A stretch of 64,000 nt of DNA. It comes from an uncultured Verrucomicrobiae bacterium. Lineage in GTDB: Bacteria; Verrucomicrobiota; Verrucomicrobiia; Limisphaerales; JAFGQR01. The notes beneath the pieces are model-generated. The model ran no database searches and was not told the DNA's origin. It worked only from the letters and a program-made list of their open reading frames with translations. The stretch covers positions 42,115 through 106,114 of the forward strand of contig CAWBHS010000009.1 in NCBI GenBank assembly GCA_963788655.1, given 5' to 3'. The number at the start of each line of letters is the position of its first letter. The stretch's first letter is position 1. This document shows, piece by piece, positions 1 to 64,000 of the stretch. Position numbers and translations under genes: made by a program.

Positions 1-1803
1 ATGCCCGTAGGACCGGCACGGGATGAAATTGGTCTGGCCATTCGCAAAATCGTTCAACGCCTGTTTGGGCACGCGCATCAAGCCTGCACTCGAGGCAATC
101 CACAAATACCCCTGCCCGTCTTCCAGTAGATAGCCCAGGCTGTTGTTGATGAGTCCCTCGCGGGTCGTGTAGCGAGTGAACTGGCCGTCCTGGAACCGGG
201 CCAGGCCACTCGAGGACCCGATCCACAAAACGCCTTCGCTATCGAGGTAGAGCGAGGAAATGTTGTCGCTGGGCAGGCCATCGCTTTTGTGATACGCGGT
301 GAACTGACCGTCGTGCAGGCGATTCAGCCCGCCCCTGACGGTACCGATCCATAGGTCTTGATCCTGATCGCCCGCAATGGCTTGAACAATGTCTGCCGAC
401 AAGCCGTCGCGGGTCGAGTAACGCCGCCATCCACGGTCATCCCAGCGCAGTAAACCACTTCGGGTGCCGAACCAGAGCCGGCCGTGAGGATCCTGATAAA
501 TAGCTTGCACGACCTTCGGATATTCCGGCCCCGGCACGACGCGCTGGAAACGGCCATTTTCAAATTGAAACAGACCCGGCCCCGGACTGGCCCACGTGCC
601 CATCCAGACTTGTTGGTTCGTGTCCACAAACATGGATTTGACCGAACGGTTCAGCAGTCCCTGCTGGAAACCAAGCCATTCCACCTCACCGTTTTTCCAA
701 TGGCCCACTTCGCCGCCATTGCAGCCGACCCAGAGTCCACCCCGTTGATCCGGGCAAACCGATTGCACTGTCAGCCCAGGGGTTTCGGGCATGACGTTGA
801 AAACGTGATGCTGGACCCGATTCAATCCACCGCCATCGGTGCCGACCCACAGGGTGCCTTCCCGGTCCATGAGCAAAGATAGAATGGAATTGTGGGACAA
901 TCCCTGGTTGGTGGTTAGGCAAGTGTGTTTTCCTTCGGCGTCGAACCAGAACAATCCATCGCCCAAAGTGCCGACAATCAAGTTGCCCTGTTGATCCTCG
1001 CAAGCGGCCGTCACCCGCTGGGCCCAGAGGTCGTTGTAGCTGGCCAATTCGCGCACCGGATGGTTGTCCTTCCACTTTTGAATTCGCCCGTTGGCCAGGC
1101 ACCAGAATCCTCCCTCCCGGCTGCGCAGTAGGAAATCGAGTCGCCCCATCCTGAAGTCCTGGACCACCGGCAAATTGGGCGGGTCCATCGCCGCCGTGGG
1201 ATCAATGGCCACCAGGTGCCAATCGCTGCCAATCCATAGCAATCCGGCATCAGTGGCAATAATCGTTCGGTAGTTGGCCCGCACATTGGCATCAAACGAA
1301 AACTGCTGGACGCGCCCGTCGCGGTACCGCCATAGCCGTCCGGTTGTGGAATAGAGCCACACCGCTCCCAGGGAATCCTCGCAGGCCGCCACCAACCGCC
1401 CGGCGGAACCATCCTGATTGCTCACCAGACTGGTGACTGTGCCGTCTTTGGCCAGGAAGATACCGGCCGTTTCGGTGCCGATCCACAAATTGCTCCGGCT
1501 ATCCTCAAACAGGCTGACAATCCAACTGCTATCCAATCCTGGCGTGTTGCCTTCGTCAAAGACCGTAAACTGAATGCCATCAAACCGCACCACTCCGCTC
1601 AGCGTGCCCAGCCACAAATAACCGTCGCGCGTTTGCGTCATCGCAATCACCGAATTCTGCGGCAATCCCGCATCCGTGTCATACACGCTAATGGTGTAGG
1701 GTGCCGTCGCAGGGGCGAGGGCTGCCATTTCGCCGCACAGTCCGGCGGTTGGGCCCCCCATCAGCAGCCCGGCGATGACGACTTTCCAACTGTGTTTCAG
1801 CAT
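1..1803 (-). CDS. Two-component regulator propeller (Reg_prop) sensor protein, probably a hybrid histidine kinase; 3' end is off-window
   Basis: Manual translation from ATG 1803: MLKHSWKVVIAGLL...GLPQNSVIAMTQTRDGYLWLGTLSGVVRFDG...SLFEDSRSNLWIGT, i.e. repeated D-x-x-G-x-LW-x-GT blades. No stop before the window edge, so it is absent from the ORF track. Confidence 0.85.
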   Translation of the reverse strand, partial: MLKHSWKVVIAGLLMGGPTAGLCGEMAALAPATAPYTISVYDTDAGLPQNSVIAMTQTRDGYLWLGTLSGVVRFDGIQFTVFDEGNTPGLDSSWIVSLFEDSRSNLWIGTETAGIFLAKDGTVTSLVSNQDGSAGRLVAACEDSLGAVWLYSTTGRLWRYRDGRVQQFSFDANVRANYRTIIATDAGLLWIGSDWHLVAIDPTAAMDPPNLPVVQDFRMGRLDFLLRSREGGFWCLANGRIQKWKDNHPVRELASYNDLWAQRVTAACEDQQGNLIVGTLGDGLFWFDAEGKHTCLTTNQGLSHNSILSLLMDREGTLWVGTDGGGLNRVQHHVFNVMPETPGLTVQSVCPDQRGGLWVGCNGGEVGHWKNGEVEWLGFQQGLLNRSVKSMFVDTNQQVWMGTWASPGPGLFQFENGRFQRVVPGPEYPKVVQAIYQDPHGRLWFGTRSGLLRWDDRGWRRYSTRDGLSADIVQAIAGDQDQDLWIGTVRGGLNRLHDGQFTAYHKSDGLPSDNISSLYLDSEGVLWIGSSSGLARFQDGQFTRYTTREGLINNSLGYLLEDGQGYLWIASSAGLMRVPKQALNDFANGQTNFIPCRSYGH

Positions 1804-2523
1804 AATGTATTATTCGGGAGACCCGGTGCCGGGGCAACCCCAATCGCCTGGGGGCCATCGTTAGCTTTCCTGGCACCGCCAAGCTACCACCCACGCCCGG
1901 GCCAACATTGGTTGCGCGAAATGTCACGGTGCGTGCGACGAACACATTGCCGACGAATCCTGGGCGTCCGGCGGCAACGGCACCGCGCCGGAAATCAGGT
2001 ATCCACCGTACAAGATCAACGCCCTCTGCCGGGATTGCCACAAATGGCCCAAGATGGTTAATAAGCCCGGCGACCCCTGCTCCAAACTGTTGGGCAAACC
2101 CACTCGCAAGTGCTTCTGCACCGATTGCCACGGCCAACACCGCCTCGTGGAACGTAAGTGCAAGTGGAGGTAGCGTGATCGGTTCGACTTGTCCCTTCCA
2201 TGCATCTCCTCAGCCTCATTGGTTGAGAAGGTGCGGGCACGGAGGGGGTTGCGGTTTTGCTTTCGAGTAACGAACAACCTTCCCGGGAGAGAGAACGCCG
2301 ATTCAAAAAATGGCCGAACTGGACGAATTTGCCAAGCCTTGCCACCGCGGTGGCACGCGGTTCCCAAAAAAGTACGCAACTTTTAGCCGGCTCATCGTGT
2401 CTAACTATGAAATGCGTTGCGCGTCGAAGCTGAGCCTGTAGCCTGTGTTGCTCGGGCAGGCGATCGGACAACGGTGCCGCCGAAGTTTGAGAAATGTGAA
2501 CAGGTTTTGAGTCTCGGTTAATC

Positions 2524-3270
2524 ATGTATTGGAAACAGCCAACGGAATTGTGTGGATTATCGACCGATCCCGAAATTAACGCGGCGACCTGCCGGCATCG
2601 GTCGCGCGCTTTCACCCTTATCGAACTACTGGTCGTCATTGCCATCATCGCCATCCTGGCGGGAATGTTGTTGCCCGCTTTGGCCAAGGCCAAGGTGAAG
2701 GCGCAAAAGATTGCCTGTGTCAGCAACCTGCGGCAAGTGGCGATCGGCTTGCGGATGTGGTCCGACGATCATGAAGACAAGTTCCCCTGGTGGGTGCCGG
2801 TGGATGAAGGCGGCTCCCGTTCGCAGAGCGAGGCTTGGCAGCATTTTCTCATCATTTCCAACGAACTGGGCTCGCCGCAAGTGCTGCACTGTCCGGCGGA
2901 CAAAGAAAAGAATTCGACTTTCAACTTTTCCAATGACCCGAACGATGGCTTTGCGGCGAAGGGCAATGCGGCGCTAAGCTACTGGTTTGCCTCGGAATCA
3001 AAGGAACAGTTGCCCAATCACCATCTGGTCGGCGACCGTAACATCCAGGGAAACCTGACTGGCCGCTGTGGCACAGGAGCAATCACCGGCAATATCTACA
3101 ACTTGTATCCGGAGGACAACGACGTGGGGTGGGACGAAACGATGCATCAGCGCGCCGGTAACATTGCCATTACGGATGGCAGCGTCCAGAATCTAAACTA
3201 CGCCCAGCTCACCATCTTTCTCGAACTCACTGGAGACAACAACCTCAGTAACTGTATTCTGAAGCCCTGA
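2524..3270 (+). CDS. Prepilin-type N-terminal methylation / H-X9-DG (DUF1559-like) protein
   Basis: [30 protein letters not shown]-x-SNLRQ, C-terminal [14 protein letters not shown]. Confidence 0.9.
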
Positions 3271-3545
3271 CAGTTTGTCCTTGTCTAACAATCTCGTGGT
3301 AGGAGCGCCGACATTCTTGTCGGCGCGGTCGTTTATGCTGGTTTCGAGCTCGTTCACCGTTCCACCTGATTCGACTGGTTCAATCGCTGGCTGTTGCCAG
3401 CGCTGGCGTAGGGGACCGTGCGGTTGCTCGGACTTCGCATTAAGGTGGATGATTGGCGCGCACTGCGGCGCGCACGGATTCCTGGTGGTGGCGGATTGAA
3501 TCAGGCCTTGCCGTCGGGAGAGATCTATCAGATTCGCTCGGTGGA

Positions 3546-5333
3546 TTACTCGTCCAAAAATTCCAGCACCCCAAAGCGGTTGGGTTCGTGAAACGAGCCG
3601 GAGAGGGTCGGGTTCCAGGCCAGGAACGCGCGATTGGCCCGGTCACAACGGAAGAGGTTCAATCGCCAGCGCGTGCCGCCTACTGGCGGAGTGTCACTCA
3701 AAGCCGTCAACGGGATGCGCACCTCGCAGGTCCACACTTTGGCGTCGGTGTCGATTTTGACGGCCGATTCAAACCGGCTGTTCCAGGCGAAATCTTTCTC
3801 GGGCAGATTCAGGATCATCAGGTCCAGCTTCTCATTGGAGGGGGCCACTTCGAACTCGGAGTAGTGCTTCGGATTTTCCGGATCCGCGCCGATGAACGCT
3901 TCCACGACGTCGCGGTCCCACAGACTGACGCCGGGCTTGTCCACCTCAAACCGCTTCCGTTCGAACTGCGGTGGCTCGAAAGTCGTGAGCGTGGTGTAGG
4001 GACATTCGTAAGCCAGATAAAGGTAGTTGCGCGTCCAGAGGACACGAACACTGGTGGCCATATTGGGCCGGGCCGTAGCTGTGGCGGTTTCGTATTCCAG
4101 ATGGGCTGGGGGTGCGACTTGCCACTCGGTTTTAGTCAAGTCGCCGTCCAGTTGGAAATCATTGGCGAGGCGACGCGCGCGCACGACGGGGGCCGGCAGC
4201 GAACGCGCCAGCAGTTTGCGCGCATTGTCAAAGTAGATTTTGCGCAGGACGGATTCGGGCAAGTTGATGCTGTTGATGGTCCAGTCGCCTTGAATAGGAG
4301 TCATGTGTCGCCAGTTGCAGTCGCGGGTTTCCAGCCAGCGCCAATGCTTGCGGTAGAATACCTCCGCGTCTGCGTCCGTCGGCGGCGGCTCATTGCCGCT
4401 GGAACCCAGGATCAAACGGTCATACACCATGAAATCCGTGCCCAACAAAATGCGGTCTTGATACTTGAGGAACAGGCGGCGCACCTGGTCGGGATCATGC
4501 CGGCCAAGCTCCGGAATGCGTGCGGCCAGGTCGGCCATCATGTTCGGATACCGGCTCAGCGAGGCTTCCACCCAATCGAGATCCTCGGCGCAATTCGCGA
4601 AGTGGACACACACAAAGGTCGTCCGCGGGTGACGCGCAATCACGCGGTTGAGCGCTGCGAGCAAGCCTTTCCACGTTGGGTATTTGTTCGTGTCGCCGAA
4701 CCACCAACTTTGGTGGTCTTTGAGTTCCTTCCAACGTTCATTGCTTTCATTGTACGGCATCCAGAAAGCCTTGGGATCGGCGACGTGGATGGACACCGGC
4801 ATGCCCAATTCGCCACAACGTTCCCAGACCGGGTCCAGCTTGGGATCATCCACGGCGATGAGTTTGCCGGCCCCGTCTCGCAGGTAGAGCCCGAGGCGTT
4901 TGAATTCTTTTAGGCCCGCCGAACCCAGCCGGTGCCCTTCCTCAATCTGTTTCACCGCGCGGGCCGACCAATCAGGATCATCCCAACCCTGGTAATTCAG
5001 GATCATGTAATGAACGAGTCGGCCGGGAAACAGCGCATCGGCGAGATGTTTGTTACGTTCGAATTCCGAAGGCCCGCCGTCCTTGCTGGGCGCCACCGTG
5101 CCCGTGCCGAGATTGACGGCCACGCCGAGCCCGACGGCGTCCATGATCCGCACCGCCCGCGCCAGGTGCTGGGTGGTGAAATCAATGTGTTGATGGAGGT
5201 CGATCAGGCGATGTTCGGCGCGCCATTGGTCCGGCTGCGCGCGTCCATCCGCCGCCATTGCTTGGGCGACTGCCATGCCGGCGCAGCCCAGATACGCCAT
5301 TGCCAATCCTGTAATGAAACCCGATGTCTGCAT
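3546..5333 (-). CDS. Secreted amidohydrolase_2-family protein fused to a C-terminal CBM9-like domain
   Basis: Signal peptide; IDLHQH, IHVADP, VHFA and GTD motifs; C-terminal LDGDLTKTEW...WDRDVVEAF...WRLNLFR...FHEPNRFG. Start chosen at ATG 5333. Confidence 0.85.
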   Translation of the reverse strand: MQTSGFITGLAMAYLGCAGMAVAQAMAADGRAQPDQWRAEHRLIDLHQHIDFTTQHLARAVRIMDAVGLGVAVNLGTGTVAPSKDGGPSEFERNKHLADALFPGRLVHYMILNYQGWDDPDWSARAVKQIEEGHRLGSAGLKEFKRLGLYLRDGAGKLIAVDDPKLDPVWERCGELGMPVSIHVADPKAFWMPYNESNERWKELKDHQSWWFGDTNKYPTWKGLLAALNRVIARHPRTTFVCVHFANCAEDLDWVEASLSRYPNMMADLAARIPELGRHDPDQVRRLFLKYQDRILLGTDFMVYDRLILGSSGNEPPPTDADAEVFYRKHWRWLETRDCNWRHMTPIQGDWTINSINLPESVLRKIYFDNARKLLARSLPAPVVRARRLANDFQLDGDLTKTEWQVAPPAHLEYETATATARPNMATSVRVLWTRNYLYLAYECPYTTLTTFEPPQFERKRFEVDKPGVSLWDRDVVEAFIGADPENPKHYSEFEVAPSNEKLDLMILNLPEKDFAWNSRFESAVKIDTDAKVWTCEVRIPLTALSDTPPVGGTRWRLNLFRCDRANRAFLAWNPTLSGSFHEPNRFGVLEFLDE

Positions 5334-5467
5334 AATGGTATTGTGTGCTGGGTGGAGCGTAAACCTGGTTGCGGGTAGTAGGCCAGCCGCAATATTGTCC
5401 CGATCCATTCCGGGCTTCCGCGCCGTTTCCCGCTCGCTTTTTTTGCAACCTTTGGTACCAACATTGC

Positions 5468-6547
5468 GTGCGATCTGAACTGTTAACGAACGCCCGCCGC
5501 ATCGTCATCAAGCTGGGCACCGGCGTGCTGACCAACCAACACAAGCAACCCGATCTCCTGCAGATCGAACAGTTGGTTGGGCAAATGGCCGGCTTGCGAA
5601 CGAGCGGACGCGAGTTGGTCGTCGTCTCCTCCGGGGCGGTGGGCGCCGGCATGGGCGCGTTTGGGTATAAGAAACGCCCAACGGAGCTGGCCGAGCTTCA
5701 GGCCTGCGCGGCGGTGGGCCAATCCCGCCTCATGACGTTGTACGACCATTTGTTCGCCAAGTGGCATCTCGACGTGGCGCAAGTGCTCTTGACGCATGAG
5801 GATCTCAAACACCACGACCGCCATCTCAATGCCCGCAACACGCTGGTTACTCTGCTGGACTCGCCCAACGTGGTGCCGATTGTGAACGAGAACGACGCCG
5901 TCTCGGTCACCGAACTCAAATTCGGCGACAACGATCGGTTGTCCGCGCTGGTGGCGTGCCTGTTGCCCGCCGATCTGCTGGTGATTCTGACCAGCGTCGA
6001 TGGCCTGGTTGAAAACTACGGTCAAGCCAATGCCCACACCCTGCCGGTGGTACCGTCCATCGACGAACGCATTACCCAACTGGCGGGCGGCACCCGCAGC
6101 GTTACCGCGGTGGGCGGCATGACGACCAAAGTCGAGGCCGCCAAGATCGCCATGCGCGCCGGCATTCCTCTGGTCATTGCCTGCGGCCGCAAAAAGAAAG
6201 TGCTGGCCAATGTGATCGAGGGCGGCGAAGAAGGTACTCTGTTTTTGCCGCAGCCCAACAAGCTCAAGGGGCGCAAACGCTGGATTGCGTTTTTTCATCA
6301 TCCTCGAGGGGCGCTGGTGGTGGACGACGGCGCCAAGCAAGCGTTGCGCGAGTCAGGCAAGAGCCTCTTGCCGCCGGGCATCACGCGTTGCGAGGGCCAG
6401 TTTACCCAAGGCGACGTGGTGCGAATTTGTGACGCGAACGGCACCGAGTTTGCCCGCGGCATCTGCCGGTTTGGCGCCGCGGAGATCAACGAACGGCAGC
6501 TCAAACGAGTTGAAGTGGTCCATCGCGATGACTTGGTGGTGCTGTGA
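5468..6547 (+). CDS. proB: Glutamate 5-kinase with PUA domain
   Basis: RIVIKLGTGVLT, VSSGAV, QACAAVGQ, NENDAVS, FGDNDRLSALVA, GGMTTKV, RKRWIAF, VVHRDDLV; GTG start at 5468. Confidence 0.97.
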   Translation: MRSELLTNARRIVIKLGTGVLTNQHKQPDLLQIEQLVGQMAGLRTSGRELVVVSSGAVGAGMGAFGYKKRPTELAELQACAAVGQSRLMTLYDHLFAKWHLDVAQVLLTHEDLKHHDRHLNARNTLVTLLDSPNVVPIVNENDAVSVTELKFGDNDRLSALVACLLPADLLVILTSVDGLVENYGQANAHTLPVVPSIDERITQLAGGTRSVTAVGGMTTKVEAAKIAMRAGIPLVIACGRKKKVLANVIEGGEEGTLFLPQPNKLKGRKRWIAFFHHPRGALVVDDGAKQALRESGKSLLPPGITRCEGQFTQGDVVRICDANGTEFARGICRFGAAEINERQLKRVEVVHRDDLVVL

Positions 6548-6603
6548 ATTTCACCGGTGGACCGGTCTCATTTTGAATCCTTAATTGATGCGTTGATTGC
6601 CTT

Positions 6604-7319
6604 ATGAAAAAACGTCCCGCCATTCAGGATTTGCTCGACGTCATGTCCCGGTTGCGCTCGCCGACTGGCTGCCCTTGGGACCGCGAGCAGGACCACCGGA
6701 CCTTGCGTTTCCATGCGGTCGAGGAGGTGTATGAACTGTTGGATGCCATCGAAGCCGGCGACGATCACGAGATGGCCGAGGAACTTGGCGATCTGCTGCT
6801 CCAGGTCGTCTTCCATTGCCAATTGGCCCGCGAACGCAGCGCCTTCGATTTCGAGGCGGTGGCCCGGCACATCACTGACAAATTGATCCGTCGGCATCCC
6901 CACGTATTTGGCGACGCCAAAGCCCGGACGGTCGGCATGGTTTGGGCTCAGTGGGAGAAGATCAAGCGGGACGGAAAAGACAAGGAACGCGGCACGAGCG
7001 CACTTCCGCCCTGGATGGCATTCCCCGCCATTTGCCGGCGCTGTTACGCGCGGAGAAACTGGTGAAGAAAGCTTGCAAAGCCGGATTGTTGAACGGTGAA
7101 GCGGCTCGCAAGTCAGCCCCCGCCAAATCTGCGCTCGCCCGGGACCTCTTTCGCTTGGCGGAGCAAGCGCAAGCGCGGGGCTGGTCAGCGGAAGAGTTGT
7201 TGCGCACGGAAACCAAAAAACGGGAACGCGGTCTGCGCCAGCAGGAGCGAAAACAGGCGCGTCAGCGCAAGCAGTCGAATTCCGCCAGCAAGGCGGCAAA
7301 CAAATCCACCGGAACATAG
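6604..7319 (+). CDS. mazG: MazG nucleoside triphosphate pyrophosphohydrolase, frameshifted near 6975-7010
   Basis: RLRSPTGCPWDREQ, EEVYELLDAI, EELGDLLLQVVFH, KLIRRHPHVFG in ORF 6604-7065; SALDGIPRHLPALLRAEK continues in ORF 6942-7319. Confidence 0.9.
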
Positions 7320-9028
7320 TGGGCCCGATGCTGGAGGGCGGATTGCCGCACGGCGGTGTCGTCGCTCACCACGAAGATGCTTCGTTCGCGGGGCTGGTGG
7401 TCGGCGAACTTCAAGTGGCCGGCAATGACCTCGTCCGCCCGGTTCTTCCCCGCGCCCCCGGAAAACTCGACGCGGACGTTCGGGCTGACCGGCAACGACT
7501 CGGTGATCGGTCCGTCAAAACACACGTTCACCTGCACCTTCGGCCGGTTGCCGGCCAGTTTTTGCACCAGGCTGATCAGGTGCTGCCGGGCATTGCCACC
7601 CGGGCGGCCCGCTTCAAAATCGACTTCGAAAATCTCCGGTAACCGGAACAGCACATTGTAACCGTCCACCAGCACCAACGCGGGGCGGTTTTGGCGCAGC
7701 ACGCTGCCCAGCGACCAATGGCGGGCGCGATCCGGCACTTCCGGCGGGGCGCTGCGGTCGGTCAGGATGCTCAAGCGGCGTTGCAGCGTTTGATAAAGCA
7801 GACGCTGATCGGCCGGACGCGTCAATTCGTGACGGGCCAGGGATTCCAGAAGGTCGCCCATTGTCCGCAGCGCTTCGGAATCCGGCGCGTGATTGATTTG
7901 CCGCAGCAATCGTTCGGTGAAGTCATCCGTCGTTTCCTGGCCGGGCAGCTTCTGCTCGATCGTGGCAATTTCCGACTCCAGGTCGGCTAAAACTGTTTTC
8001 AGTTCAGGCAGCGGCGACAGGGCCGTGCGCGCGGCCACAGACAGTTGCTGCCGAACGTCGCGGAGATGATTCAGGCGGCCTTCCAATTCCAGGCGATTGC
8101 CGGTGTGACGGTCCTGGCGGGATTGCAATTCCAAAGCGCGTTCGGCTCGGGCCAGCAAGTCCGCCTGGGGGCCGGTTTGTTGGAGCTTGAAGGACTCCAA
8201 TTCCATCGCATCCGCCAGCCATTTGCGAATCTCGGCGGAGGTCTGTGCGCGCACCCCGGTGGCAATCGCCGTTTCCCGTTCGGCGGCGGTTTGTTCCAGT
8301 TGGCTTGCCAGCGCGCGACTTTCCTCGCGCCACCGCTGGGTTTCCTGTTTGAGCTTGTTGACTTTGCGTTCGAGGGCCTGCCGGGTTTCGGACGCCGTCG
8401 CTTGGGCTTCCTGGAGCTTGAGGCGGTGTTGCCGTTTCTCTTCCCGCAACTCCGCCCTCAACTTGCGAAGGGCGTCGCTCGGTTGCGCTTGTTCAGCGAC
8501 ATCGGGTTCCCCGGAGGATGCCGTTACGGCCAGTGGTTTTTGGATGGCGGGCGTCCGTGACATTTCCTGCAAGCCACGCCAAGTCGTTTCGGCGAAGGTC
8601 GCCAGCGTTTGGCGGGCATGGTTTTTTTCAGGGTCGGTCGTTTCGCGTTTTTCTTGGCGCGCTTGCTGGATACCGGTTTGGTGAACCTCTTCCCGTTCAT
8701 CCACCAGCAACAACACCGCCAGGTGGGCGGGGCCAAGCAGCACTGCCAGCGGTTCAATGATTTCCTTGAGCGCAGCCGGGGTCAGCGCGGCCAGGGAGGC
8801 CCGAAGCGGAAGATGTTCCGCCAGAAATGTCACCAGCCAACGCGGCAATTCCGCGCTGCCTTGAATCATCGTCGCCAAACGCTGGCGAATCAGCTTGGCC
8901 TTGGTAAAGCCACCCGGCAGCAGGGGCCCAACCCACTCGACCAGCCGCCGATCGGGGCAATCCGCAAGCAAGGACTCCAGCTTGCGGCCCACTGGTTCCG
9001 GTAGTGAAAAATGACGAATGGCAGCCAT
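7262..9028 (-). CDS. Coiled-coil protein with C-terminal NYN (YacP-like, PIN-fold) RNase domain
   Basis: Long heptad-rich middle; C-terminal VLVDGYNV...VCFDG...ADEVI...VVSDD acidic motifs. Confidence 0.8.
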   Translation of the reverse strand: MAAIRHFSLPEPVGRKLESLLADCPDRRLVEWVGPLLPGGFTKAKLIRQRLATMIQGSAELPRWLVTFLAEHLPLRASLAALTPAALKEIIEPLAVLLGPAHLAVLLLVDEREEVHQTGIQQARQEKRETTDPEKNHARQTLATFAETTWRGLQEMSRTPAIQKPLAVTASSGEPDVAEQAQPSDALRKLRAELREEKRQHRLKLQEAQATASETRQALERKVNKLKQETQRWREESRALASQLEQTAAERETAIATGVRAQTSAEIRKWLADAMELESFKLQQTGPQADLLARAERALELQSRQDRHTGNRLELEGRLNHLRDVRQQLSVAARTALSPLPELKTVLADLESEIATIEQKLPGQETTDDFTERLLRQINHAPDSEALRTMGDLLESLARHELTRPADQRLLYQTLQRRLSILTDRSAPPEVPDRARHWSLGSVLRQNRPALVLVDGYNVLFRLPEIFEVDFEAGRPGGNARQHLISLVQKLAGNRPKVQVNVCFDGPITESLPVSPNVRVEFSGGAGKNRADEVIAGHLKFADHQPRERSIFVVSDDTAVRQSALQHRAHYVPVDLFAALLAEFDCLR

Positions 9029-9106
9029 CGATTACTGTTCCACGAGCCGCAGGTTACTCCTGCCGCGGGGAGGGATGCAATGAGAGTTGAAGCGTTGAGG
9101 TGCTTA

Positions 9107-9299
9107 TGCCGTGACTATTCCGTAGGACAGGCGTCCCGCCTGTCTCGAACGACTGCCAACCATCGATTTGCCCCGCGGCGTAGGAAGTTTCGCCAGGTCA
9201 CCAAAAGGTGAGGAGCTCTTGGCTATTCGAGACAGGCGAGACGCCTGTCCTACCGCGCCGAATCGCCTCTTCGCTGCTCCAGCTACTGAATGGATACGG
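9107..9299. mobile_element. MITE-like element carrying a GTAG REP doublet (copy 1)
   Basis: GTAGGACAGGCGTCCCGCCTGTCTCG ... CGAGACAGGCGAGACGCCTGTCCTAC; imperfect outer inverted repeats; TTA on both flanks (9104-9106, 9300-9302); near-identical copy at 58479-58672. Confidence 0.8.
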
Positions 9300-9506
9300 T
9301 TAAGCATTGAAGCGCAATTGGAGCCAGGCTTCGGTGACGAGGCTGGGGCGGATCAAGTCAGCGTTCTGCGGGTGCCGTGGAAAACTCTGCGGACTTTGCG
9401 CGCCGTCCGCGCATGCACGATTGAACGTCGCAAGACCGGGCCAACCACGTCGTGGATCGGTTGGTTTTGAATTGGAATGTTCGTGGCGAAGGGATATTGG
9501 AATGCT

Positions 9507-10388
9507 ATGAAAACGTGGATTTGTGAAGTGTTGATCTTCGTGCTGGCGACCGTCTTGTTGGTGGCGGGGGTGCCACCGGAGGGCCGGCCGCTAAATGATT
9601 TGCAGGAAGAAATCCTGGAGGTGACCCGGGAGATCAACCAAGCTCCGCGCAACCCCGAGCTGTATATCAAACGCGCTGAGTTGCAGCGCGCCGGTTGCCA
9701 GTGGGACGCGGCGTACGTCGATATCGGACGTGCCGAGGCGCTGACCAACCAGTGGCCCATGCTGGATTTGGCCCGGGCGCGAGTGTTCTTGGACGCGCAG
9801 TGGTTCGAGAGCGCCGAAATGGCAGCGGACCGGTTCCTGGCTCGCGTGCCCAAACATGTCGAAGCCCTGACTCTGCGGGCGCGAGTGCGCGTGAAACTGC
9901 GGAAGTTCCTGGCCGCCGCTGCCGACTATTCTCGGGCCATCGACAATTCGTCTGCTCCCGCTCCGCAATTGTATCTTGAGCGCGCGCAAGCGCTGGTCGC
10001 TGCCGGAGGCGATCATCTCGCTGCCGCCGTGCAAGGGTTGGATCAGGGCATCCGTCGGTTGGGGCCAATCCTCACCTTGCAGTCGGCTGCCATCGAATTG
10101 GAGCTGAAACAGCATCGGGTGGAGGCCGCGCTGGCACGGATCGACCGGGTGCTGGCGCAGGTGCCGCGCAAGGAAGCTTGGTTGCTTCGCCGGGGCGAGA
10201 TTCTCCAGCAGGCGGGGCAAAACGCCGAAGCCGCTGATTCCTTTCGAGCGGCGCTGAAGGCGTTGGATACTCTGCCGCCCGGGCGTCGCGCCGTGCCGGC
10301 CACGCAGGAATTGGAGCAGCGAATTCGCGCGGCTTTGGCGGTTGCGGACAAAACGCAGGAGAGCCGGTCGGCTGCTCCGTCCCCGTAG
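9507..10388 (+). CDS. Exported tetratricopeptide repeat protein
   Basis: N-terminal hydrophobic segment; helical repeats such as ELYIKRAEL, AAADYSRAI, WLLRRGEIL...AADSFRAAL. Confidence 0.85.
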   Translation: MKTWICEVLIFVLATVLLVAGVPPEGRPLNDLQEEILEVTREINQAPRNPELYIKRAELQRAGCQWDAAYVDIGRAEALTNQWPMLDLARARVFLDAQWFESAEMAADRFLARVPKHVEALTLRARVRVKLRKFLAAAADYSRAIDNSSAPAPQLYLERAQALVAAGGDHLAAAVQGLDQGIRRLGPILTLQSAAIELELKQHRVEAALARIDRVLAQVPRKEAWLLRRGEILQQAGQNAEAADSFRAALKALDTLPPGRRAVPATQELEQRIRAALAVADKTQESRSAAPSP

Positions 10389-10712
10389 CCCGGGTGTTTC
10401 GCGGCTGGCGGATGTGAACCCAAAAGTGCGCGCTTCCACGTCCGTCATGACCACAAAACCGTTATTCACCGGCCTGCTTTCGGACGGCAGGTTGCATTAA
10501 CGGGTAGAAGGTGCGTAATCTGCCCGACCACCCTTCAGGTCAGGTGATGTTTCAAGCTGGTCTTAAGCGCTTAATAGCTAATGGGTTAACGGTCTGCTTG
10601 CGGTGAGTGCCACCGGCAAATGCCAATTCAACCGGTTGCCAATCGTTTCCTTTGAAAAAAACTCTGCGGATTTGTCTGCCGCTTTGCGCATGTATTAGGC
10701 GAAAGCAAAACA

Positions 10713-13700
10713 ATGAACCCACGTTTGAGCCATAATTTTTTGGCAGACGCGCTACGTCGCCATTGCAGTGCTAGGATTCTTATGAAACAACAGATTCGTA
10801 TTCTCGGAGTTATTTTCCCGGCCATAAGGCTGCGGCGCGGCTGGACGGTGGCGTGTCTGGTCGGAATGCTTTCTTTGGTGGGCCAAGTCTGGTCAGCCAG
10901 CGTGGAGCCCGGCACCGGATATACCAACGCCTTCGACGCGCAGCCGCAAGCGGCGGATTGGGCGACGTATAGTGCCGCGGGTTCGGCATCGGACAACTAC
11001 GATGCCGACGAGGACATCAACGCCAATATCACGGCCAGCTTGGTAGTCAGCCCCATCGTGTCTGACCCGGGCGATCCGCCGGAAAAGAATGGCGAGGCGA
11101 TGTGGAGTTCCAGCGGGCTGTACCTGCTCACCCGGCCGACCGGCAACCAGTACACGGTCTTGATGGGCAAATTCGTAAATAACACCAAAACCAATGCCAC
11201 CCAATTCACCATTGCGTACCAACTGACCTTTGCGGGTGACGGTGTGGCCGAGGACAGCGGGCATGGCACAAGGGTGTATTACAGCCGGACCGGCGAAGCG
11301 GGCAGTTGGATCAATGTGCCGTCACTGAACACGACCGAATCAGCCGACGGCACGACACCGGTGAGCGCCAGTGTGAACGTGGATTGGCCGGACGAGGCCA
11401 GTCTGTATGTGGTATGGATGGACGACAATGCTTCGGGTATGGGGGACGACGTGGCCAATGAGATCGACAATTTCTCGTTGCAGGTGACCGGAGGGCACGC
11501 CAGTGGCTTTTGCGTGTTTACTGGACGAGCCGGCGCCGGAGGCGTTCTTCGAGATGGGCACGCCCGTAGTCAAGACCGCCGTGCGCGTCGTGAGCGGCAT
11601 TGCGCCATATACCGTTGAGTATTTCACAAACAGCGGGATTGGCAACGACGTGTTCGTTTCTGCCGGAACCAGCGATACGCCACCATACGAAATTGAATTG
11701 GTGGACCTGGCGGCGGGATAATTACAACTTCTACGCCGTGGCCACCGACAGCGCGGAGCCGCCCGCCACCACCATTTCCGCAACGAATAGTTTTTGAGTG
11801 GCCGATCCGTTGGCCTTACGCTGGTGGCGCCGGAGCCGGATGCTTCGTTTGACCACAGCGAGGTCAGGTGCCAGGAACGGTTACGGTGTCTGGCGGATAG
11901 CCGCCATACAGCGTGCAGTTTTTGTTGGACGGCATGGCGGATGGCGAGCCGGTTGCCGGAAGCGCCTTACGAACACGGCTTCGGACCGCTGTTTGTCGGC
12001 GATCATACGGTTCAGGCCACAGTCCCGATACGTTGGGTTGGGGGAGCGGTTCAGTGATGCTACACCCTTCACATTACCGGGCCATTGGCGGCGATCCTGT
12101 CGCCGGAGGACGGTGTCACGTACAATTACGGCGAGGAAGTGTTGCTCAGTGCTTTTATCGGTGGGGGCACGGCGCCTTATACCGCGACATTCTACACCAA
12201 TGACCAACCGGTCGGCACCCTGGATGCGCCGCCTTTCGCGACGAATCTGGGTATTTTGGCGGCGGGCAGTTACACCAGCTACCTGCATGCGACGGACAGT
12301 TCGCTGCCGGATGCCCAGCAAGCCGATTCACGACCACGAATATCATCACCATCCGCCTAATCCCCTGGTGGCGACGTTGACCAGTCCGAACCACGGACAG
12401 AACATCGCCACCAATGCCGGATTTATCGCCCGGGTCACCGTCACCTTAGCCCCCCCGGTGACGGTGAGGGGCGTGGAGTTTTTCCTGGATGACCAGTCGT
12501 TGGGAATGGTCAGCGAGGCGCCTTACTTGGTGGACGTGCCCAGCCTCACGTTGGGTAGCCACACGGTTTACGCCGTGGCGAGCGACAGTTTGGACCGGAC
12601 CAGCTTCACGACGACGAACGAAGTAACAGGCGTTTACGATCCGTTGGCGAATGACAACTTTGCCAATCGCATTACGCTGGTCGGTCCCGTGGCCAGCGCC
12701 GCCGGTTCCAACGTCGGCGCCTACGACCGAAAGCCGCGAGCCTACGGGCAGCTTCTTTGAAGGGCTACGGCGCGACGCTTTGGTGGACTTGGACGGCGCC
12801 CATTAGTGGAACAGTCACCATCGACACGTTTGGCAGCAGCTTTGATACATCCTTGGGCGTCTATACCGGCGACAACGTTCGCAATTTGCGTCAGGTGGCA
12901 TATAACAACAATGCTGCTGGAGAAAATAACGTGAGCCAGGTGACATTCAGTGTGCAAGAGGGAGTCGAATATCAAATCCAAGTCGGCGGTATTCGCGGCT
13001 TTGGGTGGCCCAATCAGCCGCCGCCGGCCACTGGCACGATCCTGTTGCACTTGGAAATGCCGCCGTCCGTCACGCTGACCGAACCGACTAACAACGGCGT
13101 TTTTATGACGGGGCAGTGAAGGTGATCCTGAGCTTGCGACTGCCAGTTCGCCCCACGCGCCGGTCGACGAAGGTCGATTTCTACAGCGACGACCTGTTCC
13201 TGGGGACGGCGAGCAAGGAACCATATAGCGTAACAGTGAACAATCTTCCGCCCGGCACCAACCAATTGTATGCGGTCGTTACCGATGGCATCGGCCTGAC
13301 AGCGTCTTCCCCAACCGTCAACGTGGCGGTGTTCAACCTGGGCATGACCGTGGTGTCGCCCGCAGACGGGGCGATTCTGAATGCCAATCCGACGACCATT
13401 CGGGCGGTGGCGGTGCTGCCTTCAGGCACCATGACGAAGGTCGAGTTTCTGGTGGATGGCGAAACGGTCGGTGAGGATGAAACCGAACCGTATAGCATCG
13501 TGTGGAGCAGCGTGACTCCGGGCTTGCACCGGCTCAGCGCGCGCGGCACCGATGAATTGGGCAACACGTACTTATCCACTCTGGTTTGGGTGGCCGTCGC
13601 GGAGCCGCTGGTGCCGAACGGGTCTGTCTGGAAGTATCTTGACGACGGTTCCGACCAGGGCACCAACTGGATTACCGCGGACTTTGACGACGGCGAATGG

Positions 13701-16700
13701 AGCACCGGCCCGGCCGAATTGGGTTACGGCGACGGCGACGAAGCCACCGTGGTTAGTTACGGACCGGACGAGAACAACAAATACATTACCACCTATTTCC
13801 GCCGGGCGTTTGTGGTGGATAATCCGGCCACCTTTGCCAGTTTGACTCTCTCGCTGGAACGCGATGACGGCGGCGTGGTGTACCTCAATGGCAAGGAGGT
13901 TTTCCGCACCGACAATTTGCCGGCCGCCCCCGAGGTGATCACTTTTACCAATCTCACCAGCGGCTTTGGGATCGAAGACACCGTGGACGTGTTCAACTTG
14001 AACGTGGCCGACCTGGTGGCCGGAACCAACGTGCTGGCGGTCGAGATTCATCAGGAATCGGGAACCAGTTCCGATATCAGTTTCAATCTCCAGTTGGTGG
14101 GCATCCCCGAGATCATCCGCAACCAACTGCCGGTCATTCATTTCTTGAACGTGGCCGATGGCGACTGGTTCTTCACGCCGGCGCAGGTCGTTTTGGACGT
14201 GGAAGCGTCCGATCCCGATGGCACGATTACCAACCTGGCCCTGTTCCAAGGGAACACCCTGCTGGCCGAATCCACCGAAAGCCCACTGGCGTTCCGCGTG
14301 AACGAGTTGCCGCCGGGCATTTTCCACTTCAGCGCCATGGCCAGTGATAACGGCGGGGCGATCAACACCCGCCGGATTGAGGTGACGGTCTATGAGCGCA
14401 GCCAGGAATGGGTTGCCTACAACGATCATTACGCCGGGCCTAACACCCATCCCTACGCCACCGCGTGGAACGCCTTTGGCACCGCCGACGGCGCGCCGGG
14501 CGACGAAGGCATGCTGCGGAACATTGCCAATGGTCACCCGGTGCCGGCCTTCTTGAATATCTTCGCGCTGGGGACCATGGGTGACAGCCTCAGTGGGGCA
14601 CCGCCGCCGGGCACGCCTGCCTATGAGACGTTCAACGGGTTTGTTGACTTCGGGTCGGGTGAGGTCAATCACGCCATTGTGCTGAGCCGCGACTCCGTGG
14701 TGTTCCATTTCTTCTCGGGTCTCGATCCCGACCGGCGCTACAACTTCCGGGGCACGGCTGTGGGTGGCGTGCCTGATTTCAAGAACCGCTGGACGCTGTT
14801 CACGATTGTGGGCGCGCGGGCCTTCACGCCGGCGCACACGGACAACGTGTTAACCAGCGAAACCAGTCCCGGCGCCTTGTATCCGGATGAAGCCGCCATG
14901 AACACGGGCGACAATTCCACCGGCGATATGGTGGGGTGGGACAATATTGCCCCCGGTGAGGATGGCACGTTTACGATCGTGTCCACGTTGTATCAAGGGC
15001 CGGCACCGGGAAATGATCCCCCCGGGCCTTACGCGTATGCGCCGGTGGCGGTGCGCGTGGAAGAAGTGGGCGCCGTGCCCTACGTGGTGCTGACCGAGCC
15101 GACGGGCTACGACTATTACGGCTTTACCGATCTTGATCTGGCCGCCACGGCCAGTGCGGTCGAAGGGATTACGAACGTGCTGTTCCTGGCGAACGGCACC
15201 GTGATTGGCAGCGATGCCACGGCGCCATATCGCATGGTCTGGCCGGACGCGACGTTCGGGGAATTGGCGCTGACCGCCCTGGCGATGGACGCCTCGGGCC
15301 AACGGGCCACCTCGGCGGTGGTCCACGTCGTCATCAATCCGCCGCCAACCAACACAATTGCGCCGGTCATTGCCGCAGTCGATCCCGAGCGCGGGGCCGC
15401 GCTCACCGAGTTGACGACCATAGAAGTCACTTTCAGCGAAGACGTGTACGGTGTGGCGGCGGCGGACTTGCTGATCAATGGCACGCCGGCCACTGCCGTT
15501 AGCGGATCCGGCTCCAATTACTTGTTCACTGTGACTGCGCCGGCCTACGGGAATGTGCGGATCACCTGGTCGCCCCTGCACGGGATCGTTGACAAAGGCT
15601 ATCCGACGGCGTTGCCCTTTGATCACACCGGACCGGGCGCGCGTTGGAACTATGCCATGTTGGATCGGGTGGCGCCCACCGTGGCCGTCCTGGATCCACC
15701 CCTTGGGGCCAGCCTGACGAATCTCACCCAGATCACCATCGTGTTTAGCGAACCGGTGACGGGCGTGGATGCATCTGACCTGCTGGTGCGCAATGCCCCG
15801 GCAACGGCCGTGGCCGGTTCGGGCACCACCTACACCTTTGTCTTCCCCCCGCAGGTTTACGGGCTGACGATTGTGCGATGGGCGGGCAACCACGGGATTA
15901 CCGACCTGGCGACGCCGGCCAATGCCTATGTGGCGTCGCCGCCGACGTGGACGTATGTCGTCAATGCGAATTCGGTGTTGGTGCAGACCAACAGTGATTG
16001 GCGCCTGATGCGGGGCGTTGCCGAGGCCTCCGATCCCATGGGGGCATGGCGCCAGTTCGGTTTTGATGATTCGAGTTGGGAATATCTGCAAGCCCCGATG
16101 TTCTATGGCGATCCTTACGAAACGTACAACGAGGCAGGCACGTTGCTGGGCGACATGCGCGGCCATTACTCGAGCATTTTCCTGCGCAAGGAATTCCAGG
16201 TCACGAAAGCGTTAAGCCTGACTAACATGCTGCTCAAAGCGCAGAGCGACGACGCGTTCATCGCCTGGATCAATGGGGTCGAAGTCTATCGCTCCAATGT
16301 CAGTTTGGGCGACTTGCCACACGATGCCACGGCGTCTTCCGAAGTGGCCGAAACGGCGGCCAACGGCGTGCCGACGGTCATCTACACGCTGCCGGATCCG
16401 TTTGGTTATATGCGCGAAGGCACGAACGTGCTGGCCATCCAGGCGTTCAACTATGGGGCGACCAACGACGACTTCAATTTTGACGCCCAACTATACTGCT
16501 ATCGGTACAGTCCAAGTCTGGTCACGCCGGGAGTCATTCGGGTCAGCCCGCCGGCGAGCAGCCTGTTCGCCTTGACCAATATCACGGTGACGTTCAACGA
16601 ATCCGTCAGCGGTGTGGACGCGGCCGATCTTCTGGTGAACGGCGTGCCGGCTGCATCAGTCATCGGTGGCGCCAGTAACGACGTTTACACCTTCAGCTTC

Positions 16701-19700
16701 CCGCAGCCGACGTTTGGCGCGGTGGCCATTACCTGGGCGGCCAATCACGGCATTGCTGATTTCGATGCCTCACCACGGGCGTTCAGCGGCACCACCGGGA
16801 GCGCCACTTGGCAGTATAACTTGCTCAATCCGAGCGCGCCGATTGTAACGACGCAAGTGCCGGCCGCGGGGACGACGGTCAGCAGCCTGACCGAGATCAC
16901 GGTGACCTTCAACGAGCCGGTGATGGGGGTGCAAGCGGAGGACTTGCGAATCAACGGCGTGCCGGCCGGCGCCGTGAGTGGCGACGGCGCCACCTACACG
17001 TTCACCTTCGCCCCGCCAGCCTACGGTGCGGTCTTTGTGACCTGGTCTTCCACCCACACCATCACCGACACCGAAAACCCGCCGGTACCGTTCACCTCGT
17101 CCGCCCCGGGTTCGACGTGGTCCTACACGTATTTGGATCAGATCCCGCCGGCCGTGGCGGCGCAGATGCCAACCACCAACGAAGTGGCGGCGAGCTTTAC
17201 CCAAGTAACGGTGACTTTCACCGAGGCAGTGCGCGGAGTGGATGCCAGTGATCTGCTCATCAATGGTGTGCCGGCGACGGACATCAGTGGCAATGGGGCG
17301 GTCTATACCTTTAGTTTTCCGCAGCCCAATGCCTCGGTGGCCGTGATCACCTGGGCGGTTGGCCACGGCATTTATGACCAGGCGTTCCCGATCAACAATG
17401 CCTTTGACGCCACCGTGTCCAGCTCGACGTGGGCCTATCAGATCCACGACAACATTCCGCCGGAATTAGTGAGCGTGAACCCGCTGCCTGATGCGACGGT
17501 GCGGGGCTTGACGCAAATTATTGTGACGTTCAATGAAACCGTGGAGGGCGTGGATGCCACGGACTTGTTGCTCAACGGCACGCCGGCCAGCAGCGTCAGC
17601 GGTATGGACACGGATTATACGTTCCACTTTGATCAGCCCGAGCCAGGGCTGGTGCAGGTATCTTGGGCGGACCATCATGAAATCCAAGATCTGGCCTCGC
17701 CGCCCAATCCGCTGGTGGCGGAGGGGTGGACGTACCTGTTGGATACCAACGCCCCGCCGCCCACCATCACGCGCGGGCCCTATCTGCAAATTCAGACCGC
17801 CAGCAGCATTATCGTGCGCTGGCGCACGGCGGTGGCCACGGACAGCGGCGTGCGGTATGGACCGGATCCCTACAGCCGCACCAACGCGGTGAATGACTTC
17901 GCATTGACGACCGAACACATCGTCACCGTTACCAACCTGCCGGCGGACACCAAGTTCTATTACGCCATCGGCACGACGGATGGGGCAATGTTGGCGGATA
18001 CGAACTACTTCTTCCGCACTGCGCCGATTCCGGGAATCAGCCGGCCGACGCGCATCTGGTTCATCAGCGACTACGGCTTCCGAAACACGGGTGAACGCCA
18101 GGTGCGGGATTCCTATTTCAATTACGTGGCGCCGGAGAAGCCGGCCGACGTGTGGATTACCGGTGGTGATAACGATCAGACCGACGGCTCGGATAGCCAT
18201 TATTCGGATTCGGTATTTGGAACGACATACGCGTATGGCGACCTGCTGGCGCACCAAGTGATTTGGCCGACGATCGGCAACCACGATTACCAGAGCTCGC
18301 AAGGGCAGTATTACTACGCCAACTTTAGCCTGCCCGCCAATGGCGAGGCGGGCGGGGTGGCCTCCGGCACGGAGCATTACTACTCGTATGACTACAACGA
18401 CATTCACTTCGTCAGTCTCGACTCGATTGACGGCACCCTGTCACGCTCATCGGAAACCCCGATGATCGACTGGTTGCGGGAAGATTTGGCGGCTACCACG
18501 CAACGCTGGATTATTGCCTACTGGCACGGTCCGGCGTACACCAAGGGCAGTCACGATTCGGACAGCACCACCGATACCCTGGCGTGGATGACGCAGATGC
18601 GGGAGAACGTCGTGCCCGTGCTGGAATCCAATGGCGTGGATCTGGTGCTGTGCGGCCACTCGCACGTTTATGAGCGGTCCTGGTTGCTCCAAGGCCATTA
18701 TGGACTGTCCACCACTTTCAGCGAAACCAACAAAGTCGATGGCGGCGACGGCAAAGTGGAAGGCGACGGCGCGTACCTCAAACCGGACGGCACCGGCACC
18801 GTGTACGTGACCGCCGCGTTGGGCGGTGATCCGCAAAACCACACCACGGCGCAGCACCCGGCGCACCGGTTGAAGGTGACCGATGTTTTGGGTTCGTTAG
18901 TGATCGACGTGAACAGCAACCGGCTGGACCTGCAATGGCTCAATACCAGTGGCGTGACGCAGGATCATTTCACCATCGACAAAACGCCGCATGCCGCACC
19001 GCCGTCCGCTCCGAGTGGCCTGACGGGCACCAAGACGGGTTCGAGTGTCGCGCTCGCGTGGCAGAACACCCCGACCAACGAAATGGGCTTCAAGGTCGAA
19101 CGCGGCACCGATGCGCTGAACTTCAGCGAGATCGCCGAAGTGGGCGCGAACCTTACCAAGTACACCGATGCCAGCGTGCCGGCCGGGACCACGTGGTTCT
19201 ACCGGGTGCTGGCTTGGAATGATGCGGGCTCTTCCCCCTATCCGCCGATCATAACTGTGGGAGCCGCCGCTGCACCCATATTGGCCGAACAACCGCAGAG
19301 CCAGACCAACGTTATCGGCAGCACCGCCAGCTTCACCGTGGCGGTTGCAGGCACTGCCCCGCTCAGTTACCAATGGCGGTTTAATGGCGAATTGCTGGCG
19401 GATGCCACTAACGCCACACTTGTATTGGCCGATGTGCAACCAGCTCACGCTGGAGAATATACCGTGCGGATAACGAACGCCCAGGGCCTGGCCGACAGTG
19501 ATGTGGCGACGTTGACGGTCGTCGAGGCGCCGCTGGGTGATGCGCCGGTCATCACCGCGGCGCCTCAGAACCAGGCGGTGCCCTTGGGCGGCAATGTCAC
19601 CTTCCACGTAGTCGCGGAGGGCACTCCCCCGATGACGTGCCAATGGTTTGAGGATGGCGTGTTGCTGCCCGGTGAAACGTCCACCAGCCTGACCCTGCTC

Positions 19701-20033
19701 AGCGTGCAGGCCGATGTCGCCGGTCGCGAGTATGCCGCCGTGGTCTCTAACCTCTATGGGAAAGCCACCAGCGCACCACCCGCCAAGTTGACGGTGGTGT
19801 TACCGCCGGCCATTGATCCGCCGGTCATCACCGGTGACGGCACCTCGTTCACCTTCACCGTGCCGGGTGCTGCCGGAGTGAACCAGATCGTGGAATACAA
19901 GGATCAGTTGGGCGACCAGACTCCGTGGCAGATGTGGACAAATTTTAATTCGGCGGAGTCGCTGACGATCACGGTACCGATTGATCCGGAACAGCCGGGG
20001 CGCTTCTACCGCGTGCGGGTTTCCGTTCCGTAG
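10713..20033 (+). CDS. Giant secreted multidomain metallophosphoesterase (Ig-like repeats, lectin-like modules, purple acid phosphatase-type catalytic domain, FN3, two Ig I-set domains); 5' quarter has several frameshifts
   Basis: Signal-like N terminus in ORF 10713; Ig-like fragments in alternating frames 11500-13120; ORF 13116-20033 has five TVTFxExVxGVDAxDLLxNG repeats, RGPYLQ, SDYG, GDND, GNHD and GHSH motifs, and ends in RFYRVRV. Confidence 0.85.
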
Positions 20034-20307
20034 CGCGGCGGCCACAAAGCCTTGCCATGTTTGGTGACGGCGCCGGCAGCGGAGCGTGGACATCCCCGCC
20101 CGCTACCGGCGCCCACTTTTTCGATACGGACAAGCAAGACCATCACGGACCGAGAATCTGGGGTGATCGAGCTTGTTGAATCGCAGTGGCGTTTCGGGAG
20201 TGCGCCGCATCCTTGCTGATGCCCACTTGACGGCTCTGCCGCACCGCGGCTACGCCCGGGGCTCCACCACAAGTGAATGCCGGAGTATCCCCGCGCATCC
20301 AATAGCA

Positions 20308-22493
20308 ATGCAATCGTTTACCTTTGGTCTGACTTGTGCCTGCCTGACCGCGGCTTCCTTGTTCGCGGCGGGGCCCATTCCTCCGTTTCCGCCCGATCCC
20401 CAACAGGCGCTTGAACGCACCTGTTTTCAAACCGGCCAGGGCTGGAGCGAAATGGGGAATTTGCGCTCGGACGTGGCCATCGTTTACGGCATCGATGCCC
20501 GCCTGCCGCAACGCATCCAAACCTGGCGCGATCGCGGGTATCGCATCCACGTGATGACCGGCGTCTCGTGGGGACAATACCAGGATTATCTCTACGGCCG
20601 CTTCGATGGCGTGAACCATGAGGACGAGGCGCAAACCGAGCGGTCCGGGAACAAGGTCAGTCACGGCGGCGACGTGTATTACATGTGTCCGGGCGACGAA
20701 TTTCGGGAAGTTCCTGTGCGTGGGGGTGCAACGCGCGCTCGACGCCGGCGCCGAGGCGATTCATCTCGAGGAACCGGAGTTCTGGGTGCGCAGCGGTTAT
20801 TCCGAAGGCTTCAAACGCGAGTGGAAGAAATATTACGGCGAAGCCTGGCAGCCGCCGCACAGATCGGTCGATGCCCAATGGCGCGCTTCGAAATTGAAGT
20901 ATTATCTCTACCGGCGCGCGCTGCAGCAGGTGTTTGATTACGTGCAGGCGTACAACCAAACGACCGGCCGCAAGGTCCATTGTTACGTGCCCACCCACAG
21001 TCTGCTGAACTACGCGCATTGGCGGATCGTCAGCCCGGAGTCGAGTCTCGCACGGCTGAAGGGTTGCGACGGCTACATCGCGCAAGTATGGACCGGCACC
21101 TCGCGCACGCCGAACCGTGTATCGCGGCGAATTACGCGAACGCACGTTCGAGACGGCCTTCCTCGAATACGGCGCCATGCAAAACCTCGTTCGCTCCACG
21201 GGCCGCACCGTCTGGTATTTGAACGATCCGGTCGAGGACAATCCCAACCACGACTGGGAACGACTACCGGGTGAACTGGGAGTCCACCATGACGGCGTCG
21301 TTGCTGCAACCGGAAGTCTGGCGATACGAAGTGGCGCCCTGGCCCGAACGCGTTTTTGGCGGCCGTTATCCCAAACGCGGCCAGCGCCGATGAGCGCGAG
21401 CCTATGCCGCCCGCCTACGCCACGGAAGTGCAGACGGTGATCAACGCGCTCAACGACATGAACCAGATCGCGCGTCGAATGGGACTGCGGCACGGAGGGC
21501 ATCGGGGTGTTGGTCAGCGATTCGCTGATGTTCGAACGCGGTGAACCCACCCCCAGCGATCCGCACTTGAGCCAGATTTACGGATTGGCGTTGCCGTTCC
21601 TGAAGCGCGGCATGCCGATCACGCCGGTGCAATTGGAGAACGTGACCGTGGCCAATTATCTGCGCGGTTTTAAACTGCTCCTGTTGACCTATCACGGCAT
21701 GAAGCCGCTCAGCCCGGACGTTCATGCCGCGCTGGCGGAATGGGTCAAGCGCGGCGGGGTGCTGGTGGTGTGCGACGACGACGGCGATCCATACAACCAC
21801 GTTCGCGAATGGTGGAACAGCGATGGACGAAACTATGCCACACCGCGGGAGCATTTGTTTGAGCAACTGGGACTGGCTTCGGACAAATACCCCGCGGCCC
21901 AATTTGCCGCGGGCGTTCCCGTGGGAAAAGGCACGGTCGCTTGGTTGCGCGAAAATCCCGCGCAATTGGCCGGGAGCGCTGACGGGGAAACGCAACTGCT
22001 GCGCACCGTCAAACAAGCGGCCGGCAAAGCTCACTTGAAGTGGCGCGAGACGAATTATCTGCTGTTGCGCCGCGGGCCGTATCTCATTGGGGCCGGATTG
22101 GACGAGTCAATTCCGGGTGAACCGAAGCGGCTGACCGGCCGGTTGGTCAATCTGTTCGACCCGGAACTGCGGGTGCAGGAGTCGATCACTCTGCCGCCCG
22201 GGTCGCGTCGGTTCCTTCTCGATTTGAATGCGGTGGACCACGGTCCAACGTGCGTGCTCGCCTCGGCTTGTAAAGCGTTGCCGGCCAAACATGAAACCGA
22301 CAAGTTTGCGCTGACGGTTGAAGGAGTTGCCCGTACACCCGCAGTGCTTTTACTGCGAGTGCCGAAAGCTCCGAGCACAGTGACGCTGGCCGGGGAGAAA
22401 CTGGATCACTTCAATTACTCGTCCGCCGATGGGCTGTTATGGATTCGTTTTCAGAACGAATCCCGCCCGCGCGAACTGGGGGTTTCCTTCTGA
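20308..22493 (+). CDS. Secreted conserved hypothetical protein, probably glycoside hydrolase-like; several frameshifts
   Basis: Signal peptide MQSFTFGLTCACLTAASLFAAG; protein-like sequence continues across ORFs 20173, 20618, 21117, 21356 and 21507 (IHLEEPEFW, AEWVKRGGVLVV). Confidence 0.7.
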
Positions 22494-22568
22494 ATTCGTC
22501 CGAGACGCCACGACACAACCATTGATGAGGGGAATACGCACCGCCTCAGCCCCGGCGTTTCATTCCAG

Positions 22569-24041
22569 TTACTGCGCCTGGATGGTCACGTTCCGCACGA
22601 ACGGGTTCTGCTTCACCTCCCTGGCGGCCAACGGCTTGCCGTTCACGACGACGTTTTCAAATACCACGTTTTCTACGGTGTGCGTTTCATCGAAGCCCTG
22701 AAGTTCTACGCGCATGGGATTGGCCAGGGCCTCGATGTTTTTGAACCGTACATCATCGATGTGCCCGCGTTCGTTGTCGCGGGTCCAAAAGGCCTTGCCG
22801 ATCCAAAGCGAGATCAGCCGCGGCGATTCTTCGATGCGGAGGTTTTCGAATCGGACGTGGCGGATGCGCGCCGAGTCGCAATGATAAACGCGTAACGTCC
22901 ACTCGCGGCCCTTGTCATGGATCACATCGCAACTCGTGAACAACACGTCCTCGACGTTCTCCCGCAATTCCGCGCCGATGCTCAAGGCGTGCGCTACCTC
23001 GTTCCAGAGGACGCAGTTCTTGGCCACGATACGCCGCGCTTCGCCCTGACCGCGGTCAGTCTTCACCACGATCAAGTCATCCAGCGTGCGCAGGAAGCAA
23101 TCTTCGACGGCCACGTCGCGACTGTTACAGATGTCGATGCCATCCGAATTGGCGCGGTAGCCGAGAATCTTCACATTCTTCACGGTCACCCGATCCGACC
23201 GACGGATGGGAATGTTCCAAGTGCTGGAATCGCGGAGGATCACGCCTTCGAGCGCAATGTCCCGGCCTTGCACGACAATCAGATTTCGCGCGTGCGTTGT
23301 GCAGCGGCTGCCATCGACAATGCCGCGTCCCCGTAAGGTGATGTTCGTTCCCTGCAACACGAACGTCGGCGAATAGGTGCGCAGCCCGCTATAACTGCTG
23401 ATCCGATAGCGTTCGTCCGGCCGGATCACGCCCCGCACCACTGCCCCGCCGGCGACATACACGGTTTGGTCGTTGGTGACGACCAGGTGACTGACCTCAT
23501 GGATGCCCGGCCCGAAATAGATGACGTGCGGATCGCTCGGCGCGGGGACGTTGGTTTCCGGCGGATTGGCGAACATGTGCAAAGCGCTTACCCAGTTGCC
23601 GTTCACTTCGATGGTCAGCGGCCTGGGTTCCGTGAGTTTCAGGGTCATACTTCGGCCTTGGATGGACGGTTTGAGGTTGAAGGAAGTGGGCAGTACTTTG
23701 GCGGTTTGAATGGGTTCGGGACAGGTGACCGTCAGCGTGACCGGACCTTGCATGTCGAAATAAGCGAATGAAGCTGTGGCGAAGTAATCGGCCGAATTGG
23801 CCTTGTCATCCATGGCCTTCCAGCGGCGTGCCCTGTCGGCTGGCGCCACTTTGGCGACATACACCGGCACCGTCTGCCCCTCGGCGGTGACCGTGTAATC
23901 CTGGGACAACGTTTCGCCGTCAGGAGCTGGATAAATGCGGACGGTGCCGGCATCGGCCAGCGGCACAACACAAAACGAGACAGCAAACGAAAACATGGCC
24001 GTGCGCAAGGAAATGACGAGTTTCATGGTGACGATGATCAT
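22569..24041 (-). CDS. Right-handed beta-helix glycoside hydrolase (GH28-like)
   Basis: VIYFGPGIH, LRGRGIVDG, NSDGIDI, LRTLDDLIVVK, beta-helix coils; signal peptide. Confidence 0.88.
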   Translation of the reverse strand: MIIVTMKLVISLRTAMFSFAVSFCVVPLADAGTVRIYPAPDGETLSQDYTVTAEGQTVPVYVAKVAPADRARRWKAMDDKANSADYFATASFAYFDMQGPVTLTVTCPEPIQTAKVLPTSFNLKPSIQGRSMTLKLTEPRPLTIEVNGNWVSALHMFANPPETNVPAPSDPHVIYFGPGIHEVSHLVVTNDQTVYVAGGAVVRGVIRPDERYRISSYSGLRTYSPTFVLQGTNITLRGRGIVDGSRCTTHARNLIVVQGRDIALEGVILRDSSTWNIPIRRSDRVTVKNVKILGYRANSDGIDICNSRDVAVEDCFLRTLDDLIVVKTDRGQGEARRIVAKNCVLWNEVAHALSIGAELRENVEDVLFTSCDVIHDKGREWTLRVYHCDSARIRHVRFENLRIEESPRLISLWIGKAFWTRDNERGHIDDVRFKNIEALANPMRVELQGFDETHTVENVVFENVVVNGKPLAAREVKQNPFVRNVTIQAQ

Positions 24042-24109
24042 GCCATAAGGTCACCCGTTTACAAGGACGACGAAACCGTGGATGCCGTCCGAACGGCGAG
24101 ACTCCCGTT

Positions 24110-24595
24110 CCAACGTGTTTCCGGCGTCCCGCCAGAAGAATCGGATAGCGAATGTGGTTTGAAAGTCCGGAGGACGGACCATCCGAACGGTCCGTTCCAA
24201 ACTGCCGGCAAGATGCCGGCAGCACGCTGGCAACGTGCTTCTGGCGTCTCGCTGGAAGAAACGGATACGCGAACGTGGTTTGAAAGTCCTGGAGGACTGA
24301 CGATTCAAACGGCCCGTTCCAAACTGCCGGCAAGATGCCGGCAGCACGCTGGCAACGTGCTTCCGGCGTCCCGCCGGAAGAAACGGATATGCGAACGTGG
24401 TTTGAAAGTCCTGGAGGGCTGACGATTCAAACGGCCCGTTCCAAACTGCCGGCAAGATGCCGGCAGCACGCTGGCAACGTGCTTCCGGCGTCCCGCCGGA
24501 AGAAACGGATACGCGAACGTGGTTTGAATGTCCTGGAGGGCTGACGATTCAAACGGCCCGTTCCAAACTGCCGGCAAGATGCCGGCAGCACGCTC
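24110..24595. repeat. Tandem array of about four 122-bp units, each an inverted pair of REP-like palindromes
   Basis: CCGTTCCAAACTGCCGGCAAGATGCCGGCAGCACGCT at 24192, 24314, 24436 and 24558 (period 122), alternating with AACGTGCTTCCGGCGTCCCGCCGGAAG. Confidence 0.95.
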
Positions 24596-24753
24596 GCTTC
24601 TCGCCAACAGTTTTAATGATTGCCTCCGACCATCAAAAGTGCTCTACTGAGCGTCACCAAAACCTTTCCTGGCCATTTGATCTGTCTGGTTCCGGCCGTA
24701 TGCGCGTCAAGTTGACGCGGCAGCGCCAAGGATTGGGGAGCGGTTGAGAGCAA

Positions 24754-26715
24754 ATGATGACTGTGAGGCAGCTTATGGAAACCTCAAGAATTCGCTTTTG
24801 GACAGGCACGGCAATCTTCGTGTTCTTTCTAGGTGGGGCACCGTTGGCACCGGCGCAAACGACTCTCCTGTTTCCTTACGATGCCACGTGGAAATACGAA
24901 AGCTCCGGCACCGATTTGGGAACCACCTGGCGGGAACCGGGTTTTGACGATTCCACATGGGCGTCGGGTGCCGGGGTATTTTCGTGTCCCTGGTACGAAT
25001 CACTTCCCTTGGAGGCGGTGGCAGCCGGAGCCGCCATCCGCACCGATTTGTCGCTGGCGGACAGTGCCGGGGAACGAATTCGCACCTATTACTTCCGCAC
25101 CCGGTTTACGCTGGGGCCGACCCCGGCCAACGTCGTGTTGGTCTTTACCAATCTGGTGGATGACGGGGCGGTATTTTACGTCAACGGCCAGGAAGTTCAT
25201 CGCGAGAACATGCCCTCGAATACGATTGATTATGTCACTTTCGCCACCAATGCGGTGGAAGTGAGCGAGGGGACAAGCTACTTTCGGGTCGCCCCAACCA
25301 ATCTCGTCGCGGGTGAAAACGTTTTGGCGGTGGAAATTCACCAAGTCAACCTCACCAGCAATGATGTGGTCTTTGGCTTGAGGCTCGGCATGTATATGGT
25401 CGATCCGGCTACGATTGTGATGCAACCTTCCGACGTCGAAGTTGAAGCCAATCAGCCCTTCACGCTGACCGCGTCCGCCACCGGTGACGAGTTGACGTAT
25501 CAATGGCAAAAGGACGATGGCACCGGCGATTTTGTGGATATCCAATCCGCCAACGGCCCCACCCTCTCGGTATCGCTGGCCTCTCCGATTGACGCGGGCA
25601 GCTATCGGTTGCTGGTCACCAATATCCTGGGCAGCTTGACCAGCCGGGTGGCGCGGGTGCAAGTGGTGCCGGACGTGACGGGACCGGTAATTCTCTCGGC
25701 CGTCGCCCAGGCGGGTTTCCCGCCGTATCTGATCACGGTTTCATTTAACGAGAAGGTGAACTTTTTGTCCGTCCGAAACACCAATCAGTACACGATCACT
25801 GAGGCGGGAACCGGCAATATGCTGGTCGTCTCCAACGCCCAATATGCCGGCACCAGTGTCCACTTGACGGTTTCGCCGTGGAACCCTGGCTCGGAATATG
25901 TATTGACGGTCAATGACGTGCGCGACAATACGCCGGCGCGCAACGTCATTGCTCCCAATAGCGAGGTGGGAGTTGGGTTTATGCTCGCCCAACCGCTGCT
26001 GAACTTGGACCACTGGTGGCGGTGGAATGAGGCAGGGATCGACCTCGGGACCGCCTGGCGCACCAACTTGCTGGAAGGAACCGTGTATGGCGAGGGCCAG
26101 GGTGTTTTTGGTTTTGAATTCAACACGCTTTCGCCGTGCTTGGGCGATTTGCGCACCCTCGTCTCGATCGGCCCCATGACCCATTACTTTGTTACCGACT
26201 TCGTTGCTCCGCCCACCGTTCCAAACGCCACGCTGGAATGCCGGAGCCAGGTGGACGACGGATGCGTCTTTTATCTGAACGGCGTCGAATGCGGCCGTTA
26301 CAACATGCCTGATCCTCCTGGTGAGATTGGTTATTACACATTGGCGTCCACCGGCATCGGCGATGCCCAATGTGTGACCAATACCTTTGCGGTCACCAAC
26401 CTCCTGTCCGGCACGAACATTATGGCCGTCGAGATCCATCAAAGCACCCCGACGAGTAACGACGTGCTGTTCGGCTTGGAAATGACTGGCTATTTGACCC
26501 GGACGTATCCACTGCCGGAAAGCCCGCCCCCCCGCTTGCAATTGGAACGTCAGGATGAGGACCTCCGCCTGGAATGGAACGGCGGCGGCTACGCCCTGCA
26601 AAGCGCCACCCAACTTGTTGGTCCCTGGACCGAGGTCCAGCCGGACATGAGCAACCCGTATTTGACCGCGGCGACCAACGGGGTCAGCCGCTTCTGGCGG
26701 CTGATCAAGAAGTAA
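24754..26715 (+). CDS. Secreted protein with two lectin-like modules and Ig domains
   Basis: Signal peptide; two WKY/WRW...GxDLGTxWR...TYYFR...VDDGxVFYxNG...AVEIHQ modules; YQWQK...DAGSYRL Ig domain; tail SRFWRLIKK. Confidence 0.85.
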   Translation: MMTVRQLMETSRIRFWTGTAIFVFFLGGAPLAPAQTTLLFPYDATWKYESSGTDLGTTWREPGFDDSTWASGAGVFSCPWYESLPLEAVAAGAAIRTDLSLADSAGERIRTYYFRTRFTLGPTPANVVLVFTNLVDDGAVFYVNGQEVHRENMPSNTIDYVTFATNAVEVSEGTSYFRVAPTNLVAGENVLAVEIHQVNLTSNDVVFGLRLGMYMVDPATIVMQPSDVEVEANQPFTLTASATGDELTYQWQKDDGTGDFVDIQSANGPTLSVSLASPIDAGSYRLLVTNILGSLTSRVARVQVVPDVTGPVILSAVAQAGFPPYLITVSFNEKVNFLSVRNTNQYTITEAGTGNMLVVSNAQYAGTSVHLTVSPWNPGSEYVLTVNDVRDNTPARNVIAPNSEVGVGFMLAQPLLNLDHWWRWNEAGIDLGTAWRTNLLEGTVYGEGQGVFGFEFNTLSPCLGDLRTLVSIGPMTHYFVTDFVAPPTVPNATLECRSQVDDGCVFYLNGVECGRYNMPDPPGEIGYYTLASTGIGDAQCVTNTFAVTNLLSGTNIMAVEIHQSTPTSNDVLFGLEMTGYLTRTYPLPESPPPRLQLERQDEDLRLEWNGGGYALQSATQLVGPWTEVQPDMSNPYLTAATNGVSRFWRLIKK

Positions 26716-26774
26716 CGGTAAGTGGGGCGCGTATGACTAGCCTGATGATGGAGTGGCGTTCGGAGTTTCGCGTC

Positions 26775-26967
26775 AGCGTTTGGAGTGCGTCCGGCTTGCC
26801 GGCGCTTTCGACGGCAGCACGAGGGTCGAATTTTGGCGGGGCTATTGTTGTGATTTGGCCTCCCCCTGTTAATCGAAAGCGGGAGCAAGCTCCACGCACT
26901 CCAGACGCTTCGCGGCTCACGAACGCTACAGACAAATGCACGCGCCGGGCACCGCTCCAAACGCTTT
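26775..26967. repeat. REP-like doublet, TTGGAGTGCG family
   Basis: AGCGTTTGGAGTGCGTCCGGCTTGCCGGCGCTTTC (26775) facing GAAAGCGGGAGCAAGCTCCACGCACTCCAGACGCT (26875); same family at 35288-35494. Confidence 0.85.
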
Positions 26968-27027
26968 CAGTGCGGTCCTCTATGCTCGGATTTCCTTGCG
27001 TCCCTCCCCGATCAAACCCCAGCTCCT

Positions 27028-27806
27028 ATGAACTCCATGTCGAAATGCATCTTGCCTGACAAACCTGGCCGTCAAGCCGGGTTCACCCGCCTCGAACTGC
27101 TGGTCATTATCGCCACGCTGGCCTTGCTAGCGGTGGTCACCCTTCCCGTTCTTGCTGGCTCCCGGTCACCGTCGGATCGCGTGACCTGCTTGAACAACCT
27201 GCGCCAGTTCGGTATGGCGTTGCACCAATGGGGCAATGACCACCGCGACCTGCCTCCCTGGTGGACGCCGTGGTGCGAAGGCGGCACCCGGGTGTACAAC
27301 ACAGTCTGCAACGGATATCCTCCACCGTGGAATGGCTTTCAGAACAATCTTTGGTTCCAATTGGTTTGTCTGAGCAATGATCTGCCCAGCCCGCGCCTGC
27401 TGGTCTGTCCCGCCGATGTCGTGCGGGCAGCCACGGATTGGTCCGCCAATCCGGCAGGCGGTCTCCTGCATCCAAATTACCGCAACAACGCCATCAGCTA
27501 TCCGATCGGGCTTGATGCCAACAATCCTGAAATCTATCGCCCGGATTTCTTCAGCCAACCCATGGTGCTGGCGAACGACCGGAATATGCTGACCAACGGC
27601 CTGGGGCCTGTTCTACCGGGGTCCAGAGCGCTGCCGTGGTGCAAGGTCAAAGAGCAACGGCCGCGTGGCTGAATGCCATTCACGGTCTGCTGGGCAATGT
27701 TCTGTTCACCGACGGTCGCGTGGAGTCACTTAACACGAAGCAATTACAGCAGGCCCTCAGCACCAGGAGTGATCTCATTACCGAGCATTTCCTCTTCCCG
27801 TTCTAG
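27028..27806 (+). CDS. Prepilin-type / H-X9-DG protein, frameshifted near 27600-27660
   Basis: GFTRLELLVIIATL, CLNNLRQ, LVCPAD; another frame gives HGLLGNVLFTDGRVE and ends at TAG 27806. Confidence 0.85.
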
Positions 27807-27846
27807 TCCTTCACTGTGGCGCGCAATTAACAAGGAGTAATGGCCG

Positions 27847-30800
27847 ATGAAAACAAATACCTGTCTGATGACCGAAATCGAAAATCCGAAAGGAATCCAA
27901 AGCGCCAAGGCCGCATGGCATCAGTCCGTCGAGCTGTCCGTGAGCCTCCTGATCTGGTTGGCGGCTCTGGAAGCGGGACACGCTGCCTTGTCGGTTATAC
28001 CCGCTTCCAGCCATTCCATGTCCAACGCCGTGGCCAGTGGCGGTTCGTATTTGCCAGCGTTCAGCGCCGATGGGCAGCATCTTGTGTTCATCAGTTACGC
28101 CAACAACCTGGTGACCAACGACGATCTCGGTCCCAATCTGGATGTGTTTGTATCCGACTTGGCGAACGGCATCATCACGCTCATCAGCGTCAATACCAAC
28201 GGCGTTGGCGGCGGGAATGCTGATGCGCTGCTGCCCTCCATTTCGTCCAATGGCCAGTTCGTCGCCTTTGCCAGCTTTGCCAGCAACCTGGTGCCGGACG
28301 ACACCAATCAAGCCACCGACGTTTTCCTGCGCGATCTATCGGCGGCCACGACGGAACTGATCAGTGTTGACCTCGAGGGGCGCAGTCCGCCCAACATCTA
28401 TCGCTACACCACCAACGGATTGTCCGGCAATCCCCGCGTCTCCGCCGATGGGCGGTGGGTGTTCTTTGATAGTGCGGCGAGCAATTTGGTCGCGTTGGCC
28501 GACGACAATCAAACCACCGACGTATTCGCCCGTGACCGGCAAACGGGCACCACCATCCTGGTAAGCGTAAACACCAACGGCACCGCTTCCGCCAACGGCA
28601 CTTCGCAGCTCAGCGACATTACCCCGGATGGCCGGTTGGCGGTGTTCATCAGCACCGCCACGGACCTGGCGCCGGGGGGCAGCAATCGGGTCGTCGAAGT
28701 CTATGTGCGCGACTTGTCTGAAGGCTCGACCATTTGCGCGAGTGACAGCCAGCCAACTAACGTAGCCAGTGATGGTCGCGATTATGTCTGTCGATCAGCG
28801 GCCATAACTCCGGATGGACGCTTTGTGGCCTACCTGGTGAGTGACGCGGTTGTGGTTCGCCGGGGTTTAAGGGGGATCGGATCCGACGAACGACTGGCGG
28901 GTGGTGTTCGCATCCCTCGGAGACTCACCCCTCTCGCTAAGTCACGATGGCCGCTATGTAGCCTTTGAATTTCATTCCACCAATGCTCCGGTTGAGGTCA
29001 GCTCCAATAGCGTGTGCCGAATAGACTTCGAGGATTGGACCGTGTGCAGCGTGACGTTAATGTCGGATGGCGGAGCCGGAGGTGATCCCGTTTACCTGAC
29101 AAACTACTGCTGGCGCACCGACCTTGTGTATTCGAATTACGCCCACAGTCCGCTGCTCAGCGCGGATGGACAGCGCGTCTTTTTTGTAGGCGCGACGAAC
29201 CGCCCGGGCGATCCGTCCACCAACGACTGGCTGTTTCATCGGCATGCGGGATTTCAGCCAGCCAGAGTCGGCGGTGACTAATCTCATCGAGGCCCGCGGA
29301 CGGGCGTCGCGTGGCCTTTGCGACTTGGGATGACCGTTTAACGGCTTACGATTTGAACCAGGCCAGCGATGTCTGTGTGGATAATCTCGAGCTTGACGAT
29401 GTCCAACTGATTTCACGGCGTCAACCGGATCTGCCTGACGTGACTGGTCAGGGAATCAGCATGCTGGGTTCCGGGGCCCTGAGCGCCGATGGCCGGGTCA
29501 TTGCCTTCTTGTCGTCGGACAATCTGTTGACTCCGAACGACACCAATGAGTTGGTGGATGTCATCGTGCGAGATCTCACCACCGGCAGCACCTACGCACC
29601 GGCAGGAGCGCGGATCGATATCCCTCCCAACTATTGGTTTACCAATGCCGCGTCCGCGCCAGCGGTGAGCGCGGACGGCCGAATCGTCGTCTATGGCCGG
29701 TATGGATTGCCGCGGTTCGAATGGGGACTGTATCGGTTCGTCATCGAATCAAACCAATGGGAAGTGGTGGATCGTTTTCCGTGTAGTAACGATTATGGGC
29801 CCCAGTCAACGGGACATCCTTCGGTCAGCAGTGACGGCCAGTTAGTTGCTTTTGAGACGTTGGTGACCGCAAATGCATTCGTTTGCAACAACATCGTGGA
29901 ACATAACAGCGGCAGCGATATAATCCTCCGCTACTTCGCCCTGGCCACCAACTACCATCGCATCGTCAGCCACAACCTCGCTGGCACGGCGACCGGCAAC
30001 GGGGATTCCCAACGCCCCCAGATCAGCCCGGACAGCCAATGGGTGCTGTTCCAAAGTATGGCCCGGGATTTGGTCGCGAACTCCACGCCGGCAAACGTCC
30101 ATCAGTTTTACGCGTACGAATTGGCCTCCGACCAAATTCAATTGGTAAGCCAGACGCCGAACGGTGCCGGATTGCCGGACCACGCCAGCAACGCCGTGTT
30201 CAGCGCTGATGCTCGCTGGGTGGTGTTTCAAAGCGGAACGAGTTTGTATCGCTATGATTTGGGCTTCGGCCACACCAACGAACTTCTGGTCACCAACGGC
30301 ATGAATCCCACCGTCAGCGCCGATGGCCGCTGGGTGGCCTTCGAGTCACTCCGGGACCAGGGATCCGGCATCAGCGACATCCGTGTCGTTGACCTTCAAA
30401 CCAGCCAGACCGAACTCATCAGCGAGAACCGTTTCGGCAACGGCCCCGCGAATGATTCTTCCACCTCGCCCCTCATCAGTCCGGATGGACGGCTGGTGGT
30501 CTTTGCCAGCCAAGCCAGCGATTTGGTGGAGCATGATGTCAACGGGCACAGCGATGTGTTTGTGCGCTTTCGCGCATCCGGCGTTACCCTGGCGCTCAGC
30601 CACAGCATTCTGAACGACGGTACCGGCAACGGTATTTCGTCCAATCCAGTGCTCTCCGCCGATGGCCTGTACGGTGGCGTTTCAAAGTTTCGCCAGCGAC
30701 CTGATCGCCGGCGATTACAACGACACGCGCGACATTTTCATCGCCCACCTGGCTGGTCCAGATTCCGACGGCGACGGGCTCGATGACGATTGGGAACTGG

Positions 30801-31138
30801 CCTATTTCAACACGCTGGACCGAGACGGTTCGGGCGACTTCGATGCCGACGGCGCTTCCGACGGTGCAGAATTCCTCGCCGGCACCGATCCCACCAACCA
30901 AGGTTCCGTGCTGCGGGTGTTGACTGTAACCCAACCCGGCAGCGGCAGCACCACCGCCGTGTTGTGGAGCGCCGTGCCAGGACGGACGTATCAAGTGCAG
31001 TTTAAAGATGCCATGGATGTTCCCGAATGGAGCGACCTGGCTGAGCCGGTATTCGCTTCCACCTCGACTGGTTCAAAAACCGACGAAACTTCTGCGCTGT
31101 CGCGCCAGCGTTACTACCGGGTCGTCTTGCTACCATGA
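27847..31138 (+). CDS. Secreted TolB-like (PD40) beta-propeller protein, several frameshifts
   Basis: Many PxxSADGRxVxFxSxAxNLV and DTNxxxDVFxRD repeats across ORFs 27847, 28901, 29311 and 30662; DSDGDGLDDDWE motif; tail QRYYRVVLLP. Confidence 0.88.
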
Positions 31139-31271
31139 AGGGGCAATTGCAACCGATTATTGGCCAACAGAAACGAAAAGCAAAAGGAACTCCCGTACAG
31201 CACGGTTTGGCTGCCGTATAGGAGAGGTTTCACGAAGTGATCGTCAGGCGTGGAACAGTTGGGGGCGGCGT

Positions 31272-31467
31272 TTCCCCTCACCCTGACCCTCTGCCCAAGG
31301 AGAGGGAAGAGCGGTCGAACCTGCTCTTGTCTTTGAGCACGTCGCGACCGTCACCGCTTGCGTTGGATACGCGCGCCGGCGACGAAGTGCGGAAAAGTGC
31401 TCGCACTCTTCGCAGGGCGTCGAACGTGCTCCCTCTCCCCAAGGGAGAGGGCTGGGGTGAGGGGGAA
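31272..31467. repeat. Inverted pair of CCCTCACCC/CCCTCTCCC REP-like palindromes
   Basis: TTCCCCTCACCCTGACCCTCTGCCCAAGGAGAGGGAA and TCCCTCTCCCCAAGGGAGAGGGCTGGGGTGAGGGGGAA; same family as 44595-45883. Confidence 0.9.
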
Positions 31468-31596
31468 GTTGGCGTCCGCAGTTCTATAGCGCGGCGATTC
31501 GCACCGGTGCCGGCAAACTGGCTCTGTCTTTGAGCCGTTCGTCGATTCAAGCCTCCGGCTTTGCCGGACGTCGCCGATTGACCCAGTTGCTCCAGG

Positions 31597-32850
31597 TTAT
31601 TTGTCCTTCGTTTTGTACAACTGCGCCAGTTGTATCAACAGCGTTTCCAGCTTCCGGTAATATTCGTCTTCGGAGATTTGCGACTTGGTTTCGCGCAGAC
31701 CGGCGATGGCTTGTTCCAATTCGTCGCGGCGGGTGCGTTGCGCGGGCGACAACTGTTGCTCCTGCGCGCTGCGGACCAGGTGAAACTGGTGCGCCCGCAA
31801 GCCATCCACGGCGGCGTCATCCTTGGCCTTGCGGACCGCCCGGATCCCACGGAACCAATCCGCCGGCGTGCCGAGGCCGTCGCCGTTGTCGTCGAGTAAG
31901 GCATGCTCGGTGGCCAGGCGACCTTCGGTTTGGTAAAACTCCGCGGTCTGCCGCGACGCCGTCAGGAACGCTTCGAGTAACGAGGTCTGGCCGTCCTTGT
32001 CCAGGTCGCATTTAAGGTCGGCAATGGACGTGGCCAGGTACTGGCCGAAGTGCGCGAAATTCAGTTCGCTGCCGCTTCGAGTGGCGGTAACCACGACACG
32101 GTTTGAGGCCGACAACCGGTTGATGAACGGTCCGCTGGCCGAGGCCGTGTTGATGATGGCCACGGGCCGATGGAACGGTTGCAGCCACGTGGCCAGTTCG
32201 GTGGCGGACAAATCGGGGCCGCGCAAGTTGAACTTCGCTTCGTGGCCGTCAAACGTGCCGTGCCCCATGAGCACCAGCCACAGTTCGTTGGCGCTGTCTT
32301 TCGGTTCGTTGCCCAGAATGGCTTCGAGGCGCTCGTGGTCATTCGTTTTGCCCTCAGGACCAAGGCCAACCACAAGGCACCGCGCCATCGCCTGGGTGCA
32401 GGCTTGTGACCACTGATTGGCCCATTCGGCAAATTGTTGAGCAAACTCTTCTTCGCCGGGCGCACCGATGGTGAGGACCACGGTCGTCTGGCTGTTGGTG
32501 GCTGAGGGAGCGGCGGGCACTGCTGTTATGCCGACGGAGAGAATGAAGAGTGCGAACCGCAACCATCCCGTGAGCCGGGGGAGCGCGCCCGCCCCGGGCG
32601 CTGTGGTTGGCGCCTCGCCAACCACATTCGAGCGGCTGAGACGCCTTGAACCAATGAATGTGGCTGCGTTCGTGAGAACGCGGCTAATTTTAAACGGAGC
32701 CACAACGCCAGCAGGACTGTTCTGGCGTTCCCCAAAAAGCGACCGGATTGCTTTCTTCTGGTGGTGCCATTTCATCGCGTTAGTCAGCCGCGTTCTCACG
32801 AACGCAGCCACGCCAACTGGATCGATGCGGCCAAAGCATACCCTTTTCAT
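31597..32850 (-). CDS. Last gene of the MoxR operon; caspase/C13-like fold hypothetical protein with a repeat-derived N-terminal extension
   Basis: LVLMGHGTFDG, INTASASGPF, DLDKDGQTSLLEAF, EHALLDDNGDG; ATG 32850 overlaps the upstream TGA (ATGA); start is uncertain. Confidence 0.8.
   Translation of the reverse strand: MKRVCFGRIDPVGVAAFVRTRLTNAMKWHHQKKAIRSLFGERQNSPAGVVAPFKISRVLTNAATFIGSRRLSRSNVVGEAPTTAPGAGALPRLTGWLRFALFILSVGITAVPAAPSATNSQTTVVLTIGAPGEEEFAQQFAEWANQWSQACTQAMARCLVVGLGPEGKTNDHERLEAILGNEPKDSANELWLVLMGHGTFDGHEAKFNLRGPDLSATELATWLQPFHRPVAIINTASASGPFINRLSASNRVVVTATRSGSELNFAHFGQYLATSIADLKCDLDKDGQTSLLEAFLTASRQTAEFYQTEGRLATEHALLDDNGDGLGTPADWFRGIRAVRKAKDDAAVDGLRAHQFHLVRSAQEQQLSPAQRTRRDELEQAIAGLRETKSQISEDEYYRKLETLLIQLAQLYKTKDK
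32579..32811. repeat. REP-like palindromes inside the 5' part of the ORF
   Basis: Perfect 26-bp inverted repeat GTGGCTGCGTTCGTGAGAACGCGGCT (32660-32685 / 32786-32811) plus hairpin GTGGTTGGCGCCTCGCCAACCAC. Confidence 0.85.
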
Positions 32851-35222
32851 GGCACCCCTTTCCAGCGGCGCACGCCCCATTCGGCCAGCAGGCAGGCCAG
32901 CGCAAACGCGAACATGACTGGCGTGTGCCACAAGGGAAACGTCCAGGCCTCCATCACGGGCGCGTGGCGATTGGGCAGTTTGCGGGCGAACTCAGCCAAG
33001 CTGTTGGCGGTTACCATTTCGCCACCGGTTTGCCGCGCAAGGTTTTCCAGCAACGCCACGTTGGGCGTCAGCGAACGAAATTCTTCGGCGGCCAAATCAG
33101 TGCTCCAGCCGGTCGTTGCGCGGCCCACTTCGGCGCCGACGGCATTGGTCACCACCGCCGTCGCCCGATAACCGCCGGCGGCGTGTGGCACGTAGATGGC
33201 TTCGTAAACTCCTGCCTCCTGCGCCGAAGCCTCGGCCCGCAAACGAACCGTGTTCGTAGCCAGGCCGGTGGCGGAGTCGAGCAGCGTGGGCTGGACTTCA
33301 ATCATCACCGCCGCATTGTCCAACGGCTGGAATTTCGGATCCTTTACCTGGACCCGGAGTCGGACCGCACTGCCGTTCTCGTCGGCGGGATGTTCGACTT
33401 GCAACTCCACCGCATTGGGTACGTCGGCAACCAGCCAACGCGCCAATTGTCGCCAGGCCTTGTCGAGATCGCGATGTTGCTCCGCGTCGTGCAGGCCCCA
33501 ACGCCAGAAATCGCCGATGGTCAGCGCGGCGGTGCGGCCGCGGCCAAAGTGTTGCACCGCCAGCGCCGGAAACGTGTGCCCCGCCTCGTCGGTCGCCGTG
33601 GCGATGATGCTCGCGCCAGGCTTGACCTCGCGCAAGCGATTCATCACCTCGAATGGCGCCTGTTCCTTCAAGCGCGCCCGTTCGTCGGTTTCGTTGTCGC
33701 GCAAGCGGGCCCACGGTTGCAGCCAACCTTCGCGCGAGAGATCAAACCGCACCGGCTCGGGCGCCTTGACGGTCACGCTGGAATCCAAATACACCGGCAG
33801 CATGTCCCCAATGGGCGTGCGTTGATACTTGCCATTTTGGAAGGATTCCATCCCGCCCAACATGAGAAAACCGCCGCCGCGTTCGGAAACAAATTTCTGC
33901 AACAACGTCGCCTGGTCGGGCGCGAAGAAGTCCGCTTCCACGTCATCAACGATCACCGCATGATAGCCGTACAAATCCTCCGGTGTTCGCGGAAAACCGG
34001 CGCGCAGTTCCAGTTCGTCGCGGGTGTTCAAACGCACGAGCACCGGTTGGTCGTAGCGCTCGACGTCTTCGGGTGCCTGATTGCCAAAGCCGCGATACAA
34101 CGGGTTGCTGCTTTCGCCGGCCCGTCCCCGGAAATCGAACTTCGGTTCGCGCCGGGCAACGCGGATCAAGCCGACCAGTTGAATTTGTTGATCGGCCTGG
34201 AGCGCGCGGTTGAGGAACTTGTATTCCCAATTCGGCCGGCCGCCGACGTACAGAATCCGATACGGTCCTTGCCCGCGGTCCACCGCCAACACGCGGCGGT
34301 TGTTCGCCAACGTGGCCTCGGGCGACGCGTTGGTGCGGACGAATTGATCCTGTTCATTCCGGGCCGCCACGCGCAGCCGGTAAAAGGAAAGCCCGTTTTG
34401 TTCAGGTCGGAATTGAAAGCGAAACGCGAGCTTCTCGCCGTTCTGTGGCGCGCGTTGCGTTTGCTCGCTGACTTGGTTTCCCTGCCGATCGCGCAGTTGA
34501 GCGACGATGGGTTCGCCCGCGTACCCGATGGCCGAGACGTCGGCTTGCACCGTGACCGGCGCGTCTTCGAACGAGGTTTGGCTGACGTTGACTTGTTCCA
34601 GGGCGAGGTCCTGGTTCGGGCCGCGCTGGCCGATCACGACCGGATAAACGGGCGGCAGCCCGGACCAATCCGCCGGCGCGGAACCGAGATCGGTGGCGTT
34701 GCCGTCGGTCAGCAAAAGGATGCCGGCTAATGGTCGGCCTTGATAGCGGTCGCGTAAATTGTGCAGCGTGGTCCCCAGGGCTGTCGAACGTCCGTCGAAG
34801 TCGAGTTCTGAGAAATCCCGCGTGGCTTCCAGTCGCGAATCGAACAGGTAGCGGCGCGTTTCGAATTGTTCATCCAGTTGCGCCTGCCATCCGGATTGGG
34901 GATTGGCCAGCAATGCTTTGAGTTCCTCGCCGCGACTGCGGTTTTCGTCGCGGTCTTTGATCTGCAGGCCCTGGCTGTTGTCGGCCACGATCGCGAACAG
35001 GTTGGCGCCGGGCCGGGCGCGTTGGCCGCTCCACAGCGGTTCTAACAGGCATAGCGCGAGAGCTGTGAGTCCAAGCATTTTGAGCGTGAGACACAGCCAG
35101 CGCCAGCCGCCTTTGGCCGGCAGGGAGCGGTAACTCCAGAACAGGAGCAGCAGGGCAGCCACCAACGCGCCGCTGGCGGGCCACAGCCAGGACCATCCTG
35201 AAAATGTCAGCGCGGCGATCAT
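32847..35222 (-). CDS. Membrane protein with VWA-like and class I glutamine amidotransferase-like domains (MoxR operon)
   Basis: N-terminal TM helices, ADNSQG, LLLTDGN, RPNWEYKFL, FVSERGGGFLMLGG, GRGRT, C-terminal EWGVRRWKG. Confidence 0.9.
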   Translation of the reverse strand: MIAALTFSGWSWLWPASGALVAALLLLFWSYRSLPAKGGWRWLCLTLKMLGLTALALCLLEPLWSGQRARPGANLFAIVADNSQGLQIKDRDENRSRGEELKALLANPQSGWQAQLDEQFETRRYLFDSRLEATRDFSELDFDGRSTALGTTLHNLRDRYQGRPLAGILLLTDGNATDLGSAPADWSGLPPVYPVVIGQRGPNQDLALEQVNVSQTSFEDAPVTVQADVSAIGYAGEPIVAQLRDRQGNQVSEQTQRAPQNGEKLAFRFQFRPEQNGLSFYRLRVAARNEQDQFVRTNASPEATLANNRRVLAVDRGQGPYRILYVGGRPNWEYKFLNRALQADQQIQLVGLIRVARREPKFDFRGRAGESSNPLYRGFGNQAPEDVERYDQPVLVRLNTRDELELRAGFPRTPEDLYGYHAVIVDDVEADFFAPDQATLLQKFVSERGGGFLMLGGMESFQNGKYQRTPIGDMLPVYLDSSVTVKAPEPVRFDLSREGWLQPWARLRDNETDERARLKEQAPFEVMNRLREVKPGASIIATATDEAGHTFPALAVQHFGRGRTAALTIGDFWRWGLHDAEQHRDLDKAWRQLARWLVADVPNAVELQVEHPADENGSAVRLRVQVKDPKFQPLDNAAVMIEVQPTLLDSATGLATNTVRLRAEASAQEAGVYEAIYVPHAAGGYRATAVVTNAVGAEVGRATTGWSTDLAAEEFRSLTPNVALLENLARQTGGEMVTANSLAEFARKLPNRHAPVMEAWTFPLWHTPVMFAFALACLLAEWGVRRWKGVP

Positions 35223-35287
35223 TGGTTACTCCACTGGGCGTTGGCGGTACGTGGTGTCGTCAGAGTTGCGTGGGTCGCGCCGCGAAT

Positions 35288-35494
35288 GAAAGTGGGAGCA
35301 AGCTCCACGCACTCCAAACGCTGCGCGAGGTTTGGTCGGACCAGTGGGCAACGTCGCCCTAGCGTTTGGAGTGCGTCCGGCTTGCCGGCGCTTTTGCACC
35401 CAACGTGGCGCGACAATTTTGGCAGCAGCCGTTTTGGCTTCGGGACACACGAGTCATTCGAAAGCGGCAGAGGACTGCCGCACTCCAAGACGCT
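35288..35494. repeat. Three TTGGAGTGCG-family REP-like palindromes between operon genes
   Basis: Copies at 35288-35322, 35361-35395 and 35460-35494 in alternating orientation. Confidence 0.9.
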
Positions 35495-35589
35495 GTCGCG
35501 CTCAACGGATGCACCGTTTGGCGCAAGACTCCGATTGCCACCGCGGGCCATTTCCCGTTTCACGAACTTCTCGATAAACGTCACGCCCG

Positions 35590-38500
35590 TCACTTGTCTT
35601 TGCCCAACTTTTCGTAATAACGGCGCACCAGTTCGGAGTAACGGGTCGGTACCGGGTCGCGGTCGATGGGCACCAGTGACTCTTTGGATTCGCGCCGGGC
35701 CAGTTCTTCGGTCAGACGCTGACGCACTTCGACGAGGGGCTTCACCACTTGCAGCCGCACCACCGCCCAATCGGGCTTCTGCTGGCCACGCTTGAACTCC
35801 TGGCGCGTCAGGCGGGCCCGTTCGCGGGCGGTGGCCACCTGGCTGCGCAACTCCGGTTGGTCGAGCATCTCTTCGACGTTGCGCAACCGGTCGGACCATG
35901 GGCCGAAGTTGTTCCCCGTGATCGGGCCGTTGCGCCGGGTGAAGTTCTCATTGAGCCAATCCTCCACGCCATTGCGCAGCCAGCCGCCCACGTTGCCATT
36001 ATTGGCGCCGCGGTTCGCGCCTGCGGAAGCCGCGCCGAGGCGGTTTCGTTGTCCGGCATTGCGTGAGCCCGCCCGATTTCCCTCGCGTTCCGAAGGCGTT
36101 GATTGATCGGCGCGCGCTTGTTCACTGCCGGGTTGTTGAGCCGACGGGTTGGACGGATTGGACCGATCCGACGGGTTGGACACTGACCCGCCAGGCCGTT
36201 GCCCGTTCCCCTGAGCCTGCGAATTCTGGTTTTGCTGATCTGACGGCGAAGCCTGCGAAGAAGCCTGTTCGCCCTGGCGTTGCCGGGAACCATTGCCTTG
36301 CGGCGAACCGTTCTGTTGCTGGAAACCCTCGCGTTGCGCTTGGGCATTTTGGTTGGCTTGTTGGCCGTCAGCTTCATTCGGCGACTGCTGATTCTGACTC
36401 CTTGCAGAATTCTGTCGATCTTGGCGATTGGCGCGCGCGCTACGAGCGGCGGAAGCAAGTTCATTCGTTCCGCCGGCGCCGGCAAGCTCGTTGGTCTGGG
36501 CTTGTGCCATCTCCCGGTTGAGTTGCTGAACCAGGTCGTTGATCTCCTGGCGGGCCAGACGCAAGGCTTCGGTTTCATCACCGAGCACACTTTCGGCGGC
36601 GCGCTCGACGCCTTGTTTCAATTGCCCAATTCCCGCGCGGGCGCGTTGCTCCGTTTGGCCGGCTTGCGGGAGATAGCCCTGCCGCAACATCTCGGCGGTC
36701 CAGTCGAGCGCCTTGGCGGAATCGTCCTGCTGGCTCTGCTGGAGGCGATCGTAAAGCGAGCGCGTCAGCAAACGCTCACGCAACAGTTCGTCCTGCAAAT
36801 CCCGCGGCGTCCGGGCGTCTTCCTGATTGAACTTGCGGATCGTGTCATAGAGTTGCTTGGACAACAGCGGCTCGGTGGTTTCGGCCTGCTGCGAAACTTG
36901 CGTGGCCTGGTCGAGCAAATTGGTCAGGCGTTGCGTTTGTTCGGACAGTTGGTTGAGCAACGCTTCGCGCTCCCGGGAATCGCTGAGCCGTTGCTGCCGG
37001 CTGTCCGCCAAGTTATCCAGGTTGTTGCTGACCTGCTCCTGTTGCTGCGCCAACTGGCGGGCGTCATTGCGCATCTGGCGCATGTCCTCTGCGAACTGGC
37101 TGGCGCTTTGTTGGCGCATCTCGTCGCGCGTATCCTGCAACTGCCGTTGCGCCCGCGTGCCGGCCGCCAGCGCCTGCGACACCGACTCGCGCTCGGCGGC
37201 CTCGGCGGCCCGCTGGATGTCGTTCCGGGCCTGGTCCAGTTGCTGGCGTTGTTCGCTCATCCGCGATTGGTTTTCCGGGCGGGACATGCGTTGCTGGAGT
37301 TCGTCCACGTCCGCCAACATTTGCTGTTCCTGCTCGCGCAACCGTTTCAAGCGACGCTGGATGTCCTCGCGTTCCTGATCGCTCTTGGCTTCCTGGAGAG
37401 CGGTCTGCAATTCCTTGAGCCGCTCGTTGAGATCGTCCTGCCGCCGCGCCAATTCCTGCAACCGGTTGATCACCTGCAATTGCTCGCGGCGCTCGGCACT
37501 TTGCGGCGGCTGCGCCTGAGCCTCGCGCTGGGTTTCGTAACGGTTTTCCTGCTCGGTCAAATCCATCTGGTTGAGCTGCTGCTGGCGGGCTTGCTGGCTG
37601 CTGCTCTGACTGCGGCTCTGGCTGTTGCGGCTGCGGACCACTTCATGTTCGCGCGCTTGTAATTTCAGCAGCGCCTGGTAGGCGGATTGTTCGGAGGCCA
37701 GGGCCTGGGGCAAGGACGCCGGCGAATTGGTGGCGGCGGTTAAATGGTTCAGCGCCTGGTCCATTTCGTGAGTAACAGCGGTCCAGAGCGCCTGGGAACT
37801 GGGATCGGGCGTGCGTTGCTGTTGCGCGTTGGCTTGTTCGAGCGCCTGGGCTTGGGCGTCGCGCACGACGGGCGCGTCCTTGCGGTATTGCGGCGTGACG
37901 GTTGATTCCGGCCGGCGTTGCAGCTTCCAAGTGGCGTTGATGACCTGCTTTTGCAGTTCCGCCAGCCGCGCCGTTTGACTGCCCCCCTGTTGCGATTGCT
38001 CGCCGGACTGGCTCTGGGATTGTTGGTCCGCCTGGTTTTGCTGGCCCTGGCGATAGATTTCGTCGAAGGGCCGGACTTCGCCGAAGAACATGTCGCTCAT
38101 GGTCCGGCGGATTTGTCCGTCCGGGCCAATGTCATCGGCCCAGGTGAACCAGGAGATCAATTGGTCCGGCTGCGACGGCCAGGTCTTCGAGTCGCAAGAG
38201 ATAATTGAAGGTGCGCTTTTCCTTGCCGGGAACCGGTTGGCCCAGTTCGATGAATTTCGTTTCTTGGCCGGCCATCGTGTAGGCCAGGCCGTATTTCTGC
38301 ACGCCGAAATCATCCCAGACCGTGCCGGAGAAATTGATTTCCTCGAGCGGCGATGGCCGCCAGTCGCCACGCGGCGAGGCGAGCTTCAATTCCGGCGTGC
38401 GATTCTTCAGCACGTCGATGACAAATTGCGCGGGTACCTTGTTGGTGCGGCCTTCAGCGTCCACCAGTTGGAGTTGGTACGTCTGGCTGGTTTGCAGCGG

Positions 38501-39526
38501 GAATTGATTCAGTTGCGCCATGGCGCGATTGGGGGCCACGGCGAGCGGCAACACCGATTTGTCTTTGGCCACGAGTTGGGCCGAAGCGACGGGCTTGTTG
38601 AGTTGCAGGGCCAAATCCAGTCGCGTGCCCTCAACAGCACTGAGTCGGCGCGTGTTCTCGATGCGTTTTTTGGCCAGGCCAGTGTAATCCGGGTATTGCA
38701 GTTCGGCATCAGCGCGTTCGAGGCGGGGATATTCAAAAACGGTCACTTTGAAATCCGGCGTGCGCTGGCCGGTGTATTCGACGTGATACACAAAATCTTC
38801 CGCAACCTCCGGCACGTTCCCGCCAAACACCGGATCGGCCAGCGTTTTGACCAGCGGTTGACGACGACTGCTTTCCGGCGTTTGGCCGATGACCAGGTCC
38901 ACGTCCGCGGGGACGGGTCCGGTGAACCGGGCCAGGACCACCAGGCTGTTACCGCGTTCGATGGTGGTGTCGCCGGGAGTCACGGAGACGCTGCTGGTTG
39001 GCACCACTGCCGGCGGGGGAATATTTGCCTTCGACACGCGCAAGCCGAAGAGCGCCGTGACGAAAAAAGCTAAGGCCACCCAATGCGCCGCCTGCGCCCA
39101 GAAAAGTCGCGAAGTCGGCACGGCAGCGGTCCACTTCCTCTGCTGGCTGTGCTCGATGGCTTCCTGCAATACCCGATGCTGGAGATAATTGAGTTCCTGT
39201 TGATCATTGGTCTGCTGTTCGACCGCCGTCAGCAGCAACGCGTGCAGTTCGGGGTGTCGCTGCTCGATCTGCCGAGCCAGTCCGCGCACGTTCGGAGCAA
39301 CACGACGACAGCGCACCGCAATGGCCAAAGCCGCAATCATGCCGGCGATAGCCAAAATCGGCAGCGTATTGGGCGAAGTCCAGCCAGTGGATCGCTGGAG
39401 GAGGACGAAGCCCAGGCCCACAGTGGCCGCAATGATCCACCATAACGCGAGGCGGCGCCAAAGTTGCAGGGTCTGGTGGCGGCGGGCCACCGGTTCGAGT
39501 TGGGATTTGAGCAGCGGGTCGATCAT
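35590..39526 (-). CDS. Large membrane-anchored coiled-coil protein (DUF4175-like) of the MoxR operon, frameshift near 38175
   Basis: TM helices, DDFGV, EVRPFDEIYRQ, Q-rich coils, end DPVPTRYSELVRRYYEKL; ATG 39526 forms an ATGA overlap. Confidence 0.85.
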
Positions 39527-41642
39527 GATGTCACTTCTGCTACGGTTGCCGGCCGGCGGGCGAGCCAGCCAGCCAACCAGGATTCCACGAACAACACCAC
39601 TATAGCCGCAACGATCAGCCAGCGCCACAGCTTCTGATGGTTCTCCAACTCGGCGTTGAGCAGGTGCGTTTTCCGCTTGGCTGCTCGCACGGCCGCAGTC
39701 GGCGTTTGATGTTCCATTGGCACGCCCAACCGTTCCAGTTCATCGAAGGGCAGGGGAGCAGTGCGGCTTTCGGCAGCGTCGAGGTTCACGGCAAATTGTA
39801 CGGGGGGTTGCACCGACGTGATGGTGTAAATGCCGGGCAGTGCGTCTGCGAAAAGTCGGATTCGTTGGAACTCAGTTGCGCCGTCGAACCATCGGGCAGA
39901 CGAACGGTCCAGCCGGCATTCGTCGAATTGGCCAACGAGCGCAGCGGGATCACGTCGCCCACAAAAAACTGCGGGCGGCGGCGGCGGCGTGCCGCCGCTC
40001 AATTCGAGCAGCGAATAGAGCAGCGGAACGAATTTCGAACTGAGCGCCAATTGGCTTTCGGCCGGCGGCCAGCCCGAGGCCAGCACGAGCAACCGGCCTT
40101 TGCCGACCGGCACTTCGAACAACGCTGCATCGCCGGTATCGAATTTCGCCAGTACCCGCGCATCCGGAATCGCATGCCGCATCTACGCGGCGGTATTTCC
40201 AGAAATGAATCTTGGTGAAATCGCTGTAGCGCGGATCGGCGAACGGGGTCGAGCAGCGGATGTTTGAAATCAATCTCCGCCAACATCGCGTAATTCTTTA
40301 CGGTAGCTTCCTCGACGGGAATACGATCCACTTCCAGTATCCTTGCCAGGGCGGGCGCGCAGTTGGTGCCGGTGACGGAGAACAAAACCGTTTTGCCTTC
40401 GACCATCAAACGGCGCAGCACCCCGGCTTGCGTTTCTGGCAACGGCGCGGTGGCGATCACCAGAGCTACGTTCTCCAACTCGGAAGGCTGAATTGGGTCG
40501 TCGGGTTTGTGCGCGAGGACTTCCACCGCTTGCCGGCGGGTTTCCTGAAAGGCGCGTTGCAGGAAGTAGAGCGGTTGCTTGGTATCTTCGGACGAGTCCG
40601 TTCCTAAATACAGAACCCGGTTCTGCGCGGGTTTCGGCGGGATGACGAACACGGTGTTGTCAAAATCCTCGGTGTCGCCGCGCAGCAGCAGTCGGTTCGG
40701 TGTCGAATTAGTCGGTGGTTCGGGAGCGGGCGTGACGCGCGTTTGGCCGGGCGGCACATAAACATCCACGGCGGCGCCGGCGAAGGTTTTGCCGTCGGCG
40801 CCCGCCCAGCCGATTTGGAATTGTTCGCGGTGCGAATCCGACGCGTTGCTCACCCGCACGCGCAAGGTGGGCTTGGGAGACTTGGGATCGGCCTCGTCAG
40901 CTTCAGGGCGCAACTGGAGACCGGCATTGACCGATTGTTTGACTTTGACCGATTCGAGTGTCAGTTCGACATCGCGCGGCCACTCGTAAGCTTGTAAGGG
41001 CCCAAGCCGGCTGCCGGATTGGAGGTCGCTAATCAAGACGATTTGGCGCGGGCCAAAGGTGGGTTTGTCATCGGCTTCCTCCAGGGCTTCGGCGGCGGTG
41101 ATCAGCGCCTGGCCCATCTGCGTGTCGGACCAATCCGGGGACGCCTCGGACAACCGCCCCACCGCCAGGCCGACCCGGTCTCCGACGGACGCGGCATTCC
41201 ATTGGGCGAAGGTGACCAGCCGATTGACCCGCTGGCCGAACGTAAACACCGCCACCTGGTCGCCCGGCTTGGTTTGACGCAAAATGGTTTCGGCTTTTGC
41301 CCGGGCGTCGGGCCAGAGGTTTCCGCGTCGCATGCTGGCGCTGTTGTCCACCAGCAGGACCATACGTTTGGCCGTGTTATTTGAAGCGGGATTGCTGGCG
41401 CCGGTTTTGATGAAGGGCCGCGCAAAACCGAAGGCCAGCAGCGCCAGCACGGCGCAACGCAGCAACAGCAGGAGAATGTGTTCAAGCCGGCTGCGCCGGG
41501 TGAGCCGCGGCGGACTGGGCAGTAGAAACATGAGCGAGCTGAACGCCGTGCGGTTCCGCGTGGTGCGCCGAATTAGGTGGAACACCACCGGCAGCGCGAT
41601 GGCCAATCCACCCAGCAGGAACAATGGCGCAAGAAAACTCAT
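39523..41642 (-). CDS. BatA N-terminal / VWA domain protein, frameshifted around 39850-40260
   Basis: MSFLAPLFLLGGLAIALPVVFHLI...FSSLMFL; LVDNSASM MIDAS motif; LISDLQ; C terminus LWRWLIVAAIVVLFVESWLA. Confidence 0.9.
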
Positions 41643-42592
41643 GCGGACACCTGGCGTTTGAAGCGTTTCACTTTGCGGCTCCGGTGCATGCGTTCGCGCA
41701 GGAAATCGAACAGCGCCAGTTCGAGCGGTTGGTTGGTGGCAACCCGATAATAGCCGGCGCCGAGTTTCTGGCAGGCGGCGCGAATGGCGTCGCAGTGCGC
41801 GTCGAGTTTGCGCAGATACGTTTTGCGGGTGCTGCCGGGATCAATGAAGAAATCGCGACCGGATTCCAAGTCGTAAAACATCGCGGCCTGGTCGAAGTCA
41901 AACGAAACCTCCGCCGGATCGAGCAGGTGAAAGAGCAGTACCTCGTGACCGCAAGCGGTGAGACCCAGGAGTTGTTTTTCGAGGTTTTCAATCGGCGCCA
42001 ACAGGTCGGAAATCAGCACCATCAGGCCACGCTTGCGCACGATTTCCACGATCCGTTGCAGCGGCGCGGCGAGATCCGTCGCCCGACCCCCAGCGGTCTT
42101 TTCCAAGGCCAACATCAAGTGCCGCAAATGGCCGGTGCGGTGGCGCGCGGGCAGGTAATCGCGGATTTGTTCGTCAAAGGTGAGCAGGCCGACGGCGTCG
42201 CCTTGCAGGTAAAGAAAGTAAGCCAGTGTTGCCGCCAGCGTGTTCGCGTATTGCGCCTTGGTGTAACCGGTCGAGCCATAAGTCATCGAGCGGCTGTTGT
42301 CGGCGAGCAGGTGACAGCGCAGATTGGTTTCGTCTTCGAACTTCTTGATGAAGTAACGGTCGCTGCGGGCAAAGAGCCGCCAGTCAAGATAACGGGGATC
42401 GTCGCCGGGCGTGTATTGGCGGTATTCGGTGAACTCGACCGAAAACCCGTGATACGGGCTGCGATGGATGCCGCTCCAAAAGCCTTCGACAACCACCCGC
42501 GCGCGCAACTCGAGGTTGCGGATGCTCATCAGCGTCTGCGGATCGATGAGCGCGGACTTGGCGTGCGAAGGATGGGGCGGAGCCATCGTCAT
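41639..42592 (-). CDS. DUF58 domain protein
   Basis: GIHRSPYHGFSVEFTEYRQYTPGDDPRYLDWR, KKFEDETNL, DNSRSM. Confidence 0.95.
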   Translation of the reverse strand: MTMAPPHPSHAKSALIDPQTLMSIRNLELRARVVVEGFWSGIHRSPYHGFSVEFTEYRQYTPGDDPRYLDWRLFARSDRYFIKKFEDETNLRCHLLADNSRSMTYGSTGYTKAQYANTLAATLAYFLYLQGDAVGLLTFDEQIRDYLPARHRTGHLRHLMLALEKTAGGRATDLAAPLQRIVEIVRKRGLMVLISDLLAPIENLEKQLLGLTACGHEVLLFHLLDPAEVSFDFDQAAMFYDLESGRDFFIDPGSTRKTYLRKLDAHCDAIRAACQKLGAGYYRVATNQPLELALFDFLRERMHRSRKVKRFKRQVSA

Positions 42593-43637
42593 GAGGCGAG
42601 CGGAGTCTTGACGGTTTCCAATAATCGTTTGGTAACGGTTTCGACGGTCACGCCTTCCGCCTCGGCCCGGTAATTGAGCAGGATGCGGTGACGTAACGCC
42701 GGGTAGGCCAGTGCCTGAATGTCTTCCAACGTCACGTGCGCCCGGCCGTGGAACAACGCTCGCGCCTTGCCCGCCAGCACCAGGAATTGTCCGGCGCGGG
42801 TGCCGGCGCCCCAACTGACCCATTCGTTGACGAAGTCCGGCGTGCCTGCTTGCTGCGGTCGCGAGGCGGCGGCCAACCGCACGGCGTAGCGCACGACCTC
42901 CTCGGCCACGGGCACCTTGCGCACCAGTTCGTGAAACTTCAGCACGTCCTCGCCGGTGAACAGCGGTTCAATCGGCGCGGCGGGTCGAGCGGTGGTTTGC
43001 ACGCACCACGGCCACTTCGTCGTCCTCGGGCAGATAATCGATCACCACGTTGAACATGAACCGATCCAGTTGGGCTTCCGGCAACGGATAGGTGCCTTCC
43101 ATCTCGATGGGGTTCTGGGTGGCGAGGACAAAGAATGGTTCTTCGAGCGGATGGCGCACGCCGGCAGCGGTCACCTGATGTTCCTGCATGGCTTCCAGCA
43201 AGGCGGCCTGCGTCTTGGGCGGCGTGCGGTTGATTTCGTCGGCCAGAATCATGTTGGCGAATACCGGGCCGGGAATGAAGGCCATCTTCCGGTCCGCCGC
43301 CGGTTTCCTGAAGAATCTCAGTGCCGGTGATGTCCGCCGGCATGAGGTCGGGCGTGAACTGGATGCGCTGGAACTTCAGATGGAATATGCGCGCGATGGA
43401 TTTCACGAGCAGCGTCTTGGCCAGGCCCGGCGCGCCGGTGATCAGGCAATGGCCGCCCGCCAACAAGGCGATGAGGATTTGCTCGATCACGTCCCGCTGG
43501 CCAACGATGACCTTGGCCAGTTCGGCTTCGATGCGCGCGCGGCCGGCGTTGAGTTGTTCGACGGTTGCGCGGTCGGCGGCGTGGGCGGTGGAAACTGTTT
43601 TTTCCGCAACAGGATTATCAGGGGTGGTAAAGCTCAT
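42589..43637 (-). CDS. moxR: MoxR-family AAA+ ATPase, frameshifts near 43300 and 43000
   Basis: GAPGLAKT Walker [62 protein letters not shown]. Confidence 0.95.
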
Positions 43638-43642
43638 GGTGA

Positions 43643-44494
43643 TTAGTGGGTCATGGCGTAAAAGACGACGTTGACGGCAAGCGGGTAGGCAATCTTCTCG
43701 GAGAAGTGCTCGAAGTAATAGTGGTTGTCGCCTTCCCATTCCCAACCGTCGCCGTTGTCGGTGTTGTGGGTGGCGAACACCATGATGCGGCCCTGGTCGT
43801 CGAAGATGGCCCGATGGTGTACTTCGTGGGCGTCGGGGCGTTCCCAGGTGACCCCCGTGTATTCGCTTTCGGTGCCGGTTTGGACGTTCGGGATCTGGCC
43901 TTTGGATTTGATGTCGAAGACGCAGTGGTAAAGCATGTTGGTCAGCGGCAGTTCGACAAAACTGCGGTCGCGAAAGACCTTCTTCATCTGGTTCTCCATA
44001 CTGTCCCATTCGCTTTCGCCCCAGAAGTCGTCGAGCCACAAAAAACCGCCGTTGAGCAGATACTTGCGCAAGGCAGCCGCTTCGTCGTCGTCGAGATAAA
44101 GGCTGCCGGGCTCGACCATGTAAATGAACGGATAGTCGGTCAGATGTTTGTCCGTGAGCCGCAGGAAGCGCCCGTTGGGATCGACTTTCAGGGCGGTCAT
44201 TTGTTGCAAGCGATAGGAGAGATTGAGATCGCTGTCGGGTGCGTCGGTGTCCCAGGGTGCGCCCCGGCTGTAAGGCAGACTATCGCGCTTGATGCGGGCG
44301 AAAGTGAACACGTCCTTTTCGAAGCCGAACAGGTTGGTCCAGTTCGGCGTCTCGTAACCGTGTTGGGGAATGTCGCGCGGGGTTTGGTATTGATCGTTGT
44401 CGCGGTAATAATACCCCCGGCCATAACGGCGTTGGGCGAAGCCGCTGCTGGTGGCGAGCAGGAGGAGGAGAAGAAGTAAAGTGAGCGGTTTCAT
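43643..44494 (-). CDS. DUF4159 domain exported protein
   Basis: [56 protein letters not shown]. Confidence 0.92.
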
Positions 44495-44506
44495 ACGTCA
44501 AAACCA

Positions 44507-45883
44507 ATGGCAATCTCCGTCTTTTGTCCGTTCGCACCAAGGCCACACGATGAACTGAATGCGTCCAACATTTCAAACCAGCGGAATGCAATTCTCCCTC
44601 TCCCCCGGGGAGAGGGCCGGGGTGAGGGGGAAGGAACCGCACCGCTACGCATGACGCTTGAAAATTGCCGAGGGCGCTCGCCGTTCAATGCGCACCGGTT
44701 GCGCAGGTCGAACGCGCCGTTCCCCCTCACCCTAACCCTCTCCCTGGGGGAGAGGGAACCGCAGGCGGACGATGCGAGAAGTTTGCAGGAAGCAACTGCA
44801 ATCTCCGTCTTTTGTCCGTTCGCACCAAGGCCGCACGATGAACTGAATGCGTCCAATATTTCAAACCAGCGGAATGCAATTCTCCCTCTCCCCGCAGGAG
44901 AGGGCCGGGGTGAGGGGGAAGAGAACTTCCGACTTGCCGAACACGCCGACTTCGGCAGAATGCCGCCATGACTCCGCCCAAGTTCACGAAGATCGCCCGC
45001 ACTCTTCGTAAGCGCGACACGTGGGCTGAACAACTTCTTTGGAAGTGGCTTCGTGATCGGCGATTCTCCGCATACAAATTCCGCCGACAGCATCCCTATC
45101 CTCCCTACATACTCGATTTCTTTTGTCTGGAAGCCTCGCTCAATATCGAACTCGACGGCGGGCAGCACGGAACGCCGGAAACCAAAAAGCGCGACATGGA
45201 ACGCGATGCTTGGCTGGCGGCTCGTGGAATCAAAGTGCTTCGCTTTTGGAATGGCCGGTTGCGACGTGAAAAAGATGTCGTCCGGGACGCCATTTGGAAC
45301 GCGTTGCAGGAGCGGGCGCCCCAACCCATGCCGGAGTATTGCCGGCCGATGCAGCCAGGAGTGAAACCACGCGGAGTTTAGTGATCGCGCGCTGTTCCCC
45401 CTCACCCTAACCCTCTCCCTGAGGGAGAGGGAACAGCAGTCGAGCGATGCGAGTTGTTCGTAATTACCAGTGGCAATCTCCGCCTTTTGGCCGTTTGAAC
45501 CAAGGCCGCATGATGAACCGAACCTGTCCAGCATCTCAAACCAGCAGAGTGCAATTCTCCCTCTCCCCCAGGGAGAGGGCCGGGGTGAGGGGGAAGGAGG
45601 CGTACGGCTATCCGATGCACTTGAAAATCGCTGAGGGCAATCGTTGTTCAATGCGGACCGGCTGCGCAGGTCGAACGCGCCGTTCCCCCTCGCCCTGACC
45701 CTCTCCCTCAGGGAGAGGGAACAGAAGTCGGATGATGCGAGTCGTTCGTAAAGACTAATTGCATGTCTCGCCCTTTGTCCGTTCGCACCGAGGCCACACG
45801 ATGAACTGAACGCGTTCAACATTTCCAACCAGCGGAGTCCGATTCTCCCTCTCCCCCAGGGAGAGGGCCGGGGTGAGGGGGAA
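44507..45883. repeat. Array of seven alternating CCCTCTCCC-type palindromes with repeated spacers (period about 290 bp) around a DUF559 gene
   Basis: Palindromes at 44595, 44720, 44883, 45395, 45558, 45683 and 45846; spacer GCAATCTCCGTCTTTTGTCCGTTCGCACCAAGGCC...AAACCAGCGGAATGCAATT repeated four times with variation. Confidence 0.95.
44968..45381 (+). CDS. DUF559 (Vsr-like) endonuclease, antisense to the operon
   Basis: ARTLRKRDTWAEQLLWKWLR, KFRRQHP, YILDFFC, IELDGGQH, DMERDAWL, VLRFWN. Confidence 0.93.
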   Translation: MTPPKFTKIARTLRKRDTWAEQLLWKWLRDRRFSAYKFRRQHPYPPYILDFFCLEASLNIELDGGQHGTPETKKRDMERDAWLAARGIKVLRFWNGRLRREKDVVRDAIWNALQERAPQPMPEYCRPMQPGVKPRGV

Positions 45884-45938
45884 GGAGACGCCTGCCCACC
45901 AGTGATAGGCACTTCACTCCGACCTGTGTGAACGGCGC

Positions 45939-48621
45939 TCATGTTTGGGGCTTGTTTTTCGCCGCGACACCGTCTTTTAGGACGGGGGCGGCCCGGTTCA
46001 TTTCCAACAGTAATCGAAGCGCGGCGCGGAAGCGCGGAGCGTCTTCGAGGGCTTGCAACAGGTGGCGTTTGGCGGAATGGTCGCCGATCTGATTGAGCAA
46101 ACGCGCCAAGTTGTAATGGAGTTCCACCGGATTGGCGGGATCAAGTTTCAGCAGGGCCTGATATGCCTCGATGGCCGGTCGCGGTTCGCCCAGGGCCTCG
46201 CTGGCTTCCGCCAGGTAACGATGCGGCGGCGGCACGAGCGGATTGACGGCGAGATAACGGCGCGCATTCAGCGCTACGGCGGGCCAGTCTTTGGCGGCGG
46301 CGTCCAGTTCCATCAGGCGCAGATAGGCGTCGGTGGCGGCGGCGTCACGGGCGGCGAGTTGCTTCAGTGCCTGATGTTCGAGATTGGTTTCGTTCAGTTC
46401 CCGATGGGTCTGGGCCAGCATCCCGTACGCGTTGTCGGGGCCAAGGTAGTCCGGACATAGCTTGATGAGGGTTTCGAGCGGTGCTTTGGCTTCCTGCCAT
46501 TGCCTGCCGGCAACCAACGTCTGCGCGCGATGCATCAAAGCATAGAAGTTTGTGGGATGAGCACTGGCCCACGTGGCCAATGCCTCGGGATCTAGTGCAG
46601 CGCGTTGTGGGGCAGTCGGTGCGTTTCGACGAGATTCCCCGTTCGCGCGGCCTTGGGCGAGTTGCTCCATCGGGGGCTTTTCCCAATCGAGCGCCGGCCC
46701 CAGTGCTTTGGCGCGTTCCCGGGCAAACGCGGCGAAGTCTTTTTCCAGTGTGGCCATGGGTGCGGTGTGTGCCTCGATGGCGTGATTGATTTCGGTGCCG
46801 TCCGCCAGGTCGTGCAATATGGCTTTCAGTTGCTCCAGGCCGAAACGCTTTACCAAAAACTCCACCACCAGCGACGATTCGTAGTACGCCAAACTGAAGA
46901 TGCTCCGGCGTGGGCGGTGCGAGAAAGGCGCTGCTCAAATCGGCAATGGGCGTCAGTCCATCATCAAGGACCATTTCCCGATACCGCGGTGTCATACGTT
47001 GGCCCCAAGTCGGATTGGTCTGGCTTTCCTCATAGACCGAAATGCCTTCGCTTAGCCAACGGGGCATTTTGTTGCGGGTCAATTGCAGCGTGACGACATG
47101 ACAAAACTCGTGCCAGAGCACCGCCTGCCAATTGGCCGCGTGCGCTGATGGCGAGGCGGGACTGTTGGCAGTGATCACCCGGCCAAAGCAGACGCCGAGA
47201 TAGCCGGGGTTGTCCGGCATGCCGAACGTGCGCACGCCGAAATCCTTTGGATCGGGGAAGATCTCCACCACCGTGGGCTGCTTGATTTCGAGCCCGTATT
47301 TCGCGCACAGGTTGCTCTTGGCTTGGTCCAGCAACGCCAACGCGCGCTGCCCGTAAATGTCTGCTTCGTCCCCCTTCATCCGCACGATGAAATCGCGGTT
47401 GGTGACGGTTTGGAACTTCTGCATGGTTTCGCGCAGGGTGACCAGGTTGTAAGCCGTGACATCGTAGCCGTCCTCATCGTGAACTTTCTCCGCCATTGCC
47501 CAACCTTCTGCTTCGTCGCCCAAACGCAGCAGGTCCTGCGCAAGTTGGGCTTTGGCGGGCAGGTAATCGGCGTCAAACGCCAGCGCCTGGCGTTGGTGCG
47601 CCGCGCCTTCAGCGAACCGGTATTTTTGCGACAGCTTTAGGCCAATCAAATACTCGACACGCGGATTGGTCTTCCAAAAGCGCAAGGCGGTTTCGCGGGC
47701 GGCTTGCTCTTTGTCCGGGTGGTTTTCCAAATGTTCGATCACCGCCTGGTAGGCCCAGGCGTCGGGGTGCCAGGGATTAACCTCGCGAATACGGTCCAGC
47801 ACCTTGGTGGCGCCGGCATATTCCTCCGCGTCGATCAAATGGTCCACCATCAACAGCAGACTGGGCACGTGATTGGTGTTCTGGTTCAGCGCGGCGGCAA
47901 GTTCGCCCTGCATCTGGATCTGTTCGCTGGGCGCATAAGCGCGGGCCAGACCGTAGTGGAAGTCAGGGTCGTCAGGGAAACGCTTGAGCCCTTCGCGATA
48001 CACTTTGGCGGCCAGTTCAAAGTCGTGTTTGTCTAAAGACAGTTCACCGCTGGCCAGGTAAGCCTCGCGCAAATCCGGATCCTCGCGTTTGGCCGAATCA
48101 TACACCTGTTCGAGAATCAGTCGCGGATCGGCGCCCAACAGCAAGAGCGTCCGGCCAAAAGCCAGCCGGTTGACCGGATCCCGATAGGCCCAGGGGCGGG
48201 TCCGGATCAGCAGGTTGATTTGCCGCAGCATGCTCTCGGCCTCGTCGGTCTGACCGTTGCTCAAATACACTTCCCGACCCAGCAGGCGCAGCCGGATGCT
48301 CGTGGAGTATTGCTCGAGCGCATTGGTGATGGCCGACCGCGCCTCGGCATATCGGCCCAGCGTGAGCAACGTTTTGGCGCGCACCAACCGCCAGTCCTCC
48401 TGATACCGGTCATTGCGAATCGCCTCCTCCGCCATCGCCAAAGCATTGGTGTAGTGGCCGGTACGGAACTGGTCCCAAGCGTCATCCGGATCGGCGCCGT
48501 GAACGGCGGTTGCGGCGACTCCGAGGCCGGTGACCAAAGTCAGAACGAAGGCGACGATGGCCTGCCGCCAGCAGCAAATCGCCCCGCAAGTGCGGTTTGC
48601 GTTCTGACTAATCTCGAACAT
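45939..48621 (-). CDS. TPR protein with peptidase MA (HEXXH) domain, first gene of the MoxR operon; frameshift near 46890
   Basis: TPR helices; LGVCFGRVIT, VLWHEFCHVVTL, PRWLSEGISVYE; continues as AYYESSLVVEFL in ORF 45939-46892. Confidence 0.9.
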
Positions 48622-49018
48622 GCCTGTATCTAAACCCATTTGCTCTGATAACACAAGGACGGCTACCGGGAATGTTTGGCTTTCCCCGGCCCATCATCCA
48701 TCGCCGGCATTCCTTCAATCTCAATCAATGTCTTCACATTGGAACGCTGTGGGATGGGCCAACGGCGATCCGATCTTGTCCGGCAGGATGTCACAATCCC
48801 GGCGCGGGTCAAACTCGGAACCCAAGGAGAGAGGATGGGGAATCCGAAGGTCGAAGGCCGAAATCCGAAAGAAATCCGAAATCCCGATAGCAGCTCGGTT
48901 CTTATTTCTGCGACGTTTCAACTCCTCCACGGCCGCTCCGTTTCGGTTGACTGTCGCCAGCCCTCCTCGTTAGTCTGTTGGCTTGAATTAACCAATAACA
49001 ACCAGCTTCTAAGTGTGT

Positions 49019-49903
49019 ATGGCTAACAAGAAAAAAATAACGCGGCGTACGGCGATTCAAACCATGGCCGGCAGCGCCGCTGTATTGGGTGCCGCGGTGG
49101 CGAGTTCTCCGCTCGCACGGGCCGCCGATGAATCCTCGGCGAAACTCAAGGGCAACATCCATCATTCCGTTTCCAAATGGTGTTACGGCAAGATTCCGTT
49201 GGACCGGTTTTGCCAGGAAGTCAAAGCGATGGGCCTCGAGTCCGTCGAACTGTTGGGCCCCAAAGAATGGCCCGTCGTTAAACAGCACGGCTTGGTGTGC
49301 GCCATGTGCAATGGACCGGACAACATCGGCTACGGCTGGAACCGGGTGGACCATCACGACAAGCTCCTCGAGGGATTTGCCAAAGCCATCCCCGAGGTGG
49401 CCAGTTATGGGTTTCCCCACATCATCACTTTCTCGGGAAATCGCGGCGGTATGGATGACGAAACCGGCATCAAGAACTGTGTTCAGGGTTTGAAGCGACT
49501 CATGCCCATCGCCGAAAAGAACAAGGTGACCGTGGTCATGGAGTTGCTGAACAGCAAGGTGGACCACAAGGATTACATGGCTGACCACACCGCCTGGGGC
49601 GCCGAAGTTTGCAAACAGGTTGGGTCCGAGCGGCTCAAGCTGCTGTACGACATCTACCACATGCAAATCATGGAAGGTGACCTCATTCGGACCATCCGGG
49701 ACTTCCATCAATACATTGCCCACTTCCACACCGGTGGCAATCCCGGCCGCAATGAAATTGACGAGACGCAAGAGATTTACTACCCCGCCGTCATGCGGGC
49801 CATCGTCAAGACTGGTTATCAAGGGTATGTTGGCCAGGAATTCGTGCCCAAGCGCGCTCCGCTGACTTCCTTGCGGCAAGCCATTCAGATCTGCGACGTT
49901 TAG
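49019..49903 (+). CDS. Tat-exported hydroxypyruvate isomerase-family TIM barrel protein
   Basis: ITRRTAIQ Tat signal; MELLNSKVDH, KLLYDIYHMQIMEGD, HTGGNPGRNE, GYVGQEF. Confidence 0.92.
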   Translation: MANKKKITRRTAIQTMAGSAAVLGAAVASSPLARAADESSAKLKGNIHHSVSKWCYGKIPLDRFCQEVKAMGLESVELLGPKEWPVVKQHGLVCAMCNGPDNIGYGWNRVDHHDKLLEGFAKAIPEVASYGFPHIITFSGNRGGMDDETGIKNCVQGLKRLMPIAEKNKVTVVMELLNSKVDHKDYMADHTAWGAEVCKQVGSERLKLLYDIYHMQIMEGDLIRTIRDFHQYIAHFHTGGNPGRNEIDETQEIYYPAVMRAIVKTGYQGYVGQEFVPKRAPLTSLRQAIQICDV

Positions 49904-49957
49904 CTTCGTTACAGCATGGCGGGTGTCGTTGGCTTGACCCTGTCCGGCTGAACCAAA

Positions 49958-50076
49958 CATTTCACACTCGCAATAGCCGCTGATGTCAGGAGGCGGAGCG
50001 GATTCAGAGCGCGTCGAGTCCGCCTCTTTACGTCGGCGGCTAAAGTTTGTCGGTGATTTAAACGCGGTGTGAAATG
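49958..50076. repeat. REP doublet inside short outer inverted repeats
   Basis: TAGCCGCTGATGTCAGGAGGCGGA ... TCCGCCTCTTTACGTCGGCGGCTA (49974-50042), flanked by CATTTCACAC / GTGTGAAATG. Confidence 0.7.
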
Positions 50077-50126
50077 GCGAGCTAACGGGCTTGCTGGGCC
50101 GGCTCGGGACTGGCTACAACTCGGGA

Positions 50127-50891
50127 GTGCAAATCGATCCTCAGGCCCCCGTTCTGGTCACCGGCTCCGCCGGTCGCATTGGACAAGCCGTCGTGTCCGC
50201 TCTGGCCGCGTGCGGTCGCCGGGTGCGCGGGTTTGACCTTCGGCCAACCCCGGGCACGGATGACTTTGTCGTTGGCAACCTGCAGGAATTGGAACCGGTG
50301 CGAAACGCAGCGGCCGGCGCAGCGGCGGTGATTCACCTTGGGGGCGTGCCGGACGATGACGATTTCCTGACCCGCCTGTTACCGGTCAATATTCTCGGCG
50401 CGCACAACGTGTTCGAGGCCGCCCGACTCAACGGCATCAAACGGGTGGTGCTGGCGAGTTCGGGTCAGGTCAACTGGTGGCAACAACTCGAAGGCCCGTG
50501 GCCCGTTCGGCCGGACGATCCCTATACGCCTCGCCATTGGTATGCCGTGGGTAAGATTTTCCTCGAAGCCGCCGGGCGGGCTTATGCGCGCAGTTTCGGC
50601 ATGACGGTGCTGGCAGTTCGGCTGGGCTGGTGTCCACGAACGCAGGCTCACTTGGACGAAGTCGGCAACAGCCCACAAGCGCCTGACATTTACCTCAGTC
50701 CGGGTGATGCCGGCCGCTTTTTTGCCCGCGCCATCGAGGCGCCGCTGGAACCAAGTTTCGCGGCGCTTTACGTGGCGAGCCTGCCCGTCCGTCAGGCGGT
50801 ATTTGACCTGCAACCTGCCAAAGATCTCCTGGCCTGGGAACCGCAAGACCAGTGGCCAACCGGCGCTACTGAGGGACTGGCAACCACGTGA
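50127..50891 (+). CDS. NAD-dependent epimerase/dehydrogenase (uronate dehydrogenase-like SDR)
   Basis: VLVTGSAGRIG, VIHLGG, VVLASS, YAVGK (YxxxK). Confidence 0.9.
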   Translation: MQIDPQAPVLVTGSAGRIGQAVVSALAACGRRVRGFDLRPTPGTDDFVVGNLQELEPVRNAAAGAAAVIHLGGVPDDDDFLTRLLPVNILGAHNVFEAARLNGIKRVVLASSGQVNWWQQLEGPWPVRPDDPYTPRHWYAVGKIFLEAAGRAYARSFGMTVLAVRLGWCPRTQAHLDEVGNSPQAPDIYLSPGDAGRFFARAIEAPLEPSFAALYVASLPVRQAVFDLQPAKDLLAWEPQDQWPTGATEGLATT

Positions 50892-52795
50892 GTATGAGTA
50901 GTTCGGAGCGATCCTCAGTGAGACTTTGGGCGGGCTGCGGATCGGCCCTGGGCGAGTTGGCCCTGTTCATCATCGCCACCGGTTTCAAGGCGCGCTGGCT
51001 GGCCGGGGAAATGAATCTGAGCACTGTCTCCGGCGATCTGGCCAATCTGCTGCTCTTGTTGGGGGCGGGCTGGTTGGTGCTGGGTTTCCCGATACGAATC
51101 CGCCGTGGCGTCATGCTCGGCATATCCCTCACCTTGAGTGCCCTGTTGTTCGCGGATCGCGTTCACTTCCGGGCGTTCGGTGACGTGATCAGCGCGCCGG
51201 AATTCGGGCACGCGGCGCAACTTTCCGAATTCGTCAGCGGAGTGTTCCCTTACGTGTACTGGCGCGACTTCTTGCTCCTGGTGGACATTCCGGTGTGGAT
51301 TTGGCTGTTGAGTCGTAAGCGGTCTGCGCTGCCGGAGTTCCGCCCACGAGCCGTTGTCTGGCTGAGCGGTGCGCTGGTCTGCCTGGGCGCCTACGGTTTC
51401 GTCCTGCGCGAGTTTGTCGTCGCCCTGAGCGAGGAGCACGAATCAATGGTTGCCAATCGCGCGTTTGCCGTCCGCGAGAAAGGCCTCCTGACTTACCATC
51501 TGCTCGACGTTGTGGAAACCGTGCGCATCCACCCCGAGCGGAAGGCCGTGTCAGACCGGGACCTGGCCCGAGTGCGGCAGTGGTTCGCGTCGAAGCAGCC
51601 CACAGGATCAGACCTTCTGCCCTTCGGGGTAGCCCGGGGATGCAACGTGCTGTTTCTGCAAGTTGAGTCGTTGGAGGCATTCGTCATGGGATTGCGAATT
51701 GACGGCCAAGAGATTACGCCGCATCTGAATCAGTTGGCGCGGGAGCACTTTCATTTCAACCGGTTCTTCCCGCAAACGAGCCTGGGCAGCACTTCCGACG
51801 CGGAATTTTGTGCGCTGAATTCCCTCCTGCCGGCTGCTGAAGGCGTGGTGGCACGGCGCTATGCCGGGAACCGGTTTCACAGCCTGCCGCAAGTGCTGCA
51901 CCCGCACGGCTATCACACGGCGGCCATGAGCGCATGTCATCCGAAGTTATGGAACATGGCTTGGATGCATCGCGCCTACGGCTTCGAACGGCGCTACTAT
52001 TACGAGGACTTTGCCAACGGCCTCGAACACGAGTCGTTCATTCCCGACGATGTCTTTCTGACGCGGTGCCGCGAACTGTTGCGGGAACAAGCCCGCCCCT
52101 GGTTCGCCCACGTAATGACCATCACCAGCCACACCCCGTTCACGTGGCTCCGCCCGGAACAGCGGCGGCTCCGCCTGGAAACGTTGGCGGACACGCGGCT
52201 GGCCGATTATTTGCAATCGGTGCATTTCGTCGATGCCGTGATCGGCGAATTCCTGGAAGGTTTACAGACTGATGGATTGGCTCAGCAGACGGTGATCTTT
52301 ATTTATGGCGACCACCATGCTTTGCCCATGGAAGAACGCGCGCGAATTCGCACGCTCGAATCCGATCCGATCGGGCTTCGCTTGGATGACCAGTTGCGCC
52401 GTCGCGTCCCGTTGTTGGTCATTGTGCCGGGTACGGCTCCGGGAGGCACTTGCGAGCGCATGGCCGGACAAATCGACCTGGCGCCGACTGTGTTGCACCT
52501 GCTGGGCCTTCCAGAACGCGAAGCCCGTTTTCTCGGGCAGAACCTCTTAGGCACGGCGCCACCGCTGGTGTGCTTCCGGAACGGGACGTTTGCCACGGCG
52601 GGACAGATGTTCCTCACCCCGGATGGCAAGTTCGAACGCGGCCATGGGGAGCCCATCGTGCCGGGGATGTCGCTCGATCCCGCGGGCGGCGCGAGGATCT
52701 ATCGTGAAGTGCAGGAACGGATCTGGGTTTCGGATACGATCTTGGAATTCGACCTGATTCTGCGCCTCTTGAACGCATCGATCCAAGGACGGTAG
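50888..52795 (+). CDS. LTA synthase (LtaS)-family phosphoglycerol transferase / sulfatase
   Basis: Multi-TM N terminus; LQVESLE, ITPHLNQL, GSTSDAEF (catalytic Thr), TITSHTPF, YGDH, GQIDLAPT. Confidence 0.9.
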   Translation: MSMSSSERSSVRLWAGCGSALGELALFIIATGFKARWLAGEMNLSTVSGDLANLLLLLGAGWLVLGFPIRIRRGVMLGISLTLSALLFADRVHFRAFGDVISAPEFGHAAQLSEFVSGVFPYVYWRDFLLLVDIPVWIWLLSRKRSALPEFRPRAVVWLSGALVCLGAYGFVLREFVVALSEEHESMVANRAFAVREKGLLTYHLLDVVETVRIHPERKAVSDRDLARVRQWFASKQPTGSDLLPFGVARGCNVLFLQVESLEAFVMGLRIDGQEITPHLNQLAREHFHFNRFFPQTSLGSTSDAEFCALNSLLPAAEGVVARRYAGNRFHSLPQVLHPHGYHTAAMSACHPKLWNMAWMHRAYGFERRYYYEDFANGLEHESFIPDDVFLTRCRELLREQARPWFAHVMTITSHTPFTWLRPEQRRLRLETLADTRLADYLQSVHFVDAVIGEFLEGLQTDGLAQQTVIFIYGDHHALPMEERARIRTLESDPIGLRLDDQLRRRVPLLVIVPGTAPGGTCERMAGQIDLAPTVLHLLGLPEREARFLGQNLLGTAPPLVCFRNGTFATAGQMFLTPDGKFERGHGEPIVPGMSLDPAGGARIYREVQERIWVSDTILEFDLILRLLNASIQGR

Positions 52796-52861
52796 AGCCG
52801 CGTTGCCTTAACTTGTCAACGACTCGACTTAAGAACACGGAAGCCGAGCGTCTCAGAAGAA

Positions 52862-53140
52862 TCACCACCGGAGTTTCCAACTGTAATTCCGGCAAATCAT
52901 CACAAATGACAAAACGATGATGGCAATCCAGATGAGCGGGTGAATTGACATCAAATGCCAGAATACCGGGAAACCGGTGTGTTGCACTATGCGCTGGGGT
53001 ACAAACGTCGGGTCCAAGCCCTTGGCCCAGCGCGGAAGCTGATAAAGCAGCACGGCATTGGACAATAATGCCAGCACCACGAGCAGACTGTTTTCGAGAA
53101 ACGTTGGCGGTCGCGAAACGTCCTGATCTTCCACATTCAT
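52862..53140 (-). CDS. Small hypothetical membrane protein
   Basis: 92 aa ORF with two hydrophobic segments filling the intergenic gap. Confidence 0.45.
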   Translation of the reverse strand: MNVEDQDVSRPPTFLENSLLVVLALLSNAVLLYQLPRWAKGLDPTFVPQRIVQHTGFPVFWHLMSIHPLIWIAIIVLSFVMICRNYSWKLRW

Positions 53141-53278
53141 ACGGGTAGAACTTAGCCGTACCTATGCAGGAAGAAAACCACGAATCAACCATCGGAGTGG
53201 TGGGAGAAGGTCTTTCTTTTGGCCCTTGGACATTTCAATTTGGTTTGCCAGGTGGCGGGCACGGGCAAATGATGGGCC

Positions 53279-54145
53279 ATGCGAATCATTCACCGCGTGG
53301 CTTCGATGCAACGTCTCGCCCGCCAATGGCGTCGGCAGGGAACTCGCGTTGCGTTGGTGCCCACGATGGGTTACCTGCACGCTGGCCATCTCAGCTTGAT
53401 CCGCCGGGCCCGCCAAGCAGTGGGGCCGGATGGCACGGTGGTGGTCAGCATTTACGTGAACCCTACCCAATTCGGCCCGACTGAGGATTTCGCCCGTTAC
53501 CCGCGTGATTTTGCCCGCGACCGTGCGCTCTGCCGTCAGGAGGGTGCCGAGGTGATTTTTTGTCCATCTGACGCCGAAATGTATGCCGGCAAAGCCGCGG
53601 GTCAATACAGCACGTACGTGGTCGAAGAATCGCTGTCCCGCGTCATGGAAGGCGCCTCGCGCCCGACTCACTTTCGCGGCGTGACGACAGTCGTCGCCAA
53701 GTTATTTAATCTCGTCCTGCCGGACTGCGCGGTGTTCGGAGCCAAGGATTATCAGCAGGCCGCGGTGATTCAGCGGATGGTGATGGATCTGAATTTCTCG
53801 GTCAAAATTATCGTGGCGCCCATCGTTCGGGAGGCCGACGGACTCGCACTGAGTTCGCGCAACAAATATCTTCACGGCCCGTTGCGATCGCAGGCCGTGG
53901 TGCTTTGGCAAGCCATCCAACGGGCCAAAACCGCGGTGCGCTCCGGACGGTCGGGCGTGCCAGCATCCCGCTTGAAGACCCAATTGAAACAGTTGATTGC
54001 GCAGCAACCTGACGCGCGCGTCGATTACGTTGAAGTCTTCGATCCGGTTTCGTTGCAAGCGGTGGGCCGGGTCCGGGCCGGCGTTCACTTGGCACTGGCG
54101 GTTTTCGTAGGGAAGACGCGTTTGATCGACCATGCGCGCCTGTGA
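53279..54145 (+). CDS. panC: Pantoate--beta-alanine ligase
   Basis: VPTMGYLHAGHLSL, SIYVNPTQF, RPTHFRGV, FGAKDYQQ, DGLALSSRN, TRLID. Confidence 0.98.
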   Translation: MRIIHRVASMQRLARQWRRQGTRVALVPTMGYLHAGHLSLIRRARQAVGPDGTVVVSIYVNPTQFGPTEDFARYPRDFARDRALCRQEGAEVIFCPSDAEMYAGKAAGQYSTYVVEESLSRVMEGASRPTHFRGVTTVVAKLFNLVLPDCAVFGAKDYQQAAVIQRMVMDLNFSVKIIVAPIVREADGLALSSRNKYLHGPLRSQAVVLWQAIQRAKTAVRSGRSGVPASRLKTQLKQLIAQQPDARVDYVEVFDPVSLQAVGRVRAGVHLALAVFVGKTRLIDHARL

Positions 54146-54157
54146 CTTTTTCCGCTT

Positions 54158-55768
54158 ATGAATCATCTCAAGAAATTTGATTTCCTCGTGCTCGGCAGCG
54201 GCATCGCCGGGCTGTTCTTCGCCTTGAAGGTAGCCCCGCACGGACGGGTGGCGATCGTGACCAAGAAAGACCGCGCCGAGTCCAACACCAACTACGCCCA
54301 GGGCGGCATCGCGGCGGTGATCAGCAAGGAGGACACCTTCGAAATGCACGTGCGGGATACGCTCGAAGCCGGCGCCGGTTTGTGCCGGGAAAAGGCGGTG
54401 CGCACCATCGTTGAGGAAGGGCCGGCGCGGATCGAGGAATTGATCGAATTGGGAATGAAGTTTACCGAACGCGAAATTCCCGATTCGAACGGCGCGCGCG
54501 AACTGGATCTCGGGCGCGAAGGCGGCCATTCCAAACGGCGCATCCTGCACGCCAAAGATGTCACCGGGCGCGAAATCGAGCGCGCCCTGCTGGCCGCCGC
54601 GGCCGCGGCGCCCAACATCACGATTTACGAAAACCATTTGGGCATTGATCTGATCACCACTCGCAAGCTGGGACAGTCGGGCCCGAACCGGTGCGTGGGC
54701 GTTCACGTGTTGGCGAAGAACACAGGCCAGGTCACAACCTTCATTGCGCCGATTATCGTGCTGGCCACCGGGGGCTGCGGCAAGGTGTATCTTTACACGA
54801 CCAATCCGGACATTGCGACTGGCGACGGTGTGGCGATGGCCTATCGTGCGGGGGCGCCTATTGCCAACATGGAGTTCATCCAGTTCCATCCCACCTGCTT
54901 TTTCCATCCCCAAGCCAAGTCGTTTCTGATCAGTGAAGCGGTGCGGGGGGAGGGCGGTGTGCTGCGCAGTCTGGGCGGGGACGAGTTCATGAACCAGTAC
55001 CATCCGCGCAAATCCCTGGCGCCGCGCGACGTCGTGGCCCGCGCCATCGACAGTGAAATGAAACGCAGCGGCGCCGAATACGTGTTGCTGGACATCACCC
55101 ATAAGCCGGCGCCTTTCCTCATCGACCGGTTTCCCAACATTTACCAAACCTGCCTGCAATACGGCATGGACATCACCAAGCAAGCCATCCCGGTGGTGCC
55201 GGCCGCCCATTACCAATGCGGCGGGGTGTTGACGAACCTGGACGGGGAGACGGAACTGCCGGGCTTGTATGCCGTTGGCGAAGTGGCGTGTACCGGGCTG
55301 CACGGCGCGAACCGTCTGGCCAGCAATTCGCTGCTGGAAGCGGTGGTGTGCGCGCACCGGGCCGCACAACGGTGCCTGGCGCAGCCCGTGCCGGAGTTGC
55401 CGCAGAACATCCCGGCCTGGGAATCCGGCAACGCCACCAACGCCGATGAATTGGTTGTCGTGTCGCACAATTGGGACGAAATCCGGCGGTTGATGTGGGA
55501 TTACGTGGGCATCGTGCGCACCAACAAACGGCTTGAACGGGCCCGCCGCCGCATCGGGCACCTGCAGGAGGAAATCCAGGAATACTATTGGGATTTCATC
55601 GTGACACGTGACCTGCTTGAACTGCGCAATATCGCCACCGTGGCCGAATTGATCATTGCCTGTGCGCAACAGCGCCCCGAGAGCCGGGGCCTGCACTACA
55701 ATCTCGACTACCCGGAGCCGCGGACGGATTGGGCCCAAAAAGACAGCTTCATTGGCAAGGAGGCTTAG
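54158..55768 (+). CDS. nadB: L-aspartate oxidase
   Basis: [67 protein letters not shown]. Confidence 0.98.
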
Positions 55769-55889
55769 CCCGAACATTGCACCCGCACCGTAGCCGCCGG
55801 CGTGCTAAGCTTGGTGTGACATCGTCGGGTTAGCGCCTGTTTTAATGAGGGCGCTTGGCGCCTCGGCGCGCTACTTATTCTACTTCGCG

Positions 55890-56008
55890 TTCAAGATGAG
55901 ACTTCAAGTGGGGCGCGGACATTCCTGTCCGCTCGGCGGGATTGGGTCCGCACCAGCGGACAGGAATGTCCGCGCCCCAATTCAGTTCCGCATTAGTCTC
56001 AATTTGAA
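55890..56008. repeat. REP doublet within outer inverted repeats, between convergent genes
   Basis: TGGGGCGCGGACATTCCTGTCCGC ... GCGGACAGGAATGTCCGCGCCCCA, flanked by TTCAAGATGAGACT / AGTCTCAATTTGAA. Confidence 0.8.
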
Positions 56009-56092
56009 AGCATAATGGAATTACGGCCATGGCCGTTGGCGCGCTGCTTTTTCCTTCTTGGGAAGCCCGGCGCCTGTCCCATCGGGCACTGG

Positions 56093-57364
56093 TCAATGGC
56101 GCGAGGTGATCAGGACGATGCCCTGGCCGGGCCGCAACGCGTAATGGAACGGCTCATGGATGTAGTCCAGCGGATACTCGGGGGAAATATCCCGCAGCGC
56201 TGCGCGGGATTGGAGGAAGTGCCGGAAATGATCCGTGTAAAACTCCTGATAGTTCCAGGGATCCTGGTTCAAGATGAGCAGGACTTCATCCCGGTGCCGG
56301 GTCGAGGCTTTCCACAATAACAGCACATTCGGATTGGGGCCTGGCAGAACGTTGACGGGACTTTCTTCCTGAAAGACGGCATGCTGTTGTTTGAGGGCAT
56401 TGACCGCCGTGACATACCCGCACAGGTCGATCCCGGTGACTTCCCAATCCGCCGGTGTGGTGCGGACCACGTGCAACGGTTTTCGAAACCCAAATTCAAA
56501 GCCGATCGGCATCATCACTCCGGCCGAGAAGAGGGCGGCGAAAAGATACCGTTGTTTCAGGGCGTTGACATTGCCATGCATCTCCTCGCACAGCCGAGGG
56601 GTATCATGGCTCTCGGGAAAGCTAATCGACGGCGCGGTTTCCCGGATGAGGTTGTATTGCTCGATGAGCCAGTAGTCCTGGAAGTTCCACCACTTGGAAC
56701 TGTTGAACACATAGTCGAATCCCGCGCCGGCCGTCAGCTTGGTCTGGTCGGGTTTGCAGCCCAGGGTCTCGGCCACAAAGCAGGTGTGCGGATGCCGTGA
56801 CTTGATTTCCTGGATGAGGCGGCGCCAGAACGAACGCGGCACCTGGTAGGCCGCGTCACAGCGGAAGCCGGCGAAGCCCAACGACACCAGATATTCCACC
56901 ACCCGGAGGCAATAGCGATAGAGGCCCTCCGGATCACGGGTGTGACGATGGTTGAATTGCGCCAGGTCTTTCCAGACGACCTTCTGCCGGTCATCGTGGC
57001 AGCCGGGATGGGCGATTTTCCCGTCGCGCCGTTGCACAAACCATTCCGGGTGTTCGCGGGTCAGCGGCGAGTCGAAGGCGCAGTGATTGATCACCAAGTC
57101 GATCATCATCTTCAAGCCCATCGCGCGGGCCTGGCGGATGGTCTGGCGCACCTGTTCCTCGGCGGTCGCGCGGCTGTCCGGATCCAAAAACGCGGGGTTG
57201 AACCGAAAATAATCGACCACCGAGTAGAGGCTGCCCGATCCGCCCGGTTGCTGGATTGGATTGAGGAACACCCAGTCAAATCCCATCGCCGCCGCCCGGG
57301 CCAGATGTTCGTTCCATCGGGAAAATGGCCCCGCCAGCCGGGGAAACAGATTATAAAGAATCAT
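56093..57364 (-). CDS. GH13 alpha-amylase family protein
   Basis: DLVINH, GFRCDAAY, AETLG and ESHDT catalytic regions. Confidence 0.95.
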   Translation of the reverse strand: MILYNLFPRLAGPFSRWNEHLARAAAMGFDWVFLNPIQQPGGSGSLYSVVDYFRFNPAFLDPDSRATAEEQVRQTIRQARAMGLKMMIDLVINHCAFDSPLTREHPEWFVQRRDGKIAHPGCHDDRQKVVWKDLAQFNHRHTRDPEGLYRYCLRVVEYLVSLGFAGFRCDAAYQVPRSFWRRLIQEIKSRHPHTCFVAETLGCKPDQTKLTAGAGFDYVFNSSKWWNFQDYWLIEQYNLIRETAPSISFPESHDTPRLCEEMHGNVNALKQRYLFAALFSAGVMMPIGFEFGFRKPLHVVRTTPADWEVTGIDLCGYVTAVNALKQQHAVFQEESPVNVLPGPNPNVLLLWKASTRHRDEVLLILNQDPWNYQEFYTDHFRHFLQSRAALRDISPEYPLDYIHEPFHYALRPGQGIVLITSRH

Positions 57365-57667
57365 GCGAGATCGCTGGTTGCACGGCGTACAATGCCGGAA
57401 TACTCGCGGGCTGAACTGCGTTCAATGGCCGCGAAGCGGAGGAATCAATGTGCTCGATAACCAACATAATTTGCTGGGCTACAATGCCTAACATGAGCTG
57501 GCGGAAGCAATCCTTGATTCGGCGAAAACGCTGAAATTCCTCTCCACCGGACTTTCCTCGCTTGGGCGCCATCTTGGACTTCACTTTGGGCTTGCACTTG
57601 GCCGGCGACCTTCCATTGTCTGCATCCAGCGGTTCGAACCGCCTAAGATTTAAGGGAAAGAAAACGT

Positions 57668-58282
57668 ATGTCCAAAAACAGAAATCAAGATCGCAAGAAC
57701 ACCAAACCGCCGGCGACCACCAAACCGGCCGAGGCTCCGAAAGCCACCCAAGCGGCGGCTACGCATATCCAACCTCCCTCTCCCGCCGTGACGCCCCCGA
57801 AACGACCGGCGTCCGCGCCCGTAAATCCACCGGCAGTGTCAACGCCTTCCCAATCGCGTGCTCCGGTGATATTGAACTCGACTGCCGCCAGCGCCGCCGC
57901 GGCCAAACCGGCGCCGGCACCCGTCCCGGCGACCAAACCCGTAGCGGCTACTGCTGCGCCAGCGACAAAGCCGTCGGTGCAACCCGCACCGTCCAAAGCG
58001 CCGGCGCCGGCAGTACCGGACGTGGTCAAAGTGCCGTTCGCGCTTCAGGCGCCATCGGCCCGGCAGGTTTGGGTGTGTGGCGACTTCAATCAATGGTCGC
58101 CCGAGGCCTCACCGCTGAAACGGAAAGACAGCGGACTCTGGGAAACCACCTTGAGCCTCAAGCCGGGACGTTACCAATACAAGTTCGTGGCGGACGACCA
58201 GTGGACGCACGATCCGAATGCGCGCGAGAACGTGCCCAACATGCATGGCTCGCTCAATTCGGTGATCGAAGTGCGCGCCTGA
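57668..58282 (+). CDS. Glycogen-binding (CBM48/AMPK-type) protein with a Pro/Ala-rich N terminus
   Basis: VWVCGDFNQW, GLWETTLSLKPGRYQYKFVADDQW, NSVIEV. Confidence 0.9.
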   Translation: MSKNRNQDRKNTKPPATTKPAEAPKATQAAATHIQPPSPAVTPPKRPASAPVNPPAVSTPSQSRAPVILNSTAASAAAAKPAPAPVPATKPVAATAAPATKPSVQPAPSKAPAPAVPDVVKVPFALQAPSARQVWVCGDFNQWSPEASPLKRKDSGLWETTLSLKPGRYQYKFVADDQWTHDPNARENVPNMHGSLNSVIEVRA

Positions 58283-58287
58283 CCCGC

Positions 58288-58468
58288 AACGTGCTGCCGG
58301 CATCCTGCCGGCAGACCGAACGGAAGAGGACGCCGCAAGCTGGCCAGAAGCGTCGAGCGCACCAAACACCTCGGGTGTTGGCATCGTTCGGATGTTCTTG
58401 GTGTTTCCGTTTCTGCCGGCGGGACGACGGCAAGGTGCTGCCGGCATCCTGCCGGCAGTTTGGAACGT
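58288..58468. repeat. REP-like palindromes of the same family as the 24.1-24.6 kb array
   Basis: GTGCTGCCGGCATCCTGCCGGCAG twice, with an inverted degenerate copy between them. Confidence 0.85.
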
Positions 58469-58478
58469 GGCTCGCTAA

Positions 58479-58672
58479 GGCCGTGACTATTCAGTAGGAC
58501 AGGCGTCCCGCCTGTCTCGAACGACTGCAAACCATCGATTTGCTCCGCGGCGTAGGTAGTCTCTCCAAGTCATCAACAGGGGAGGATGTTCTTGGCTATT
58601 CGAGACAGGCGAGACGCCTGTCCTACCGCGCCGAATCGCATCCTCGCCGCTCCAGTTGCTAAATGAATACGG
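58479..58672. mobile_element. MITE-like element carrying a GTAG REP doublet (copy 2)
   Basis: Aligns end to end with 9107-9299; TAA on both flanks (58476-58478, 58673-58675). Confidence 0.8.
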
Positions 58673-58862
58673 TAAAGTAAGGCTGGCGTCCCCCCGTTGG
58701 AAGCCGATCTTGTTTTTGTTTCTGCTGGTGAGACGACGGCAGCACATCTTGACTCGTTGCTGGTGTGCGCCGGCGGTCAATTCCATTCAGCTCTTGCTGT
58801 TCAGCATTCCCCAATGCGGGGCTAACGGCCTTTGCTATGCCGGCCTCGCTCTTTGCACCTTA

Positions 58863-58994
58863 GCGCCTGTTTTAAAACTCCAGCCGGTCCGTAGCAGCCG
58901 ACGTGAGGAGGCTCATTTTTCCTCGGAAAACCGCGATGCGTCCGCGATGAATGAGCCTCCTTACGTTGGCTGCTACCATTTTTCAAACAGGCTC
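58863..58994. mobile_element. 132-bp MITE with IS5-like terminal inverted repeats (copy A)
   Basis: GCGCCTGTTT ... AAACAGGCTC; TTA duplicated (58860-58862, 58995-58997, the latter being the GH57 stop codon); internal GTAGCAGCCGACGTGAGGAGGCTC doublet. Confidence 0.88.
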
Positions 58995-60179
58995 TTACTC
59001 GTTGGTGCCCCCGCTTTGCTTCAAAATCGCCCAGGCTTCATCCAGGTCACGATGGCACCGGGGCACCCAGTCTTCGCCCCAAAAGAAATTGCAACTGGTC
59101 TGCGCCCGGAGCAGCCGCCAATGCGCTTCCGAGAGTTGATGGCGCAACGCAGCACTGTCCCCGCTCATCGTGGCGGCGTGTTGCAACGCTTCGTGCAGCA
59201 CCCGGCTGGTTTCCGCCACCCGCTGCCAGGCATCTTTTTGCACTTGGGAGCCGGTCCATTGGACAAAGCCCGTGCCGTCGTGCCACCCTGTGTTCCAGGC
59301 CCCGGTCCGCACACGCACCTCGCCGTGGGCTCCGTGCTCGTTCAGGTAATCGTCGATGAAAATCGGCCGCACTTCGGTCTCGCCGCGCCGCACGCAATCC
59401 AGCAGCGGCTGGTATAGGACGCCCCAGAAGTTGCCCTTCATCGAGACATTGCGGAACCAACCGCCGTTGTCGCCGTCGCTGCCCGTGGTCACCAGCGGGG
59501 GGAAGTCGCAGTGCTGCGTCCGGGAGTGCAATTCCTGCATGAACCAGCCGCAGTCCATGCCGGCTTCCTGCGAGTTGGACAGTTCCCGGTCCCGCACGAT
59601 CACCACGATTTCTTCCCCGTCATGCCGGGCCACGTGGGGGCGATAGCGGAGTTCGTCCCAGCGCATGGGGGTGACCGGTTCCACGTGCTGGCTATCGACA
59701 ATGACGTACCGGTAGCCGAGCTTTTTGAGCGTGGGAATCAGTTCCATGCAAAAGCCCATCTCCGGGGGCCAGAAGCCGGGAAAGTGCGGGCGCCAAAACA
59801 GATGCCGGGCCAGACCCTGCCAGCGGCTGAGTTGTTCCTCCCAATCGGCGCAAGGAATCAGCGGGAACACCGGGTGATAATAACCGGTGCCGAGGATTTG
59901 GATGTTCCGCCCGTTTTGCAGGTGCCAGAGCAGGTCTCCGCACTTGACGATGCCATACACCCGTTCCTGGAATTCCGGCCGGACCAACGTTTCCAACAAC
60001 GTGCCCGAAAGCGACAGATGCACCCGCCCGAGGTCTTCGTACTCCCAGAGCGCTCGCGGAATGCGGTCGAGCGCGAGGAGAATTTCCTTCACTGCCCATT
60101 CATCGGTTTCCAGCAAGGATTCGAGGTTGCCGGACGGCTGGTGCAGGTTCAACACCAGTGCGTGGAATACAGTGCCCAT
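58995..60179 (-). CDS. GH57 family glycoside hydrolase
   Basis: LNLHQP, SLSGTLLE, YYHPVFPLIP, GFWPPEMGF, SDGDNGGW, AQTSCNFFW. Confidence 0.93.
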   Translation of the reverse strand: MGTVFHALVLNLHQPSGNLESLLETDEWAVKEILLALDRIPRALWEYEDLGRVHLSLSGTLLETLVRPEFQERVYGIVKCGDLLWHLQNGRNIQILGTGYYHPVFPLIPCADWEEQLSRWQGLARHLFWRPHFPGFWPPEMGFCMELIPTLKKLGYRYVIVDSQHVEPVTPMRWDELRYRPHVARHDGEEIVVIVRDRELSNSQEAGMDCGWFMQELHSRTQHCDFPPLVTTGSDGDNGGWFRNVSMKGNFWGVLYQPLLDCVRRGETEVRPIFIDDYLNEHGAHGEVRVRTGAWNTGWHDGTGFVQWTGSQVQKDAWQRVAETSRVLHEALQHAATMSGDSAALRHQLSEAHWRLLRAQTSCNFFWGEDWVPRCHRDLDEAWAILKQSGGTNE

Positions 60180-60399
60180 GCGCGAGTTTCCTATAAGATG
60201 CCCAATCGACGGTCAAGCTTCGATACCGGCCGGCGTTGGCCCAGCCCTTTCTGGAATGCCTGAATCACCGTGGTAATCTGCGCCATGGTCGGTTCTCGAC
60301 CGCCGCGTCCGTGCTTCACCAATCTGCGGCGGGAAGTCCGTGCAGGCGCCCAGAAACCGATTCGCTCCTCGGCCGTCATCCGCCATTCGGCGCGCCTGC

Positions 60400-60768
60400 A
60401 TTTCAACTTGATCGCTCATTGGAATTACCAATTTCCCAGGCTCCAGCGGCTTGGTCCGCTGCGCCCAGACGATGAAGTTTAAGCGACGACAATGCGATGA
60501 TTGACGTCGCTGCGACCCCCGCAGAAGCAGTTGACTTACCAGCGAATGGTGACGCCGAAACTTTGCTGCTGCCGCTCAGAGCCTGTTTTAAAACTCCATC
60601 CGATCTGTAGCAGCCGACGTGAGGAGGCTCATTATATTTTGGAAAACCGTGCTGCGTTCGACAAGCATGAGCCTCCTTACGTCGGCTGCTACCATTTTTC
60701 AAACAAGCTCTCAGGCAGCGGCGCTTGCGCCAACGACGGGGACCAATCGGAAAACTCATGCTCTTCAT
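60400..60768 (-). pseudogene. Degenerate N-terminal remnant of a probable integron integrase, interrupted by a MITE
   Basis: With the MITE removed and frameshifts allowed: MKSMSFP/DWSPSLAQAPLPE|RQQQSFGVTIRW*...GRSDVNH.../NFIVWAQRTKP. This resembles, from memory, the N-terminal extension of long verrucomicrobial IntI proteins; it sits divergently next to the attI-like site. No catalytic domain is visible. Confidence 0.5.
60579..60710. mobile_element. 132-bp MITE with IS5-like terminal inverted repeats (copy B)
   Basis: GAGCCTGTTT ... AAACAAGCTC; TCA duplicated (60576-60578, 60711-60713); same length and internal REP doublet as copy A. Confidence 0.9.
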
Positions 60769-60987
60769 GGTCGTCGGTTTTGCCGGTTCAATCGCGTCCG
60801 GATAAACCGACAATTCGTCGGTTTATCGGGACGCAACAACATTGATTACCCAAGCCTCGGCGGCCCTGCAAATCGCGGCAAATCAGGCAGCTAATCGCTT
60901 GACTGGCCGAGCCAAGGCAGTTTATTAATCCCAGCGAAGCAGACGAAGTGGAACGTTAACGGAAGCTTTCGGATAAACCAACGATTT

Positions 60988-61010
60988 GCAGTTTATTAAC
61001 ACTGTTAGGC
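60988..61010 (+). other. attI-like integron recombination site
   Basis: TTATTAACACT-GTTAGGC core with no preceding attC hairpin; GTTAGGCCA is complementary to TGGCCTAAC at the end of cassette 1. Confidence 0.65.
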
Positions 61011-61047
61011 CATTTATTACCATATCTTTCAAACATCGTCTTTCTCC

Positions 61048-61443
61048 ATGAACAATTCTCGAAAAAAATGTCCCAATTCACTTTGCCTGTTTTGGGATCT
61101 CTTCCTGCGATGCTACGAGCTTCCAACCTCGGATTACGCAGCCTCAAAATCAGATGCGCAAGCACTGATCCCACTTCTGGCTTTAGCGGCCACTGAGGAT
61201 GCGGCCATGTCCATAATATTGTTGAATCCAGAAGCATCAAAAAGTTTACTGTACGCGACGGCTTTGAAAGCCATCCAGTGTGGTTATGTAGAATCACTTG
61301 CTGCCATAGCAGAGGCCAGGAAACCACGGTACACGAATGGGAATAGGCTGGCTTTCATCCCATCGAAGTATTCTGTAGAGAAGCGGTCGAGGGTCTGGCC
61401 TAACCAGGCGACGCACCGAACCGCCGGCCCGCTGGTCAGTTGA
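61048..61443 (+). CDS. Cassette 1 hypothetical protein (frame and strand uncertain)
   Basis: 131 aa ORF in low-GC DNA between the attI-like site and attC1, running into attC1. Confidence 0.4.
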   Translation: MNNSRKKCPNSLCLFWDLFLRCYELPTSDYAASKSDAQALIPLLALAATEDAAMSIILLNPEASKSLLYATALKAIQCGYVESLAAIAEARKPRYTNGNRLAFIPSKYSVEKRSRVWPNQATHRTAGPLVS

Positions 61444-61506
61444 CGCTGACGTTTTGGTTTGTGGCTTCATGGTAGTTCTCGGCTGTCGGTGGTCTTGGCG
61501 TTAGCC
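61398..61506 (+). other. attC site 1
   Basis: GCCTAAC ... CACCGAACCGCCG / CGGCTGTCGGTG ... GTTAGCC. Confidence 0.85.
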
Positions 61507-61531
61507 AAAAGAACACCAACGATCATCCCCA

Positions 61532-61813
61532 ATGCAAAATCCAAAAGATGCAATTCGCAATCATTCGGAGGCGGTTCTCCTAGACATGGATAACCGGCCT
61601 CTCGCCACCGGTCCAGCACTTGTTTTCCCCACACACGCATCTGGGGAGTTCTACCCGCAAACCAGTTTTCAAATGAGCAGTCTTCCGCAGTCAGGAACAT
61701 CCCTGAAAACGTCAGACGGCCATCATTATCATAAGCTGACGCCGGACAATCAAATGTGCGAGGCAAAGAACAAGCCTCCGCATTTTCATTTTCGATATGA
61801 GTCTGAGACATAA
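61532..61813 (+). CDS. Cassette 2 hypothetical protein (an antisense ORF 61811-61467 is an alternative)
   Basis: Stop TAA abuts GGCTAAC of attC2. Confidence 0.45.
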   Translation: MQNPKDAIRNHSEAVLLDMDNRPLATGPALVFPTHASGEFYPQTSFQMSSLPQSGTSLKTSDGHHYHKLTPDNQMCEAKNKPPHFHFRYESET

Positions 61814-61916
61814 GGCTAACCAGGTCACTGCACCGAACGGGAGGCAGCCGCGTCGGCGCGAGTTTGGTTTTCAACGTTACCGGCGGCTGCCTCCCGTCGG
61901 TGAGTTCGGTCGTTAG
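61814..61916 (+). other. attC site 2, core interrupted by intron
   Basis: GGCTAAC ... ACTGCACCGAACGGGAGGCAGCCG / CGGCTGCCTCCCGTCGGTGAGT ... GTTAG. Confidence 0.9.
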
Positions 61917-62734
61917 TTGTGACATGAAGTCGCATTCATCACTGCTGAGCATGGGCAACCTGACTCAGTCCTGCCTTTCGCGGCAGGTATTCCAGGGAAG
62001 CATGCGTTGGACGGGCGGCCGCAAGGCTACTGTCCAGGGTGTGAAGCCTTCCCGACAATGTAGCCAGCCTGGGAGCCTCAATCCGGGTGCGGCGCTAGAA
62101 TCGGATGGTAGGGTCAACCCATGTGAACACTTGCAAGCATCGTCAGAGGAACGAGCCAAACGAGGCTGTTTTAAGGCTCCGGCCAAAACAAGGCCAGCGG
62201 TCAGGTTCGGGCTGTCTAACGTAGCCCGACGCGAATGTTGCACCGCCGGTGTAGAGAGTGGACCTAACCCATCCTGTGGAGAATGCGGAACATGGAAAAG
62301 CTGCCAGTTCCCGCCTGGAGAGTATCCAGGCAAGCCGACCGCAAGGCAGGCCCAGGGGAGGCAGCATGAAGAGGATCGAACAAGCCAAGGCCGGTCGGTA
62401 ATGGACCGGATATGCCCACGTCGATCTGGTGTCTCCTGGCAAGAAAATCAGCGGAACCCCTTCAAGCGAGAGAAGCATAGGACGAGCGACGCCCGTCGCT
62501 TGGTGCCTCTCGGTGCTGCGGCCCAAAGGAGCCGAGCGCGATATGGCCGCCGACCGGTATTGCCAAGTGGGATTGGGAAGGTCCATGACGCCTTTGGGTG
62601 TCACCGGCCTCCTGGTTACGCGGGTCCCCCGCATCCGGGGTGGCCTTGGAGAGGCTTGAGCCGTGATGAAGGGAAACTTTCAAGTCCGGTTCTTAGGGGG
62701 GCGTGGGCGGGTAACCGCCTACGCCTACCCGGCT
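61917..62734 (+). ncRNA. ORF-less group II intron (IIB/CL1-like), copy 1
   Basis: 5' TTGTGACATGAAGTCGC; domain V GAGCCGTGATGAAGGGAAACTTTCAAGTCCGGTTC (AGC triad, GAAA loop); domain VI GGCGTGGGCGGGTAACCGCCTACGCCTACCCGGC; no RT motifs; removal restores GTTAGCCGCAC. Confidence 0.9.
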
Positions 62735-62757
62735 CCGCACTCCGCGCTCACCAAGCG

Positions 62758-63363
62758 ATGACGCCCAAACTCAAGAGACGACTTTCAATTTCTGTTGCCG
62801 TCCTCGCTGCGATTGTCGCGTTGTGCTGCTTTTATGTTCGCACGCATCCTTTGGTGTTTAACGAGTCGTTCTTGGGACACGCACACTGCATGAAGGGGGG
62901 CGGTCTGGGTTTGATGAGTTACGCTCACGAGCATGGCGGACAGTATCCGTTTCACACGAATGGGTATGGAGACGCGCTTCTCCTCGTCAACGATGGTTGG
63001 GACGCGGCACTGACAGGGCCAGGCTACGACACACAGGTTTTCGAGCGAGCACGCAAGACAGGCGAGGACGCTCCAGAGAGCGAGTTTGGCCGAGTGTATG
63101 TGCAGGGATTGAGTGACACGAACGACTCGGAGATTGCCATACTGTTCGACAAGCTCCCGACTCCCGGCGGCGACCACTGCCATCTCTTTCGCCGGATGAC
63201 TGCTCCTCTCGGCCGCGAGATTTGGACTATCGGCGCTGGGATGAGGTTTATTCCAGAGAACCGCTGGCCAGCATTCGCGAAGGAACAGATTGAGTTGCTT
63301 GTCGCCGCTGGTATTGCGCGAGAGCAGGCAGAGAGGTATTACTCGGAGAGTCCGAGAAGATGA
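62758..63363 (+). CDS. Cassette 3 protein with N-terminal TM/signal segment, weakly like a prepilin-associated (DUF1559-type) body
   Basis: MTPKLKRRLSISVAVLAAIVALCCF...HCMKGGGLGLMSYAHEHGGQYP; stops 10 nt before attC3. Confidence 0.8.
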   Translation: MTPKLKRRLSISVAVLAAIVALCCFYVRTHPLVFNESFLGHAHCMKGGGLGLMSYAHEHGGQYPFHTNGYGDALLLVNDGWDAALTGPGYDTQVFERARKTGEDAPESEFGRVYVQGLSDTNDSEIAILFDKLPTPGGDHCHLFRRMTAPLGREIWTIGAGMRFIPENRWPAFAKEQIELLVAAGIAREQAERYYSESPRR

Positions 63364-63661
63364 AAAACCGTGCGGCTAACCAGATCACTGCACCGAAACG
63401 CGGGCGGGCGATGTCAGTTGCCAATTCGCACGCACTCGACCGCCCGCGTCGGTGAGTTCTGTCGTTCGGTGTCGGCTTGCGATTCTCCGCGGCCCACACG
63501 AGTTGCCGCAGGCTTCCGGCAAAGTTTTGGTGCGCACACACCAAGTCCTCAAAGTGCGCGGCTTCACGGTGCGCGCCACGCGCCCGATTCCGCTCCTCGC
63601 GCTTGATGTATTCTTTGGCCCACGCCTCGCTGTCTTCGATGAGTGGTTTCAGCTTCGACAC
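63248..63661 (-). CDS. Possible inverted ORF of the short cassette 4
   Basis: VSKLKPLIEDSEAWAKEYIKREERNRARGAHREAAHFEDL... looks helical, but the frame runs across attC3. Confidence 0.3.
   Translation of the reverse strand: MSKLKPLIEDSEAWAKEYIKREERNRARGAHREAAHFEDLVCAHQNFAGSLRQLVWAAENRKPTPNDRTHRRGRSSACELATDIARPRFGAVIWLAARFFIFSDSPSNTSLPALAQYQRRQATQSVPSRMLASGSLE
63374..63470 (+). other. attC site 3
   Basis: GGCTAAC ... ACTGCACCGAAACGCGGGCGG / CCGCCCGCGTCGGTGAGT ... GTTCGGT. Confidence 0.9.
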
Positions 63662-63665
63662 CGAC

Positions 63666-63765
63666 ACCGAACCACGCGCTGCTGCCAACAGGGTGGGGCG
63701 TTTACGTTTTGGTTTCATTCGTGAGTCTCCTTCGCCCCACCCTGCGGCAGAGCTTGGTCGTTAGG
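63666..63765 (+). other. attC site 4, core followed by intron copy 2
   Basis: ACCGAAC ... CTGCCAACAGGGTGGGGCG / CGCCCCACCCTGCGGCAG ... GTTAGG; CCGACACCGAAC is complementary to the cassette start GTTCGGTGTCGG. Confidence 0.88.
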
Positions 63766-64000
63766 TTGTGACATGAAGTCGCATTCATCACTGCTGAGCA
63801 TGGGCAACCTGACTCAGTCCTGCCTTTCGCGGCAGGTATTCCAGGGAAGCATGCGTTGGGCGGGCGGCCGTAAGGCTACTGTCCAAGGTGTGAAGCCTTC
63901 CCGACAATGTAGCCAGCCTGGGAGCCTCAATCCGGGTGGGCCCCGGCGCTAGAATTGGATGGTAGGGTCAACCCACGTGAACACTCGCAAGCATCGTCAG
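63766..64000 (+). ncRNA. Group II intron copy 2 (5' part, runs off window)
   Basis: Matches 61917-62146 with 6 substitutions and one 5-nt insertion. Confidence 0.9.

Follow-up and report, generated by a model that had tools for sequence, protein, structure and literature searches.

The window, a stretch of 64,000 nucleotides from a Verrucomicrobiota genome, contains a MoxR/BatA operon in which an insert of ~1.45 kb lies between two co-directional genes, those for a TPR-peptidase and a DUF4159 protein (Table 1). The minus strand of the insert is a single uninterrupted ATG-start ORF of 1452 nt, encoding 483 aa, which is referred to here as the bridge ORF. Its start codon overlaps the stop codon of the TPR-peptidase gene (...KPQT*; coding strand CCCCAAACATGAGCGCC) and its TGA overlaps the start of the DUF4159 gene (MKPL...; coding strand GACGTATGAAACCGC), each time as ATGA. 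Over the same interval, the bridge frame contains no stop except its own terminator, compared with 10 and 14 in the remaining minus frames; the plus frames have 15, 6 and 15. The ORF listing and translation thus bear out the first-pass annotation, which had described a 483-codon minus-strand frame with ATGA overlaps at both ends and a product consisting of translated repeats; the two peptides it quoted, PSPSPRPSPWGRG and SLSLRERVRVRG, are present in the translation. Its further claim that five native junctions of the operon show ATGA overlaps or near contact is roughly right, because those junctions read ATGA (DUF58/BatA, 41639-41642), ...TCATGACG (MoxR/DUF58, ~42590), GATGAC (at the gene ending at 38132), TTGA (BatA and the next gene) and TAA, 5 nt, ATG (DUF4159/MoxR).

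Table 1 Features of the insert and its neighbours in the window, and further bridges in the same genome (G000).
Feature	Coordinates	Strand	Basis and remarks
MoxR AAA+ gene	42589..43637	-	Pfam; two apparent frameshifts, near 43279-43325 and 42972-43027
DUF4159 gene, downstream	43643..44494	-	Pfam PF13709, E=5.9e-46; orthologues; intact signal-like N-terminus MKPLTLLLL
ATGA, bridge-ORF stop/DUF4159 start; tetranucleotide copy 2	44491..44494	-	Sequence
Bridge ORF (candidate relay), 483 codons	44491..45942	-	ATG 45942-45940, TGA 44493-44491; ORF list and translation
BoxC/TMECO arm 1, B type, CCGGGG	44595..44632	+	Arm search; comparison with PMC4666352 Table 1
BoxC arm 2, A type, TTAGGG, inverted	44720..44757	-	Arm search; PMC4666352 Table 1
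BoxC arm 3, B type	44883..44920	+	Arm search
DUF559 gene, Vsr/PD-(D/E)XK-like, nested in array, antisense to operon	44968..45381	+	Pfam PF04480, E=4e-33
BoxC arm 4, A type	45395..45432	-	Arm search
BoxC arm 5, B type	45558..45595	+	Arm search
BoxC arm 6, A-like	45683..45720	-	Arm search
BoxC arm 7, B type	45846..45883	+	Arm search
ATGA, TPR-peptidase stop/bridge-ORF start; ancestral DUF4159 start context	45939..45942	-	Sequence; relatives also ATGA
TPR + peptidase-MA gene, upstream	45939..48654	-	Translation, Pfam; two frames, frameshift near 46886-46911
G000 bridge	C49:41937-42782		GTGA/ATGA, 4 arms
G000 bridge	C72:232288-232971		4 arms
G000 bridge	C6:24256-24615		
G000 bridge	C27:6723-7064		

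The insert is built from seven 38-nt arms of alternating orientation, in which A-type and B-type arms alternate and the spacers fall into two classes (124 and 164 nt). Four 228-nt copies lie at spacings of 288, 675 and 288 nt; described otherwise, there are about three and a half 201-nt inverted-arm elements, joined in twos by an 87-nt linker, with one such pair on each side of the DUF559 gene. The arms equal types A and B of the E. coli TMECO/BoxC repeat in Table 1 of PMC4666352 and carry its motif, CCCTC(T/G)CCC-loop-GGGAGAGGG-(CCG/TTA)GGGTGAGGG, of 34-37 nt. With one arm as query, BLAST gave matches of 80-95% identity in 4365 of the 5426 E. coli genomes. Sequence comparison thus identifies the insert as an array of BoxC palindromes (also PIT or TMECO), a known E. 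coli repeat, characterized in the accessible part of PMC4666352 as an intrastrand-triplex repeat of E. coli and many other bacteria. An nhmmer profile built from the seven window arms located ~199 arms at 98 loci of the genome, in arrays of up to 8 arms; two-arm pairs account for 64 of the 98 loci, and 55 of the 64 are arranged (-,+) at a distance under 200 nt. Twelve copies form a subfamily that is a ~241-nt MITE with the ends TACTG...CAGTA and a likely TA duplication. The window array terminates within a unit, and ATGA is the sole duplicated sequence at its ends. Long ORFs contain many of the BoxC doublets in the relatives G016 and G003.

The nested DUF559 gene is full length (114 bits, model positions 3-108 of 109, above the gathering score), and arms flank three of the four DUF559 matches in the genome. 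Among the papers listed in a literature search for DUF559 together with repeats, none pointed to a repeat association. The RNA of the insert is predicted to be strongly structured (-675 kcal/mol). A promoter and terminator scan of the insert gave no terminator-like and two weak promoter-like sites, and an Rfam scan of 44300-46100 gave only sub-threshold matches to miRNA-like hairpins (at most 36 bits, against gathering scores of 37-168).

Comparison with relatives that lack the insert, as the first-pass annotation had proposed, shows an empty site in all 45 syntenic relatives examined; neither insert nor bridge ORF is present in any of them, and in most the two genes meet at a simple ATGA. Specifically, the TPR-peptidase gene abuts the DUF4159 gene in 9 of 9 syntenic relatives, with ATGA in 5, and among 36 syntenic metagenome loci no gap exceeds 175 nt and 25 show ATGA at the stop (counted by eye from the listing). 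The closest metagenome DUF4159 relatives are at most 77% identical, so that the search yielded no independent, nearly identical copy of the locus. The insert thus appears to be lineage-specific, and the insertion point maps exactly to the overlapping stop and start of the two genes, with a direct tetranucleotide repeat, ATGA...ATGA, at the filled site.

Bridges of this kind recur in the family. Including the window locus (contig C9), the genome contains five two-sided bridges (Table 1), and the relative G016 contains four (L074 and L091, both -4/-4; L075 and L088, both -4/-1). For the genome-wide tests, in which genes were called with a simple in-house caller, frames that run without a stop codon from the upstream stop across the element were classified as coupled (beginning on the upstream stop codon), in the frame of the upstream gene, or other. 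At 59 loci of the window genome, 21 were coupled, 13 other and 6 in the upstream-gene frame (p = 0.0096); at 28 loci of relatives, the numbers were 13, 3 and 4 (p = 0.0037), and in a control set of 375 gaps without arms they were 85, 89 and 63. When four genomes were pooled, coupled frames made up 34/60 of the open frames vs 85/237 in controls (Fisher p = 0.0048); without the loci whose open frame is the downstream gene's own, the coupled excess drops to 14/29 in the window genome and 8/13 in the relatives. An open frame that terminates, as NTGA, exactly at the start of the downstream gene was present in 6/55 arm-containing vs 28/1192 arm-free gaps (p = 0.003), and copies of the unit found at the window locus are oriented 9 sense vs 1 antisense (p = 0.02). 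Open sense frames spanning the whole gap were not more common with arms (10/55) than in arm-free gaps (217/1192). With the first, crude gene calls, whole-gap frames showed no preference relative to the upstream stop (6 coupled, 6 other, 2 upstream-gene). Gap lengths modulo 3 at 14 NTGA/NTGA loci were flat (5/5/4), with no phase enrichment, and sense and antisense openness did not differ significantly (16 vs 11 of 28 in the relatives, 12 vs 6 of 67 in the window genome). In the genome-wide counts, the excess of coupled frames leans towards the first-pass annotation, and the whole-gap, modulo-3 and strand comparisons give no signal. Its overall reading, that the insert is tolerated because ribosomes are handed across it, is partly supported: the layout, the MIRU precedent and the family counts favour it, and several tests are null.

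The arrangement suggests the following scenario. A BoxC block with DUF559 would have inserted into the ancestral ATGA overlap, leaving the tetranucleotide at each end. The former DUF4159 start, still overlapping the upstream stop, would now open the 483-codon frame across the whole insert, and that frame would end on the second ATGA, the present-day DUF4159 start. Because the old start opens a frame that links both ATGA overlaps, ribosomes terminating at the TPR-peptidase stop could reinitiate on the bridge-ORF ATG, cross the insert, melting hairpins and shielding the RNA, and terminate at the bridge-ORF TGA, where DUF4159 starts. In termination-reinitiation at NUGA overlaps, as outlined in the accessible part of a review (PMC12548453), the ribosome ends at UGA and restarts at the overlapping AUG. 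As in leader-cistron coupling, a non-functional ORF would pass ribosomes on to the gene behind it; the relay ORFs known so far are short, whereas the candidate in the window has 483 codons. We consider the bridge ORF a probable relay carrying ribosomes over the insert, although our confidence in this reading is evenly balanced. The ORF would then be translated, the hand-over of ribosomes would avoid polarity, and the peptide itself would presumably be junk. Copies may persist at operon junctions owing to their open frame, with selection acting as a filter. A broader proposal, that BoxC in the order is a mobile element adapted to operon junctions and genes, sense-oriented and stop-free, with ribosomes relayed even across kilobase arrays and the nested DUF559 as mobilising or homing partner, is speculative and, in our estimate, unlikely to hold as a whole.

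Two further readings of the bridge ORF were considered. That it is a genuine gene, i.e. a repeat-rich protein with a function of its own, might be suggested by the operon-style overlaps at both ends. However, a Pfam search with the ORF gave no match, its log-odds per codon (-0.216) lies under the 5th percentile of called genes (0.072; median +0.187), its GC3 is 0.62 vs 0.69-0.77 for adjoining genes, one third of it is DUF559 antisense, and it is missing from 45/45 syntenic relatives. Substitutions among the repeat copies are flat by codon position (16/13/14, 15/17/17, 16/13/16). The product is not protein-like; the flat substitutions and the non-coding type of codon usage, on which we reject this extremely improbable reading, are compatible with a junk peptide and also with absent translation. 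Alternatively, the true sequence might carry an indel or stop within the interval, so that the continuous frame would be an assembly artefact. The genome is a MAG, 86% complete, with frequent 1-nt indels: rpoB is split across three frames, 3 of ~12 AAA_3 domains are split, the MoxR gene has two frameshifts and the TPR-peptidase gene one within 4 kb, and the bridge ORF contains 13 homopolymer runs of at least 5. Random indels, however, would break a long ORF rather than make one, and there are no gap columns among the four 228-nt copies or between two 300-nt copies. Because the copies are gap-free and DUF559 is full length, nearly all of the bridge ORF is internally checked against relative indels and the frame is probably real, which makes an artefact improbable. 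If the TPR-peptidase frameshift is real, no ribosome would arrive at the junction. The strong structure predicted for the RNA also weighs against a relay.

It is also a substantial possibility, which we place somewhat below even, that the bridge ORF is a chance by-product and the insert selfish repeat litter tolerated in an operon gap. The open frame would then combine a repeat frame with inherently few stops, a period that happens to be divisible by 3 and a GC-rich gene whose antisense frame is likewise poor in stops; the two ATGA copies would be a 4-bp target duplication that left both genes intact, and DUF4159 would be translated independently or poorly. Much of the openness can indeed be accounted for without selection, because the frame is stop-poor family-wide (stop-free in 7 of 10 dispersed unit copies, with 4 stops in total vs 8-17 in each other frame), the 288-nt period keeps copies in phase (spacings of 288, 675 and 288 nt are all multiples of 3, so that the four copies are in register), and the bridge frame runs antisense to DUF559 in codon alignment. 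The codons TTA, CTA and TCA make up 0.0081 of codons, from which we calculate a chance of ~0.33 that 137 antisense codons are open, and the window has many antisense ORFs of 277-349 aa. A segment-phase estimate for the whole ORF gives ~4e-4 to 1e-3 per locus, which is not extreme for a locus picked post hoc among many windows. The null enrichment tests and the lack of a protein-like signal point in the same direction, as do the E. coli BoxC copies, which according to the accessible part of PMC4666352 are biased neither in orientation nor towards operons. Against chance, when the ORF is divided into eight segments, each has a single open minus frame (the last, two of three) and all are in phase; two-sided bridges occur at four further loci of the genome and four in G016, the coupled frames are in excess of controls (p ~0.005), and the orientation bias is 9:1.

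In terms of known systems, the window array resembles the mycobacterial MIRUs, reportedly described by Supply et al. in 1997, in being GC-rich with internal inverted repeats, lying between co-directional operon genes, often in tandem, and carrying a gene-direction ORF that overlaps the neighbours and is coupled at -4 to the start of the next gene. In both, too, a tetranucleotide direct repeat marks the occupied site, which is empty in relatives. ORFs overlapping both adjoining genes and tetranucleotide direct repeats are attributed to MIRUs in the accessible parts of PMC3184786 and PMC12548453. The likeness is one of functional class and not of homology: the two share no sequence relation, and the phylum differs. 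A MIRU unit measures 40-100 bp and has its own mini-ORF, whereas the window array has a 288-nt period and a single 1452-nt ORF, which, unlike in MIRUs, also crosses a nested gene in antisense. Polycistronic transcription, shown for a MIRU, is putative for the window array.

Compared with published BoxC, the window arms agree in their 34-37-nt sequences, A (TTAGGG) and B (CCGGGG) types and inverted A/B pairs. The E. coli copies and those of the window genome alike are intergenic and mark variable regions; unlike those of E. coli, the latter form arrays of up to 8 arms, are frequently placed at stop/start junctions, and have bridging frames and nested DUF559. E. coli K-12 carries 23 copies, which show neither a strand nor an operon bias and have no reported effect on expression, as against ~199 arms at 98 loci in the window genome. 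The palindromes that alternate, with two spacer classes and dispersed inverted doublets, are shared with REP/BIME and REPIN-RAYT systems, but none of the 12 PF01797 (Y1 transposase) matches in the genome lies less than 4.7 kb from an arm: ten are on contigs containing an arm, the nearest at least 4.7 kb away, and the other two on contigs without one. A RAYT was accordingly rejected as partner of the arms. We know of no description of REPs as translated relays. Rickettsia palindromic elements (RPEs) lie within genes and add a peptide segment, as stated in the accessible part of PMC10969869, which summarises Ogata et al. 2000. RPEs and the BoxC copies studied here have in common that they are palindromic and that translated sequence tolerates them owing to the lack of in-frame stops, as far as translation of the BoxC frames may be assumed; RPEs are intragenic, whereas the window copy is intergenic and would be a separate cistron.

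To our knowledge, BoxC has been unexplained for 30 years, and both BoxC and DUF559 have long been without a role. Should the bridge have arisen by chance, the locus would amount to common repeat litter in a gap that tolerates it. Bridge frames will enter annotations as hypothetical proteins through gene callers and will count as genes in operon predictions. If the relay reading is true, the MIRU principle, whereby selfish repeats persist within operons by maintaining ribosome flow, would grow from 50-100-bp mycobacterial units to kilobase arrays of BoxC, a far more widespread repeat, in another phylum, and BoxC and DUF559 would gain testable biology.

The minus-strand frame at 44491..45942 comprises 483 codons and bridges two genes of the MoxR/DUF58/BatA operon. 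Its start codon ATG shares bases with the TGA that ends the upstream TPR/peptidase-MA gene (...AAACATGAGCG...), and its own TGA does so with the ATG at which the downstream DUF4159 gene begins (...GACGTATGAAACCG...). This frame, with overlaps at both ends, had been described in the first-pass annotation, and the ORF listing, the translation and the reading of the junctions bear the description out; the other operon junctions, described there as overlaps or near contact, do consist of overlaps (ATGA or TTGA) or of a spacer of 5 nt. Stops number 10 and 14 in the remaining minus frames over these 1452 nt, and 15, 6 and 15 in the plus frames.

From left to right, the insert that carries this bridge ORF consists of a truncated element, an 87-nt linker, a 201-nt inverted-arm element and a DUF559 gene, followed by an element, a linker, an element and 59 nt of unique sequence. 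Its seven 38-nt arms alternate in orientation, and their starts lie 124 or 164 nt apart. Four 228-nt copies follow one another at 288, 675 and 288 nt; since these distances are all divisible by 3, the copies share one register. By sequence agreement, the arms are the BoxC/PIT/TMECO repeat of E. coli: they agree with the 34-37-nt sequences, including the A (TTAGGG) and B (CCGGGG) types, in Table 1 of PMC4666352, and one arm used as a query matched 4365 of 5426 complete E. coli genomes at 80-95% identity. An Rfam scan of the insert region gave no family above threshold, and no terminator-like sites were predicted across it.

Three of the four DUF559 matches in the source genome stand between inverted BoxC arms, each side being 1-61 nt from the nearest arm, which suggests that DUF559 genes travel with BoxC repeats or use them. 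A 12-copy subfamily in the same genome is a ~241-nt MITE whose ends read TACTG...CAGTA and which has probably duplicated a TA target; a BoxC arm pair lies within it, so that the arms occur as modules of mobile elements of more than one type.

Features associated with BoxC arms (C, contigs of the source genome; L, loci of relatives)
Feature	Genome	Location	Strand	Details
DUF559 gene, mid-insert, arm-flanked	source	window 44968-45381	+	Pfam DUF559, E=4e-33
DUF559 match, arm-flanked	source	C37:10936-11193		
DUF559 match, arm-flanked	source	C37:120-431		
Exact two-sided bridge	source	C9, window locus		
Exact two-sided bridge	source	C49:41937-42782		281 aa, GTGA/ATGA, 4 arms
Exact two-sided bridge	source	C72:232288-232971		4 arms
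Exact two-sided bridge	source	C6:24256-24615		119 aa
Exact two-sided bridge	source	C27:6723-7064		
Exact two-sided bridges	relative G016	L074, L075, L088, L091		
Doublets inside long ORFs	relative G016	L073, L082, L087, L095, L100		
Doublets inside long ORFs	relative G003	L101, L104, L106, L111, L116, L118, L128-L130		
MITE copies	source	C8:73129, C49:233681, C62:133969, C72:331701, C73:11062, C76:2698		and six more

The insert had been taken to interrupt a native junction, and relatives lacking it agree. The TPR-peptidase gene directly adjoins DUF4159 in all 9 relatives of the same taxonomic order with conserved synteny, with an ATGA overlap in 5 of the 9, and among 36 syntenic metagenome loci no gap between the two genes exceeds ~175 nt; ATGA is present at the TPR-peptidase stop in 25 of these 36 (counted by eye). 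Therefore, the ATG at 45942 is the old DUF4159 start context. As read from these loci, the insert is lineage-specific and sited on an ancestral ATGA. A copy of the tetranucleotide is now found at either end of the insert, as in MIRUs, for which PMC3184786 describes empty sites in relatives and, at the filled site, tetranucleotide direct repeats. In several relatives (L002, L003, L004 and L007), the TPR-peptidase gene is followed by two or three DUF4159 paralogues in tandem; the source genome has one.

MIRUs are mobile GC-rich repeats at start codons with an internal ORF coupled at -4 to the gene, and this coupling is thought to minimise the cost of insertion (PMC12548453 and PMC3184786). The insert has the layout published for them; we therefore favour the bridge ORF as a MIRU-like relay ORF built of BoxC repeats, a proposition that we consider evenly balanced, whereby ribosomes would reinitiate at the upstream stop, cross the insert and terminate at the DUF4159 start. 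The predicted RNA of the insert is very structured (-675 kcal/mol over 1452 nt), which would make translation across it plausible.

The frame may also be a chance by-product, open without selection, and we rank this second, as a less probable, albeit appreciable, possibility. Within the repeat, the bridge frame is intrinsically stop-poor: of 10 dispersed copies of the unit, 7 have no stop in it, and its stops add up to 4, vs. 8-17 in each of the other five frames. Along the DUF559 stretch, it is the codon-aligned antisense of the gene, where only a TTA, CTA or TCA codon can close it; these together account for 0.0081 of codons, giving a ~0.33 chance of 137 open codons (our own arithmetic). Across the eight segments of the ORF, one of the three minus frames is open in each (two in the last), all in phase, and the chance of the whole arrangement is roughly estimated at 4e-4 to 1e-3 per locus, for a locus chosen post hoc from a very large scan. 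An assembly artefact and a genuine gene both trail behind the relay ORF and the chance by-product. A protein gene is made very unlikely by Pfam (no match for the bridge ORF), codon usage (log-odds per codon of -0.216, whereas called genes have a median of +0.187 and a 5th percentile of 0.072), GC3 (0.62 vs. 0.69-0.77 in neighbouring genes) and the substitution pattern, with inter-copy differences flat over codon positions (16/13/14, 15/17/17 and 16/13/16).

An artefact has to be weighed given that single-base indels are numerous in the source MAG (8.96 Mb, 115 contigs, 59.6% G+C, 86% completeness, 5.6% contamination). In this genome, rpoB (C45:51013-54792) is read in three frames and MoxR AAA_3 domains are split in 3 of about 12; apparent frameshifts number two in the MoxR gene of the operon (42589-43637) and one in the TPR-peptidase gene (46886-46911), which may nevertheless be intact. 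The frameshift sites look like single-base deletions outside long homopolymers and therefore imply approximately one indel per 1.5-2 kb in the genes sampled. Within the insert, an alignment of the four copies has no gap column across its 228 nt, two 300-nt copies align gap-free, and DUF559 is full length, so the bridge frame is probably real.

The proposal that such arrays are open and frame-coupled genome-wide was borne out in part: an excess of the coupled frame (the one beginning on the upstream stop codon), NTGA ends and orientation support it, whereas whole-gap openness, gap length modulo 3 and sense vs. antisense openness do not. An nhmmer arm profile identified 199 arms at 98 loci in the source genome, and genes were called for these tests with a purpose-written, crude codon-usage caller. 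Of the co-directional gaps of 300-2500 nt, 10/55 with arms and 217/1192 without had a sense frame open from end to end (~18% each). In a separate whole-gap scoring, frames counted relative to the upstream stop were 6 coupled, 6 other and 2 upstream-gene, with no coupled preference. Gap length modulo 3 was flat (5/5/4) at 14 loci with NTGA at both ends. Sense vs. antisense openness, 12 vs. 6 of 67 loci, is counted among the null results, and across the gap in relatives it was 16 vs. 11 of 28 (sign test ~0.23, our own arithmetic). However, an open frame that terminates precisely in an NTGA on the downstream start was found in 6/55 arm-containing vs. 28/1192 arm-free gaps (Fisher p = 0.003), and C9-type unit copies between co-directional genes were 9 sense vs. 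1 antisense (p = 0.02).

In a uniform pipeline, genes were called on 1.5-kb flanks and the frame open from the upstream stop through the element was scored. At 59 intergenic co-directional loci of the source genome, 21 were coupled, 13 other and 6 upstream-gene (p = 0.0096 against 1/3). The relatives' loci, obtained from pattern matches, comprised 24 of G016, 20 of G003 (one counted twice) and 3 of G002, with co-directional flanks in 46 of the 47 examined; 28 intergenic co-directional loci gave 13 coupled, 3 other and 4 upstream-gene (p = 0.0037). Arm-free control gaps (n = 375, dummy 140-nt element) gave 85, 89 and 63, respectively, such that the pooled coupled share was 34/60 vs. 85/237 (Fisher p = 0.0048). 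The excess was weaker, at 14/29 in the source genome and 8/13 in relatives, after dropping loci open in the downstream gene's own frame.

The homology among exact two-sided bridges ends at the arm doublet, the rest of each being locus-specific. Further arrays of the source genome (C99, C3 and C59) show one-sided coupling and may be blurred by assembly indels. The array at C99:24851-26767 is of a second kind, with eight arms at a period of ~462 nt and a sense ORF of 638 codons, which terminates in ATGA on the following gene. This ORF uses another reading frame of the arms (FPLTPALSLGERE / PSPRGEGQGEG). Many BoxC doublets of the relatives are situated within long ORFs open on both sides, similar to Rickettsia palindromic elements, and on one G003 contig arms recur approximately every 1 kb within an ORF of >3 kb. 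In E. coli NZ_CP059723.1 (L134), the gap between cpsG and wcaJ of the colanic-acid operon holds a BoxC copy, at 66 nt from cpsG and 18 nt from wcaJ; thus, intra-operon placement occurs in E. coli too.

BoxC and the relay-ORF principle are already known, and in a light literature search, BoxC was found described neither as a relay ORF nor as linked with DUF559. What is new is the combination of BoxC with a relay ORF, the 483 codons in one cistron, the frame running through the antisense of a nested DUF559 gene, and the phylum. For the operon itself, we infer that the bridge ORF would be translated, with coupling maintained and polarity avoided.
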